64,000 nt of DNA, from NCBI GenBank assembly GCA_051294905.1, contig CM119379.1, positions 6,386,001-6,450,000 on the forward strand, given 5' to 3'. Of the stretch, positions 1 to 64,000 are shown one piece after another. How positions within the stretch are numbered: position 1 is the first letter of the stretch; every line of letters begins with the position of its first letter. Both the position numbers and the translations under genes were made by a program. The DNA is from Botryllus schlosseri. Lineage: Eukaryota. Below the pieces are notes generated by a model, which had not been told where the DNA came from, did no database searches, and saw nothing but the letters and a program-made list of their open reading frames with translations.

Positions 1-412
1 TCAAAGTCATACCCGCCAAGTGGCTGCTACGCCACTGGGCCTACTACGAGTAATACCCAACGTAGATGATGCTTGTCTGATTGTTTATGATGTGGTTGCT
101 ATGGGTTCGCGCCATGAGCCTTTCCCAGGAGGGTCATGGAACAATTTCAAATTTCAATTTCAAACACTTTCAAAAATATATCATCTCCAATTGTACTGCA
201 CTATAACAAAAATATCAACAGTGTGTTAAAAGAACAAAACAATTATTATATAATTTACACACAAACCGAAAAAATATGTAATGAATATTTATTAAAAATC
301 AGTGTGCTGGCTTCTACTGTTGCCTTCAGATGCCAGTTTAAAAATGCGAGACTTCACTTGGAAATTCATTAGGAATGATTTCGTTTGTTTATCTATCGTC
401 CTTCCCTCTCAG

Positions 413-1730
413 ATGCTGCTTTCCATGATTATCTCCACAGTGAACGCATTAGGTACGTTCGCTTTAGCAGGACTTCAGGCGTTTGTGATCACATTCTGGA
501 ACAGGGTAGCTTATGATGCGTTTAGAAACGTATCTCAGGCGCTTACTTCGCTGTGTTTCATTTCAGAACACCGACCACCCGATAACGAATTATACGTTGG
601 CGGCTTTGATTATCGGGACATTAGCGTCGTCTGCTTCGTTTTTGATGGGAGTTACGACGATTTGCATTACATGTACCGAAGTGGGTGCTTATGGAATCAC
701 AAAAACTAAAGTGCAACCTTTGGAAACTGTATCTGAGGTAAACTAGTTCTTCCGGTTTCATAGCAAACATATTTAGGATGGGGACGAGGTTACAAAATAA
801 TGTAAACAGTTGTAGATAATGTGACTTGCGTGCGAGTTTTAGCATCATAAAATGTTTTGAGAGCACTTCGTGCAATCTTATTTTGGGAATGAAGTCTCTT
901 TTTGTTCCAGTGATGGGTGTGCCACTAAAGGCCTGCCATTTTGTGAAACCATAGGGCAGATTGTGCAGTATTATGTCGCGATGCAGCAACTTACAGAAAC
1001 GCGGCACAAGTGTGCACTGAGCAGTGGTGGGGCCGTGGCCTTGTCAAATATGAATGAACCATACTTATTTACTCATTCACTAAAATCACCGTTTGTAACT
1101 TGGCAGGAGACTAGTTAACGGAGGGAAGAAATATATTTGGACATCCAAACATGTAGGGGTGACACCGGCCTTGAAGACTTCAGTCATATCGGATCTCCCT
1201 AATACCATATAATGTCAGTTTGCCAGCTATAAGTTATCTCATTTCATGACTTGTATGGTTATTAATATCGCCTTCTGTATTTCATGGCTGACAAAATAAA
1301 CAAACCTTCTCTCTCACTCACTATTTTAATTCGTACGCCGGAGCATCAATAGATTATATATATTTTGAAGAAATATTTCTGATGACAGTCTTTACGACCG
1401 CATTGATACGCTGAATTCTGCTCCCTAATCCTGTTTTGTTCCAGAAACCTAAGATAAAAACAACAGCTACAAAGTCAAAGGCCAAAGAGACTAAAGAAAA
1501 CTTCGCGACAGATGCAGTAAAAAGAGAAGACCCAAAACCACCGACGCCTTTGCCATTACACGGTGACGACGACCGAATGTGATTTAATTTAAACATTATT
1601 CCAATTCTACCGATGTCTTACAGCCGAGCGTCCAAAAACTTCAAAAAATGCTGCAGACCAATGGCCTTGGGATGAAATACCTTTGTCTACTACCAAGCAA
1701 AGTCAGCCAATTTATGCAGAAGATACATGA
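413..1730 (+). CDS. 3' part of a multi-exon membrane protein, MS4A/CD20-like (5' end unresolved, probably outside the window)
   Basis: Phase-compatible GT-AG exons 413-505, 567-737, 1445-1562 and 1624-1730; two of the introns are 61 nt. Translation: MLLSMIISTVNALGTFALAGLQAFVITFWNR-NTDHPITNYTLAALIIGTLASSASFLMGVTTICITC...-KPKIK...PLH-AERPK...QPIYAEDT*. Two hydrophobic helices, a short loop with an NYT sequon and a polar tail. The family name is inferred from topology only. Confidence 0.6.
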
Positions 1731-2722
1731 TTGCAAAACCAATAGCCTACTCACCACCATGCAGTATTTGGATTTCATCGTATAATTTGATCTCTACAAC
1801 GTTGTCGTGTTAGCTTGTCAACTCAACGGAGCGCGGCATGGCAAATAAGAATGCAGATACGGATCATCATCATCACCATCATCATTATTTTTACATGATT
1901 ATTTCGATTCGAGATACATTGAAAATAAAGAAAGAAGTCCGTGCGACTTGGTGAAGTCATTCGATAATATTCCCAATCTTCGAAATACTATATCATCCAC
2001 GGCATTTTTCGTAATAGTCATTAGGCGCTACTACATCCGGTTTCCTAGGCTGCATCGGATACCTAACAAACTGATACGATGGTACCTTATAAAGTGGGCA
2101 TATGAGTTTCGTACCGCTCGCGACAGGGATTAAGCTACACCTAAACGGTTATTCGTGGGGATCAAACATTCAGTCGGTTTTGGTTTGTCAAATATCGCAT
2201 GGGCTATCGTTTAAATGTCCTCCTAATATCACAAGCCGGTACCATAAAGATGATTACCACAGTATTTTGAAAATCATTTAGCTGCAGTTCAAATACAGTC
2301 GCTTTCTAAGAGAAATGGCTGATGTCAAAACGCTTATCACGCCTTTGCGACCATACTATATATCAGGTGTAGGCAAAATGCGGCTCTTTGAGCCTTTGAT
2401 TGCGGCCATTGTTTCGTCATTTTGCTAGAGAAGTGTACTGATTTAAACTGATGCATTCTATCCGGTATTAACAATATGCTTGTTGGAAAAGTTAGGGGAG
2501 GTGCACTACAGTGTTAGAACTTTGCAAGAGAACTCTCGACTCGAGTTCACTCAAACGTTTAACGCACAAGAATGATGCATATGATCATTTGGTCAACAAT
2601 GAGCTTGATATAATTAATCACGGCAGCGCAGGTCACGATTATTTCCGGGCTTGCAATGGTAGATACGGCCCTTCCATTTGTATTGTAAACGCTAGCAATT
2701 ACTGGAGAGTTTAACCAAGAAA

Positions 2723-2990
2723 ATGTCGTTGAGTGGTAATTGCAAGAAAAGAAAGCATTAACAGGAAAATGTAACTTTTCAAACAGAATGGGAGGAAGAC
2801 TTTGCATTCGGTGATAATGAAGGTAACCCACTGTGCTTAATCTGCCAAGATCCTCTCAATAATTACAAAGCTAGGATCTTAAAAACGTATTTACGAAACC
2901 AAACACAAACACCAGAAATTTGCCACGAGTTACCCAACGAAGACAGATTTACGAAGTAATAAGATTACCGAGATAAGATCACCGCACAAC
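2723..2990 (+). pseudogene. Degraded N-terminus of a hAT (Buster/SPIN/Charlie-type) transposase with BED-type zinc finger
   Basis: Reads MSLSGNCKKRKH*QENVTFQTEWEEDFAFGDNEGNPLCLICQDPLNNYKARILK, then a frameshift, then RIYETKH..KFATSYPTKTDLRSNKITEI. This matches the F..EWE.+F...CLIC...LKRHYETKH pattern of these transposases. Confidence 0.75.
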
Positions 2991-3103
2991 AATAAACTTC
3001 ATTCGATAGCCTAATTTTTCATTGTGACGTAATTAATTCGTATTTTTGAATGTTTGTGTTGTGGTTCGATTTAAACTAGGATTTTCGATATGTGGCTAGC
3101 GCA

Positions 3104-3470
3104 TAGGGTTACCATACGTCCACCTTTTTCTGGTTTTTGAAAATGTCCTCCTAGGACGCCTAACTGAGGAATTTTGGTCAAATTCATGGCAAAATTTGAC
3201 TGAGATTCCGTAAATCAGCACCGAGGGGACGCGCCGACGGGTATTTCGGGAGCTGAGTGAAAAGTTGATCTTTTTTCAGTCAACTACTCGACAAGCTGAA
3301 GTGAAAAAGTGTATTTTGGGCACCAAGTCGGAATGCTGACCTTTTTTGCAGTCAACCGACTACGAAGTGGAAAAAGTTTACCATTTTTTCAGTATTGTCC
3401 ATCGGTATTCTTAGTTTGAAATTTTTGAAAAAATGTCTTCCTTTCCCGTTTCCAAAATATGTTAACCCTA
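3104..3470. mobile_element. hAT MITE
   Basis: TIRs TAGGGTTACCATA / TATGTTAACCCTA (1 mismatch). Perfect 8-bp TSD CTAGCGCA at 3096-3103 and 3471-3478. Confidence 0.85.
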
Positions 3471-3984
3471 CTAGCGCATGAAGCAGGTCTTCTCACCCCT
3501 GCCATAGAGCGCATTTTCCCTTCAAGTTTCGAGGCTGGGAATTCCGAACAAGTCAATATCTTGTTCAGTTTTGACGCGCCTCAGCGGAGTCGTTGCCATT
3601 TTGTCAACCGAGTCGAGTGGGCTCCTGAGGATCACTGTGCTTAGGTCGTATTGAATGTCACCTTTGAGATGAATCATTTGAAATAGAACAAACCTCCTTA
3701 TTGTCCGACATCCGTACTTCGTTAGGACGAACCACAAAAATAGATACGAAGTAATACTTTCAAGTCAATTTTTATTGATATTCTACGAAAGTCGGTAAGG
3801 ATTGCAATTGATTGGATAATTGTACAATGCTGGACAACGGGATTTTTTCAACTTTCTTTCAGCCTTGTTGCTGTTGCTATTGTTTGTGGTACTAAGGGTG
3901 TTTGTCGACTACTATGGTCATTTGCCCCAGGCTGATATTCCTTATTTTTTATTCCGTAACTAACGACCCACTTCTATAAGGCTT

Positions 3985-4140
3985 TTGCAAGACGCCGCTT
4001 ACGCGGATGAGATGGCGAGGGGGAGCCTAGATAAACTTCCAACACTTAGGTGGGAATTCTGGAGTCGACCTCGATCGGACTCGACCCACAGCCCGTTGGC
4101 GTTGTAGCTGTGGATTGTACCACTACGCTATCTCGACACT
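3985..4140 (-). mobile_element. tRNA-derived SINE-like repeat
   Basis: Reverse strand begins GTCGAGATAGCGTAGTGGT (A box) with a B-box-like GGGTCGAGTCC. The head resembles the SINE at 22055 but the body differs. Ends are approximate. Confidence 0.5.
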
Positions 4141-4755
4141 TATTTTGTCGCTGTAAATTACATTCTTTCCTACTAGTGAGTAGTGCGGTGCGTTTAGTGT
4201 GCAGAATTGTGTAATTAATACTGAATATGCTGATTGCCTTACGTAACGTCTGTTCATAGCATAATAATGTCTATGACATCGCATTGTTCGCCGTATATTG
4301 TATATAGGCCTACACCTACAATATACACATTCATTATCTTCCCCAAATATGTCAAATATTGGAATGCCTCGAATACTGGGAATGACCGATTTCTATACTG
4401 ATTAGATTTCACAATATGTATAATCTATGTTAAACTTGTGTCCTCTGTCCCCCTTTCACCTATGAGAAAGGGCTTAATTCTCAGAAGAACATCAAAGAAC
4501 ATTGCCGAGTGGGTTGCGCTCACAAATAAACCTCGTTAGCATCTGACAATCGCTGTGAAAGAATCTTGACGCAGTCTCTTGTTCAGCCCGGCAACGCACA
4601 AACAATCTCACATGTGTTCCATATTACGATGTGAAAATTGATTCGTTTCCATAAGGGCTTCGGTTTTAGAGATTCGTGTCATCTTCGGCGCTGACTGAAA
4701 TTAGCGCTATCGCGTTCCCGGATTCGATTGTCAATATCTTGTAATGAGGTTTACG

Positions 4756-4764
4756 GGGGCGGAG
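4756..4764 (+). promoter_or_regulatory. GC box upstream of the VWA-BRCT gene
   Basis: GGGGCGGAG in a CpG-containing stretch about 180 nt before the ATG at 4938. Function is inferred. Confidence 0.3.
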
Positions 4765-4937
4765 CCGGGGTAATTTATATCTGCGTCAAAACAAATACCC
4801 TGGTATTGATCACTATTCCGTCCCAATAAACAACGGGTAACAGTCGTATAAAAGTACTGGAAATGAGGAATTACCAAGTAGTATACACTCAAAGGACGGG
4901 CCTACCCATATAGTAGCCAGTATAGCTTTTGTCAACT

Positions 4938-7900
4938 ATGTCGCGTCGCGAAGTTGCTAAAACAAAAACGACAGGGTCTAAAAGACATGAGAATTTACTG
5001 CACACCAAGTATTTCTGCCAAGTCATAAATGGAAAGGTAAGTAATAATATTTCATGCAGTTTTTCGTGACTAAAGTATGCTCATCAACATACACCTGAAC
5101 AGTGTACACTATGGCAGTACTTCCTAAACTGATGGCCAGGTAACAGATTTGGCGGTCGCAGAGTGTAGACAAATACCGCAAGCAATACGCCACAATTGAA
5201 CTATTGAACATTGAATTTAGATACATCACATATAGCGAAAATGTGAAAATAATATATAATGCATATGCGTGCTGGTCTCGGATCGTGTTTTCTGGAAAAT
5301 GATTATTGTCATATGGCTCGTGGCAACAAACCTTTTAACTGTAGAGTAGTTTTCATTTCGCGCTGCTTATCGTATTTTCCGTGAGGGGTTGCATAAAATT
5401 TCAAAAGAATAAAGTGGGTCGCAAGCAAAAACATAAGGGAACTATTGCCGCCAACCCCAAAACTCATACTAGAAAATATAACTACTCGCGTCTTCACATC
5501 TTCGAATTCCTGAGTCTATATAAAATGTTACAAAATATTAACCTTGGCAACCTACTTCGCTGAAAAGTGTCAACAGATGAGTCGGGATAATCCTCACAGA
5601 AGTCTTATCTTACATAATGCGTCACAATTTACAGACAGTTAGGATTCTCTATAGGACAAGCTAACTTTATGATCCCCACCATTAATATGTGATATCTGTG
5701 CATTCAAAGGTGGATCTGTTGGGTGATCCTACCATGTTGACTGTGATGGAACTTGGAGTTCCGGAAATGTTATCGCGGTCTGAGGCATCGTTCCGGTACG
5801 TTCTGGTAATCGATGTTAGCTCGAGCATGGCTGTGGAAGCGGACGACAGAGCTGGCTCTCTTCTAGACAGAGTAAAGGTGAATTTTAGAGACGATGCTTT
5901 GCTATCGAGTCACTCAGAGAGGTGGTTGTGTGCCCCTAAACTAGACAACGCATTATATTGTATAAGAAATTGAACATTGCTAAACATACGAGTGTATTCA
6001 AGTATTTCGTTTGATTCGCAGGTGTTCATTGAACTTGTCATACAAAATGTTTCTCGACACGATTCCCTAGCTATCGTCAGCTTCTCAGATGACGCGGAAA
6101 TTGAATTTCCTATGACAAAAATGAACGAAACAGCAAAAGTAAGTGTTGAACCAGCTTTCGAAGTCGCACACATCCACTTTAACGCAGTTGATAACCTTGA
6201 TATCTACATGAATTCACAATAGAGCCCTATGGTGCTCACTGCTCAGAAATTCTGAAAAGGAAGAATATCAGTGACTTTGACATGACCAGATGAAATGCGC
6301 CATTTTCTTTATATTTATCAGCAAAACGCTCGATCGATTGTGAAGTATCTCGCTACAAAACAGAACACCAACCTCGAGAGTGGATTGATGACTGCCGTAG
6401 AAGTTTTAGCGAAGTGAGTAATACGTGAGTCATGTAAGGTAGGGCTGTTGAAAAAACACTTCCAAATACCTTAACAAACCTGATCAAGTCGAAGCAGAAG
6501 GCTTATATAGCTACAGACCACTTACAATTGGAAACTGTTGACCGTATTATACCCAACCCAAACAAATAAATATTACGATATGCGATTACCAACACTATTG
6601 ATAAAATTAAAAAATGAATTTGATATTTTTCGCGTTTGGCGAAACTATAGACAACAAATAGTAACAAGCGTAACATATCAATAAAAGTCGAGCATTCGAG
6701 TATAGTGGTTGAAACGCTCAGTGTAAAAGGGGATTCGGGGTGCCTCCAGACATTTGGTTTATCCCCCTAGTGCAGGCCGCGACCAAAGCTTTGGGGGGGG
6801 GGCTGACGAAGTTCTGTATAATATGCTCATAGCTCACAGTAATTATTTTTTAGCAATCCATGCGAGGACTCTCTTGACTGCATCGTCCTATTCACGGATG
6901 GTGAAACTAACACCGGACAAGAGGACGCTGAAGAATTGGTGACAAAATTCAAAGCGGCCCAGGATAATCTCAATAAGAAGCATTCTGTACCGCTATCAGC
7001 ACTGACAATAGGGCAATATATGCCTGTGCTATTGACACAGGTATAACTATTATGCGACCTATCTTATTGACAGAATATCTGACAAACCGATATTAGCTGA
7101 GTTGTTGAGTTGAAAATTAGTTCTTTACCGATTTAGCTCTCCGAATCTCTCGGAAGCGACGCATTTTACTGGCTTAGTGAAGAAGAAGACTTCGAAACTG
7201 ACATGCTTCTACCTATTCTCTTGCGGTAACCCTAATAGTTTTTGATACTACTTTTATATTCATTACCTGATTACCACTAGTCTTATCTTGGATTATACTC
7301 GTATTTGCAAAATAGTTATAAACGGATTATGGTATATAGGATCCTTAGAAGTTTATACGGAATCATTTGGAAATATATGTGATATAAATTCACAGTGAAA
7401 CGACAAGAGTGACGGACGTTAGTATTGAGCTAACGTGCCTATCAAATTTTACCTTCGATGTGGATTCCCTGCTAATGACACACTTACAAGTAAGTATAAT
7501 ATATATGTATATCATAAATCGGCGTAACTATTAGCATTATGCAACGTAATGAAACTTACAATCATCCGCATACGATTGTATAGTCGTGGAGGTTGGAGCC
7601 GTTTGGTAAATCGCCTATTTTTTGTGGATATCACCGGTTTTCCATTATAGCGTATTCTGCTTACCGGGATTCTGGTATATTAGCCGTTATTATTTATTAC
7701 ATATATCATGGACCAAAAATATGGAATGACATTCCTTCAGCCATGAAGGAAATGTCTTTTTCGGCCTCTTGTCGCGAATTTAAATCTCATTTACTCTTGA
7801 CATATTGAAGTTAGTTAGATTTGCATTGTAATTGCCGTATATTGGATTCGATAATCTTACGTTGCCAAATTGTTTTTTTTTTTCGATAATTTGAACTGAC

Positions 7901-10900
7901 AACTCTGTACATTTATCCATCTTCTATTTATTTTTTGTTTTCATTGCTTTTCATTCTTTCGTTTACTTCGTTATTATTGTTGCCTGTTACTCTGTTGTTG
8001 TTCCAACTTACCACTGTTCTACCTGTTTTTAATTTATTGCTGACGCGAGACTATATTAAAATACGATATTTTACTCCAACGATGCAGCTGACTAGATGGT
8101 CCCTAAGGACCGTATCGCTGCTACATGTATTTTATTTTGAACGCAATTTTTTGCTCAATAAAAACTATCTCTATCTCTCTTACATTATGCTATTCAAGCG
8201 CTAAATCTCCTCTGTGCATTGCTGTGATATTCTTCCTATTGGTATAGTTGCACCATAATGACGGTATTCGCCTCGTATTTGCGACCGCAAATAGCTCCTA
8301 ACATGACATTACCGGCGTTAACTTCGTTCCAGAAATCATCTTTAACGACGATAGAGTACTTCATGCATTCTATACCTGGCGGCGTCAAGAAACATTTTCC
8401 GCTCACAATCATACCTCCCGAAGGAGACCTGGAGGTGATACACATATTTGCCACGCAATAACGTTCTGAAGGATTAATGGAGTCTTGCGATTTAGAGCTT
8501 TCAAGGAAAACCGGTCGTGGAAGTGAAAATATCATACAGTCCAATTAAAAAATCAAGACGAGAAATCATGGAAGACATCATATTTTCCAACGAGAGCATC
8601 AAATCGTGCAGAACAAAATTGAATAAAGGTATAGCTGAAATTGTAAACAAGATTAGTTAAATTGTCGCAGGTCCCAGCTATATAGTAGAAAGTATTTCGG
8701 CTCTAGCTATATATTCCATTCTTTGCGTTTCTGTCTACTGACTTGCGAAAGCTATACTGAGACTTTTAAACAAAATTCATTTAAGCTATCATATTGGGAT
8801 TATAAATAGAGTATATAGCAAATAGTAAAGTCACATTTCTTTTAGAGGACATCCGAGCAATCACAATCAATATAGTGACCTTTAACAGGACTTCGCTAAT
8901 TTCGCTTCAACCACGTGTTATTATCTGGTATCTAAAAGGTATCGCTTAATGGAGTTTCCAATATTACATTCAAGTTTCCAATTAAATTTCGGGTGAATTC
9001 TAGTTTTTAAAGGGTCAGGTGCAGTATTTTTCTCGTACCCAGTGTCTATAATGACCGACGGAAGGAAGTGAAATGGTAGTAATAGGAATTCTACTCATAC
9101 GTGCTGTATGCGTACAATAAAACAGTCTACGTAGTTCAACATCATTTACAGCACACGAACAGCCGGTCAGTCAATTTTCTAATGACTTTTTGTTTTTCGT
9201 AAATGATCATTGATCATGTTGCAACGAGGTCTGAACTATGGCATTATCGTATAAAACCGACCCGTTCTTGACTCCTAACTATTATTTAGTGGAAATGGGC
9301 TTATAATTTTAGTATTCAAAGAAATCGATTATCATCACTCTTGTATAGTCATTACAATTAATACTCAATTCGGATGCTAGCACTCGAATCTGTGACCAGT
9401 CATAACAAAGCTACCTGTTACTAATATGTTCTTCATAAATCCCACTAAACAGAGTATAATTGTACACTGTGACCCGTATACGTATATATCCTCTGCTGTG
9501 ATATTTCGTACCGCTGATCAATGTTCCCTCTAATTTTTGACTAGTCTTCGGGCACTCACCAACTTGCTGCACAGATCCTTGGACAACAGTGCGTAACGAC
9601 TAAAATTTTTCACCTTGTCCTCTCCTCAGCTGGTGACCTGTGGTGTACCCCAAGGCTCAGTACTTGGACCGGACCTCTTCACACCTTATATGTCAACGAC
9701 ATTTTTGAAACCTCCTCATTGAACACCACACTGTTCGCTGATGACTCACCTCCTTTCTTCCGCATCTTCGACGGCAGAGCTGGATGCCCTGACTAGTGAC
9801 CAAATGCCTAAAGTCCATGAGTGGACGGCCCAGAACAACCTTTGCATAAACGCTTCGAAATCACAATTGCTGACAGTCCGTCAGCCCATTTCCAACACAG
9901 ATAATGCCAAATATCTCGGGGTTTTAATTGACTCGAACATGTCCTGGAAGAGTCATATTCAGTCCCTAGACACTAAATTATCACCGAAGTGCTGCCTGTT
10001 CTACAGCCTTAGGCGCTTCATGCCATCATGGGTTCTTCTGATACTCTTAATCTTAATCCAATCGAAGTTCCATTATGGCATCCTTTGTTGGGGGGCTGCC
10101 ACTAAAACTGCACTCAAGCCACTGCAAAAACTACAGCATAAAGTACTCCGAATCATAGCTAGAGCCTGGTTGCCTGGTTGCCCATCCAACAAGTCGCTGC
10201 TGAAGAAATTCGGCGTCCTAAACATAGAAGATATGCGGAAACTAGAAATCGCCAAGTTTATGTATCAGTTCCACTGCGGTCGTTGCCCCGAATATTTCAA
10301 TGACTTCTTTACCTCGGAATCAAAAGCGCAAAAGTACAACACACGCGCGTCCACGTCGTCCAAATTTCATATGATCGACCGAAAAGATCATCGCTCTATC
10401 AAATATGCCCGACCTGATGTGTGGAACAGTATCCCGCCTGCCATCAGACAGTCGACGAGCATGTCCACATTCAAGTCGAAATACAAGCAATTACCATTAA
10501 ATAAATACAGTCCATCCTCAAGATTACCGGACCACGACTGACCTATCGATCTCGCTTCCCATGACATGCCGCCCTATTCTTGTCGCTTTCTTTTTCTATA
10601 CTGTCTTCTTTACTTTCATTCAGTGTGCATGCCTCCTATTTACATCGCCTAGGCCAAGGTGGGTGTCTGATTCCATAGACAAATCCAAGTCACTTCGATA
10701 TCTTCCTGTCTATTCATTGTATCGCATTTTTGTGGTGTATTGAACTGATAAAATTGCTAATAAACCAATGATGATGATGATGATTTTTGTGCGCAACTTA
10801 GAAATTCTGTGCGCAAAGACCGTGTCAGCACTGCGCATTTGCGCACGTGCGCAGCTTAGAGGGAACATTGCCCCAGGTTATGATATCCATCTCTTCTTCT

Positions 10901-13900
10901 TTGTTGTTTTTTCGGCTTCTGGTGGGGGCGTCGTTGTCTATGAGCCTCCCTGCTTTCAAATGCAGCGAAACTAATACATATATGGACTTATTGCATTGTA
11001 CATACCTTGTTCTTAGCGATCCGGAAATATTCGTGTTTATTTAAATATGAAAATATCATTCAATTTTAGATTGCGGCTATGTACTTCAAAGCGTCTCGCT
11101 ATTTTTATATTTTATTATATATTGTGCGCTAAAGGAGGTGCACGCTTGACTAATACATTTCTGCACCATCCTATCCCAATCATGTGTTCCTCCGAAGTCC
11201 ACATCACCCACATATTTGGTTGCTTGCTTATTGCGAATATGTATGCTTCCAGAAAAGGGCGTTCTGTACTCAGACTCATCTGAAGGCGTATCGGCATACA
11301 TTGTTGAAAACAACCATCTCGATCTGTCATGGAATGCCGCTCAGACAGCTCTAGCAAAAGTCGTGAGGGAAGATTGCAGAATGCTCACTTTGCGAGAGCT
11401 TGACAACGCACTCTATCTTCTACTGTAAGTATCGGTGTGCCAGTTGTCAGTATTTATGGTCAAATCATTCGATGGCAAGAGCATTAGTGAAAACCACTGA
11501 ACGGCATATTACAACTACGCCGACATAATCTGGCGTAGCATAGGTCACTGCATTCGCGATACGTGCGCCACAATAGAATATAATCATCAGGATTGTTCGA
11601 AATTACCTCTTTTTTTCAAATCGGCTGCTAGCTATAATATTAGCTAAAAATTTTGGAGAACAAATTTGACCCAATTCCAACGAGTAAAAGTGAAGCTATT
11701 GGATTTGAAAAAATTCGATGTGGGTAATCCTAGAATTATATTAACGGAAAACTCGAATAACTTGAATAACATATTTATTTTGAATAGGTTTTATAGACAA
11801 CTTGACAATTTCATGGGTTAGCCAGTAAACATTTTCCAACAATTTTCCAACTCTAATAGCTTCACTGTTATACTCGTTGAAATTGAGCCAACTCTAGAGT
11901 GCGACGTTTATTTAGTCAACCAAACAATTTCAGCTAAGAGCCGCAACAATTTGAAAAACCCTATGAATCATAAATATGAATATACTTAGAATTTACGAAA
12001 TAAGCAATCCGTTCTGCTGTCTGCGATAATTTCAATGCTTCCATATGAGACACATTCTTGAAGAGGTGCACACTGCACATATTCCATATGGGCGATCGTT
12101 AATGTTTTCGGGGTGTATCAGTAAGCCTAAATATACTTAACAAAGTAAATATACTAACGGCTTGTTTTGCAATCGTCACAGCGAAGGTCCCAACAGCGTG
12201 GAGCTCGATTCTTTCGAAGAAGCATTGGAAGGCGTCGAAGATATCAAAACAACCTATCGTGGTATATTCGGACATCGGAATAAATGCACGACAATGATTG
12301 ATGAATGTGCGAATGAATGGAAGGACATTTTGAGCTTTGGGAAAACAATTGCAAAGTAACAAATACCACAGTCAATTGCTCTAGTCGCGGCGATAATAAT
12401 AGTCTATTTGTCCTTTTTTTTTGTTTCAGTCCTTACAACTACGGAAGAATAGCCTCTCTTCATTCGTCTTTGGCGGCTGAAATGCCCGTTCCGAAGGGAG
12501 TTCACAAGGAGTCCCATCACCAGCATTTCATGCCGAAACAAATTTGGAAACGGCTGAAGAAATTTGAAACTGTAAACTATGAATGCACTGTCAAGTATCC
12601 TCGCAATGATAATGTAGCTTTATCGTTCTTTTTCCTAGATCATGAAAAAGCGAGCTAAGAGGCAAAAGGAAAACTCGCAGACGAAGTAAGAATACGGTTT
12701 CACTTAGGGTTGCATTTAAAACAAAAATCAATTTAAAACAAACATGTTTTCTATTGTTTGTTTTTGTCTCAATCCATGACGTCACAAATATTCAATTGTG
12801 ACGTCAGAGTGGATTGCCATTGACAATTGAAAATATAGGGTAAATATAGCTCCTTTGACGAATTAGGCTTCCGTTCGAACCCCTTACATACGGACCTAAA
12901 TTTTCTTAACCAGGAAGGACTAAATCGTCATGCAGCATTTTTACGGTCGGCGATAATCATTATCAGAACATTACTTCCGTACCAATGATCTATAATTCTA
13001 TATCTACGTAGCCTACTAAAGCTATTGAACCGACTATTTCGAGGGCTCCAACCATCGCATATCGTGTAGGTGGCTATATGTCGGGTGGTAATCGTCCGTA
13101 GGCTTACACAACATGTTTTTTGGAAAGAGTTTACACAATTACGGCATAATTATACAACTTGAAAAAAAACTCAATTTTGGTTTATTTTTAAAGGCATTTG
13201 TTTAAAACACTGTTTAAAACATGTTTTAAACAACGTGTTCCAAACAGCCATTTGTTTTGAATGCAGTCCTACGATAGATGTATGACTGTGACATCTTAAC
13301 AATAGATGCTTAATTTCTAGAGCAGTTTTGCTGGCATAGAAGACACATTATCTCCTAGTTGAGTTCTTCTCAGTTGACAAAACCGCATCTCCATGTCAGT
13401 ATATTAGCTTATCTAATTCTAAGGGTATCACTGTGCAAATGCATACCGCACTTATGATATACACGGCGTTGGCACCATGCAATATCGGATTCTGATGGTT
13501 CTAGCTGCCCCGTATAGTCTACTTACCACATATACCACGCATTTCATTATGGTATATTAATGACAAAAAATAGGAGATTTTTCGGTTACATCGGTTTATA
13601 TTCACGTCTTCTTCAGTGTTTTCGGCTGCAAAACCATTCTGCTTTCGGAATCTCTTCGAACGAAAGTCTACGGCAACAAAAAGGAATCGATGGCTGACCT
13701 GATAGCCAGACACGGTGGACGACCCGGTAAATAGTGCCTTTTATCGTACATATACAGCGTTTCAAATCGTTATTATAAAGGAACTTTGTTTGACAGAATA
13801 CTACGTGATTGTAAGCCCATATAAGCATCATCCGGAATGGTATACCGAAAAAAGTTTTCGCAACACACTGCTCGTCAGCTCGTGGAATGACCACGAAACC

Positions 13901-14287
13901 AATTCTCTGATTGTGCGATCCGCCAAAAGGGCACACGTATGCATATCCTTTGTTGCTATATTTCTACGTAAATTATAGTGGTTGTTCATCAACGTCAGAT
14001 GAATTAATAGCTGAAAGTTAATGATACAGTAATGGCAAGTTTCCTGGTGTGATACTGAACAGTTTGATTGTGATGTCGCAATAGCGATTAGTGAGTGATC
14101 AGTATGTCGGCCTTACTCAGAAATTTATCTCAGATATATACCGTCCAGCCGTTATTACCAATTGCGACAAATAATCAAAATTTCTATTCAGGTGCCTATT
14201 GTCCGCGAGGAATTTGTGCTGGATTGCCTGCGGCGAAAAAAGTATTTGAAGATAGAAGGATATTTTTATAACAGTGCAATGACTTAA
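4938..14287 (+). CDS. VWA-domain protein with C-terminal BRCT domain (16 exons, 653 aa)
   Basis: Exons 4938-5036, 5710-5877, 6022-6138, 6322-6413, 6854-7040, 7137-7225, 7396-7489, 8333-8434, 8496-8628, 11253-11424, 12182-12355, 12430-12571, 12639-12685, 13617-13726, 13797-13936, 14192-14287. All are GT-AG and phase-compatible, totalling 1962 nt. MIDAS motifs: VLVIDVSSS, NTNLESG, VLFTDG. BRCT motifs: VFGCKTILLS, DLIARHGG, VPIVREEFVLDCL..KYL. Exon 1 is the least certain. Confidence 0.8.
7707..8180 (+). mobile_element. 3' end of an L2/CR1-like LINE (intronic)
   Basis: GPKIWNDIPSAMKEMSFSASCREFKSHLL* is a typical ORF2 C-terminus. It is followed by a T-rich 3' UTR, a GGTCC-CTAA-GGACC hairpin, AATAAA and a (TATCTC)n tail. 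Confidence 0.7.
9519..10870. mobile_element. Short hAT-like MITE (about 100 bp) split by a LINE insertion
   Basis: 15-bp TIRs CAATGTTCCCTCTAA (9519) and TTAGAGGGAACATTG (ends 10870). The flanking 8-mers match at only 5/8. Confidence 0.7.
9540..10783 (+). mobile_element. 5'-truncated L2/CR1-like LINE with frameshifted reverse transcriptase
   Basis: GVPQGSVLGP, YVNDI and LFADD motifs at 9640-9746 across frameshifts. ORF 9741-10541 contains W...NNL.IN.SK, YLGVLID and WNSIP. It ends in an (ATG)n tail, and ATTTTTG occurs at both junctions (putative TSD). Confidence 0.9.
11640..11900. repeat. Dispersed repeat family B copy with internal inverted repeat
   Basis: CCAATTCCAACGAGTAAAAGTGAAGCTATT and its reverse complement lie about 180 nt apart. 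The core TTGGCTCAATTCCAACCAGT recurs at about 26335, 26500, 26630, 28994, 29141, 35184 and 35328. Confidence 0.55.
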
Positions 14288-15938
14288 TGTATTCGGTATG
14301 GAATATGTCCTCATCAGCAGGCGCAGAAGGGACTTGGGATCTGGACATTGTATATCTCTAACAACAGTAGGCCTATGTAGTGTGTTTAGGCCAAGTTTGT
14401 AATGTCATGACTTCCTCAAGCGAAAATACACGACAGGACGACATATGAGTCTGTGTACGCACTGTGCACTATATACGATATATATTCTGTTAATCTGCAA
14501 ATGGAAAATTGAAAACACATATTGACGCATGTCTGAAATGGTTACATGACTCGTTATTTATTGGTATATGAGTTTTAATCAACATTAACACCAGCAGCGC
14601 TTAGATTTTAGGAAGCCGCTCTCCTAAAATACATGCTTTTCATGCCGGGTTCCAGTGAAAAGTTATGAAGGCAGATGTCTTTTGCCATTTGGGTTTTGTC
14701 AACCACAGAGCGGTATACAGTATTGAATTCTGTCATCGGAGTGACGGGAAACAAATTTTCGTTTCATGGGATTGAGATGGAAAATGTGGTTTTGGTAAAT
14801 ATCCTAAATGCAATTAAAGTTGTCTTGTCTACAAGAAAAATAGACAAGTAAATCTGTTGACGACAATCGAAACTATTTTCCCACCTATACTTCCGTAAAT
14901 TCAAAAGGATAGGCTATTATTGTCTCGTGGTAGTCGCGACAACGTGCGGAATGTTATTGTATTTAAATGCCCTATTGGCAATTTGACATCGGAGTCGAGG
15001 AAGGAGTGATGACTTTTGCCAATCATAACGCTAAGTGAAAAGTCTGCTACTTCTTCAGCGTGTAAGTTGCAAAAGTACCGCAAGAAATCCCAAATTATCA
15101 TTTATAATGCCCGACCTATCACCTCCTAATTTGACGTATTATACGAAACGTACCACTGAAATTCAAAAGGGATCCAAAATCATCCCTCTGATTCGTCTTC
15201 TTCATATCCGTCAATTTAATAAGTAGACTGCGCTACAGCATCCGGACAAGGAATGTTACAATAATTTAGACCGGTGGTCCCCAACGTGGGTGATATCACC
15301 CCCTCCCCCAGTGAACGATTTTAAGAAACGAAGGGAGAAACGTTAGAACGTCCAGTGAGTTATATTTAATTAAAACGGCCAAATGCACTTGAAGATGGCT
15401 CATTTTTAGATATGACGTGAAATTCAACTAAAAAAGGTCAACTCAACACGTAAAGTAGAGCACCTACTCGGGAAAATGACCAAATTTTTAGTCAATTTAC
15501 AATCGATCAGAGTTGGGTGGATACTTTTCTTGTTAATTTGTCCCCCTTTTCGGATTCGTAAATGTGTGTGTGTGGGGGGGGGGGGGGGCGAAATTTGTGC
15601 CGAGCTGTACAAGGGAACGATGAGTCGAAAAAGGGTTTGCAAATATTCTGTGACCCACTCCTTATCCTAGAGTCATAGAGTTGTGAATTTTACGATTTTA
15701 CGATCCGCGCCATCTATTGAGAATGCTGTATTGGGTCATAAGCGAACTGTTGTCTCCATAACGCCCCGTAGATACACTCAGATATCGCGCATAGCGCTCA
15801 CTTTGTTCAGCATTTAGCAAACAAACTCGAATGTATATTGTACAGTAGTAGCCTACACGCTTGTGGCTTATGTTCTATTCCCGCCAAATCCAAGTATTAC
15901 AAGCTACTCTGGTATTGTAGTTTCCGTCTTCACGAAAG

Positions 15939-16060
15939 CAGGGTTGTAACCAAGTCACAAGGTCATGAGTAACAAGGCAATCTCACTTTTATAGTTTTGA
16001 CTCGAGTCAAGTCGAGTCATTTTCAATTCACCATAGCGAGTCAAATTCGAGTTCAGGTCA
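15939..16060 (+). mobile_element. Truncated left end of hAT MITE family A
   Basis: Starts CAGGGTTGTAACCAAGTCACAAG and aligns with the full copies at 36691 and 53299. Confidence 0.65.
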
Positions 16061-16517
16061 GCTTGTGTAGTTTCAGTCGGTGGGCCTGATATGGGATAGT
16101 GTGGTAGCCTACTTAGCGGACCGGATTCCTGAATCGAAACATTAATCGCGTAGGCCTATTTATCCACCTATAGAAGGAATTTATCCTATTCAATGTGAAC
16201 TTTAAGGTTAAAGAATGGAGACCGAAAAGAGTATTTAATTAATTTATTATCATAATGTGGGCCTACTTCAATAGCTGCTGGAGTCAATGACTCAGCATCA
16301 GTGGTCAACAAGTTCTTTGAAGTCTGGCTGCATGACGAACGTGGAAACTCCTCAGTGAAGAATGCACGTTAACGTCAGTTAGATTTGAACGCAGCTTTGC
16401 CTTGTTAACGTTGATGGTCGAAAATGTTTGCTCGCAAATGTATGTAGACCAGTGGGTCACATTATCATGTACGAACAGAAACTGTTCGAGGACCGCTCAA
16501 AATCCCGTCGCAGGCCG

Positions 16518-17515
16518 TATTTGACTTGAGTCACCTTTTTCGCATGACTTGACTTCACACTCGAGTCACTTTTCAAATATGACTTGACTTGACTCGACGT
16601 TTCAGAAATGCGGATTGACTCGTGACTCGAAGCAAAATTTACGAGCCAATTTTAAGTCATCAAGTAATCGATGTCGACTGAATCGCTGTATCTCGTGTAA
16701 GTTCGGATTGTTAACGATACGCTGGTGTGACCTGTGAGAGCAACCAATTACTCAATGATTGTAGCTTTCAATACAATATCCATGTAAAATAATATTTATT
16801 GAACTCGAAGACTTTTCGGGTGCCTCTTTTCAAGAGTTAGCGGCACGTTTTACCGAGCCTCCATTATTGTTATATCTAAAATAAATTGATCGCAAGCGCA
16901 GTAATCGGAGCTTACAAGCTTACGTTGTCGTAAGCTAGTATAATAAAGTAATATACCAGTACTGCATCTCTGCTCTTTAAACTGCTCACAGCAGTGTCAA
17001 GTGCTCACCTTAACCAACCCTTTGTATGATTTAAATCGAACGAATATAGTACATACGTAGGCTATATAGGCCTACTTGCATATCATGGATATGTAGATGG
17101 GTAGGGTATTGCACCGTATCATTTTCCAACTTGCTGACGTTTTGTATTGTATCCTATATTTTGGCTGTTGCGTAGTTGAGAAGTTCTGTGTATGCGTGAG
17201 CGATACAGCGCCTTTTTGCGCGTATAATTAACTTTTTACCCGCGATTCAGAATAAATGGACTCCATCTGTATTCAAAACTGTTAGGAAAGTGCAATGACT
17301 TCGAATCATGTCTCGTCCTTTGAAAATTCAGCTTGACTCGACTAGTGACTTGACTTGACTTGAATTGACTCGACTTGACTCGAGTCACCTCCAAAAATCG
17401 GGTGACTCGACTTGACTCGGGTCACTTTTAAAAAGCGAGTCAAAAACTCGAGTCAAAATGTGCAAAGACTCGAGATGACTCGTGACTCGAAGGTAGTGAC
17501 TTGATCCCAACACTG
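16518..17515 (-). mobile_element. hAT MITE, inverted and one-end-truncated copy of the 17804-18743 element
   Basis: Ends ...GTAGTGACTTGATCCCAACACTG at 17515, the reverse complement of the 17804 start. Similarity runs along the whole length and (GACTT)n arrays are present. The other TIR was not found. Confidence 0.8.
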
Positions 17516-17803
17516 GTACATGGGTCGTGGCCGCTTCATTCGTTCGCTGTTCTCCCGAAAAAAAAACGAAGAAGAATTGTGACATCGGGAACTAGGTCGA
17601 GGTGGCCAGTTTAAGGTGAATTTAAGGTGGTTTAAGAGACCGCAACTGCTCGTTCGGCATCCTCCTATCTGTATCGCGTTGTATCTTATCGCGTTGTACA
17701 TTCTGTGTGTCTTGATCAGGTCAAAATATGATCTGGCGATTATTGATATTAATTGCCATGCGCAGACTATAGATTACTAACTTACGGAGTTCGTAATCTA
17801 TAC

Positions 17804-18743
17804 CAGTGTTGGGATCAAGTCACTACCTTCGAGTCACGAGTCATTTCGAGTCATTGCACATTTTGACTAGAGTCAAGTCATGTCAATCGACTTTCGAAGG
17901 TGACTCGAGTCAAGTCAAGTCAAGTCACGACCCAAGGCACAATTCAAGTCAAGTTGCCTTTACGGAGTATGAGGCATGATTACGTCATTGCATTTTGCTA
18001 GCTGTCTGAAATACAGATTGAGTGGCCATTGATTCTGAACCGATGAACGAATTTCTAGTTAAAAACAGACTGAACAAGGCGGGCTGTATCGCTCACATAT
18101 ACGTAGAACTGTTAAACTACGTAAGTAATTGCATAGCCCAGTTTAGTTACCAGCCAAAATTGAGAATAGAGAATCGAGTTGATAAGATGCAATACATTAC
18201 CCATTTATACATATTGATATGATGCAATTCGAGTCTGCGCCAATGGTTGAGAAATATATAAACTGTATTCGATAAGGTTTCGTTAAGAAATAGAACAGAA
18301 ATATTTATTTTGCTACAAATTATTTTACCAGTTGTTTACGACAACGTAAGCTGTAAGCTTCGATCACTTTGTTTGCGGTCAATTTATTTGTGAGAGAACA
18401 ATGGAGGCTCAGTAAAACGCACGGTCATGGAATAATGGGTCGCTCTCGCGAGTTACACTATAGATAACTAACCTAACGTAGGTTAGTTATCTATAGTTAC
18501 ACGCTTACACCAGCGCTTCGCGAACAATCCTGTCACAGTGATTTTTATCGACACCGATTACTTGATGCGGACTTGAAATTGACTCGTGAATTTTGCTCCG
18601 AGTCACGAGTCAATCCACATTTCTGATACGACGAGTCCAGTCAAGTCAAGTCAAGTCAGTTTAGCAAAGTGACTCGAGTCAAGTCAAGTCATACGAAAAA
18701 GGTGACTCGAGTCTGACTCATGATTCGAGTCATCCCAACACTG
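17804..18743 (+). mobile_element. hAT MITE, 940 bp
   Basis: TIRs CAGTGTTGGGAT / ATCCCAACACTG. Perfect 8-bp TSD ATCTATAC at 17796-17803 and 18744-18751. Subterminal GACTCGAGTC and (CAAGT)n arrays. Confidence 0.9.
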
Positions 18744-18784
18744 ATCTATACTAATATCTTCCAAAAATAGATACTTTCGCCTTA

Positions 18785-18821
18785 ACACCTGATGAAAGAG
18801 CGGCGCTCGGAAAGCTCGTGT
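18785..18821 (+). ncRNA. Minimal type I hammerhead ribozyme-like motif (Penelope/retrozyme type)
   Basis: ACAC-CTGATGA-AA-GAGC-ggc-GCTC-G-GAAA-GCTC-GTGT gives stem I ACAC/GTGT, stem II GAGC/GCTC and palindromic stem III AGCT. AATAAA follows at 18826. There are extra bases at the foot of stem II. Confidence 0.55.
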
Positions 18822-20305
18822 AACTAATAAAGTTACATTCATTCGCAAGTGGATGTTAAATAGAGTGTGCACTGTGCAAGCGACCAAGGTCTTGCGTTCA
18901 AAAATAGAGTAATAATGCAGCCCATGTGATCGAGACGTATTTCGGAGCGTATAATTTGATCCCTCCTTTCAGCTACATTGAGTTGGGTTCGCAATCTTGA
19001 CAGGCGACAGTCTGATTGTATTTGGCGACGAGATTCGTGAATTTTACTCTGTCGTATGGTCGCTAATGGTATGAGGTCAACTCGAGGTCTTGGTTTAAAA
19101 CGATAGTTGCATGCCTTTTTCTGATGCGTTTATTGTTTCAATTATATCAATAGTGTAGTGGGTTGCATGAGTCTCATAACTAACTGAAGTGATAAGATGT
19201 ACTAGAGAGATACGTGGAAATTGTAGGATTATATGGCAAAATAGCATAGTAATGCGAGAGATATATAGTAATATGCTCAGAGTCAGTAGTATACACTAGT
19301 TAGTTACAATATGTTTTTTTGTCTAAGTGGTGACACAGTGGTGTTCACTGTTCGATATACTATGAATGAGCACTGTGATAATTTAGTGTATAGATATAAT
19401 ACACCAGGAGGCCTAGATACATCATGTCCAAATTCTTATTATGACTTGTATTATTGCTATTGTGTAATTTTAACAATCTTTAGATTGAACATAAATTAGT
19501 ATGGAAGGTTTCGAGGTGTTCAAATACCTTAATACCTATATGGGTCTATATCCCAATGTGAAATGGTGTCTCGTCCACACTAAAGATTCGACTCCCTGTA
19601 CACCTATAGCCTATAGGTGTGACGCTGAGAACTGTCTGGCGTACCAAATATATTGAGCAGACCTTCCGGGATTCCTACCCGCCCTATCCATTTGTAGTGT
19701 TCGGTTCTAGCAGACAAAGTAATTCAATTAATATCCACTTCAAGTAATTCTTGATGATTCAATTGAGAATATGTGATTGGAATTCTTCCTATAATATTTT
19801 GGTGACCATGAGATTAGCTGTCATATCTATTTGGTTGAGTAATTATCAATGTTTCTCAACCTTTCTAGCACCAGCAGTGAGTCTGGTGAATATTCAAAAC
19901 ATAGTTTGTGGACCATTGAACCTAAAATCAAAATGTACCCAACGAGGCGACAACAAGGACAAAATTATGTAACTCGAGAGTAAAGTATGGAGACTTGAAT
20001 TGGATTAAAAATTTGCTGAGGTGTCATTTTGTTATTTCTCGTCCTATATCTGGTTCTATTGAAGCTTCTCTAAGGCAAAGTCCTCATAAAACTGTTAACT
20101 TGATTTTCACTGTAGGCTTACTTCTGTTTGATGAGTGCTGTCATACTCTCAAATACCGCTATATTGTACTGCTGAGTTTCCTTAGATTTTATTTAAAATC
20201 CCTTCTTCGGTTTCACATAGAAATGGTTGTAGACTAACTTTCCAAAATTTAGTAGAACGATGCAGCATTTTGTACTGTGCGATGAGTCCAAAGCAGACTC
20301 TACAC

Positions 20306-21878
20306 CAGGGGTTCTCAACTTCCCTTGTGTAACGGGCCGCATTTCAACAGCAGAAGACGCTGCGGGCCGCAGAAAAATATTTACATGTATTTGTGGGCTA
20401 ATGTTAAATTTAGGCTAATGTAGCCCATTTACCAGTCGTATACGGCCATGTAGTACGTTTTTATACATTCTAAAGCATTAATGGGCAGCGTTCGTAAGTT
20501 GGCATCTGCTGCTTGTTGTAAGACTATGTAGGCCTATCTTCTTGCGGCGCAAGTAAATCACTTCACGAAGCGTGCATTGCATTCGATACCAAGTCGGTAT
20601 ATTCAACTTCACACCCTTCCACCAGACAACCGAACTCTCTGTTTCAATGCGTGAGAGAGCAAGTATAAAATTACGGTAACTTTTGCGTTACGGAGGCCAT
20701 TATCACATTGAGCTCTGAGTGATATGTGAAGAAGTCTGGTGATTGGGGCCATTTCTGAGCAAACCAATCGGCCCTTTTTCTTTCCTTCCAAGCCTGGAGC
20801 CCTGCATCATTAATTACAGTAGGCAGCTTTGTCAAGTTAATATTTTTGCTGGTCCCCTCCCCACGTTTGCCCAGCCTTATTTACTCAGCATATACGTCCA
20901 CTCTGATAAAATTCAACCAGATGATTAGTTATGCAATATCGGTGGATTCGTCCGAGGCTGGGTTAAGTAGTCTACGCGGCGATGTGTTTCAGAACATGCT
21001 ATAAAATACCGACTGACATTGATGTTTCTCGTCTGGTCACGATTGAATCCGATGACTGTATCTTCGCAATTCGTCGGGTGATCTTGTCCTTGCTACTAAG
21101 TTCCGAAAGCAGCAGATATTCGCACATAATGTTGAGATTTTATTGAAATAACACCTTCTTTAGCAGATTTCTTGCTTCTAGCGATATTCCAATCAATTTT
21201 GAACGATTGGTCTGTATCGTCATCGGCAATCTCAACAAACGTTTACACTGAGTCTAATACTCTTTAAAAATGTAGGCCTACTACGTTGCGAAATTCTCTT
21301 GAACTAGAGTCCAGTCGAATACCGATTCAAATCAATACCAATCTTAAGTCGAGCATACATCAAGAAACGAGAACACGTTAAAGCAGGGGTTCTCAAACTA
21401 TTTTAGACACGCCCCCGTTTTTGATAGGTAAAATTTAGTGCCCCCTTATCGTCATATAACAAAATGCAACCAGAATGCTAGCAACACATACGGCTAGTTC
21501 GATGGCTAGGAAGGTTGGCTGTTGAGAGAAATCTCAAATATGAAATTCTGACTATACACCGAGAAATAACTAGGAAACGGAGATAAATTGCGCAGAGCGC
21601 AAATTTTTTTGCTCAGTTGACCGCATCTTCGCCCCTCCCTCAGATGCTTTCAGGCCCCCAAGGCAGCGCATCCTCCAGTTTGAGAACCACTGCTTTCAAG
21701 AATGAGTAATCAAATGAAAGAGAGACGGTGCGATAAAAGTGCTAAGTTTTAAGATAAAATTAATTTGTAAAAATACCGTGTTAGAAGTAATTGCGTTTAT
21801 AATGAAAGATGTCGCGGGCCGTAAAATATTAGTCTGCGGGCCGCATGCGGCCCGCGGGCCGCGGGTTGAGAACCCCTG
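20306..21878. mobile_element. Charlie/Buster-type non-autonomous hAT element
   Basis: TIRs CAGGGGTTCTCAAC / GTTGAGAACCCCTG, subterminal GCGGGCCGC motifs, and a perfect 8-bp TSD CTCTACAC at 20298-20305 and 21879-21886. Confidence 0.9.
21384..21692. mobile_element. Second Charlie-type MITE nested in the 20306-21878 element
   Basis: TIRs CAGGGGTTCTCAAACT / AGTTTGAGAACCACTG. Flanks CGTTAAAG / CTTTCAAG match at 6/8. Confidence 0.75.
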
Positions 21879-22054
21879 CTCTACACTATTTCAAATTGCT
21901 GCAAATTACCTCATAAATTTCTTGATTAATTCCGAATTTGTTGTTCTATCTCTCAATTTAATGGACAGGCCTTCAGATCCTTAGATTTTACAATTCAGAT
22001 ATGAAGTTAAAATATTTCTAAGTAATATTTATTATGAAGTCTTGATAAGAGATT

Positions 22055-22311
22055 GAGCGAGATAGTGTAATGGTTATGCGTCCGGCTTCTCGAGCGGTAG
22101 GTCGTGGGTTTGATCCCCGGCCGGGTCATACCAAAGACTCGAAAAATGGTATCCGCAGCTATCCTGCTAGGCGCTCAGCAATCACGGATAGCATGGAGGA
22201 GAAAAAAAAAACGGGGGCGCAGACTAGATGACCTCTTGGGGCCGTATCGCAACTCCGTCGCCAAAGCATCTCGATGGTGCAGGCGAGAAAGAATATCATC
22301 TCTCTCTCTCT
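22055..22311 (+). mobile_element. tRNA-derived SINE
   Basis: A box TAGTGTAATGG and B box GGTTTGATCC. Central GGTCATACCAAAGACT..AAAAATGGTATCC..CCTGCTAGGCGCTCAGCA resembles a conserved animal SINE core (possibly the Meta domain, from memory). LINE-like 3' end and (TC)n tail. Confidence 0.8.
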
Positions 22312-23088
22312 TTAATTGTATATCCAGGCCAATATAGTCTGATGTCATTTATTCACTATTTGAAACTTCATCTCTTATGTACTTGTTTTCAGTGAATAAG
22401 TTCGCCTCATCTTAGAATTCATGAAAATTGTATGAGAATTGATAAATGAATGCTTATATAGTCACGTTGGCCTCAACAATGTGCCTCAAGTTGGCTTGAC
22501 TAATATGGGAATTTAGATAATTTTTATCATCTGAAGATCAGATATGCCCAAAACACATGGGCAGTTGAGCACTCTTCGATTAAGACCATATGAGGTTCTG
22601 CAATACACCGTACTGATTTTGATTTCGATATACTTGTCAGATTATTATTTACATAAGCTTTGTAATTCAATAAGGCTTCATGATTGGTCATTTCGATTAG
22701 CCTACACGAGTGGTCTTATGAATTTTCCACTGTAGGCTACATCGTCAGAATCTCTCAAGCCTAGTAGATTATTTCAAAAGTTGTCAATGAGTTCGACTAG
22801 AAATGTTAATTATCAGGAAGGTTACTAAGAAGGTTATTAAAATGACGTTCAACTAGGTTTGCTATAAAATCATAATTTGCATCGTTAGATGCTGCATATT
22901 CTACCATATTATAGCGAATATCTATTAAGAGGGGGGTCGGATCGGTCAATTTATTCAAACATAATTCCAACCCTCCGAAATGTTGCAGATATTTAGCCAC
23001 CAATAATTCTCGGATAGAAGCATTTCAAGTGGATCCTCGTGGAACCGTGCTCTTTATAAGCAGAGTGGTATAGTGATTGGTTTGTGGC

Positions 23089-26000
23089 ATGGCGTCACCA
23101 CCTTCACAAATTTATGGCCATGGGACCAATGCAGCTTATAATTTTCGATTAGTGCGGGTCAAGGTATTGTCCGGACATAATCTTGCGAAAAAGGATATAT
23201 TTGGGGCCAGGTAAGATCTGATCCATAATCTTCATCGTTGCATGATGTGAATTGTATAGTTTATTCTTTCAGTGATCCTTATGTCAAAGTGTCTTTATAC
23301 AAACCGAAGAGAAATGGCCAGAGTCATGAAAACATTATGAATGTCAACACGAAAACGAAGAAAAAGGTATATCAAATGCAATAGAAGCAGTTTTGGACTG
23401 TATTTTAAGTTTGTTGACTGGCCCCTATGTGTTTACAAGGTAATAATCACACACACTACAAGTTTTATATGAATGGTACGGAAATGACAGAAATATGGTT
23501 TATCACTTTAATAGTATGACACATTGTATTGGTTATTTTTCTCATATTTTTAGACTCTGAATCCGAAATGGGAAGAAGAATTCGTGTTCAGGGTATGTAT
23601 TTGAAACTAAAATGTATTTCAACTATAAAGTTTGGCACGACCCACGAGTAACTCCATGTCGAGTTCACCAGAAAAACGGAAAAATGTAACCAATTTTTCA
23701 GTTTTTCTTGAAAATTGGCATGCATAGAAAACTTCATTTTCTGATTTCAGAAGAACAAATTTTATCAAAATCGGTCAACTAGAATCGAAGATATGGCCGT
23801 TCAAAAATTGCTGTTTTTGTAATCGCTCAAGCGGAAAAAATGTATAAAATTTATACATGTAATTTGAATTTGCCATATTTACGTCAAATTAAGGGTATTG
23901 CAGGTGATAATTTCATACTTGGCCATTCACACCCTACTTCATTCTCTTACCCGTTTTTTGGCACATGGGGTTGCATAGTTTGACCTGTGACCCCATGATT
24001 TTGTTTGTACCTCCAGAAATCACTCACGCTTGACGGCGTTTTCAATTTCAAATATCTCTTGCTGACCAGGTGGTATCACCAAGTGTGAGGTGTCGTTGGA
24101 AAGCTCTTGTAAAGGACTTTTGAAATCAACAGTAATATTAGTGGGGAATTAATCGAAACATTTAAAAAATTCGTTGTGAAACAGTCTTGAAAAAATTGTT
24201 GAGTTTTTGAAAATTGTTGCAATTTTACTTAACATAACAGGTGTCAGTCTTATATTTGTAGCATGAATATTCGTAAAATAAGTTCTGTTTTGGAAGCTGG
24301 TTGTCACAAAAAGTTTTTCCATTACCAAAAGCAGAAATCATCAATAATTCAAAATGTATTATTATTATATTAATTAAAAATGGGACAAGACAAAAAATTC
24401 AAAAATAAATCTCAATTGTAAAGCAAAGTTGTCAGGGTATTTCAAGTTGAATTAGTAGAGCCAGATAAAGTGAAAAATAGAAATGAATCAGGTTTGGAAA
24501 AAAGAAATACTGTAACTCAAATTCAACAAGATCTCCAAAAATTCGAGTCCTAACAATGGCTCCAGTAACATTGGTGAAGAAAAAAAAATTTTGAGTAAGT
24601 GAAAGGATGGTGAGAGATGCCAAAGAGTTAGGAAAAAGACAACGGATATTCTTTGCCACCACCACGAAAAGGAGGAAAGAATTCAAAAGGTTGTAATTTT
24701 TTTTAAAACAACGAATGTAGCAGGATGATGATAGGAATGAAAGACCGAGTTGGCATTAAAAAGAATCTGTATCAAAAAAAACATCAACTTTTATGTACTC
24801 TGAAAGAATTAAAGGCCCTGTTTAAACAGCGAAGCCCTGATTTAAATATTGGACTAGCTCTCAATTAAGACCAAAATGGTGAGTTAGTGTAGAAGCATCT
24901 AGTACACATCCAGTATTCTGATATCTGCTTCTAAGTATTGTGTATTCAACTCAAACTGTGCAGGAAAATTCCCTTACGTTCTTAAAAATCTTTTTAAAAT
25001 TATTGTCAACACATTCTATGTGAGCAATTATCTGATTGAATTATACCGATTACCCTCCATACAAAGTAATTGACAGATAGAATAAAAGTGAAATTAGGTA
25101 TTCTACAGAGTTTGTTTTATGAGTGTAAGATGAGAATTTAGATTGAAACATGTTATATGCATGTTAGTTCCTAGTTTCTTCTGAAAGTTACTTTTCCTTT
25201 TCGTGGTGCTGGCAAAGAACAAACTTCATTGTCTTTTTCTTGCTCTTTAGCATCTCTCACCAACCTTTCATTTGCTCAAAAATTTTGAGATTTTCTGGAG
25301 CCATTGTTAGGACTCGAACGATTTGAGCTCTTGATGAATTTGGATTATTGATTTTTCTTTTTATATTATATTTTCGAAAGTTGCTTCGTTACAATTTTTC
25401 ACTTTATTTGTCGGCCATCTCCACTAATTCTGGCATCTCATCACCTTGAAAACCTTGACAAGCTTTGCTTTAACATTGAGATTAAAGTTTTCTTTTGACA
25501 TATCCAATTTTCAATTGATAAAATATGATCTATTTTTAATTTTTGTTTTTGGTAGTGGAAAACCTTTTTGTGAGAACCAGCTTCGAAAACGGAACCTATA
25601 CTAGAAATACAAGACTTAATCAATAGGCTTGCAGCCTGTTATGAATGTATAATAGAAAAAATTTTCAAAAACGTGACAACTTTTTAAAGACTGTTTTACA
25701 ACAAATTTTTGGATTGTTTCGATTAATTCCCCACTAGTATTATTGTTGATTTCAAAAGCTTTCCAACGACACCTCAAACTTGGTGTTACCACCTGGTCAG
25801 CAAGAGATATTTGCAATTGAAAATGCCGTCACGCGTGAGTGATTTCTGAAAGTGCGAACAAAATCATGGGGTCACAGGTCAAGCTATGCAACCTCAGGTG
25901 TCGAGCAAGGGGTATAAGTATGAAGTAGGGTGTAAATGACCAAGTTTGAAAGTATCACCCTCAACACCCCTAATTTGACCAAAATATGGCAAATTTAAAT

Positions 26001-29000
26001 GACATGTCTAAATTTTTAGCATTTTTTCCGCTTGAGCGATTACAAAAACAGCAATTTTTAGAGGGTCATATCTTCTATTCTATTTGACCGATTTTGATAA
26101 TATCTACTTTTCTCAAATCAGAAAATAAAGTTCTGTAAGCATACCAATTTTCATAAAATTCCGAGGTAGTGGTTACAGTGGCCAGGAGAACTGACACGGA
26201 TTGACTCCCACTTACTCGCCGATATTGGACTGTACTGTGCTCTTGGGCTATTCCTGAGTAACTTGATTTTTCAAATTTTTCTTGCTATCCCTTGAAATTG
26301 TTAGGTTGTCTGTAAAAATCGCCGTACACCAAATTTGGCTCAGTTCCATCCAGTTGTTGTTGAAGTACAAAATTTTGGATTTGAAAAATATTGTATTTAC
26401 GGTGGCATATTCTTTAAATAATTATTATATATCCATCCACCATAAATACTAGCCAATGATTTGAAATCCTAAATCTTGAACATCAGTAAATTCGTTTCTA
26501 CTGGTTGGAATTGAACCATATTTGTTGTGCATAGTTCTTTTTCAGACAACCTAACAATTTCATGAGGTAAAATTTGAAATTTTTTATTGAATAAACCCAA
26601 AACTTTCTTATTTAGCAATGCTTCTTCAGGTTGGGATTGAGCCAAAATTGATGTGCAGTGCTTTTTTAGGCAACCTAACAATTTTGTAGCCAGTAAATTA
26701 TGAAAAAACGAATTAATTTTGAACACCCCTACTGTGCTCTGCATATGCTGTAGAACTAGGTCATGTCAAGGTTTGTCGCTGTTATTGAAAATTTCTAATC
26801 TTCTGCTACACCAAGTGGACAAATGTAGAAGTCTGATTCAGTTTCATCTACATATTTAGTAGTGACAGTGTGTTATATTGTTTTAGCAATGCATTTAGAT
26901 TTAAATGCTCATCAAATTTGTATGCAAGATTGCCAAAGCAATTTTATATGATTAGGTCTTTGACAAACTTATCAGGATTGCAATCCTTCTGCCTGTTGCT
27001 TGAGTAATGCTTTCTTACCAAACTTGCACTGAGATTTATTGATCTCAAGTTGACGAAAAGCTATTGATTTTTCTTGCCAGTAACTGGCACATTATGTTTA
27101 TTCCTGCAACAGGTTATCCTATTCTATTTTTGTCACAGGTTATTCCAGTAGAGAATCGCTTGCTGTTTGAAGTTTTCGACGAAAACAGAGTGGTAATTGT
27201 TGAATTCTTGATTGATATCATATAGATAGACTACATTCTACTGTGTCTCCTCGGCGTATCGTGTGTGTTAGTGTATGTATATCGTATAACATTTATATTC
27301 GAAATGAAATAGCACAATTGCATAGACAGCCACAGAACGACAAGTAAGTTGATAGCTTCGCAGGATGTGTTTCGTATCATATAAGTACCTTAACGGGCAT
27401 AATCGCTCTTAATACAGCTGTTTTTTAGTAAAACTTTTATTTGATTTTTGCGAAAAATTGTGACGTGATGAGTGAATTCTGACGGCAAATTCGGAATCAG
27501 CATCGTCAAATTAGGTACACTCAATTACTTGTTCTAAAAAAAAGTTGAAAAATGTCGAACAGTGTTAGTGTAGTTGTGAAATGGTATCCAGTTCTAACTG
27601 TTTGATTAAATTTTGACCATGAGCTTCTGGTCGAACTTGGAATATGGCTGACCCAGGCCCATAAGCCTATGCACATATTGGTACAGTTCTTCTACCAGAT
27701 ATAAGAAAGATATTGCAAAAATTCGTGAATTTGACTCGGGTTGAGGGAACTTTTGAATGTTTGTTCATGTAAGCATTGTACTTGGAGGGAGATGTTAATT
27801 ATGGTGTTGCTAACATAAAACACACCATTTCGAAGTGAAATTCATATCCACATCTATTATGAAGTGCTACTAGGATTGCTGAATAAATCCCAACCTGTGT
27901 GCTCATCACATGTCACATTCATCAATTGCAGTACCGGAGACATATTCCGAATCAATTCAAGCAAGATGGAATGAATGCCTATATATAATATTAACCTGGG
28001 CTGGGTAATTTTTTTTATGACGATATGATACAGCAAGTAGAACGGAAGTCACAATATCCAAGTCGAAAACTCGAAGGGGGAAACGGCATTGCGCATTTTA
28101 GTAGCACGACTAACGACAATTGAAATTCAAGGTGTCGGAAACATCTTCAGAAACGCTCCGAGTACCAAATCTTCATTTGCCAGTTCACCGTGTTAAATAT
28201 CATATTTATTATTATAGTAGATAAGAAATATTATCTTTGTATGATGGTCACATTGAGCTGCAGGCCGAATGTAAATTGCCGAGCCATATAGTTTACGAGA
28301 ATTCGTTTCTCCCAAGTTTGAGTTACCAGGTCGAACCTTTACCCATGTGTCGTCAGCCTACGATCATAGTCTAGTGCAGTGGTTATCCGCCTTTTTGGGT
28401 TTGCAGTAAAATTGCAAAATAAGTTTTTGCAGAGCAGTGAAATATCAAAAATAAAAATTAACCCTAACTGTAATTTCGACAGGTGCATGCAACTAAAAGC
28501 AAATGATGGGAACATCGTTCATTATACAACACTTATCAATTCTATATTGAAGTTCTGTACCTTCAAGAGGCTCTTAAAAGTTCATTCAATGTTGCCATTT
28601 TTAATATATAGGCCTGTCATGTGCGGATCTAATTACATTCGCTGCAACGTGAAGTCCAGTTAACAAAACACTAACTCGATTTCAATTGTTCAGTTTCTTT
28701 TGATAGAAATGTGACTTTGCTGTTTGCTATCCTCCGTTTGTTGCTAATTTGTGCTGTCAATTTATCGAATGCTGCTCAAGAAGTCTTCATAACCTTCACA
28801 TAAGGTTTAGGCTGAGACAGTTTTTGTACGACACTTGCAAGGCCAAAGTACACCATAAACTGTATGTGACTACACCATGCCAGGCTTGACAAACTAGATC
28901 ATTTTAGTTGTCGAAAAATTTGGATTATCAATAAAATAGTATTTACGGTGACCAAATGTTTCGAAATTTTTCGACGGCAATAACTCCGCTTCCACTGGTT

Positions 29001-32000
29001 GGAATTGAGCCAAATTTGGTGAACATCGTTTCTATAGACAACCTAACACTTTCATGGGGTGAACAGAAAATTTTGAAATTTTTGTTCATTTATTTTTACA
29101 TAATAAATAGAAACTTTCTTCCACTGTAGCAATGCGGCTACTGGCTGGAATTGAACCAAATTTTGTGTGTAGGCTTAAATTAGGTAACCTAACAATTTTA
29201 TGAAGTAGCCAGTACGATTTGAGAAAAAAAGTCATTTTTGAAGAGCCCTACTGAACATACCGGGATTCTATTTGTCCAAGCCTGCACCACGCAGAAAGAT
29301 ATATTCCAAATTTGAAATTTAATGGAAAAGCGTTTAGTGGGCGCTTTGTGGAAGCGTACGACGCAGCTATTGACAACAATCCTATGTTGAGAGAAATTGA
29401 GTTTCACCAAGACGCCGGGGCCCGGTTCGAGTTCTGTTGGAAATTTCGGATTGCATTCCTGACTATACATAGGGAGATTATAACGATTGGCGATAATTTG
29501 ACGCTATTTAAGTAGGCTGTTTTTTCGATTCCACTCAGGATATATATAACGCTACGGATTACAACATGCCTAACATTTCGTAGGATGTACGACTCCAAGG
29601 TACCGCGCTGTAATTTTATCGGAAAACCTCAAATTCTTCCCTGGCCGCTCAATTGGGAGCTCTTGTTGCCTGTCGGCCGTCATATGCACCGTCGAACGTT
29701 TCCATCCACGTAATTAATGAAGAGAGCGTAAAGGGCCAGACGTACCGTGCCGTATAACTTGAATAAAAGTCAAAATTCGAATATTACGGGTAACTATCAA
29801 CTCTGAAGCGCAAGTTGTGTACCGTTATAATTGCGTATCTCTACAATTGTTCAATCGTGTTTCATTCTTCCGAAACTATCGTCTCGCTTTCTCATGCAAG
29901 ATGTGCCAGACACATCGCATAAAAGATCATATCGAATAAATCCCGCACACTATTTGCCGGCATTTCTTGATATATTAGCCCGCAGGTGCCTTTGTAGATT
30001 TGCAGATTTTCGTAACGTAACGTTCGTATTCCTGAACAGCGTATGACACGAATTGTTGTCGCCGTACGCAATATCGAAAACCCGATTTCAGTTTCAAGCG
30101 TGCCGCAACATGATCGATTGAATTGATGAATAGTGTTTCGGCTGGCTTGCAAGTGATGGTTGTCACTAAAGGCATAGATTTCGGCTTTCGTACCACGATC
30201 GGCTGTACTGGAATTGAAGGCCCCCCGTAACCGTAGCCTGTCTCGGCTTGCGCTGACCGCGTGGAATTTCTTCGATAGCAAATAAAACTATTGCAGTGTT
30301 CTGTATGTAGTAATGCTTCTTAGCGATCAGTGCAGATCGCATTCTTGATGAACGTGGCTGAAATCAGCTACGGCCGAAGTCCGACGCAAATAGCATCTGT
30401 GTACGATGGAAATATCGGAAGCCCTGTGCTAAACATTGGACTTGGATGGCTTTGTGATAGCCGAAAATGTTATAATTGTCCAGCTCTGTACAAGGATTCA
30501 CGCGCCGATTTACGAGTTCTGCGAGGTTCGTCAGAATGGCGCTCGGAAAACTCGTCTTTTAACGTAGCGTCGTCTCGTGCGTTGCGGTTTCACGCGGGTG
30601 AAGTAGGATTCATGTTGATTCCGCGATGATTATGTATTGAAGCGGAGATTCGCGCAGTTTCTGGTTGATGCGTCGGCAGCAGAACGCTGAGAACAATCTG
30701 TCACAATGTGTCATCTTATCGCGATATTGCGTCAACGTGCACTGATGAATGTAGCAACCAGACTTTACAGCTTTTTCAAATAAGATTAGAATAATGCATT
30801 TTTTTCCAAATTAAGATTACCATTATAGCTACACAATTTTTCCAAAGTAGACTAGAATTAGAATTACAGGTAGGCCCTACACTTTTTTCCACATTAAAAT
30901 TAGAATTACCAAATTCGCGGCAACTTGGACGTTGCATCAAGTTCAATTCATATTGAACAATGGTCCATTATCATGACCATGAGAGTAGCAAATGTCTGTA
31001 CACTTTTACATAAAGCTAGGCTCTTCGCGCACCATACGGTTCTTCCGTAGAATTTACAGGGACATCAGAAATTAGATTGGAATTGAAAATATAGAGTAGA
31101 AACATATCACAAATTACATTAGAATTAGAGCAAAGAAACATTCAACAAATTATATTGGAATTAGATTAACGGTATTTCGTTATCAGTAGTGCAGGTATAA
31201 TTATGTAGCTGACCAGGCGTGATATCAATACACGAACGAATGACAGCATACGCAACTTGACCGACTTTCAAAATCATTTATATCGCGATTACAGACCGCA
31301 GCGCGGCCTTGAATCATAATTGCGAGCACGTAACCGCTGCGCGATATTTACAGGTGTGGGTGTGGCAACACTCCCCTAACAGACCATTATTATCAACGTT
31401 CAGATCATGCTGTTAGACTAGTAGCCGAACAACACGCATCGTCGAAGTGCGAGTTTATGGCTAGTAATATGATTCACTATACTGGATTATGTAAATCTCT
31501 CGTAACTTTCCGCAGTCTGTAAGGGTATGTCCCGTGATGCCGAGCTCGATGCCGTCATCCGTCATGTGATGTTTTGTTCCCTCCATCGCGTGACGTAACA
31601 AATCCGGATTACGTCCCACTCGAGTAATTTGCCCGTATTTTCACCCAATTTGTTCCATGACTGATCAAGAAAAATCGCTTGGCGTTCGTTTTTTGAGTTT
31701 CGGTTTAGGGGAATACCCGATCTTGCGTATGGCTTCCATTATTGAGTGTTGCCATATCGTTTTAAATTCCACCCAAATCCAGGTAAAGTGTATGTGTTTC
31801 AATTTTAATTTTTTGAATCTAAAGACTGCAAATCTGTTTCATAGCAGCAGGCTTTGAATGTACATAGTGTTTACCTTACAGTCATTGATTCGCTTGATTA
31901 GAATTCAAGAAATTGAATCCCAGCATCATACAATTTACATGCTGTTCATGCCATCCCATGCTTGTTTGGTTTTGCAATACACCACTTCCATTCTATTTTC

Positions 32001-35000
32001 AGACACGTGACGACTTTTTGGGACAAGTGGACGTTCCTATAAACCAGACTTATATTTCGGTGAGCTTGTAGAAATGGAATTATATTATTTATCATATATA
32101 ATGTGTTACATTCTGTTTTCTATCATTGATTTCACTGTTGATATTCAAACTCGTTACAAACTCTTGTTCTAGTAAGCACTGCCCAAGCTTTATTTCATCA
32201 TAATCCAGCTATCGATTACTTAAATATCATATATATATAGTTTGCAGAAGATTTAGATGCCACAGCTGATTTCCAATGGACATTATAGCCTGGATTTATA
32301 TGCTAATTTCTATTGATTGGTCTCGTCTTTAAATATTGTTTGTGTCATTTACATAACAGTAGTGGATTTCAATGTTGTGAAAGAGCCTACCTTGCTCATA
32401 AGAAAGATATATCTTCTATCCAGTACATGCTCGGAAAAGTTCATTATACTGCAAATCGTATACACAATCTGTTATTGGCCACAAAACAAATGATGTTTGT
32501 TACATTATATGCATATGTGAATTGCCACACTTTTATTTTTCATTTCAGTTAGAAGAAGCAGGCAATGATTCACCATATAAAGAGTTTCCACTGCGACCAA
32601 GAAGGTATCTTATATTTTGCTTGTACTGCTTTGGATTATGATAGATATATAATTAGTTAAATACTAGTTGATATGTGGAATTTCCTTATGTATGCTCAAT
32701 AGGGTTGTCCAAAATTTGGAAAATCTTACAAATCCTCAGTTGTAATGTCTTATTCTATAGATTATTGATAAAAAACGACACTGAGCCTGAAAGAAGCTCA
32801 CAGGAAGGCCGTTAAGATTTCGTGCAAAGCGTTTGAAAGTAGCTGCCGAAGAACGGGCGTGCCACCGACCATAGAACGGCGAGAAGACTAGTAGTCACGA
32901 AACCACGGCTCTTGATTGGCTTATCGGCTATGCTTCAATGACCACGACAGCAGCAGCTTGCTGATTAGGTGATCAAGGAGTCTGCTAGCGGCGGCGATTC
33001 TGAAAGCGCATTGTATGTAGGCTGACAGATAACGATTTAGGATTGATTCAGGGTATGTTGGGGTACGAAATACATGATGAACAAAGAACAGCTGCTTCAC
33101 AAAAACGTCTAAAGCATGACCGCTTTATTGTGAAGGAAACCGCCGTAGCCTATATGCCTTGTTTTCAACGAGGGAAAGCATAGGCGCTTATGCAAGTGGC
33201 GACGGATTCCTCGTTTCAGAAAGGATATATCATTATTGAATACAAATATAAAGCTTAACAATGTCACTATAATTTGTGTGATCTTATTGGGCTCAGGTTG
33301 TAGTACATAGTTGAAGTTTTGAAAGCTCTAAGGATCGGCTGAATTAGCGGGTTATGCTTAACACTTGTCAGATGCTTGCATCAAACTGTATTCACTTGCA
33401 AGTGTTGTCAAAGTCCTTGATGATAACGCAGAAAAGAGGTGTAAAGGTGAGCACATACTATGCTGGATATGTTATGTCAAAGTCCTTAATTATCGCGCAG
33501 AAAAGGGGTGTAAAGGTAAGCACAGACAATGCTGCATAGTGCACAGTAACCAGCATAGTTTGTATATCATATCAAGCATAGTCTGTGCTCAGTTTTACAC
33601 CTCTTTTCTGCGTTATCATCAAGGACTTTGACAACACTTGCAAGTGAATACAGTTTGATGGAAGCATCTGACAAGTGCCCAACATAACCCGCTGATTCAG
33701 CCGATCCTTAGAGCTTTCAAAATTTCAACTATGTACTACAACCTGAGCCCAATAAGATCACACAAATTATAGTGTCATTGCTAAGCTTTATATATGTATT
33801 CAATACTTATATATCCTTTCTGAAACTAGGAATCCGTCGCCACTTGCATAAGCGCCTATGCTTTCCCTCGTTGAAAACAAGGCATATAGGCTACGGCGGC
33901 TTCCTTCACAATAAAGCAGTCATGCTTTAGACGTTTTTGTGAAGCAGCTGTTGTTTGTTCATCATGTATTTCGTACCTCAACATACCCTGAATCAATCCT
34001 AAATCATTATCTGTCAGCCTACATACAATGCGCTTTCAGAATCGCCGCTGGTAGCAGACTCCTTGATCACCTAATCAGCAAGCTGCTGCTGTCGTGGTCA
34101 TTGAAGCATAGCCGATTAGCCAATCAAGAGCCGTGGTTTCGTGATTACTAGTCTTCTCGCCGTTCTATGGTCGGTGGCACGCCCGTTCTTCGGCAGCTAC
34201 TTTCAAACGCTTTGCACGAAATCTTAGCGGCCTTCCTGTGAGCTTCTTTCAGGTTCAGTGTCGTTTTTGATCAATAATCTATATAATAAGACATTACAAC
34301 GGGGGATTTGTAAGATTTTCCAAATTTTGGACAACCCTAATGCTCAATCAATGAGCTGTCATGATTAGTGTTTGCTAGCATTGGATTATGGATTTTCATT
34401 TGTATGATTCATATGCTTTCTTGATTTGTTTTTCATTTGTAATTCGCTTGGAAATTGACTACGCATCGCACACCCAGTCGGTTTTGTAGTGGTTGCTTTG
34501 CTTTGAACTACTTGAAGAGCAAATATGAAAGATATAGGCTGCTGGCTGTGTATGAGGCTTTTTGAAACATGGCTTATTGTGGTTAAATCATGTTCTATCT
34601 CATCTCCTTTGTAAATGAAACACTTCACCATATGTATTGCTTCGTAATTAATTAAATTGTGAAATAGAGAAATAGCTATGAAACTCATTTTACAACTTTA
34701 GTTTGTTTTTCAGTTTTGTTAACCACATAGCAGCTTAATTCAACTATTTATCATGAACGAATAGAAAAATTATGTTGATGCAGGTTAGATAGGCCCGGTT
34801 ATAGCCTATACATATGCTGGAAGCCGGTATTGTTTTCACGTTCTAAACTCGGGCTGTCCGTTTGTGTCTTCCTAACGTGCGCTCTATTTTCAACAGTTCC
34901 AAATCGAGGGTGAAAGGTCATTTACGCCTCAAGTTAACGTTTGTCAACGACGGCACTTCCACTCCTCAGAATGAAGAATCGCAATCGCAAGAGGTGAATA

Positions 35001-38000
35001 GCCATCGATAGATTTGAATCGAATATTCATTTGCATTGGTTGTTTGCTTCTTTTGTTTATTGCTAGACATGGTGGCATTTGATAACCTAGATTTCAAAGC
35101 TGTTCGGAAATAAATTTTTATTTTCAAATTTTACTGGTACTCGATGAAATTTGCAGGTTACCTGAAAACTCTGCATACCAATTTTGGCTCAATTCCAACC
35201 AGTGAAGGAGTTATTGTAGTAGAAAACTCTGAAATTATTTAATAAAAATGAAAATAAAACTTTTTTGAATTTCACTGGCTAGCCCATGAAATTGTAAGGT
35301 TGTCTGAAAAAACAATGCCCAACAAATTTGGCTCAATTCCAACCAGTAGCAGCAAAGTTATTATAGTAGGCATACAAAATTTTCCGTTTGAAAAAATGAC
35401 AGGCCTATTTACGGTGGCGAATTCTATAATTATTTATTATAGATCTAGCCACCTTTTCATGTTTGCAGTAATTTTTGCTTATAAGGTTGTCCTGACAAAT
35501 GAAGCAACTATTTAACGCTATTTGAAACACTTTTAGGTATGCTTTGAATGGCTATTGAATATATATGCCTACAGCCAATCCTAGATGAAATATTTTATAC
35601 TACTAAGTTTTACTCTGTAGTATAGGTCGACCCGTAACAGGCTTGAATTAAATTCAAGAAACCAATGTCCCCATTTCGTGTCTACCGATGAAAAATGTTA
35701 CGACACTTCTCCTGTTATGTGATGCAACTTTTCGCCCTCTGCGAAATTATGTCAGCCAGTTACAATGCGCCTGTGTTTTATTCGTGGCAATTCGCAGAGT
35801 TGGTCAAAGTATTCATCGTTGATACTCGTGTAGAAGTCAGTTATTCAAAAACTAAAACCACTCTAGTAAGTAGTGCAAGTAGGCAAAAACTATTTGAGTA
35901 CTTACAAAAATTAGAATTATGTATTTACTGAACAAATCTGCTATCATTATACGCGGAAGACAAACTTCGTCAGACCTCGATTCTAAATTTGCTTTGAATT
36001 TTCGATTCAGCTTGGTGTAAACCCTGCGTTGTGTTTTAGAACGATTGGGAGATTGTGGAAGGCAGTGAAACCGCTATGCCGTCCGGCTGGGAGGAGAGGC
36101 AGGACAATCTGGGAAGGACGTACTTTGTGAACCACGAGACCAGGAGAACGCAATGGAATCGACCAATGGCGTAAGTTTACTATTCATATGTCTTCGCATG
36201 TGTGTAGCTGACAATTGGTCCTGGCTATAATAAGAGAAAAGCTAGTGGTTTTTGGCCTTTTTTTATGCAGACCCGTAAGGTTGCTTTGGTGGTTTTACAG
36301 ACCTAGTGACCTAGTCTGATACAATATTAAAAAATTCATAACCAGAGATACCAACGGCGTGGATTAAAAGTTGAAAACAGCCATACTGCAAATCAAAGAC
36401 TCCATAATTGCCGTCTAGTCGATGCCTAAAAATAGTAAAAAATAAGGACAAAACTTATAATGGACTTGCAGTTTAGCCATAACTCGAGCTCAGCTAATGT
36501 CTGTCTGTCTCATCTGCCAGCTATAGGAAATTATTTCTTTCAAAGTGTGGTTTTGAATCTATGTTATTGGTGAAACGATATTCACGTGGCGTCTGCTCAT
36601 ATCTCCATAACATTTGAGTATGTGACACATGGAATTTATAACCCCCAAACCCACCCAATCCGTGCACTGATCCGAACCCTGACCCATTCCCATGGTTGTA
36701 GCAAAGTCGCAAAGTTCCGAGTCACAAGTCAATCGTACTTTTATAGTTTTGACTAGAGTCAAGTCGAGTCGTTTTCAATTCCGTATTGAGTCAAGTTCGA
36801 GTCTCGAGTCCGTGAGTAGACGGTCATGTTCGAGTCGTTGTATTCACTGTTCAGTTGTCAGTTCAATAATCCCATTTTTTTCCTCAGTCCTAACAGTTTC
36901 TGGCCCTGTTTTCCAAGTATCAGGACTGATAGACGACTTTACTATTCTTCGCAGTTACAATGAAATGTCTATTTTGACTCTCCTAGTCTCGAGTCTCGGT
37001 TCGAGTCATGCACGATGACTCGAGTACACGTTGAGTCAAAACACAAATTGACTCGAGTCGAATTGAGCCATTTTACGCATTTGAAAAAATGGCTCGAGTG
37101 ACCGAAAATCGTGACTCGATTCATTACAACCCTGCCTATTACTCTGCCTATTCCTATCTCGAACCATAACTTTAACCCATGCCGGTATACTCATGTGTGA
37201 CAAGACCAAGCTTGTTTGAGCAGACGTAACATTCTTTCTCTATCGCCAGTCTGCCAAGTTCCACGTCGGGAGGCAGCATGTCGAACGGCACCCGGTCGGA
37301 GTCTCGTAGGATTCCCAATTCGAGTAGTTCTCCGGATGAGAGCGCCGCGGGTCCTAGCGGTACTCCGGGTGCGATAGCAGCGGCCGAACAGTTCCGGCAG
37401 CGAAGGCATATAAGCGAAGAAGTGAATCGGGGGCAGCAATCAAGTGATAACTATGGCTCGGTGAGTGATTGTTACTGGGCGCAAAGATTGAAAACTACGC
37501 ATGTTATTGGGAATGATGTATCTGTGAAGACGTGATCAGTGATCACCATGGCGATTTTTGAAATATTTTACCTTAAAAAACCTAATTTTGACTAAATTTT
37601 CACCTCATCTAGGTAAATTAGGTGTTGTCGCTCACAATGTCAGAATTTGGGCATACTACTTATCCTCATTTCTGGTTGGAACTGTCCGTCCTTTTGTGTA
37701 GTAGTTTGACCTGAAAAAAACTTTTTTGACTGCACAACCGACAAATTATTGCCTGAAAAAAACTTCGTTTTGACGATATCTAGACCTAAAGATACTTTCC
37801 TACATTCTCGGGTAGAAAGTGTCTGTCCTTACTAAGTGGTTTGCCAAGAATGGAGAAAGAACGTTCAACAGCAGCAGTTGTTGGCTGACAACACTGAAGT
37901 TGTGCGTACACTGCTGGTGACATACCGTGTTGCTTCATTCTGACAATGTTGTCTACATCACAATTTTTCATCATGCGCTTCTTAATATAAGAACCAATGC

Positions 38001-41000
38001 CCACGCAGCCTTGCTTTAGTTGGATATGGCTGTACGTTGAGTATAACACCAAGTCAACCTATTAGTTCCATTTGACCGTTTATTATTCACAATGGTAGGC
38101 CTATAAATTAGGCTACGAGCTGTAAAATATCAAATGATAGGTTCGCCGATACTGCAAACATCTACGATACAAATGAAATGCAGGTTGCAAAAAATTTTGA
38201 CTTTGTAAACAATTTTGACAATTTTTTTGACCTCTTGCTACAATTTTGATAAAATCTTGAATGTTTTTGACCTGTCAATGCCGGAAGTTGCATTGTTGAC
38301 TCCATTACCTTGGCAATGCCCGGAATCAGTGTCCTTGTATTATGTAATCTAGCTTCCTCACGAAGCCATGTTGTACGGTGTCACAACTTTGTCCGTCTTA
38401 CCCTGATACGAAAGTGATGTTCCAGTTGGATTTGACAATCTGTTTTTACTTGCCAGTGGGAGGATTTAGCGGAGGCCGGAGATCACAATGAGGAGTCTGA
38501 GCCCTCCTCTATGGAAACGGCACCTCCACAACACGAGTATGTGTCTATATTATTATGCTAGTCTATGAAAGCGTTCGCATTCGCAGACCTAAAATCAATT
38601 TGTCTTCAAATCTTAATAATTTGGACTTATAACTTAGCTTACCTAGGTCTGGTAGATTGTGTGTCTATATCAGAGTGAATGTGCATTGACTTGGTAATTT
38701 TCGACCGGTTTTCCAATAAAAGGAAAGATTTGACCGTATTCCATGATATACCACAATTCAGCCTTATCTGTGATCTCATTGACATGACATGAGAGCCAAA
38801 CTCGTGTAAATAAAGTGTCATTCTGCATGGCCTTCAGCCAAATTCCTGATGCTAGCAGTTTTTAAGGTGCGATTTGAATATGATGTTGATTTTATCCAAC
38901 ACAGGCCATCCAACGCTGCGCCGGCAAATTCCACGCCACCGCCACCGCCATCGACACCGACTGCCATGGAGAGTCAAAGTCAAACTCCGTCGGAGGCATC
39001 TAGCAGTAAGCATCTTAGATACTTTGTTTACTTTTCAGTATGTTTCGGTACTTTTACAATGTTAAAATTCTCTGTCATTTGACGAAAGTTGCCCTGAGGC
39101 ATGAGCACTGGAGCAGCTTACGCTGCTAGTGATGGTATAGCACGGTTTTGACCGGCAAATATTTTATTCCATGCTAGCGAGGTCCTTTGATCATGTGGTG
39201 TTAAATGATATTTCTGATCGCTATTGTATGAAAATAAACTCAGCTCTTGGTCAACGGCTTGTGATTCATGGGTTATATCGCAAGGTATCTGACTTCGATT
39301 GTAATTGGCAGCAGAATGTCAATGTCGGCCTACGCTTTTGTAGCATGTTGTCCCATGATAGTTTTGTATAATATTGAAGAAGGGTCTTGTCAACATAACC
39401 TCCCGTTGCCTCCACACTGGCATATTTAGTTTGTCTGGCACCAGTGTGGTCATAATTATGCATTTGCTGACGTATTATTTTGGACATGATCTTAAAATAG
39501 GTATCAGGCGAAATTTCCCATTTATGTAAGATTGAAAAAGGAGACGATACATACCACATACTAGGTATAGTTCTTGCTTGTGCTATGTAATATTTTGATC
39601 TAATCCAATTGTTTCAGCGCAAAGCTTCATAAATTGCTTGCATTCAATTTAGAATAACAGGCTATATAGCGGAAACCTTGTTGCTTCATTTAGTATTTCA
39701 TATTATTGAAATCACAACACAACCTTTATGTCCTTTGAAACAATTTTGATGATGTACATGACAGATCCGATGTCACACATGATCTTTAGCTGCTGCACAT
39801 TTATCTGTAAGCATTGTAAATGACTACGGCAGTCAATATTTGAATAAACTTTTGAGGTTAGGCTCTGTTACTTAGCTGACCTGTAGTCATACTGGTGGTG
39901 TTTTACAGAAAATCGTGTTTGCTTAATACTCCTTGTTTGCATGGTAGGGCTTACCTATGTGGAGTAAAAGCCACTGTATTGTGATTTTGTGAGAATTTGA
40001 AAGCAAATATCACGTTATTGTTCATGTTATTTTTTTTGCTTACCTCCTTTGAGAATTTGAGTTGTAGTTACAAGCTGGAACGTTTTTTGAGTCGTCAGAA
40101 TTTATCAGCTACATGCTCATTGCCCACAGTACCTCAAAGAACACCTTGTTACATCATTAGCAAAGTTCATTAACTTTGAAGATATTTCATTTTGTCTATT
40201 TCTAATAATTTAAATGGGTGAGCTGAATCAGATTGGTGATGAAAATTTGAAACTTGGCATAGATGCCCCGGGGACCAGCTTACCCCATCCAGCAAGAATA
40301 TATTCTGTGAGCATATGCAAAATCGAGTGGAGCTAAGCAAGTATACTGATATCTTCCAATTCTCAATTAAACTTCTAATATGAAACCTCCATTGCAATGG
40401 CGTTCACCCGGATTAATTTAAAGTCGATTTGCTGAAATCACTTGATCAATATCATAACAATCTACCACAACAGTTTCGTCAATTTACCTTGCTTGATTTT
40501 GTCACCCTCTTACTTATGTGAATGCGTGTGTCACAATTTAGTATCATGATTATTATGACATATGACTAGATTTTCAGGGTAATCATCCCTACTTATTTGC
40601 ACTATAGCTCAGTCATCAAGACGAAGGCGGTCAAGAGAAAGTTCTGGTTCAGAGAGATCAAGTAATTTAGCTCGCTTTGTAATGAATATACCCTCTAGTT
40701 CAGTGGTTCCCGACCTTCCTTTTCATCCCCCCCCCCTCCATGCTGGAATGAGTCGAGCATTGAGTCGCTTTTCTATCAATAAAATTCACTCAACTTTCTA
40801 CTATTTTCGTCTCACAATCAACCCATTCGTTGTTTTCGCCCCCTTCTCAAAATCTTCCCAAGGGGGCGATAATGTCACCTTTCGGAACCACTGTTCTAGT
40901 TTATTCTAAATCTGAATGTAGTTTCGCTGATAGCTCGTGGGCTTGGTGATTTAGCGTTTTATTTTCCTCCTAACAAGCTAGCTCAAGTTGGTAGCATGGT

Positions 41001-44000
41001 GCATGTCATAATATTTTGAGTTAGCTGGACACAGCATTCTCTTGTTTACTGTAATTATGGATGCATTCATTATAAATCAGTGTTTAATTTTACACCTTGT
41101 AAATTTTTTGGTTGTCGTTTTTGCATCTTGTGTGTTTTCTATGACAAATCTTACATCGGTCTTCATATTAATCCTCAAATTAGCTTTGATATGTCAAAAG
41201 TTTATAAAACTGGTATACTGTGACTTCCCCAATAAGCACTCATCTCGTCAGGTTAGCGTTGAGCCAAAATGCTGATGCAGACTCAATAAGCTAACGGTTC
41301 CTACGCAATAAAAAAAAACTCGGTCTAAAAGCCTAATTCACTTGTTTTAATGCAATCGCTCTCAAATTATGGTATTCCATCTCTTTTCTCCATGTAATAA
41401 CTTTCTTGCAGTGGTTTGTAATGTCTGAATTGGGTTGCGTGTTAACCTATGCATGTTTATTTTGCAATTATCAGCCAATACTTGCAATACAGGTGAAAAT
41501 TTAGATACTTGCAAGTTTGAGATGACACTGGCCTATAAATTATATCTGCAAACATCTTGAATTCTTGATTTGCATTTCCCACCACATGAAGTTCCTGGAT
41601 TTTGCAAATCACGAGCTCAATTATTCAGTGCCAGCTTTGATTTCTGTCATGTGCGCTCAAGCATGAATTATTGATTTTTTTGCTAATAGGCTTCGAAACA
41701 AATCTGCAACGTTGCAAGGGGATTTCGGCTATCTATTCTCAGATAATGTGAATTGTATTGTATTGTGGTATGTGTCTAACTTCCCCTCCCCTACTGAGGG
41801 AATTGATTCATTGGCTGTTGATTGTATGATGTCATGTAAATAGCTGAAGTCGAGGTAGGCTTCCGCTCTCCATTTGGAAATTTGAAAGTTGTGAAAATTG
41901 CGAAAATTGTCGTGGTAACTATATATTTCTAGCTTCAACCTGCATTATAATTTGGTAAAGACACCCATGGGTATTTTTAATCAATACCACATCAAGACAT
42001 CACTATTCGTTCGGCCTTACAATCTCATCAATAATGTTCAAAGAATTCTAAAATAATTTTAGCACATTTTTCACAAAATGATAGGAAATGATTCACGATT
42101 TTTCTGATCACTCCTATCAAACCCACTGCTTTTACTGTGTCAGCTTTGGTACCGGCGGTATCTGAATTGTTCTTACATTTTGAGACTGCATCCTTCGGAG
42201 GTTTTGTTCCAAAGTTGCCCCCTCTCGAAAAGGCAAATAATATTTCAGTCGAAAATTGGAACTTGCAAATATGCGATGGAAAAGACAAGATTGCTGTCTT
42301 CTTTGCCATGCAATGATGGGGAATGTTCATTACTCATCACACGTTAATATGCCTTCCTGCCTACCAGACAAATGTATTTGCCTTGCTCATAAATAATTGA
42401 TGTTGCTTGTGCAAGATTGTCAATGTGTCAAATGAACACCAGTAATTTCAGTCTTGCGCCTGGTTGAACTTATATTTTTCCTTGTAGCTCTAGCAGCCCG
42501 GCAGTTTTCCGAGCTGCACAACACTAGTTTTCGTTTGCAAGCTGCGGATTAGTCATTTTCTCCCAAATATTTAGTTGTTTCTCACCTAGAACTAGCTTCA
42601 TCGGTTTTTTGGAAATTCGTTTTGAATTTGATCGAGCAGCTGTTGTTTAATTTCGAGTCGTCATGTTTTGTTTTCGTGGAATGCGACAGTGTATGGCATG
42701 TAGCTATTTTAGTAGATAGCTCAACCATTGCATCCTGCATGTTGCTTGAAATGGTGAAACCCACCATCTGGAGAGATGGGTCGCTAAGTTCGCAAACATC
42801 TTTCTGCGAAAACAACAAGTTCGAGGGAATTACCACCAACCAGTATCCATTCATGTTATACTAAATATTTACAGCTGCAAACCTGTAGCTATAAGTAAAA
42901 ACACTTGGAAAAATAATGACCGGCCATCGATTAAACAAGCTTGAAGGGACACTGCGCTCTAAAAATGATGTGGTCTCAAATTGAACGTATAAACGAACAA
43001 AACTTTTTGGCTGCGGCCATTTCCTTCAGAACGCCACCGTAATGGAGCTGCAATTTATTGAAATTTCTACAAGACCAGCTGCCGCGGCTGCTTAAATGGC
43101 ACGATATCTTCACCGTCGCACTTGCTCGACGCGATTAGGCAGTCACGCAGAGAACGAATTTTAGATAGTTGTCAGCCGATGTTATGAAGGAAATGTGTAT
43201 AAGTTTCGTTCTCTGCGTGACTTACTTATCGCGTCGAGCAAGTGCGACGATGAAGACATCGTGCCATGTAACAGGTATAGCAGCCGCGGCAGCTGGTCTT
43301 GTAGAAATTTCAATAAATTGCAGCTGAGTAATTCCCTGTCAACATGCAAATATTTTTTAAATCCGTCTCCACACCCCCTCAAGATTTTTCTCTAAATCTA
43401 CATACAACTAAAGTATCTAGTTCTGAGTACAACGAAATTTATTTCGGACAATTTCGTTGAACGGCTCTCGAGTTATTGCAGTTTGAAAAATGATGATTTT
43501 GTGGTTACTCAACCATGAAATTTGGTAACACAAAACCTGTGTATGATTGTAACTGATATAGCTCAGAGGTTACGTAGAGTAAAGGTTTGAATGTTATTTA
43601 GCAATAATTGCTGGTACATGTTCTTCCCTTACCACGAATATCCCCGCTCTACAGTATTGGGTCAAGGTTCAAAACGCGATTTCAAAATTGGCATATGTTA
43701 AAATCGGTGATGCATAACGATATTTTTCAACTCATCTGGTGCAATTCTATTTAAACCAAAATTCACAAGCAAGGTGTCATTTGAAAGCTGTTTCCAACTA
43801 GAATGCACGAAACATAGTTTTATTATTGATATTTGACAGCAACATGGTTAAAAATATAATATGGTGCATAATGCAAAATAGGTCATTTTTTAATGAATTT
43901 TAATTATATTAATTCAGTGATTATCTGATTTTGCCATTATTCTACTCGTTATATGATAATGTGTTTCAGTAGATAATTATTGCCATGCTCAGAGAGTACC

Positions 44001-47000
44001 TTTATTTATTGCCTGTGCATTATGCTTGCAAGGGTGCTTCTGGGTTTACCGACTATCAGTAATTCGAGTCAACATCCAAATAATATTTCAATTCGTCTTC
44101 ACACCCTCTCAGATTTCTCTGCAATATCATGTACAACTAAAGTACTCAATTCTGAGTAGAATAGAATATAATTAATATAACTTTATTGATCGGTTCTTGA
44201 GCAATCGCAGCAGTATGAAGAATGAGGATTTCGTGCTTACTCAACCATGAAATTTGCGTATAATTATCACTGCTAAAATCATACTTATACAGGCTGCAGG
44301 TAGTAATGCTCCTGTTTGGAATCGGTGTCCTGTGCTCACACTATATTTATTTTTTTAATTATTTTTTATTAAATTACTTTAACTTAAAATCATCGCTGCT
44401 CCGCTGATATATCAGGCAAAAAGGCCAGCGATTCCAATCAGGGTAATGCTGGTAAGCAATGATTGGTAATACATGTTCTTCACTCACTAGGAATTCCCCT
44501 CCGCATTACAGGATCAAGGTTCAAATCTTGATTTGAAAATTGACATACCAGTATGTTAAAATCAGTGATGCGTGACGATATTTCCGAACTCTCTGGCACG
44601 ACTCTATCTAACTCAAAATTCATAAGTAAGGTGTCATATGAAAGCTGTTACCAATTAGAATCCATCAGACTTGGTTATAAATTGAATATAAGATTGGACC
44701 ACGGTTAAAAATATACTTTGACACTTTATGCAGGACACGTCATGCACTATTTAGAGCGCATCTTTTCAATTAAGTTTTAGACAAGTGGCAGTCAAATATC
44801 ACATGCAATACCAATTCAGCAATGTTCTACTCTTTCCAAGCTTCCATTTGACACCTTCCTCGAAAAAATCTGTTTAAATAGAATTACGCTAGGCGGAGTT
44901 GCATATTTGTTATGCATGGCTGATTTGTAAAACATGATGACTTTGAATTGACATTTGACCCCTAACCCCCATTAGTAAAGTTAAAAATTTAGGTCAATCA
45001 CAATAAGCATATACCAAAATATCTTACTACAGAAATTTAAGTATGCCCGGCAGTAATTTGCTCACTATAATGATAATTACAATTACACACAGGTTCCAAG
45101 CGGTATAGCGTCACGGCCGAGTGAGCACAAAATGTCATTTTTCAAATTGCAATAACTCTGTAACGAATTGTCCGATTTTCTTGAAACAAAGTTTGTTATG
45201 CACCAAATTTAATGCCTGATCGATGTGAAAATTTTCAATTTGATCTGAAATGGGTGTGGAGACGGGCGTTTGCATGTTGAGAGGGAATTACTCAGCTCCA
45301 TTACGATGGCGTTCTGAAGGAAATGGCTGCGGCCAAAAATTTTTGTTCGTTTTTACCTTCAATTTGAGACCACATCATTTTTAGAGCGCAGTGCCCCTTT
45401 AAGACGAGATGAACCCCTGTAATCGATAGATAAGGCTTTGCATGCAATTTTTTGCGCCTTGTGCATATGAAATGTATGAACATAATATGCTGGTCGACAC
45501 TGAAAATCCGCTGTTTCTTTTCAGATAATTTACCAGAGGGTTGGGAAGAGAGGGTCGATTCAAAAAGTGGCCGCAAGTACTACCTCAATCACATTCTTAA
45601 AACGACACAGTGGCAAAAACCAACTGAGCCTGCAGTCAAGGTAAAAGTAAGATCACAATTTCTGTTGTGTTGCATTGGATATCTGAATCTGATTGATACT
45701 CACGCCATGACTCATCAGTACTGTTACACACTGTTGCATTCTATTCATAGCAATGTCTAGTTGTAGGCCTATTGTAAGAAACAAACCATGATGGTCTTTG
45801 CGTGTATTACACGTTGGTAAACAGCGCATGGTAAAGTAAGTGTGGGGTTTTTACTATTGAATTTTGTGTGATTGTGTGAATCCCTGTTAGTGAATCCTAG
45901 TTAAAATGTTTTTGCAACCTGTATCTCAGCTAGCGACCAAAGGATGCGCCAAATGATGAATTTATACCATTTACAATCACTGTGAAAATAGATGATAACT
46001 ATAGCCTAGTTAATCCCATGTGTATAATTAATTATGTGTGCATAATGCATCTGTGACATCTACTGTTGCTTTCTTGGTAGCCCTCTCCGAAGAATAGTTA
46101 CCTGCCAAAGGGATGGGAAAGAAGGTATGGGCTTTCAATTGTCGCTTGTCTGGTATTTATGTCCGGTTATGGTTCGTATACGTTGTGATTGGGAGATTAG
46201 CGGCTCTCAATTCTCAATTTGTGGATTTCCTTTTCTGATGTCGCATTTACAAAGTATGCCGGCCCGGTAGTGCTTCCTTTGCAAGGATGCAAAGATTCGA
46301 AATAGCCATGCCGATACATTGCAAGCTTGTGTGGCACAATTGTGGCGTGTACAGCAGTTATCGCATTAACTTTCAAAAACAACCTGGCGGCAAGCATGAG
46401 ATGTCATTTTTTCCAAACCCATCTCTATTCGTGTTGTAATTGATAAGCTGCATAGCTGACGTTTTATGATGTTTGAAATGTCGATCGAGCATAATAGCAT
46501 GCGACAATTTAGCATGTGGGTCAAGTAAGCTTTAGATTTAGGGTTGGGTTAGGGTTTTGGTTTTGCTAAGAGTTAATTTCGATAGTAGGGTTGGGTTTAA
46601 GGTTACATTTCGGATAGTTCAGTCGCACGCTCTTATGTCGGGCAACTTTTCTGCACATTCGTTCCTTGGGAAATTTCCCTAATTCGAAGTTGGCCTTTGA
46701 ATTTGTATTGTATCAATGTACGTCACACGCTGCAGACTGCCGTGACGTTGGTAACTTGTACGCAGGACCGCACCTGGCGGGAAAGTATTTTTCATCGACC
46801 ATAACACGAAAACAACGACCTGGAAGGATCCGCGGTCGTCGCGTCCTCCCGTGCAACGCGGAAACATCGAAAGCGCCGAAGACTTGGGACCATTACCGGT
46901 GAGATTATGCCCGTTTCGATTCTCTGCAAGTGTGCATTGCTGTTCGCCACAAATCTTGTAGTTTTCCTGAATTAGCTATCACCTAGCATGATTTCGCTTT

Positions 47001-50000
47001 TCTTTTTAGGACATCATTTATAGACATCTTGTCTTATTTTGATCATGGCTTGGCAATTACGAATCGAGTACTGTAAATCAAGGTTACTTTGTACAATTTT
47101 TCACAATTTTGCTTTATATCTTGGATATGCTATAGTCGGGGAAAGTAAGTTTTGTGTTTTTCTGGCGTTATGGAGCAAAGATTAGAATTACGTAATCCAA
47201 AATGTCCTCAGTCAAAAATAGGTATCCTACCATATTTTTTTGAATTAACTGATCCAAAGTTACCTCGGCATGTGGAGGTAACAAACCTCCTAAATGAGGG
47301 TTATATCGTCAGAGTTGATGAGATTAAGACTAGTTTCGGGTCAGTGCTGCCAACTTTTCGATCCATGGCGCACATGCTATCAATGTGTGGTTGTAAGAAG
47401 TTTAATAACCGTCAATTTTGATGAAATTCCCCCCCCCCCCCCCCCCCCCCCCCCGCCACACATTTATCAATGATGGAATGATGGATCAAGTTTATCTGGT
47501 AGTGAAATTATCCACCTTTTATCGAGATTACTTATGGTACTGTTGCCTTGTGAAAAAGATGCCTTGTGAAAAAGAATTGAACCACCAGCGGCAACATTTT
47601 TCCATCAATAACAGTCTTAGTGTCCAAAGTTACCCCCTAGTCCAAAGTAATGCCGCTTTAAGGTATTTGGCCTTTGAGTTGAGTACCCTAGTACTGCTCA
47701 TGACCTTATAGCAGAAGGGATGAGTAAGAAAGTTAACTATGTATTGTAGCTTTTATGTAGTATTGAAACAGTTGCAAGGGGCGTGTCATTTCAGTAGGCC
47801 TACTTGAAACATATTGTTTCTTACTAATCGACTCAACTGATTACAATTTATACTGAAATCCAAATTTAGTACTGAAATATCATTGTTGCTGATCCCAAAT
47901 TATGATACAGTGTGTCAGAAAGCCTGTGATGAATAATTCATCTGAAAATGACTGTTTCGTCATCCGGAATCTGTGAAATGTTACCACTACATTTCCGTAC
48001 TGGTGTGTTGTGTAATTTTTTATGAATTGCTGAACAACAACTTTTGACCCGTATGGAAGTGATCACGCCTATTTGTTGCATCTGATGACTCTCCAAGTCA
48101 CCGCGCTAGAAAAGTTTTGTCCGTTTCCTGTTGGTAATTTGTAAGGGAAGTACGATGCTGTTTTGACCGTTGCCGCGTTGTGGGTGTTGTGATTTTTTGT
48201 CACTGAACTGGGTTCAGGTCACATAAAAGTCGATAATACCAACCTGTAGTTAGTCTTTAGAAAACGTTTGGTTCAATATTGCGTAAATATCCCAGTGATA
48301 TTTACAGGAACCAATTGCCGGGTGTAAGGATTTGATGCAGAAATGAATGTTTGATACGTTTTTTCTCTGAAGTCTGCCATGCTTGTGGCCTGTTCTGTGA
48401 GAATTCATTTGTCTCGTGTATTTTCCTCTGTATACGTCTGTAGTCTTGCTGATGATTCATGAATCAGCAGTCTCGCATTCACACTGCGTTTGCTGCAGAA
48501 TAGTGGTGTTTAGTCTGAGTGATAAATTACATGAATCAGCCACAGCATTAATGTCTTGCCATAGTATTCATGGGGACCTGTGTTAAGGGCAGGGTTCCTG
48601 AAAGTCTTTACAAGGTCTTTACGTGCTGTCCGCTACATGATTTTATATCGCAGTTCAACATTCCGTGTTAATTTCTTACCGGAATATACTTGTTAATATT
48701 TTATGAAGTCTTGATGAACTTGATCCCGTGTATATATTATTTTGCCTATGCCTGCAAATTCACAACCGTTACCGTCTGTTTCACCCGTATTTGCGATAAT
48801 TACCTTTTTGTAGGACAGCACATAATGCAGTCAATTCATACCATATGTGGGCCTTGTGTACAATGACCATTTAAATCGAATCACTAATGCGGTGTGTTGT
48901 GTGTTGGCACATATCAGGCATAAGGGATATTGTTCTTGTAGTCGTTTACTGTCTCGATCGCGACAATCGTGAACCTGTCAATATCCTTAGGTTTTAGTTT
49001 GCTATGTTACGTCTGCTGTCACCTAAGTACAACAATATTTTTAATCAAAATTTAATGATTTTTCGCTCCATCAATTCACCACAGATATTCAAATGCCGAG
49101 TCATGGCATCTAAATAGGCTTGTAGGCTATCTGATCTAAATGTGATTGTGTCATATTGCGCATGTGTAATTATGATGCTTGTGAGTAATGCCAAGATTCT
49201 TTATTACTTTTTACGTTGAATGAACTGTCACAATGATATCGTGACTACCTGGCAAATTCTGTTAAGCTTGCCAATAATATGGGTCGCTTGTAGAGTGTAG
49301 AATTAGAATGTTAACATCCATGAAGCAGAAAAACCTGCAGAGTGGCAAAACGCAAAATTTGTGTTACAAAATGTTTTCCCTTCTTTGTACTGACCAGTGA
49401 TTCAACCTTTGCAGTTGGTACAACGTTTGTCTCTAAAGGTAACAGGCTCTGACTCATCCTGTAGCCTGAGAATGCATAGAGTAGCTGTGAGGCGTGTGAA
49501 TAGCCCTTCCAGTCTTGTGTATTCTATTTTGAAATCCCAAAGCGACTTCAAATACACATACCAATTTGACTTATAGTGAGCAGTTCTCGTCTGGGCTACT
49601 TACAACCTATTTGTTGTTAAAGTGTGTTTCAATATTAAATGGTTGTTGGTGGTAGTTAAGTCGGTGACACTGACCTTTGCGACTTACATTTCAGGACGGC
49701 TGGGAAGAGAGGCAACACAGCGACGGCAGGATATTCTATATCGATCACGGTACCTCTTCAGCAAAATATCGTCCTCGATTACATTCTAATGAGCTTCGTT
49801 TTCTTTAACAGTAAACAGAAAGACCCAGTGGGAGGATCCAAGGCTTCAAAGTCCGGACATTACTGGACCGGTGAGATGAGTCTGTCTTATACTTTTACGC
49901 GTAGAAAAAGTGGCAATATATTGTAGAAGCAAACAGTGGGCGAACGCAGTACGAAGATATTTGGTTTCACTAAGATCTGGTCTGCACCTTTACAGATAAA

Positions 50001-53000
50001 GGGCCACATGAGATTTATGAACCATTGCGCGGGCTGCTTGAATGTTGATGTCGTTTTTTAGTCGGCTGATAGGAGAGAACCGGTTTAGGTGACGGTGAAA
50101 ACAAAACTTGTATCTTGCCACGCATCAAAACCGATAACAAATACATATGTCATGAAAATCTTTTATAGTTAAAGAATGGATTCAGTCCCTAATATTGTTG
50201 CTTGCATATATAGCGGGTCGCTTCTCTGTACCATTTGTCTCGTTTGGCAAGGACAGAATTATTCGATGCTGGGACATATCAATATCGTAGAATTTGGCGT
50301 ACGTGTGTCTATCCTTTTTTGCAAAGGCTTCATCGCCGACAATCTTTCTGCGAGTGCAGACGCAAAGTCGTATGTTCTCTCATAATTACGAGTATTGTTC
50401 GGCTCAATACCGGAAATTGGGCGCATTTTTAATTTTCCGAAAGTCAAAACTGACAATGAAACGCTCGTAGCGCTAAGAAAAATTTTCAAGTCAAATAAAT
50501 CTGCCACGAAATATTCCACTTCATCGGCATATAAGTAGATGCAAGAAAATTTGGCTATATCCTGGCTACGCCAATGCGTCGGAACTGATATTTTAGTTTT
50601 CAACATCCCAAATTTTGTGGCCAGGTAAATCAGATTTTTGTTAGCCGTGCAAGTTCACAATAAATTACCTGGTTAATTAATTTTTTGATAATATAACTAA
50701 TTTCGAGATTTACCTCGCATGCCACTCAAAACCGTGGACATGTGGCCCTCCCATGCACTAAGTAAATCCTATGTGTTCTGAGCTTCCTTTAGTGACCAGT
50801 CTGGTGGCGTATGTTCTATTGAAATTGGTTGATACACAGGATACAGGATTAGATAAAATTATTTTGAATAATGGCTGGAGAGTTTGCATCCCGGAGCAGT
50901 CTCAAATCTCTGGTTCAGAGAAGACGTTATGGTTATGGGATATACAATCACTCTGGTAGGAAATAAGCTGCTTTTCCTGTCTGTAGCAGATGGCTAATAA
51001 ATCATGTTCAATTACATGCACAATACACATACACATTACACATGCACACTCTTGTTAGCTGTAAATTGATTCAACTTGTAATACATAGTTGGATCTCCAC
51101 AGATTGGAGATCACATGATTCTCGCTAATTACGCGAAATCTGCCCTGACACTCCTTGACGTCAGTGCGCTTGGTCTTGTTCAAACCGTCACACGCGATCC
51201 ACACTCACTCTGTTATCTAAACTATGACTTAACACAAGCTTGTCTTTCCCTGTATTCAGAGTTATTGTATTTTCGAGTGTTTGCTCGGTTGTGTATATCT
51301 AGGGAGTGCGGAAGGATGGTGATAGTTCGTGGTTTCGTGTGCTTTGAAATTTTGAATTACCGGGAGGTGGGATTAGGTAATGAATCTGTATATGACTACT
51401 GGATGTCCTACTCAAATGTTTTTTATGTTGGTAATGATAGCATTGCGTCATCAGTGTTATACGTATTTCCCCTCGGCCTTGAGCCTTATGAAGTTCTGTA
51501 TGCATGCTTATGCTTCATAAATCGATTACAAGCACACGGAAAACATATGCGGTCTGATGCTAACGATTAAACCAAAATTCAGATTAAAAACTGCCACTTC
51601 ATTGGCTTTGATTTTTTGTCTTTAGGTAAAGTTGTTAAATTCTGAACTAAACCTGCAAAATACCAGAGTATCTTTTATGCAATGGATAACGGGCATTATA
51701 TTCTTTGTGGCGGCATAAACGGTGCATATTTGAACTTCGACGTATTACATTCTGTAATACTTGAAGCATATTACGTGATTCAGAATCGAATAACTCAGGT
51801 ACTCGATTTTGCCCAGCCGATACCTATTTTTGACCGCTGTATTTGCAAATAAAACGGTCACTTGAATATATCTGCCTCGTTTCCAGGCCGTGCCATATTC
51901 GCGAGACTACAAACAGAAGTACGAATTTTTCAAGCTTATGATCCACAAGAAAACGCCGGTAAGCGACTGGGTTCCATGATCATTCTAGTTGTGTAATTAG
52001 ATCAGTTCGAGTGAAATGGCAAGACAGCGTAATGGTGGAGCATCACACTTCTTGATCGGTAAGTCGTGGGTTCCATCCCCGGGCAGGTCAGGATAAAGAC
52101 CTGATTAGTAACACTGGTATCCATGGCTTTCTCACTTGGTGTTCAGCATTACTGGGACAGCATGGAGCGGTGGTGCAAGACTTTGAAATCCTTACGAGAC
52201 TGTATCTGCACCTTCCTTATCCAGCGGCATATGCACATCATGCACTCTTGGTGTGCACATGCACAGATCGTGTGTAGGTATATAATGAGTCGGTCTATAT
52301 GCCGCAAAATCATCAAGGACAAAAATGTACTACGTCCCATCCTATGGCGGTTATCTAATTCTTTTCTCTAATTCTAATATTCATATAATTTTCATAACGT
52401 TTTTATGCTCTAATTTAATTCTATTTAATTTGTATTTTTCTGAAAATGCTACAAGAGAAATGTGTAGCGTGAATTGAGCCAAGCTTGGTGTACTGTAGGG
52501 TTGTTCAAAAATACCTTTTTCGCCGGATTCGGGGGATTCACTGATTCCATGTGAACTGAAATTGATTTATGTTGTATTTCATTTGCGAATTCCAATTCTA
52601 GTCTAATTTAAAAATCAATCTGTATCTATAATTGTAATCTAATGTGGAAAAGCAGGTTTTCTAGATGTCCGACTCCCCCCTTTTCGTGACTGCATGTTAC
52701 TCGTTTGACAGCGCGACATTCCAAACCGGTTCGAGATGAAAATTCACCGGAACTCGATTCTCAACGACTCATTCCAAGCTATATCCGTCGTGAAGAAAAC
52801 CGACTTGCTGAAGTCTCGCTTATGGATCGAGTTTTTGGGCGAGAAGGGGCTGGACTACGGGGGCGTGGCCCGGGAGTGGTTCTATCTCATCTCGAAAGAA
52901 ATGTTCAATCCGTACTACGGCCTTTTTGAATATTCGTCGACGTGAGTACCGCGGGCGTGTTTGAACCTACATCGGTCATACCGTAGCGTCCAAAACACAT

Positions 53001-56000
53001 TCTCTGTGGTTGTATAAAAGGTGCATGTTTCAACTTTCCACTTCATTCATACCGTAGTGCCGTCATAATGACTGATACCCCAGCCTTATACTGAATCAAT
53101 CTGGTAGGACCACTCGATTTTGCCCGGCCGTACTTTTGATAGATATTTTCTTATTGAATGAGCACTGAATATAAATAAATATAATGTGGTCTCAGATTGA
53201 AGGTGAAAATGTGAAAAACATTTTGGCCGTTGCCATTTTCGTAAAACATGCAGCTGAAACAGCGAACAAATGCTTCCCAGAAAGTATATATCACAGACCA
53301 GGGTTGTTACCAAGTCACAAGTCAATCTCACTGTTACAGTTTTGACTCGAGTCATTTTCATTTCACCAAGTTCCAAGCCATGGTGTTTAGACTCGGGTCC
53401 GAGTTTGAGTCATAGTGTTCACTGTTAAGTCTAGAGTTCAAATCACTTTTTTACAACTCCCAGTTGTTATTGTCTGTCTCGCATCGCATGCATAATTTAC
53501 TCATTTTTCTTTCTTTAAACATGTTTATTCACAAAAGACCCCGCAGTTGAGTAAGGCTGTCAATATATATCACTCGAATCAAGTTGTATCGGATGTCAAG
53601 AGTCATATGATTTTGGTCGAATTGACTCGAATCCATTTATTTTTCATATTTTAGAAAATGACTCGAGTGAAGTTGAGTACCTGAAAAATTGCGACTCGAA
53701 TCATTACAGGCCTGTCACAGACATCACAAGGGTTTATTTCTGGAATGGTGCTTTTTGTGGAAGTCTCTTCTTAGCTGCAGTTCGAATACAGTGAATTTCC
53801 GAGGAAAGTGACTGCTGCCGCAGCGTTATTCGCGGCTTCAACCTTAATTTGAGACCCTATCATATTTAGAGTGCCCTATTTATGGCATTTCCTGGTTCGT
53901 AATTCGATTTGAAAAAGATAACTTTAACGTGATGTGGTGAATTACTGAAAATGCAGAAACTCTGTTGAATATTAAATATTTGTGTGTCAGATGCTTTGTA
54001 ATGACGTACCGTTTTACGCTGTCTAGAATATACTGAAAAATGGTCAGTAAATACTGTTCTGTACGTCGCTTCCAAATTGATCCTGATTGTAACTCCATCA
54101 AGTTACCATCGTTTCACATCCGATTTATTTTTAATGGACACAAACACATTTAGGCACCAACACTTGTTAGTTTCCAGGCTATCTATCCTTGGCTTTGACT
54201 TCATGAGGTGAAAATAATTAATGAGATCCGTGAAAGTCGGTATTATGTTATCATTTGACCAAACCAGCGTTGATGGCAAATTCGTGTATTTTCAGGGACA
54301 ATTACACTCTCCAAATCAATCCCAACTCGGAACTGTGCAATGAGAACCACTTACGATGGTACAAGTTTATCGGCAGGGTGGCCGGAATGGCGGTGTACCA
54401 TGGGAAGTTGTTGGACGGTGAGAGATTCGATATGTTTTTGATACGACAGCATGTTGTAGACGTGATGTGCTATGTTGAAACATGGTCACATAGCCGAAAA
54501 TATTCTGGTTCATTTCAGTATACTATTCAATCCTCTATTCAATCTGTACCTTCGAGAAGCTCTTCAAATAGTGAATTCAGCGATCCAAATTTACTATTTT
54601 GATCAGATAACAGGCTATCGATGACAATCTTGATAGCTTGTACTGACCTAGGCCTATGTTAACGCCCATTTTCGAAGTCAATTTTTTTTGTTTGCTTCAC
54701 AAGCTTTGTCGAATAAAGAGGTGAAAAGCTACAAGGCAAACAGTTGATTTTGTAAATAATGATGGTATGACATGAATTGCAAACAAACCGATTAGGTATT
54801 TCAATAGTGCACATGGCAGTTAATGAAGTTAACCAGTTTCCTGCGTACGCGCACCACAATTATACATGTAATAGACGCTGCTATGTCAGACAGCTTCTTG
54901 CGGTATAGTGTGACGTGCCCTGATGCGGTTTTTACTGGAACAAATCAAATTTGAAATGCGTGTCAAATATTTAGAAAGTTTTTGCCCGGCAGATTTTTGG
55001 TGCAACCACATCTTCACGTTTGTTTTATCTTGAATAATTTATGCTGATTCGCGCTAAGACGTTGCCCGTATGGTGTTGAGTCGTTGAACATTTATTATTT
55101 TTTCAGAACTTTTGAGATGCACCCCACCGACCCTAATTGTAGTAAATGTTGAGGCTGGGCACTCAAATCTAAATCGAGTATTAATTTTAATTATTCGAGA
55201 ACGCCCGTTTCTGCTAATGCCGTGGTTAATTTATCAATTGGGATTATGGTTTCGATCGTGTTCTAGAAACTTTGAAATCTCAATTGGTCATATCGCATTA
55301 TACGGAACGCTGCACACATTAGTTGAAATCGCATTTCTTTGAAGTTGTGATCAACCCTCAGCATTGTCACAAAGTGCAACTAAATTAGCGTGGTCTATAT
55401 CGGGGGTCGCCAACTCAAAACTTGTTGTGGGCCGCATGAGTTCTATATCAAGATATATAGGTCACACAGTTGAACGACCACGTTTTTAAACTTGCGTCGC
55501 GTCAATACAGAGCTGTTCTCTTTAGCCTGGGCGACTGGCTTAATTACCGCAAATGAATTGATATTTGATTAAATAAGTACAAATGCAACAAAAAATATCA
55601 TGATCATCACTTTTATTCTATTTTGAACTATGAACCGCGTAAGATGCTTGACGTAACTTTTCAGCGACTTGAGAATCGATATTGGGGTTAGCTAGACATG
55701 GTATTCGATGGAGAACTATCTCCTCGCACAGCTTGATCTTGTGGGGAAGTCCCAGGTCGTTTTCTAAGCGTCTCGGTCTTGGCAGTGTCTGTGCCATTGC
55801 ACGTCGAGGCTAATTTTTTCCTCCATAAAATGCTATCACCAGTATCTACACCTCCGAGTCCGTATCAGCTAGTGAGGAATGGTGATGTTGTGCACAGGAG
55901 ACTAACTTGTTTCTAACAACAGCAAGTCAGCAACAACAATATTTTTAAACTGAAATCAGTCTCAGCACATTAAAATGCTTTACTAACCGGTATGTCCTAA

Positions 56001-59000
56001 ATCATAAATCAGGTCTAAGGCCACAAAATACCTCTCAGGCCACGTTTTGGTGACCCCTGGTCTGAATAATACCAGATTATATTTATTGTGGTATAGAGAG
56101 CTGGTGTTACTTTCTTTGTGTGATAAAAAAAGGTACATACGTACTCCTTGTGACGTCATAACTAGCGATACTTGAACACTTGGGTACTAAATTTTGGCCA
56201 GCTCTAGTAACTGCACGGAACAATCTATTAGTCTGTGGTATGACGTCAGTGAACAGGTTTCAAATAACTAAAATGGTCCAATTGGTCCATGGATGCTATC
56301 GCATATGATAATTGATCATGATAGTTGAAGCTAGGGTTAGGACTGGAGTCTGGTTCTGCAAAGGGTTATTTCAGGGGTTGAGCTCAGTTTGTAGGCCATA
56401 AAGTCAAGCTGAAATGCTGCATGCTGAAATGTCAAGCAACCGGGTGAAATACCTATTCACTCCTACCTAATGTTTTGCGCGAACGTCATATTCGATAACC
56501 TTTTCTGACGTAATAGCGTCATACTTGACCAGTCTATGATTTTTTTGTTACTGAACTGTTCTTGAATTTTACAGCATTTTTCATCAGACCCTTCTACAAG
56601 ATGATGTTGAACAAACCGATCACGTTGCATGACATGGAGTCTGTGGTATGTAGCTTTGTGTTTTGATTCTGGCCATTTTTGGTCAAGTAGTCAGCCAGCT
56701 AAACCTATGATACTTTGGTTAGCTATACTTCTACTCCCAGGAACAGTACGTTATAACGATGTTATCATTCTTGAGACGCCAGTATCTTGGCATATTTTGT
56801 GTTGTGCTATTTCGCGCAGGCTTGTATTTTGTTATATTCCTGTGTTGTAGCGTGGATTCAAAACATCTTGTTTGTGGAACTAGAAATTTCAACTGTGGTA
56901 CAGGGATTGTGCACTGTATGGTGATTTTACCACCATATTTTCTTGATTCCCATGGTGTTCCTGGTATTTTATTCATTGCTATGTTGATGTAACTACTTTC
57001 TTACTAGTCGCTACTCCCTATGTCCGACTCTTATTGTGGAATTCCGGGCACCATATGCAAAATATGGAGTTCTAAAAACAATCTGCTTTTCGTGAGAAGA
57101 ATTTCACTGTTAATATGATGTAGGCTACTGTGGGTGTTGGCAAGATTGGTTCGTTTTTCATGATGTAATCTCACCATGCATCTTTGTGAATTTGTGGGTT
57201 TACGCCTTAACGGGATGAAAAAGGGCCACGCTTTCAATGTCTTCTTGAATCATAGATAAAAATCTGCCTTAGCAACCTGTTTGGACTTTTGAAGGGGAAG
57301 TTCATTGTGTAAGAGAATTCATACTGGTGTTGACTTGTCAAAATTTTGGCCGGATTTAGATTGTGTGGTTAAAGAAGTTGTAGTAATACTGACTCAATCA
57401 AGTTTATGCACTGGCCCTAATTGAGAATTCTGTTTTGTGTATCACATATATCGCTGCACCCGATTGAGTAAATTTTACTTGCTTGCACTGCGTAATCGAT
57501 TGGTTATATTTTAAGGCAACTTCCTTAAACTACAGTTTTTTTTAGGCAGAACTTACTCTTTACCTTGGATTTTGAAAAGTAGAACATCGTTTTACAATAA
57601 GTTTACGTCACTTTTTTGTGTGAATTTGTCATAAGAACTACATGAACTGCTGAATTTTCTTTTAAAAGACTGCACCAAGTTGTGACTGCGTCATAACTGA
57701 TTTATTGTAAGTCGCACTGAGTTTGGACATTGCAGTGATTTCCGAATGTTTTTTTAGGATTCCGAGTATTATAACTCGCTGCTGTGGATCTTGCAAAACG
57801 ATCCCAGCGACTTGGAACTTGATTTCACCGTAGACGAGGAGCTTTTCGGGAGCAAGAAAGTACGGGAGTTGAAGCCAAACGGAGAGTCCATTCCAGTCAC
57901 CAACGATAATAAGAAGGAGTACATCCAGTACGTATTATTTATTTCTGCATATGCAGTAGAGCCTGGGTGATATCTGTCTCTGTAAAATTATTAGTGCCGG
58001 CCAACTCGGATGTCTATCGGCCACTGTACATTGTTTCTAGATAAGCTTGACTTTTGTTGTAAATAAATGAAATTCGTGTGGGTATTGTTAAAATTTGTGC
58101 CGCGAATTGGAAGTTCTAGTCGAGTGATGTCACATTTCAATATCAGCGGGCTCTAGCGCATAGGTCACAGCACTTACCTCTTAGCTGCAGCTTTGCATAG
58201 CCTCAATTCTGTAGTTTGTTGTGACAATAATCTGTATAATTATGCGCAATAGAGTCTAGCATAGCATATTGCTTCATAGATGTGTTTTTGTGTATCGTTT
58301 CTCACAAAATGATGAGATCCATGTGTGTGACTGATGCAGAATGGCCAGCAATGCTGCAGATTTGAGTGATTTAGAAAAATATTCTGTGATTAAAGTGAAT
58401 TGAAATGTGAAATCGACTACTTTTATCTTGACTAGGACTTCGCACAATGATTCGATTACTTGACTCGAGTATTAATTGTCCTGGTCACAGTTGAGCAGTG
58501 AGAGACTAATTTTTCGATTATTGAAATTAAACTGCTTCTTTGTCTTTCCACTAACGACATTTGTAGATTCCATACCTTTTCCCAAAATGGAATCCGTGCA
58601 ACCTCAATTATCTGTATCCCAGCATCCTAAACATAGTATACACAAAGCTACAGGTTTTAGTGAAAATCAAATCACATTTTGTTAGTTCGTAATCAACTCG
58701 CAGCACTGTCACAAATCCAATGAACTGCAAATTAAGTAGGTATCGTCGGAAAAATATCAAGGTATCTTCAACATGGTGGAAAGTGGACATGATTTTATTT
58801 TTGATGCACGTATTTGAAATTTCCGTGTCATCGGGAATCAAACATGGGGTGATCTTGATTTGTAATCGTAACCCGATAACATCATTTTATCGCCGTTCGC
58901 TATTGGTCAAACTGATGCATGAACGTTTCTGCTAGATGGCGTATGCTGTTTGCAAACCACACCAATGCCCCTTAACCGATTAAGGGTTTGAAAATTTTAT

Positions 59001-62000
59001 AGTCTTCAAATAAAATATCACATCTTTACAACTCTACCGTTGCTGATAAAAGCCATAAATGTATATAAGCTGTTATCTTGTGTTATTTGTGTTGGCCGCT
59101 CGCAAAAACTGTATGATGCTGATTGCACGTATATGTGTGTTATGAGCAGTAGGCCTATTGATAGTTATGGCAGAATTTCATGTTCATCAGTCTTATTTTC
59201 CGATGGTCCTATTTGTATTCGAAATATCGCCTATGTAACCTTATGGTTATCATATTAAGGTTAATTTTCCAAATTGTAGCCGAATTCATGATATTGTGAG
59301 AATAATTGCAATCATTAACGATGATTCTGACTCTGTTGTTCCTGTTAAATATGATGATAGACACAATTTGCCTTGAGTTAGTCATTTTTGCTGTAACTTA
59401 TAATCTTCCCATGGCAACTGCGTCTGTTATTAACTGTTATTAAGATAGACTATCTCAATACGGTTGTGTGTTTACTTTGGTCACTATTTGTCAACTATGA
59501 AATCCACCAGAGATAGTAGAGGTCTTATCAGTCGATGTTTGGTAAAACCCATATTTTCCCTTTCTATTACAGGCTTGTCATCAGGTGGCGTTTCGTATCA
59601 AGGGTACAGGAGCAAATGAAAGCTTTCCTTGAGGTTTGTTTGTTTCCGATTCGATGTTCTATTGTTTGGCAGGGGCGCCCGGTCACCATATTGTTACTAG
59701 AAAGTTAATTGGTTTGTAAATGAATCGTCTGTTAGTTTTTACCATTGTTGTTAAGTTGAAGATGAGTGGCTTTGTGGCCGGCACAATGCTGATTTCCACT
59801 CGATTTCTCGTCAATAGGTAAATCTTGTGCGGTATGCTGCGGTAACCTTCCGGATTATTTACTCACCGGTAGGTTAAAAAGCTTCCAATCTAAAGGCTCA
59901 CTTTTTACCCTTGCAATCTCACAACACGTTGCAGCAGTGTGATCTGGCTACGCAACTTAATCGTTGTGCATGATTTCGATGTTTTGATTTGTGATACAGG
60001 CAGTGGCCTGCGTATTTTGTGCCTAAATCGGTGATGCGGGGAAGCAAAATTTACCGTGCTTCGGAGATGTTAGACTTCATTGGTTTGGATAGCAGTGAAT
60101 GTGTTTCACATGTTATTTGTGGAATCGAATTATATCATCCGAGAAGCGACTTTCCAGAGACCAGAGATGGTCCAAGTACTAATTGTTGGTGCTCAAGTAT
60201 AAGTATGAGTAATGTAATAACTTCCTATCAAGTAGCCTGCAAGTAGAAGTAGCGATTTTCAAAGAAGTAAAAAAAACAAGTATGGGGCTGTATTGTAGGA
60301 CTAGTCTTACCGAAAAAACTCAAAACTGTCTATAGATGCAGGGTTTGTCTAAAATTATAACCAATTGGTCGGTAGCGATTGGCAAAACCCTCTCGAGTAC
60401 CCTGAAAAAGTGAAGTTCTGAAGTAGGTTTTTCCTACATGCGGTAGCCTGCTTGCTCAGTTGCGTAGGCTTATAGAATACTTTCACTTCCACTTGGACAG
60501 TTTTCATGACAATACTACTCACTTTCCATGCTTTGGATTGTAAAAGGTAGTTTAACCTACAAAACTGCATAAATTTTCATCGATTCAAAACATCACCGAG
60601 GTTTCAATATAATAAAAAGATAGCAGGGCAGTAGGCGAAACATACGCGAGTACTAGTCAAAACGCGGAGACTGGTAATTGCGATCTTGCGACAGGGCTTC
60701 AACGAGTTGATACCCACCAATTTGCTGAAAATATTCGATGAAAACGAACTGGAACTGCTCATGTGCGGCCTGGGCGACGTGGACGTGAACGACTGGAGGA
60801 AGCACACGACGTACAAAGGGGAATACACCAACAACCACCTCGTCATACAGTGGTTTTGGAAGGTGAAGTTAATAGGGCACGACACGACGATAGAGTAATC
60901 TATTACAATCCGAGTGTAGTGTTGATTGTAATGATTTGAGTCGAGTAGCAAAATATGATTTGTTCAAGTTTCGAAATTATATGCCCCTATCGAATAAGAG
61001 GCCGTTCATTCTTCCTGCTATGTGCCTTGGCGTTGATTTTTATCGAAATCCGCCAAACTAGTTTGTGCCAACAGTTTGTGTATAATCTAAAAATAATATA
61101 TTGAGCTCGAGCTATCTTTTTGCCTCTATCATTATTTGAATTTTTATTTTGTGATAACGAGTGTTGAATTCTGTTGAATTCTCTACTAGTTGCTGACGAT
61201 TACCCCCGATGAGTCTGTTGAAAATATTTGGGTTTATTTCGACTATTTTATCGACGGAAATTATTGTTCTTTCATCCTACCATCGAAGCCTCTAAATATC
61301 AATTGGTTTACGTATGTAGCGTCTATAATATATAGCTTGAGCTGCGCATGTTTACGAAGACTGTTAATCTGTGTACGTTCATGGTTATCATTATGAATAT
61401 ATTGGTTTTGATCAGTGTGTTTCACATTATTGTCTTTGAAAGAGTTACCGGTGAATTCGGCACTTAGTGTCACCTAATTCTAATCTATTTTAACTCCTAA
61501 TCCCAAAACTCTTGACCAAGTACATTAATTCATAGGCCTACATATCAACTGCCGAATTCACGCTCATATTCAGTGAAACATTCATTTTTAAATTCATTAA
61601 TACAATATGGATGCATCGATTTCATAATAATAAGTTATTACATTTCCTAATTACATTTTCACCAAGTGCCGAATTCATGGGTAGCCTAGGAAAGACACGT
61701 GTTTGAACTTGACATTTCGTTCTTACTATCCTTTATTGCTATAACTTATTACCTTATTACTGCCATATATTCTTGTTATCTAGCTTTGCAAGAGCGTCAT
61801 TTGATTTTGTGTCGCAGGCCATTCTTCTGATGGACCCCGAGTCGCGAGTGCGCTTCCTGCAGTTTGTCACCGGGACTTCTCGCGTGCCGATGAACGGATT
61901 CGCGGAGCTGTGGGGCAGCAACGGCCCACAGTTGTTTACCATCGAGAAATGGGGAACGCCTGACAAGTTACCCCGCGCGCATACGTGGTAAGGGTCTTGG

Positions 62001-63231
62001 GTAGTGTGTCGGGTCGAGTTGGACGAAATAGCGAGTCGGTCTTGGTTACGGTTTGGATAGGACTTGGTTCGGCGCGGCTTGTGTTATTGTTCGAAGTGAG
62101 GTTATGGTTGGCTTGGGTTATTTTCGGAAGTGGTTATGTAGTCAGCGCCGCTCCTGCTACCATAGTAAAATCCAAAGTAACACCGTGCATTTCAATCCGC
62201 TTACAAGTAGAAGCAGCAATTTCCATATAAAAACCAATTCTAAGGAGTAGAAACGTCCATAAGCCACTCAAGAAGTTTCATAGAGTAGATTTGGTCATGC
62301 GATCGCATACTAATAGCGGTTGTTATGGGGCAGCTTCTTTCAAAATTGCAATATTATCTTCACGACTAAAAAATGACTCATAAAGCAATGAATGGGTAGA
62401 ATCTTCAAGACTATATTGTCGCTGTGCAATCGGAGCCACTCATGTCTGTTTTACACATTTTTAGACGATTAGGATTTTGTAAATTTTCTTTCGGCCATAA
62501 CGTTGAAAGAATGCGACCAACGTAACCATGGCCAAAAGTGGCCCAAAAAAATGAAAATTTTACAAAAACCCAGTTTTGAAATTGATATAAGCTACTTTGT
62601 TTCCACAGCGACTGTATATTAATTCTCGGCGATGCAATGGCTATTTCACGCGGCTGTTACAATTATTTCACTCGTAAAAGCGACCCTCTCACAGACTGCG
62701 TTGCGTGTTTTTGGTGAAACGCTCTACAGTGTTTTGATAGTATCGATCGAAATAGATGAGCAAATGCGGTCACTCATGGCTTATTTGAAAGAAGACGTCT
62801 CTGTCGCAGTGAATAGCACATACTTACTCTCACTAGGTATACGTTGTGGACTCTATAAAGAAGTAACCAAAACCTTTACCTTTCTACAATAAGGTTATCT
62901 CGTCTTCTTGATTATATACACACTTGGTTGACCTTGCTCTCGTCTCGCTTCATGGCGTAATTGGTTGGGCGTTGACATTCCTAATCCAACAATATATATT
63001 ACTTGTTGTTTCGTATCCCATTGAGGTTGTGTTTTACATTTTTTGAAAAGTGAAGCAATATTTTTCGGAAAAACCCACCAGCTAAAAACTGTCCATCCTC
63101 ATTTCACAGAATTTTCTTTGTTTCACAGTTTCAACAGGTTGGACTTGCCGCCGTACACGTCGTTTGAAGATCTCCGTAAGAAGATCCATATTGCAATCGA
63201 GAGCTCGCAAGGATTCGAAGGCGTCGATTAG
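23089..63231 (+). CDS. NEDD4: NEDD4/NEDD4L-family HECT E3 ubiquitin ligase (C2, 4 WW, HECT; 26 exons, 889 aa)
   Basis: Exons 23089-23210, 23273-23366, 23554-23592, 27139-27192, 32003-32059, 32549-32604, 34897-34993, 36040-36170, 37250-37460, 38457-38536, 38905-39005, 40608-40661, 45525-45640, 46081-46124, 46766-46898, 49695-49749, 49812-49870, 51887-51958, 52712-52941, 54296-54417, 56575-56645, 57758-57927, 59573-59633, 60695-60862, 61818-61987, 63129-63231. All are phase-compatible, totalling 2670 nt. C2: [46 protein letters not shown]. Four WW repeats (MPSGWEE, LPEGWEE, LPKGWE, LPDGWEE). HECT: [12 protein letters not shown] and [13 protein letters not shown], with the catalytic Cys codon split by the last intron; ends GFEGVD*. 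Confidence 0.96.
23646..26207 (+). mobile_element. Sola2-like DNA transposon derivative with about 1-kb inverted arms and transposase remnants
   Basis: Termini GAG...CTC with 4-bp TSD CCAC at 23642-23645 and 26208-26211. Arms at about 23646-24690 and 25190-26207. Remnant peptides [50 protein letters not shown] and HILC at 24539-25030. Confidence 0.75.
26320..26740. repeat. Dispersed repeat family B cluster
   Basis: Three copies of the GGCTCAATTCCAACCAG core in both orientations, plus the GACAACCTAACAATTTCATG motif. Confidence 0.55.
28900..29230 (-). repeat. Dispersed repeat family B, two tandem units
   Basis: ACTGGTTGGAATTGAGCCAAATTTGG at about 28994 and a second unit at about 29141. Confidence 0.55.
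31657..31782 (+). other. Candidate alternative first coding exon of NEDD4
   Basis: ATG-initiated 42 codons ending at a CAG|GTAAAG donor in phase 0, matching the exon at 32003. A CpG- and TGACGT-containing stretch lies just upstream. No transcript evidence. Confidence 0.35.
32700..34339. mobile_element. 1640-bp foldback hAT element
   Basis: TAGGGTTGTCCAAAATTTGG...CCAAATTTTGGACAACCCTA with a perfect 8-bp TSD ATGCTCAA at 32692-32699 and 34340-34347. The roughly 760-bp arms are near-identical reverse complements. Confidence 0.92.
35150..35420 (+). repeat. Dispersed repeat family B, two tandem units
   Basis: TTGGCTCAATTCCAACCAGT at about 35184 and 35328. Confidence 0.55.
36691..37134 (+). mobile_element. 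hAT MITE family A
   Basis: CATGGTTGTA...TACAACCCTG with GACTCGAGTC arrays. Flanks CCCATTCC / CCTATTAC match at 6/8. Colinear with 53299-53714. Confidence 0.8.
37786..38052 (-). pseudogene. hAT transposase C-terminal dimerisation-domain remnant
   Basis: ORF ends [34 protein letters not shown], matching the hATC S...ERSFS motif. The rest of the transposase is absent. Confidence 0.8.
42945..45398. mobile_element. Kolobok-like non-autonomous element (2.45 kb)
   Basis: AGGGACACTGCGCTCTAAAAATGATGTGGTCTCAAATTG at the left end and its reverse complement at the right. Flanks TTGA / TTAA. Inverted similarity extends about 150 bp, and there is an internal direct duplication (about 43380-43810 vs 44110-44670). 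Superfamily is inferred from the TTAA|AGGG termini. Confidence 0.65.
43050..43321. mobile_element. 272-bp hairpin MITE nested in the left arm of the Kolobok-like element
   Basis: 43-bp perfect TIRs (GCAATTTATTGAAATTTCTACAAGACCAGCTGCCGCGGCTGCT) with further internal complementarity. AGCT is duplicated relative to the empty site in the right arm. Confidence 0.85.
47429..47454. repeat. 26-nt poly-C run
   Basis: Counted directly. A 15-nt poly-G run also lies at 15574-15588. Confidence 0.9.
52017..52175 (+). mobile_element. Diverged, truncated copy of the 22055 SINE family
   Basis: CAGCGTAATGG..GTCGTGGGTTCCATCCCCGGGCAGGTCAGGATAAAGAC..TGGTATCC..TTGGTGTTCAGCA..AGCATGGAG aligns with 22055-22200. 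Confidence 0.7.
53299..53714 (+). mobile_element. hAT MITE family A
   Basis: CAGGGTTGTTA...TACAGGCCTG with a perfect 8-bp TSD TCACAGAC at 53291-53298 and 53715-53722. Confidence 0.85.
55401..56059. mobile_element. Charlie-type hAT MITE
   Basis: CGGGGGTCGCCAAC...TTTGGTGACCCCTG with subterminal GGCCGC/GGCCAC. Flanks GTCTATAT / GTCTGAAT match at 6/8. Confidence 0.65.
56700..57260 (-). mobile_element. Heavily decayed CR1/L2-like RT remnant
   Basis: Minus-strand fragments IQEDIESV and NSQRCMVRL...INSEIL...LFLELHI loosely follow the post-YADD RT pattern. Many stops. Confidence 0.3.
61448..61681. mobile_element. Tc1/mariner-type MITE
   Basis: TA-flanked inverted ends CCGGTGAATTCGGCACTT / AAGTGCCGAATTCATGGG. 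Confidence 0.55.
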
Positions 63232-64000
63232 CGTCATGCTCGATTTTTACGACTTTATTCCTTCATTACTGGCATGGTGTTTGGCTTAACTTTTTACGAG
63301 CATATCTATATAGTTATAATAATTTCACGAGGTACTTTTTTTCTGGCGCCTTGTGTTGATTTTTCTCACTAACTTTTTATTTCTTCTTTACCGCACCACA
63401 CCTATTTGGGCTTGTTGACATTACCGGTTTAAATGATGATCATTACTAGATTCACTGTCTGGTTTTTGCTGATATACTATTTTCGAAGAAGGGTTTTGTT
63501 AAACCAACAGGCGAGCAACTTAGACAAAATTATATTTACTTTTTTGTAACTAGGCATGTCCGAATCAGGGGCGCAGCCAAAAAGAATTCCCCATCTCCGT
63601 GATAGATTGTCAAGATCTATATTGGATAAAGTCTGTGGCACCTATGTCTGGAAACATTCTTACCAAGCCGATCCTCGCAGTGTGCACTTCGATTGTCATA
63701 GGTTGAGCTAAGCATGATATCTTTATGATTCACTAATCCTGTTGTGTGTTATAAATTATCGTGGCCTCCCTACTGTGACCAAGAATTGCATCTACTTAGC
63801 ACTTAGCGGTATTATGGCAAAAATCGGCTGATGATTTGTTCAGTTTGGCGATTGTTGAATCGCTTTACGCTTGCGGCCTACTCCGTCAAATTGTAGATAT
63901 TTCATGATGTTCTTCTGTCTGTATTTGGTACGCTTTCTCTGTTATGATTTTAAATAGCTTTGCGTACATATCGAAATTTGTGTGTGAATCTAAATGGGTT

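Follow-up and report, generated by a model that had tools for sequence, protein, structure and literature searches.

A VWA–BRCT fusion gene of Botryllus schlosseri with a stop codon inside one of its splice donors

Does the VWA gene at this locus end at a TAA codon near position 12686, or does it continue in frame into a BRCT domain? The locus lies in a window of 64,000 nucleotides (the whole stretch of DNA analysed; positions are those of the window). A sequence-only reading had placed the stop, at 12687, inside a strong splice donor and had joined the VWA gene in frame to three BRCT exons. Both proposals hold: spliced contigs use the donor at 12685, a single transcript links the two parts, and the segment 4938-14287 (+) is a single protein-coding gene of 16 exons encoding 653 amino acids. 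VWA and BRCT domains are each well known; their combination as an intracellular WAV3-type VWA module with a C-terminal BRCT appears to be undescribed. Taken jointly, the gene structure, the VWA–BRCT architecture and the family are very probable.

Gene structure and the stop codon after exon 13

Joining the 16 exons yields a 653-amino-acid open frame that closes with a TAA at 14285-14287. Exons 10 to 16 are spanned by spliced contigs of two runs, X1 (1082 nt) and X2 (2098 nt), both supplied by one study and of RNA origin by guess. The junctions of exons 1 to 9 are predicted from gapless colinearity with two proteins of the same full-length layout, to which the window protein aligns from end to end without gaps. 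These are P0008, a protein of 657 amino acids encoded by an mRNA contig of another organism (68% identical), and P0003, which is Styela clava LOC120346390 (54% identical). The features are as follows.

4938-14287, + strand: VWA–BRCT fusion gene, 16 exons, GT-AG borders throughout
4938-5036, +: exon 1, start ATG, aa 1-33, basic N-terminus with conserved KYFCQV; gapless and colinear with P0008 and P0003
5710-5877, +: exon 2, aa 34-89, VWA begins, MIDAS D68-x-S70-x-S72
6022-6138, +: exon 3, aa 90-128, VWA; Pfam VWA_2 E 2e-4 with the exon scanned alone
6322-6413, +: exon 4, aa 129-159, VWA, MIDAS T144
6854-7040, +: exon 5, aa 160-221, VWA, MIDAS D174 (FTDGETN); top genomic match of the family profile, E 1.4e-21
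7137-7225, +: exon 6, aa 222-251, VWA ends; FYWLSEEEDFE invariant across the family
7396-7489, +: exon 7, aa 252-282, beta-sandwich begins
8333-8434, +: exon 8, aa 283-316, beta-sandwich
8496-8628, +: exon 9, aa 317-361, beta-sandwich
9741-10541, +: retroelement reverse-transcriptase fragment within intron 9, outside the protein; Pfam RVT_1 E 0.0045, C-terminal part only
11253-11424, +: exon 10, aa 361-418, helical region; joint 11424>12182 in X1 and X2
12182-12355, +: exon 11, aa 418-476, helical region; 56% identical to P0003 427-479
12430-12571, +: exon 12, aa 476-523, GRIASLHSSLAAEMP motif with family-invariant G, R, S, S, E, M and P
12639-12685, +: exon 13, aa 524-539, basic linker KKRAKRQK; joints 12571>12639 and 12685>13617
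12705-13260, no strand assigned: MITE-like high-copy repeat of about 555 bp, occupying most of intron 13
13617-13726, +: exon 14, aa 539-576, BRCT beta1-alpha1-beta2 (ILLSESLR ... ARHGGRP)
13797-13936, +: exon 15, aa 576-622, subfamily-specific insert, then BRCT beta3-alpha2
14192-14287, +: coding part of exon 16, aa 623-653, BRCT beta4-alpha3 (VPIVREEFVLDC), TAA stop
14288-14507, +: 3′ untranslated region, to the limit of X2, whose record 5 is unbroken over 14192-14507

The phase-2 donor of intron 13, AA/GTAAGA, creates a TAA at 12686-12688 directly after ACG AAG, and if it is read through, a lysine is followed at once by this stop. Such a codon is the expected outcome of a consensus GTAA donor in phase 2. 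It lies inside a spliced-out intron, since the transcript contigs carry the junction 12685>13617 together with 11424>12182, 12355>12430, 12571>12639 and 13936>14192, and X2 has a further joint, 13725>13796. Thus all three junctions that the sequence-only reading had named around the BRCT exons (12685-13617, 13726-13797 and 13936-14192) are present. In annotation generally, a stop codon in a phase-2 GTAA donor can conceal downstream exons, and caution is warranted.

A different account would have a VWA gene stopping at TAA 12686, a separate BRCT gene, and contigs joined by read-through or assembly chimerism. It is highly improbable. Intron 13 is long (931 nt), but about 555 nt of it represent a recent repeat insertion. 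An unused donor would indeed give a stop at once, but the joint in the assembled contigs of both runs is exact (GT..AG, 931 nt skipped), and exon 14 has no in-frame upstream start. Raw RNA-seq data X17 hold six reads for 12571>12639 and two for 13725>13796; among the joints listed for X17 and X21, where local depth is at most about 3, no read carries 12685>13617. The continuous protein is nevertheless found also in the other organism's mRNA contig, in Styela clava models and at three paralogous loci. Derivation of the intronless contigs from a retrocopy was ruled out, as the tested exons, 11 and 15, are single-copy at 100%, with one such match apiece in the assembly.

The repeat in intron 13 has first and last segments, of about 50 and 60 bases, that match in opposite orientation. 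It returned 5402 first-look candidates, with copies 75-81% identical across many contigs, and displays a read depth in the thousands as well as joints on the opposite strand.

The VWA module and the BRCT domain

From its short, basic N-terminus the single-gene product runs through a VWA, a beta-sandwich and a helical bundle to the KKRAKRQK linker and a single basic BRCT. The order given by the sequence-only reading (VWA, a beta-rich segment, a helical region ending GRIASLHSSLAAE, the linker and the BRCT) is correct. The 653 residues hold no signal peptide, membrane span or hydrophobic stretch. Pfam evidence from the window itself is fragmentary, as only single exons were scanned; for the whole protein, P0008 (68% identical) and alignments A1-A3 served as input to Pfam, structure prediction and database searches, so that domain calls for the window protein rest on its single exons together with its orthologues.

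The VWA displays a full MIDAS site (D68, S70, S72, T144 and D174) that is conserved across the family, and the orthologues P0003, P0008 and P0010 match Pfam VWA_2 at 53.7 to 60.5 bits (P0008 60.5, P0003 53.7). The approximately 520 N-terminal residues are predicted to form one module of VWA, beta-sandwich and helical bundle (pLDDT 61.8, 11 sequences), which matches ArnB/Sec23-24, ITIH and WAV3-type proteins over spans of up to residues 21-521. Amphioxus C3Y4Z7 shares 30% identity with the module. A likeness to WAV3 and Vwaint proteins had been proposed; at the level of fold the VWA and helical part does appear to resemble the WAV3 type, but the Pfam Vwaint family is unmatched.

That the C-terminal segment is a BRCT is indicated by profile and by fold. 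Against the Pfam BRCT families (BRCT_2 PF16589 and BRCT PF00533), P0003, P0008 and P0010 score 36.9, 31.9 and 43.0 bits with BRCT_2, for which the curated cut-off is 27.3. Exon 16 alone aligns to positions 63-85 of 86 (E 0.0018), a sub-cut-off score as expected for one-third of a domain. An AF2 model of P0008:530-657 has the order beta1-alpha1-beta2-beta3-alpha2-beta4-alpha3 (pLDDT 72.7), and the best 50 Foldseek matches of this model in the PDB are all BRCTs. Structural Z scores of about 11 were obtained with the BRCTs of TopBP1, MDC1 and PARP4 (TopBP1 BRCT2: VIA Z 11.1, rmsd 2.5, 90 residues), and a sequence profile search of the PDB likewise returned BRCTs only, with Chs5, Mdb1 and Rap1 the best. 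The fold that had been anticipated is thus predicted, but the special resemblance to the PARP1 BRCT is not upheld: PARP1 (7scy_K, Z 10.1) ties with many others, and TopBP1, Rad4, MDC1 and PARP4 are higher. A PARP1-specific kinship was dropped, being absent at E <= 1 by sequence and unremarkable by structure.

The BRCT has a computed pI of 9.5. Phosphopeptide-binding BRCTs carry Ser/Thr-Gly after beta1, and a Thr and a Lys that open alpha2, as in the textbook BRCA1 motif. In this family the Ser after beta1 is invariant (ILLSE) and a Glu replaces the usual Gly; at the start of alpha2 the Lys position is basic (K, K, R, K) and the Thr position is variable (S, A, D, D). We take the latter to match BRCA1 T1700, as read by comparing the sequences with that motif. 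As the loop Gly is a Glu and the T1700 equivalent varies, phosphopeptide binding appears doubtful. The protein is a well-defined case in which to ask what a solitary BRCT, basic and non-canonical, recognizes.

Family, isoforms and possible function

The layout of P0008 and P0003 recurs in more Styela clava paralogues and at three further loci on the same chromosome of the present genome. There are at least six family loci on one chromosome of this genome, four of them with BRCT exons, and at least five family genes in Styela clava; paralogues with the three BRCT exons are located at C9:15.67-15.73 Mb. The fusion is older than the split of two subfamilies common to both species. The family is small and tandemly duplicated and has so far been seen solely in styelid-type ascidians, and a profile search with A1 gave VWA-only matches beyond it and nothing else. 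With the BRCT region of P0008, the search returned P0008 alone among 53 candidates, which is uninformative on the origin of the BRCT. The sequence-only reading had left it in doubt whether the protein was undescribed. No named, widespread orthologue came to light, the relatives being Styela clava entries of the type 'uncharacterized protein LOC...' and unnamed transcript open reading frames, and a literature search found no description of a VWA–BRCT family or of a WAV3-type VWA with a C-terminal BRCT.

Identity to P0008 is 72% in the VWA, 67% in the helical region and 76% in the BRCT, and with distant paralogues the BRCT retains 45-48% vs 25-28% for the helical region. By these identities the BRCT ranks among the best-conserved portions of the protein. 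This bears on whether the main product could be a protein of about 540 amino acids without a BRCT, formed by intron 13 retention or early polyadenylation, with the VWA–BRCT form minor. Isoform X3 of Styela clava LOC120346726 (P0014, 532 aa) stops at exactly the same junction, and contig X1 keeps the 70-nt intron 14, upstream of exon 15, unspliced, which truncates the BRCT after GGRP; moreover, no BRCT was seen in the family members P0015, parD and parE. However, the donor at 12685 is used in both transcript contigs, and a BRCT conserved to the same degree as the VWA is argued to be in use. Raw reads are too sparse for counting isoforms, and the repeat makes the depth of intron 13 unreadable and hides any retention. 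The predominance of a BRCT-less form is improbable.

With the VWA–BRCT protein as the product, an intracellular, possibly nuclear, adaptor may be envisaged. The VWA-sandwich-helix unit would be an intracellular binding module that elsewhere is fused to RING, U-box, kinase, DnaJ or Hint domains, and in the ascidian fusion the BRCT would take the place of these partners. The MIDAS site might hold an acidic residue of a partner protein, while the BRCT would dock the complex, probably in the nucleus, on a phosphorylated or ADP-ribosylated protein or on nucleic acid. Isoforms without the BRCT or with a truncated one may modulate docking. As a whole this mechanism is a tentative proposal, possible but some way short of probable. 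On such a scheme a widely reused binding module would have acquired a targeting domain within a single lineage of chordates, and then been retained and duplicated.

The loci are lineage-restricted and tandemly duplicated, and the helical region diverges far faster among paralogues than the VWA or the BRCT. These features would also suit fast-evolving intracellular sensors, in immunity or self/non-self recognition, in place of a DNA-damage scaffold, with the VWA-helical part as the recognition surface and the BRCT as a handle for signalling or oligomerization. BRCT domains are not known to act as signalling handles in animal immunity, which counts against such a role. There is a plant parallel in the wheat tandem-kinase resistance proteins Lr9 and Pm57, which integrate VWA and Vwaint modules (PMC10260399, PMC11153570); the copy number here is nevertheless modest, about five to six per genome, and a sensor family is unlikely. 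Rather unlikely too, and drawn by analogy, is a broader idea: an ascidian invention that would combine a MIDAS capture module with a reader of phosphate, PAR or nucleic acid in a single chain, a counterpart of the ArnB-ArnA pair, and that would have been tandemly duplicated into intracellular sensors with differing helical surfaces.

Comparison with known systems

The closest counterparts are the RefSeq models of Styela clava LOC120346390, LOC120346391, LOC120346725 and LOC120346726 (P0003, P0009-P0014). These have the same length and domain order, Pfam VWA and BRCT_2 matches and 35-54% full-length identity to the window protein, but they belong to another species, are computer-predicted and are unnamed.

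Plant WAV3, WAVH and EDA40 RING ligases, and the VWA-Vwaint-Vint proteins that occur in protists and fungi (Burglin, 2008, PMC2362128), are likewise of intracellular type and have no signal peptide; behind their VWA come some 300 residues of beta strands and helices. Residues 21-521 of the model align with WAV3, WAVH2 and EDA40, at a TM of only 0.24-0.30 and a model confidence of 62. The nearest outgroup by sequence is the VWA of the VWA-Vwaint-Vint protein P0016 (E 1e-10), and Atlas features give 0.88 to Vwaint-bearing clusters, with 180 shared features. Vwaint itself (PF14624) had no match at E <= 1 in P0003, P0008, P0010 or the window's single exons; with hhalign, the VWA alone aligned between A2 and P0016, a true VWA-Vwaint-Vint protein. 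No Pfam match to Vint or Hint was found in the orthologues. Where these relatives carry a RING, U-box or Hint domain, the window protein has none, and its C-terminus is held by the BRCT.

PARP4 (vault PARP) likewise combines a BRCT with a VWA, and its BRCT, a single, nucleic-acid-binding domain (PMC12212138), matches the model at Z 10.7. The PARP4 BRCT is N-terminal, however, so that the order is reversed, and PARP4 has in addition WGR, PARP catalytic and VIT domains. These three are absent from the orthologues, whose Pfam matches are confined to VWA and BRCT families, and sequence kinship to PARP4 is limited to generic domains.

Among solved structures, the best match of the N-terminal module is archaeal ArnB (8s05, E 2.6e-16), followed by Sec23/24 at E about 1e-10; ArnB (vWA), Sec23/24, Ku and INTS13/14 form a class with a VWA and a beta-barrel. 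Identity to this class is very low, at 10-16%, and TM is about 0.3. ArnB partners ArnA, a phosphopeptide reader with an FHA domain (PMC6509490). The VWA module of the window protein is likewise paired with a reader-type domain, but in one chain, whereas the reader partner of ArnB is a separate protein of a different fold.

Gene structure and transcripts

The window positions 4800-14500 yield a gene model of 16 exons, assembled from candidate exons, with AG before and GT after the exon in 16 of 16 cases. The joined exons form a single open reading frame from the ATG at 4938 to the TAA at 14285-14287, and its 653 amino acids agree exactly with the length proposed in the sequence-only reading. 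The features of this region are as follows.

4938-14287, + strand: VWA-BRCT fusion gene
9600-10541, same orientation as the gene: 266-amino-acid open reading frame in intron 9, retroelement fragment
12686-12688, + strand: apparent stop codon directly after exon 13, in the donor of intron 13
12705-13260: MITE-like repeat of ∼555 nt inside the 931-nt intron 13
13726-13797, + strand: intron 14, 70 nt

The apparent stop is produced where the phase-2 end of exon 13 (..ACG AA) runs into the donor GTAAGA, so that the unspliced sequence reads AAG TAA. A consensus GTAA donor in a phase-2 intron always yields such a stop, which is therefore uninformative by itself.

Reads and contigs from four runs were aligned to window positions 11200-14900. 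Two transcript contigs from organism A, of 2098 nt (run X2) and 1082 nt (run X1), skip 11424>12182, 12355>12430, 12571>12639, 12685>13617 and 13936>14192, with GT..AG at each. The 12685>13617 junction bears out the proposal that the donor at 12685 joins the VWA gene to the BRCT exons. Of the other two junctions predicted for these exons, 13936>14192 is in both contigs, and 13725>13796 is skipped in the X2 contig and in two reads of the raw RNA-seq run X17. Six X17 reads also cross 12571>12639; coverage in this run is too thin for independent support of 12685>13617. Intron 14 is spliced in X2 and retained in X1, where retention would stop the frame right after GGRP and give a BRCT-truncated product. 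The X2 contig continues to 14507 as 3′ UTR and reaches ∼1 kb upstream of 11251, which is room for nearly all of the coding sequence. The RNA status of runs X1 and X2 is a guess only; spliced RNA is the only reasonable source of the contigs, since introns are removed exactly, one intron is retained, and exons 11 and 15 are each single-copy in the genome. The observation of a fusion gene is confirmed.

The long gap and huge read depth at intron 13 are due to the very abundant MITE-like repeat. The two ends of the element (first ∼50 and last ∼60 bases) match each other in opposite orientation. Thousands of copies (5402 first-look candidates), 75-81% identical, are found in the genome on many contigs, and the element is abundant among the RNA-run contigs and raw reads. 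In the intron 9 open reading frame, Pfam RVT_1 (E 0.0045) picks out the C-terminal portion of a reverse transcriptase.

Domain structure

Orthologues match VWA_2/VWA and, above cut-off, BRCT_2 in Pfam. All MIDAS residues (D68, S70, S72, T144, D174) are present in the window protein, from which hydrophobic spans are absent. Its VWA has an acidic pI of 4.3, against basic values of 11.2 in the linker and 9.5 in the BRCT.

The N-terminal 520 residues were modelled as a VWA, a beta-sandwich and a bundle of four to five helices (pLDDT 61.8). Solved structures that match are the archaeal, Sec23/24-like ArnB, a bacterial VWA protein, ITIH1, Sec23/24 and INTS13/14. The top AlphaFold DB match is an unnamed entry, C3Y4Z7 (30% identity over residues 26-514), followed by plant RING-VWA proteins and many VWFA proteins. 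The likeness to WAV3 and Vwaint proteins suggested earlier holds for layout: Swiss-Prot WAV3, WAVH2 and EDA40 align over residues 21-521, and a language-model search places the middle region with Vwaint-bearing clusters at 0.88. The module as modelled is WAV3/Vwaint-like in layout and is not filed as Vwaint, because the Pfam Vwaint model has no match in the orthologues or in single exons, and hhalign against a genuine Vwaint protein aligns nothing past the end of the VWA.

The BRCT was modelled with AF2 on residues 530-657 of P0008, a related protein from another organism, using the family alignment A3. Strands and helices are in canonical order. Between beta2 and beta3 the model has an insert of low confidence, which the second subfamily lacks. 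The best 50 Foldseek matches in the PDB are all BRCT domains, as the earlier prediction of this fold required. VIA-align Z scores are 11.1 for TopBP1 BRCT2, 10.9 for Rad4, 10.9 for MDC1, 10.7 for PARP4 and 10.1 for PARP1, ties within 1 Z, so the proposed resemblance to the PARP1 BRCT is nonspecific. By sequence profile, solved relatives are Chs5, Mdb1, Rap1, Crb2, Dpb11 and PARP4. The BRCT is genuine but generic. The alpha3 Trp is replaced by Phe or Tyr, as the sequence-only reading had noted for Phe, and the structural part of that interpretation was right.

Relatives and conservation

In a search of 1.84 billion representatives, exon 11 matched P0003, a 654-amino-acid Styela clava protein (LOC120346390, annotated "uncharacterized protein"), at the same position. 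The same round gave P0008, a 657-amino-acid frame on a 2968-nt transcript contig. Full-length identity to the window protein is 68% for P0008 and 54% for P0003. The P0008 alignment is gapless (639 columns for 639 residues) and therefore also validates the 5′ exon borders. Other S. clava family genes are LOC120346391, LOC120346725, LOC120346726 (three isoforms) and LOC120341230. The BRCT region of P0009 (LOC120346391) is near-identical to that of its neighbour P0003, while the two fall into different subfamilies by their N-terminal parts. Gene conversion, exon sharing or a chimeric gene model could account for this.

Beyond the family, a family profile search hit just a U-box-VWA-Vwaint-Vint protein and a DnaJ-VWA protein, each through its VWA alone. 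It also detected five further family loci in the source genome, all on the same chromosome as the window gene (C9:15666000-15728000 and C9:25022000-25054000). By tblastn, the three at 15.67-15.73 Mb carry VWA, middle region and three BRCT exons in order, one on the − strand and two in tandem on the + strand; at the two at 25.02-25.05 Mb no BRCT was found within 2.2-2.6 kb downstream. Stop codons occur in some exon matches at these loci, so at least one copy may be in decay. The nearest relatives of the three BRCT-bearing loci are in the LOC120346725/726 subfamily of S. clava. Two VWA-BRCT subfamilies are therefore common to both species, and the fusion predates the divergence of these subfamilies.

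Identity to P0008 is highest in the BRCT (76%), followed by the VWA (72%), helical part (67%) and linker (19%). Against distant paralogues it is ∼52% for the VWA, 45-48% for the BRCT and 25-28% for the helical part. The BRCT is clearly constrained, and it is in the helical part that the paralogues differ. A sensor-type role would also be compatible with the tandem duplication and the rapid change of the helical region.

Relatives are already in RefSeq as uncharacterized proteins and both domains are detectable, and a literature search found no paper on the VWA-BRCT architecture. The caveat that the protein might be a named, widespread orthologue is settled, as it is neither. It combines known domains into a new architecture within a lineage-restricted family.

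Proposed function and comparison with other VWA fusions

The most economical reading is that the protein is an adaptor, probably nuclear. The MIDAS site would bind a partner, and the BRCT would anchor the adaptor on a phosphorylated protein, on PAR or on nucleic acid. By sequence, the phosphate pocket is only half canonical (Ser present, Gly to Glu, basic residue kept, Thr position variable), so phosphopeptide recognition by the BRCT is no more likely than its binding of nucleic acid or PAR, or simply of another protein. Nucleic-acid or PAR binding is reported for the PARP4 BRCT (PMC12212138). S. clava isoform X3 lacks a complete BRCT, and intron 14 retention in the X1 contig possibly represents such an isoform in the source species too.

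Modules of the VWA-sandwich-helix type are found fused to RING or U-box domains in WAV3 and VWA-Vint proteins (PMC2362128) and to kinases in wheat Lr9 and Pm57 (PMC10260399, PMC11153570). P0017 is a DnaJ fusion. Hint domains are further partners of intracellular modules of this type. The variety of partners across lineages points to a module for ligand capture that is combined with varied output or targeting domains. Compared with the RING, U-box, kinase, DnaJ and Hint fusions, the VWA-BRCT protein carries a single basic BRCT, preceded by a basic linker that resembles an NLS.
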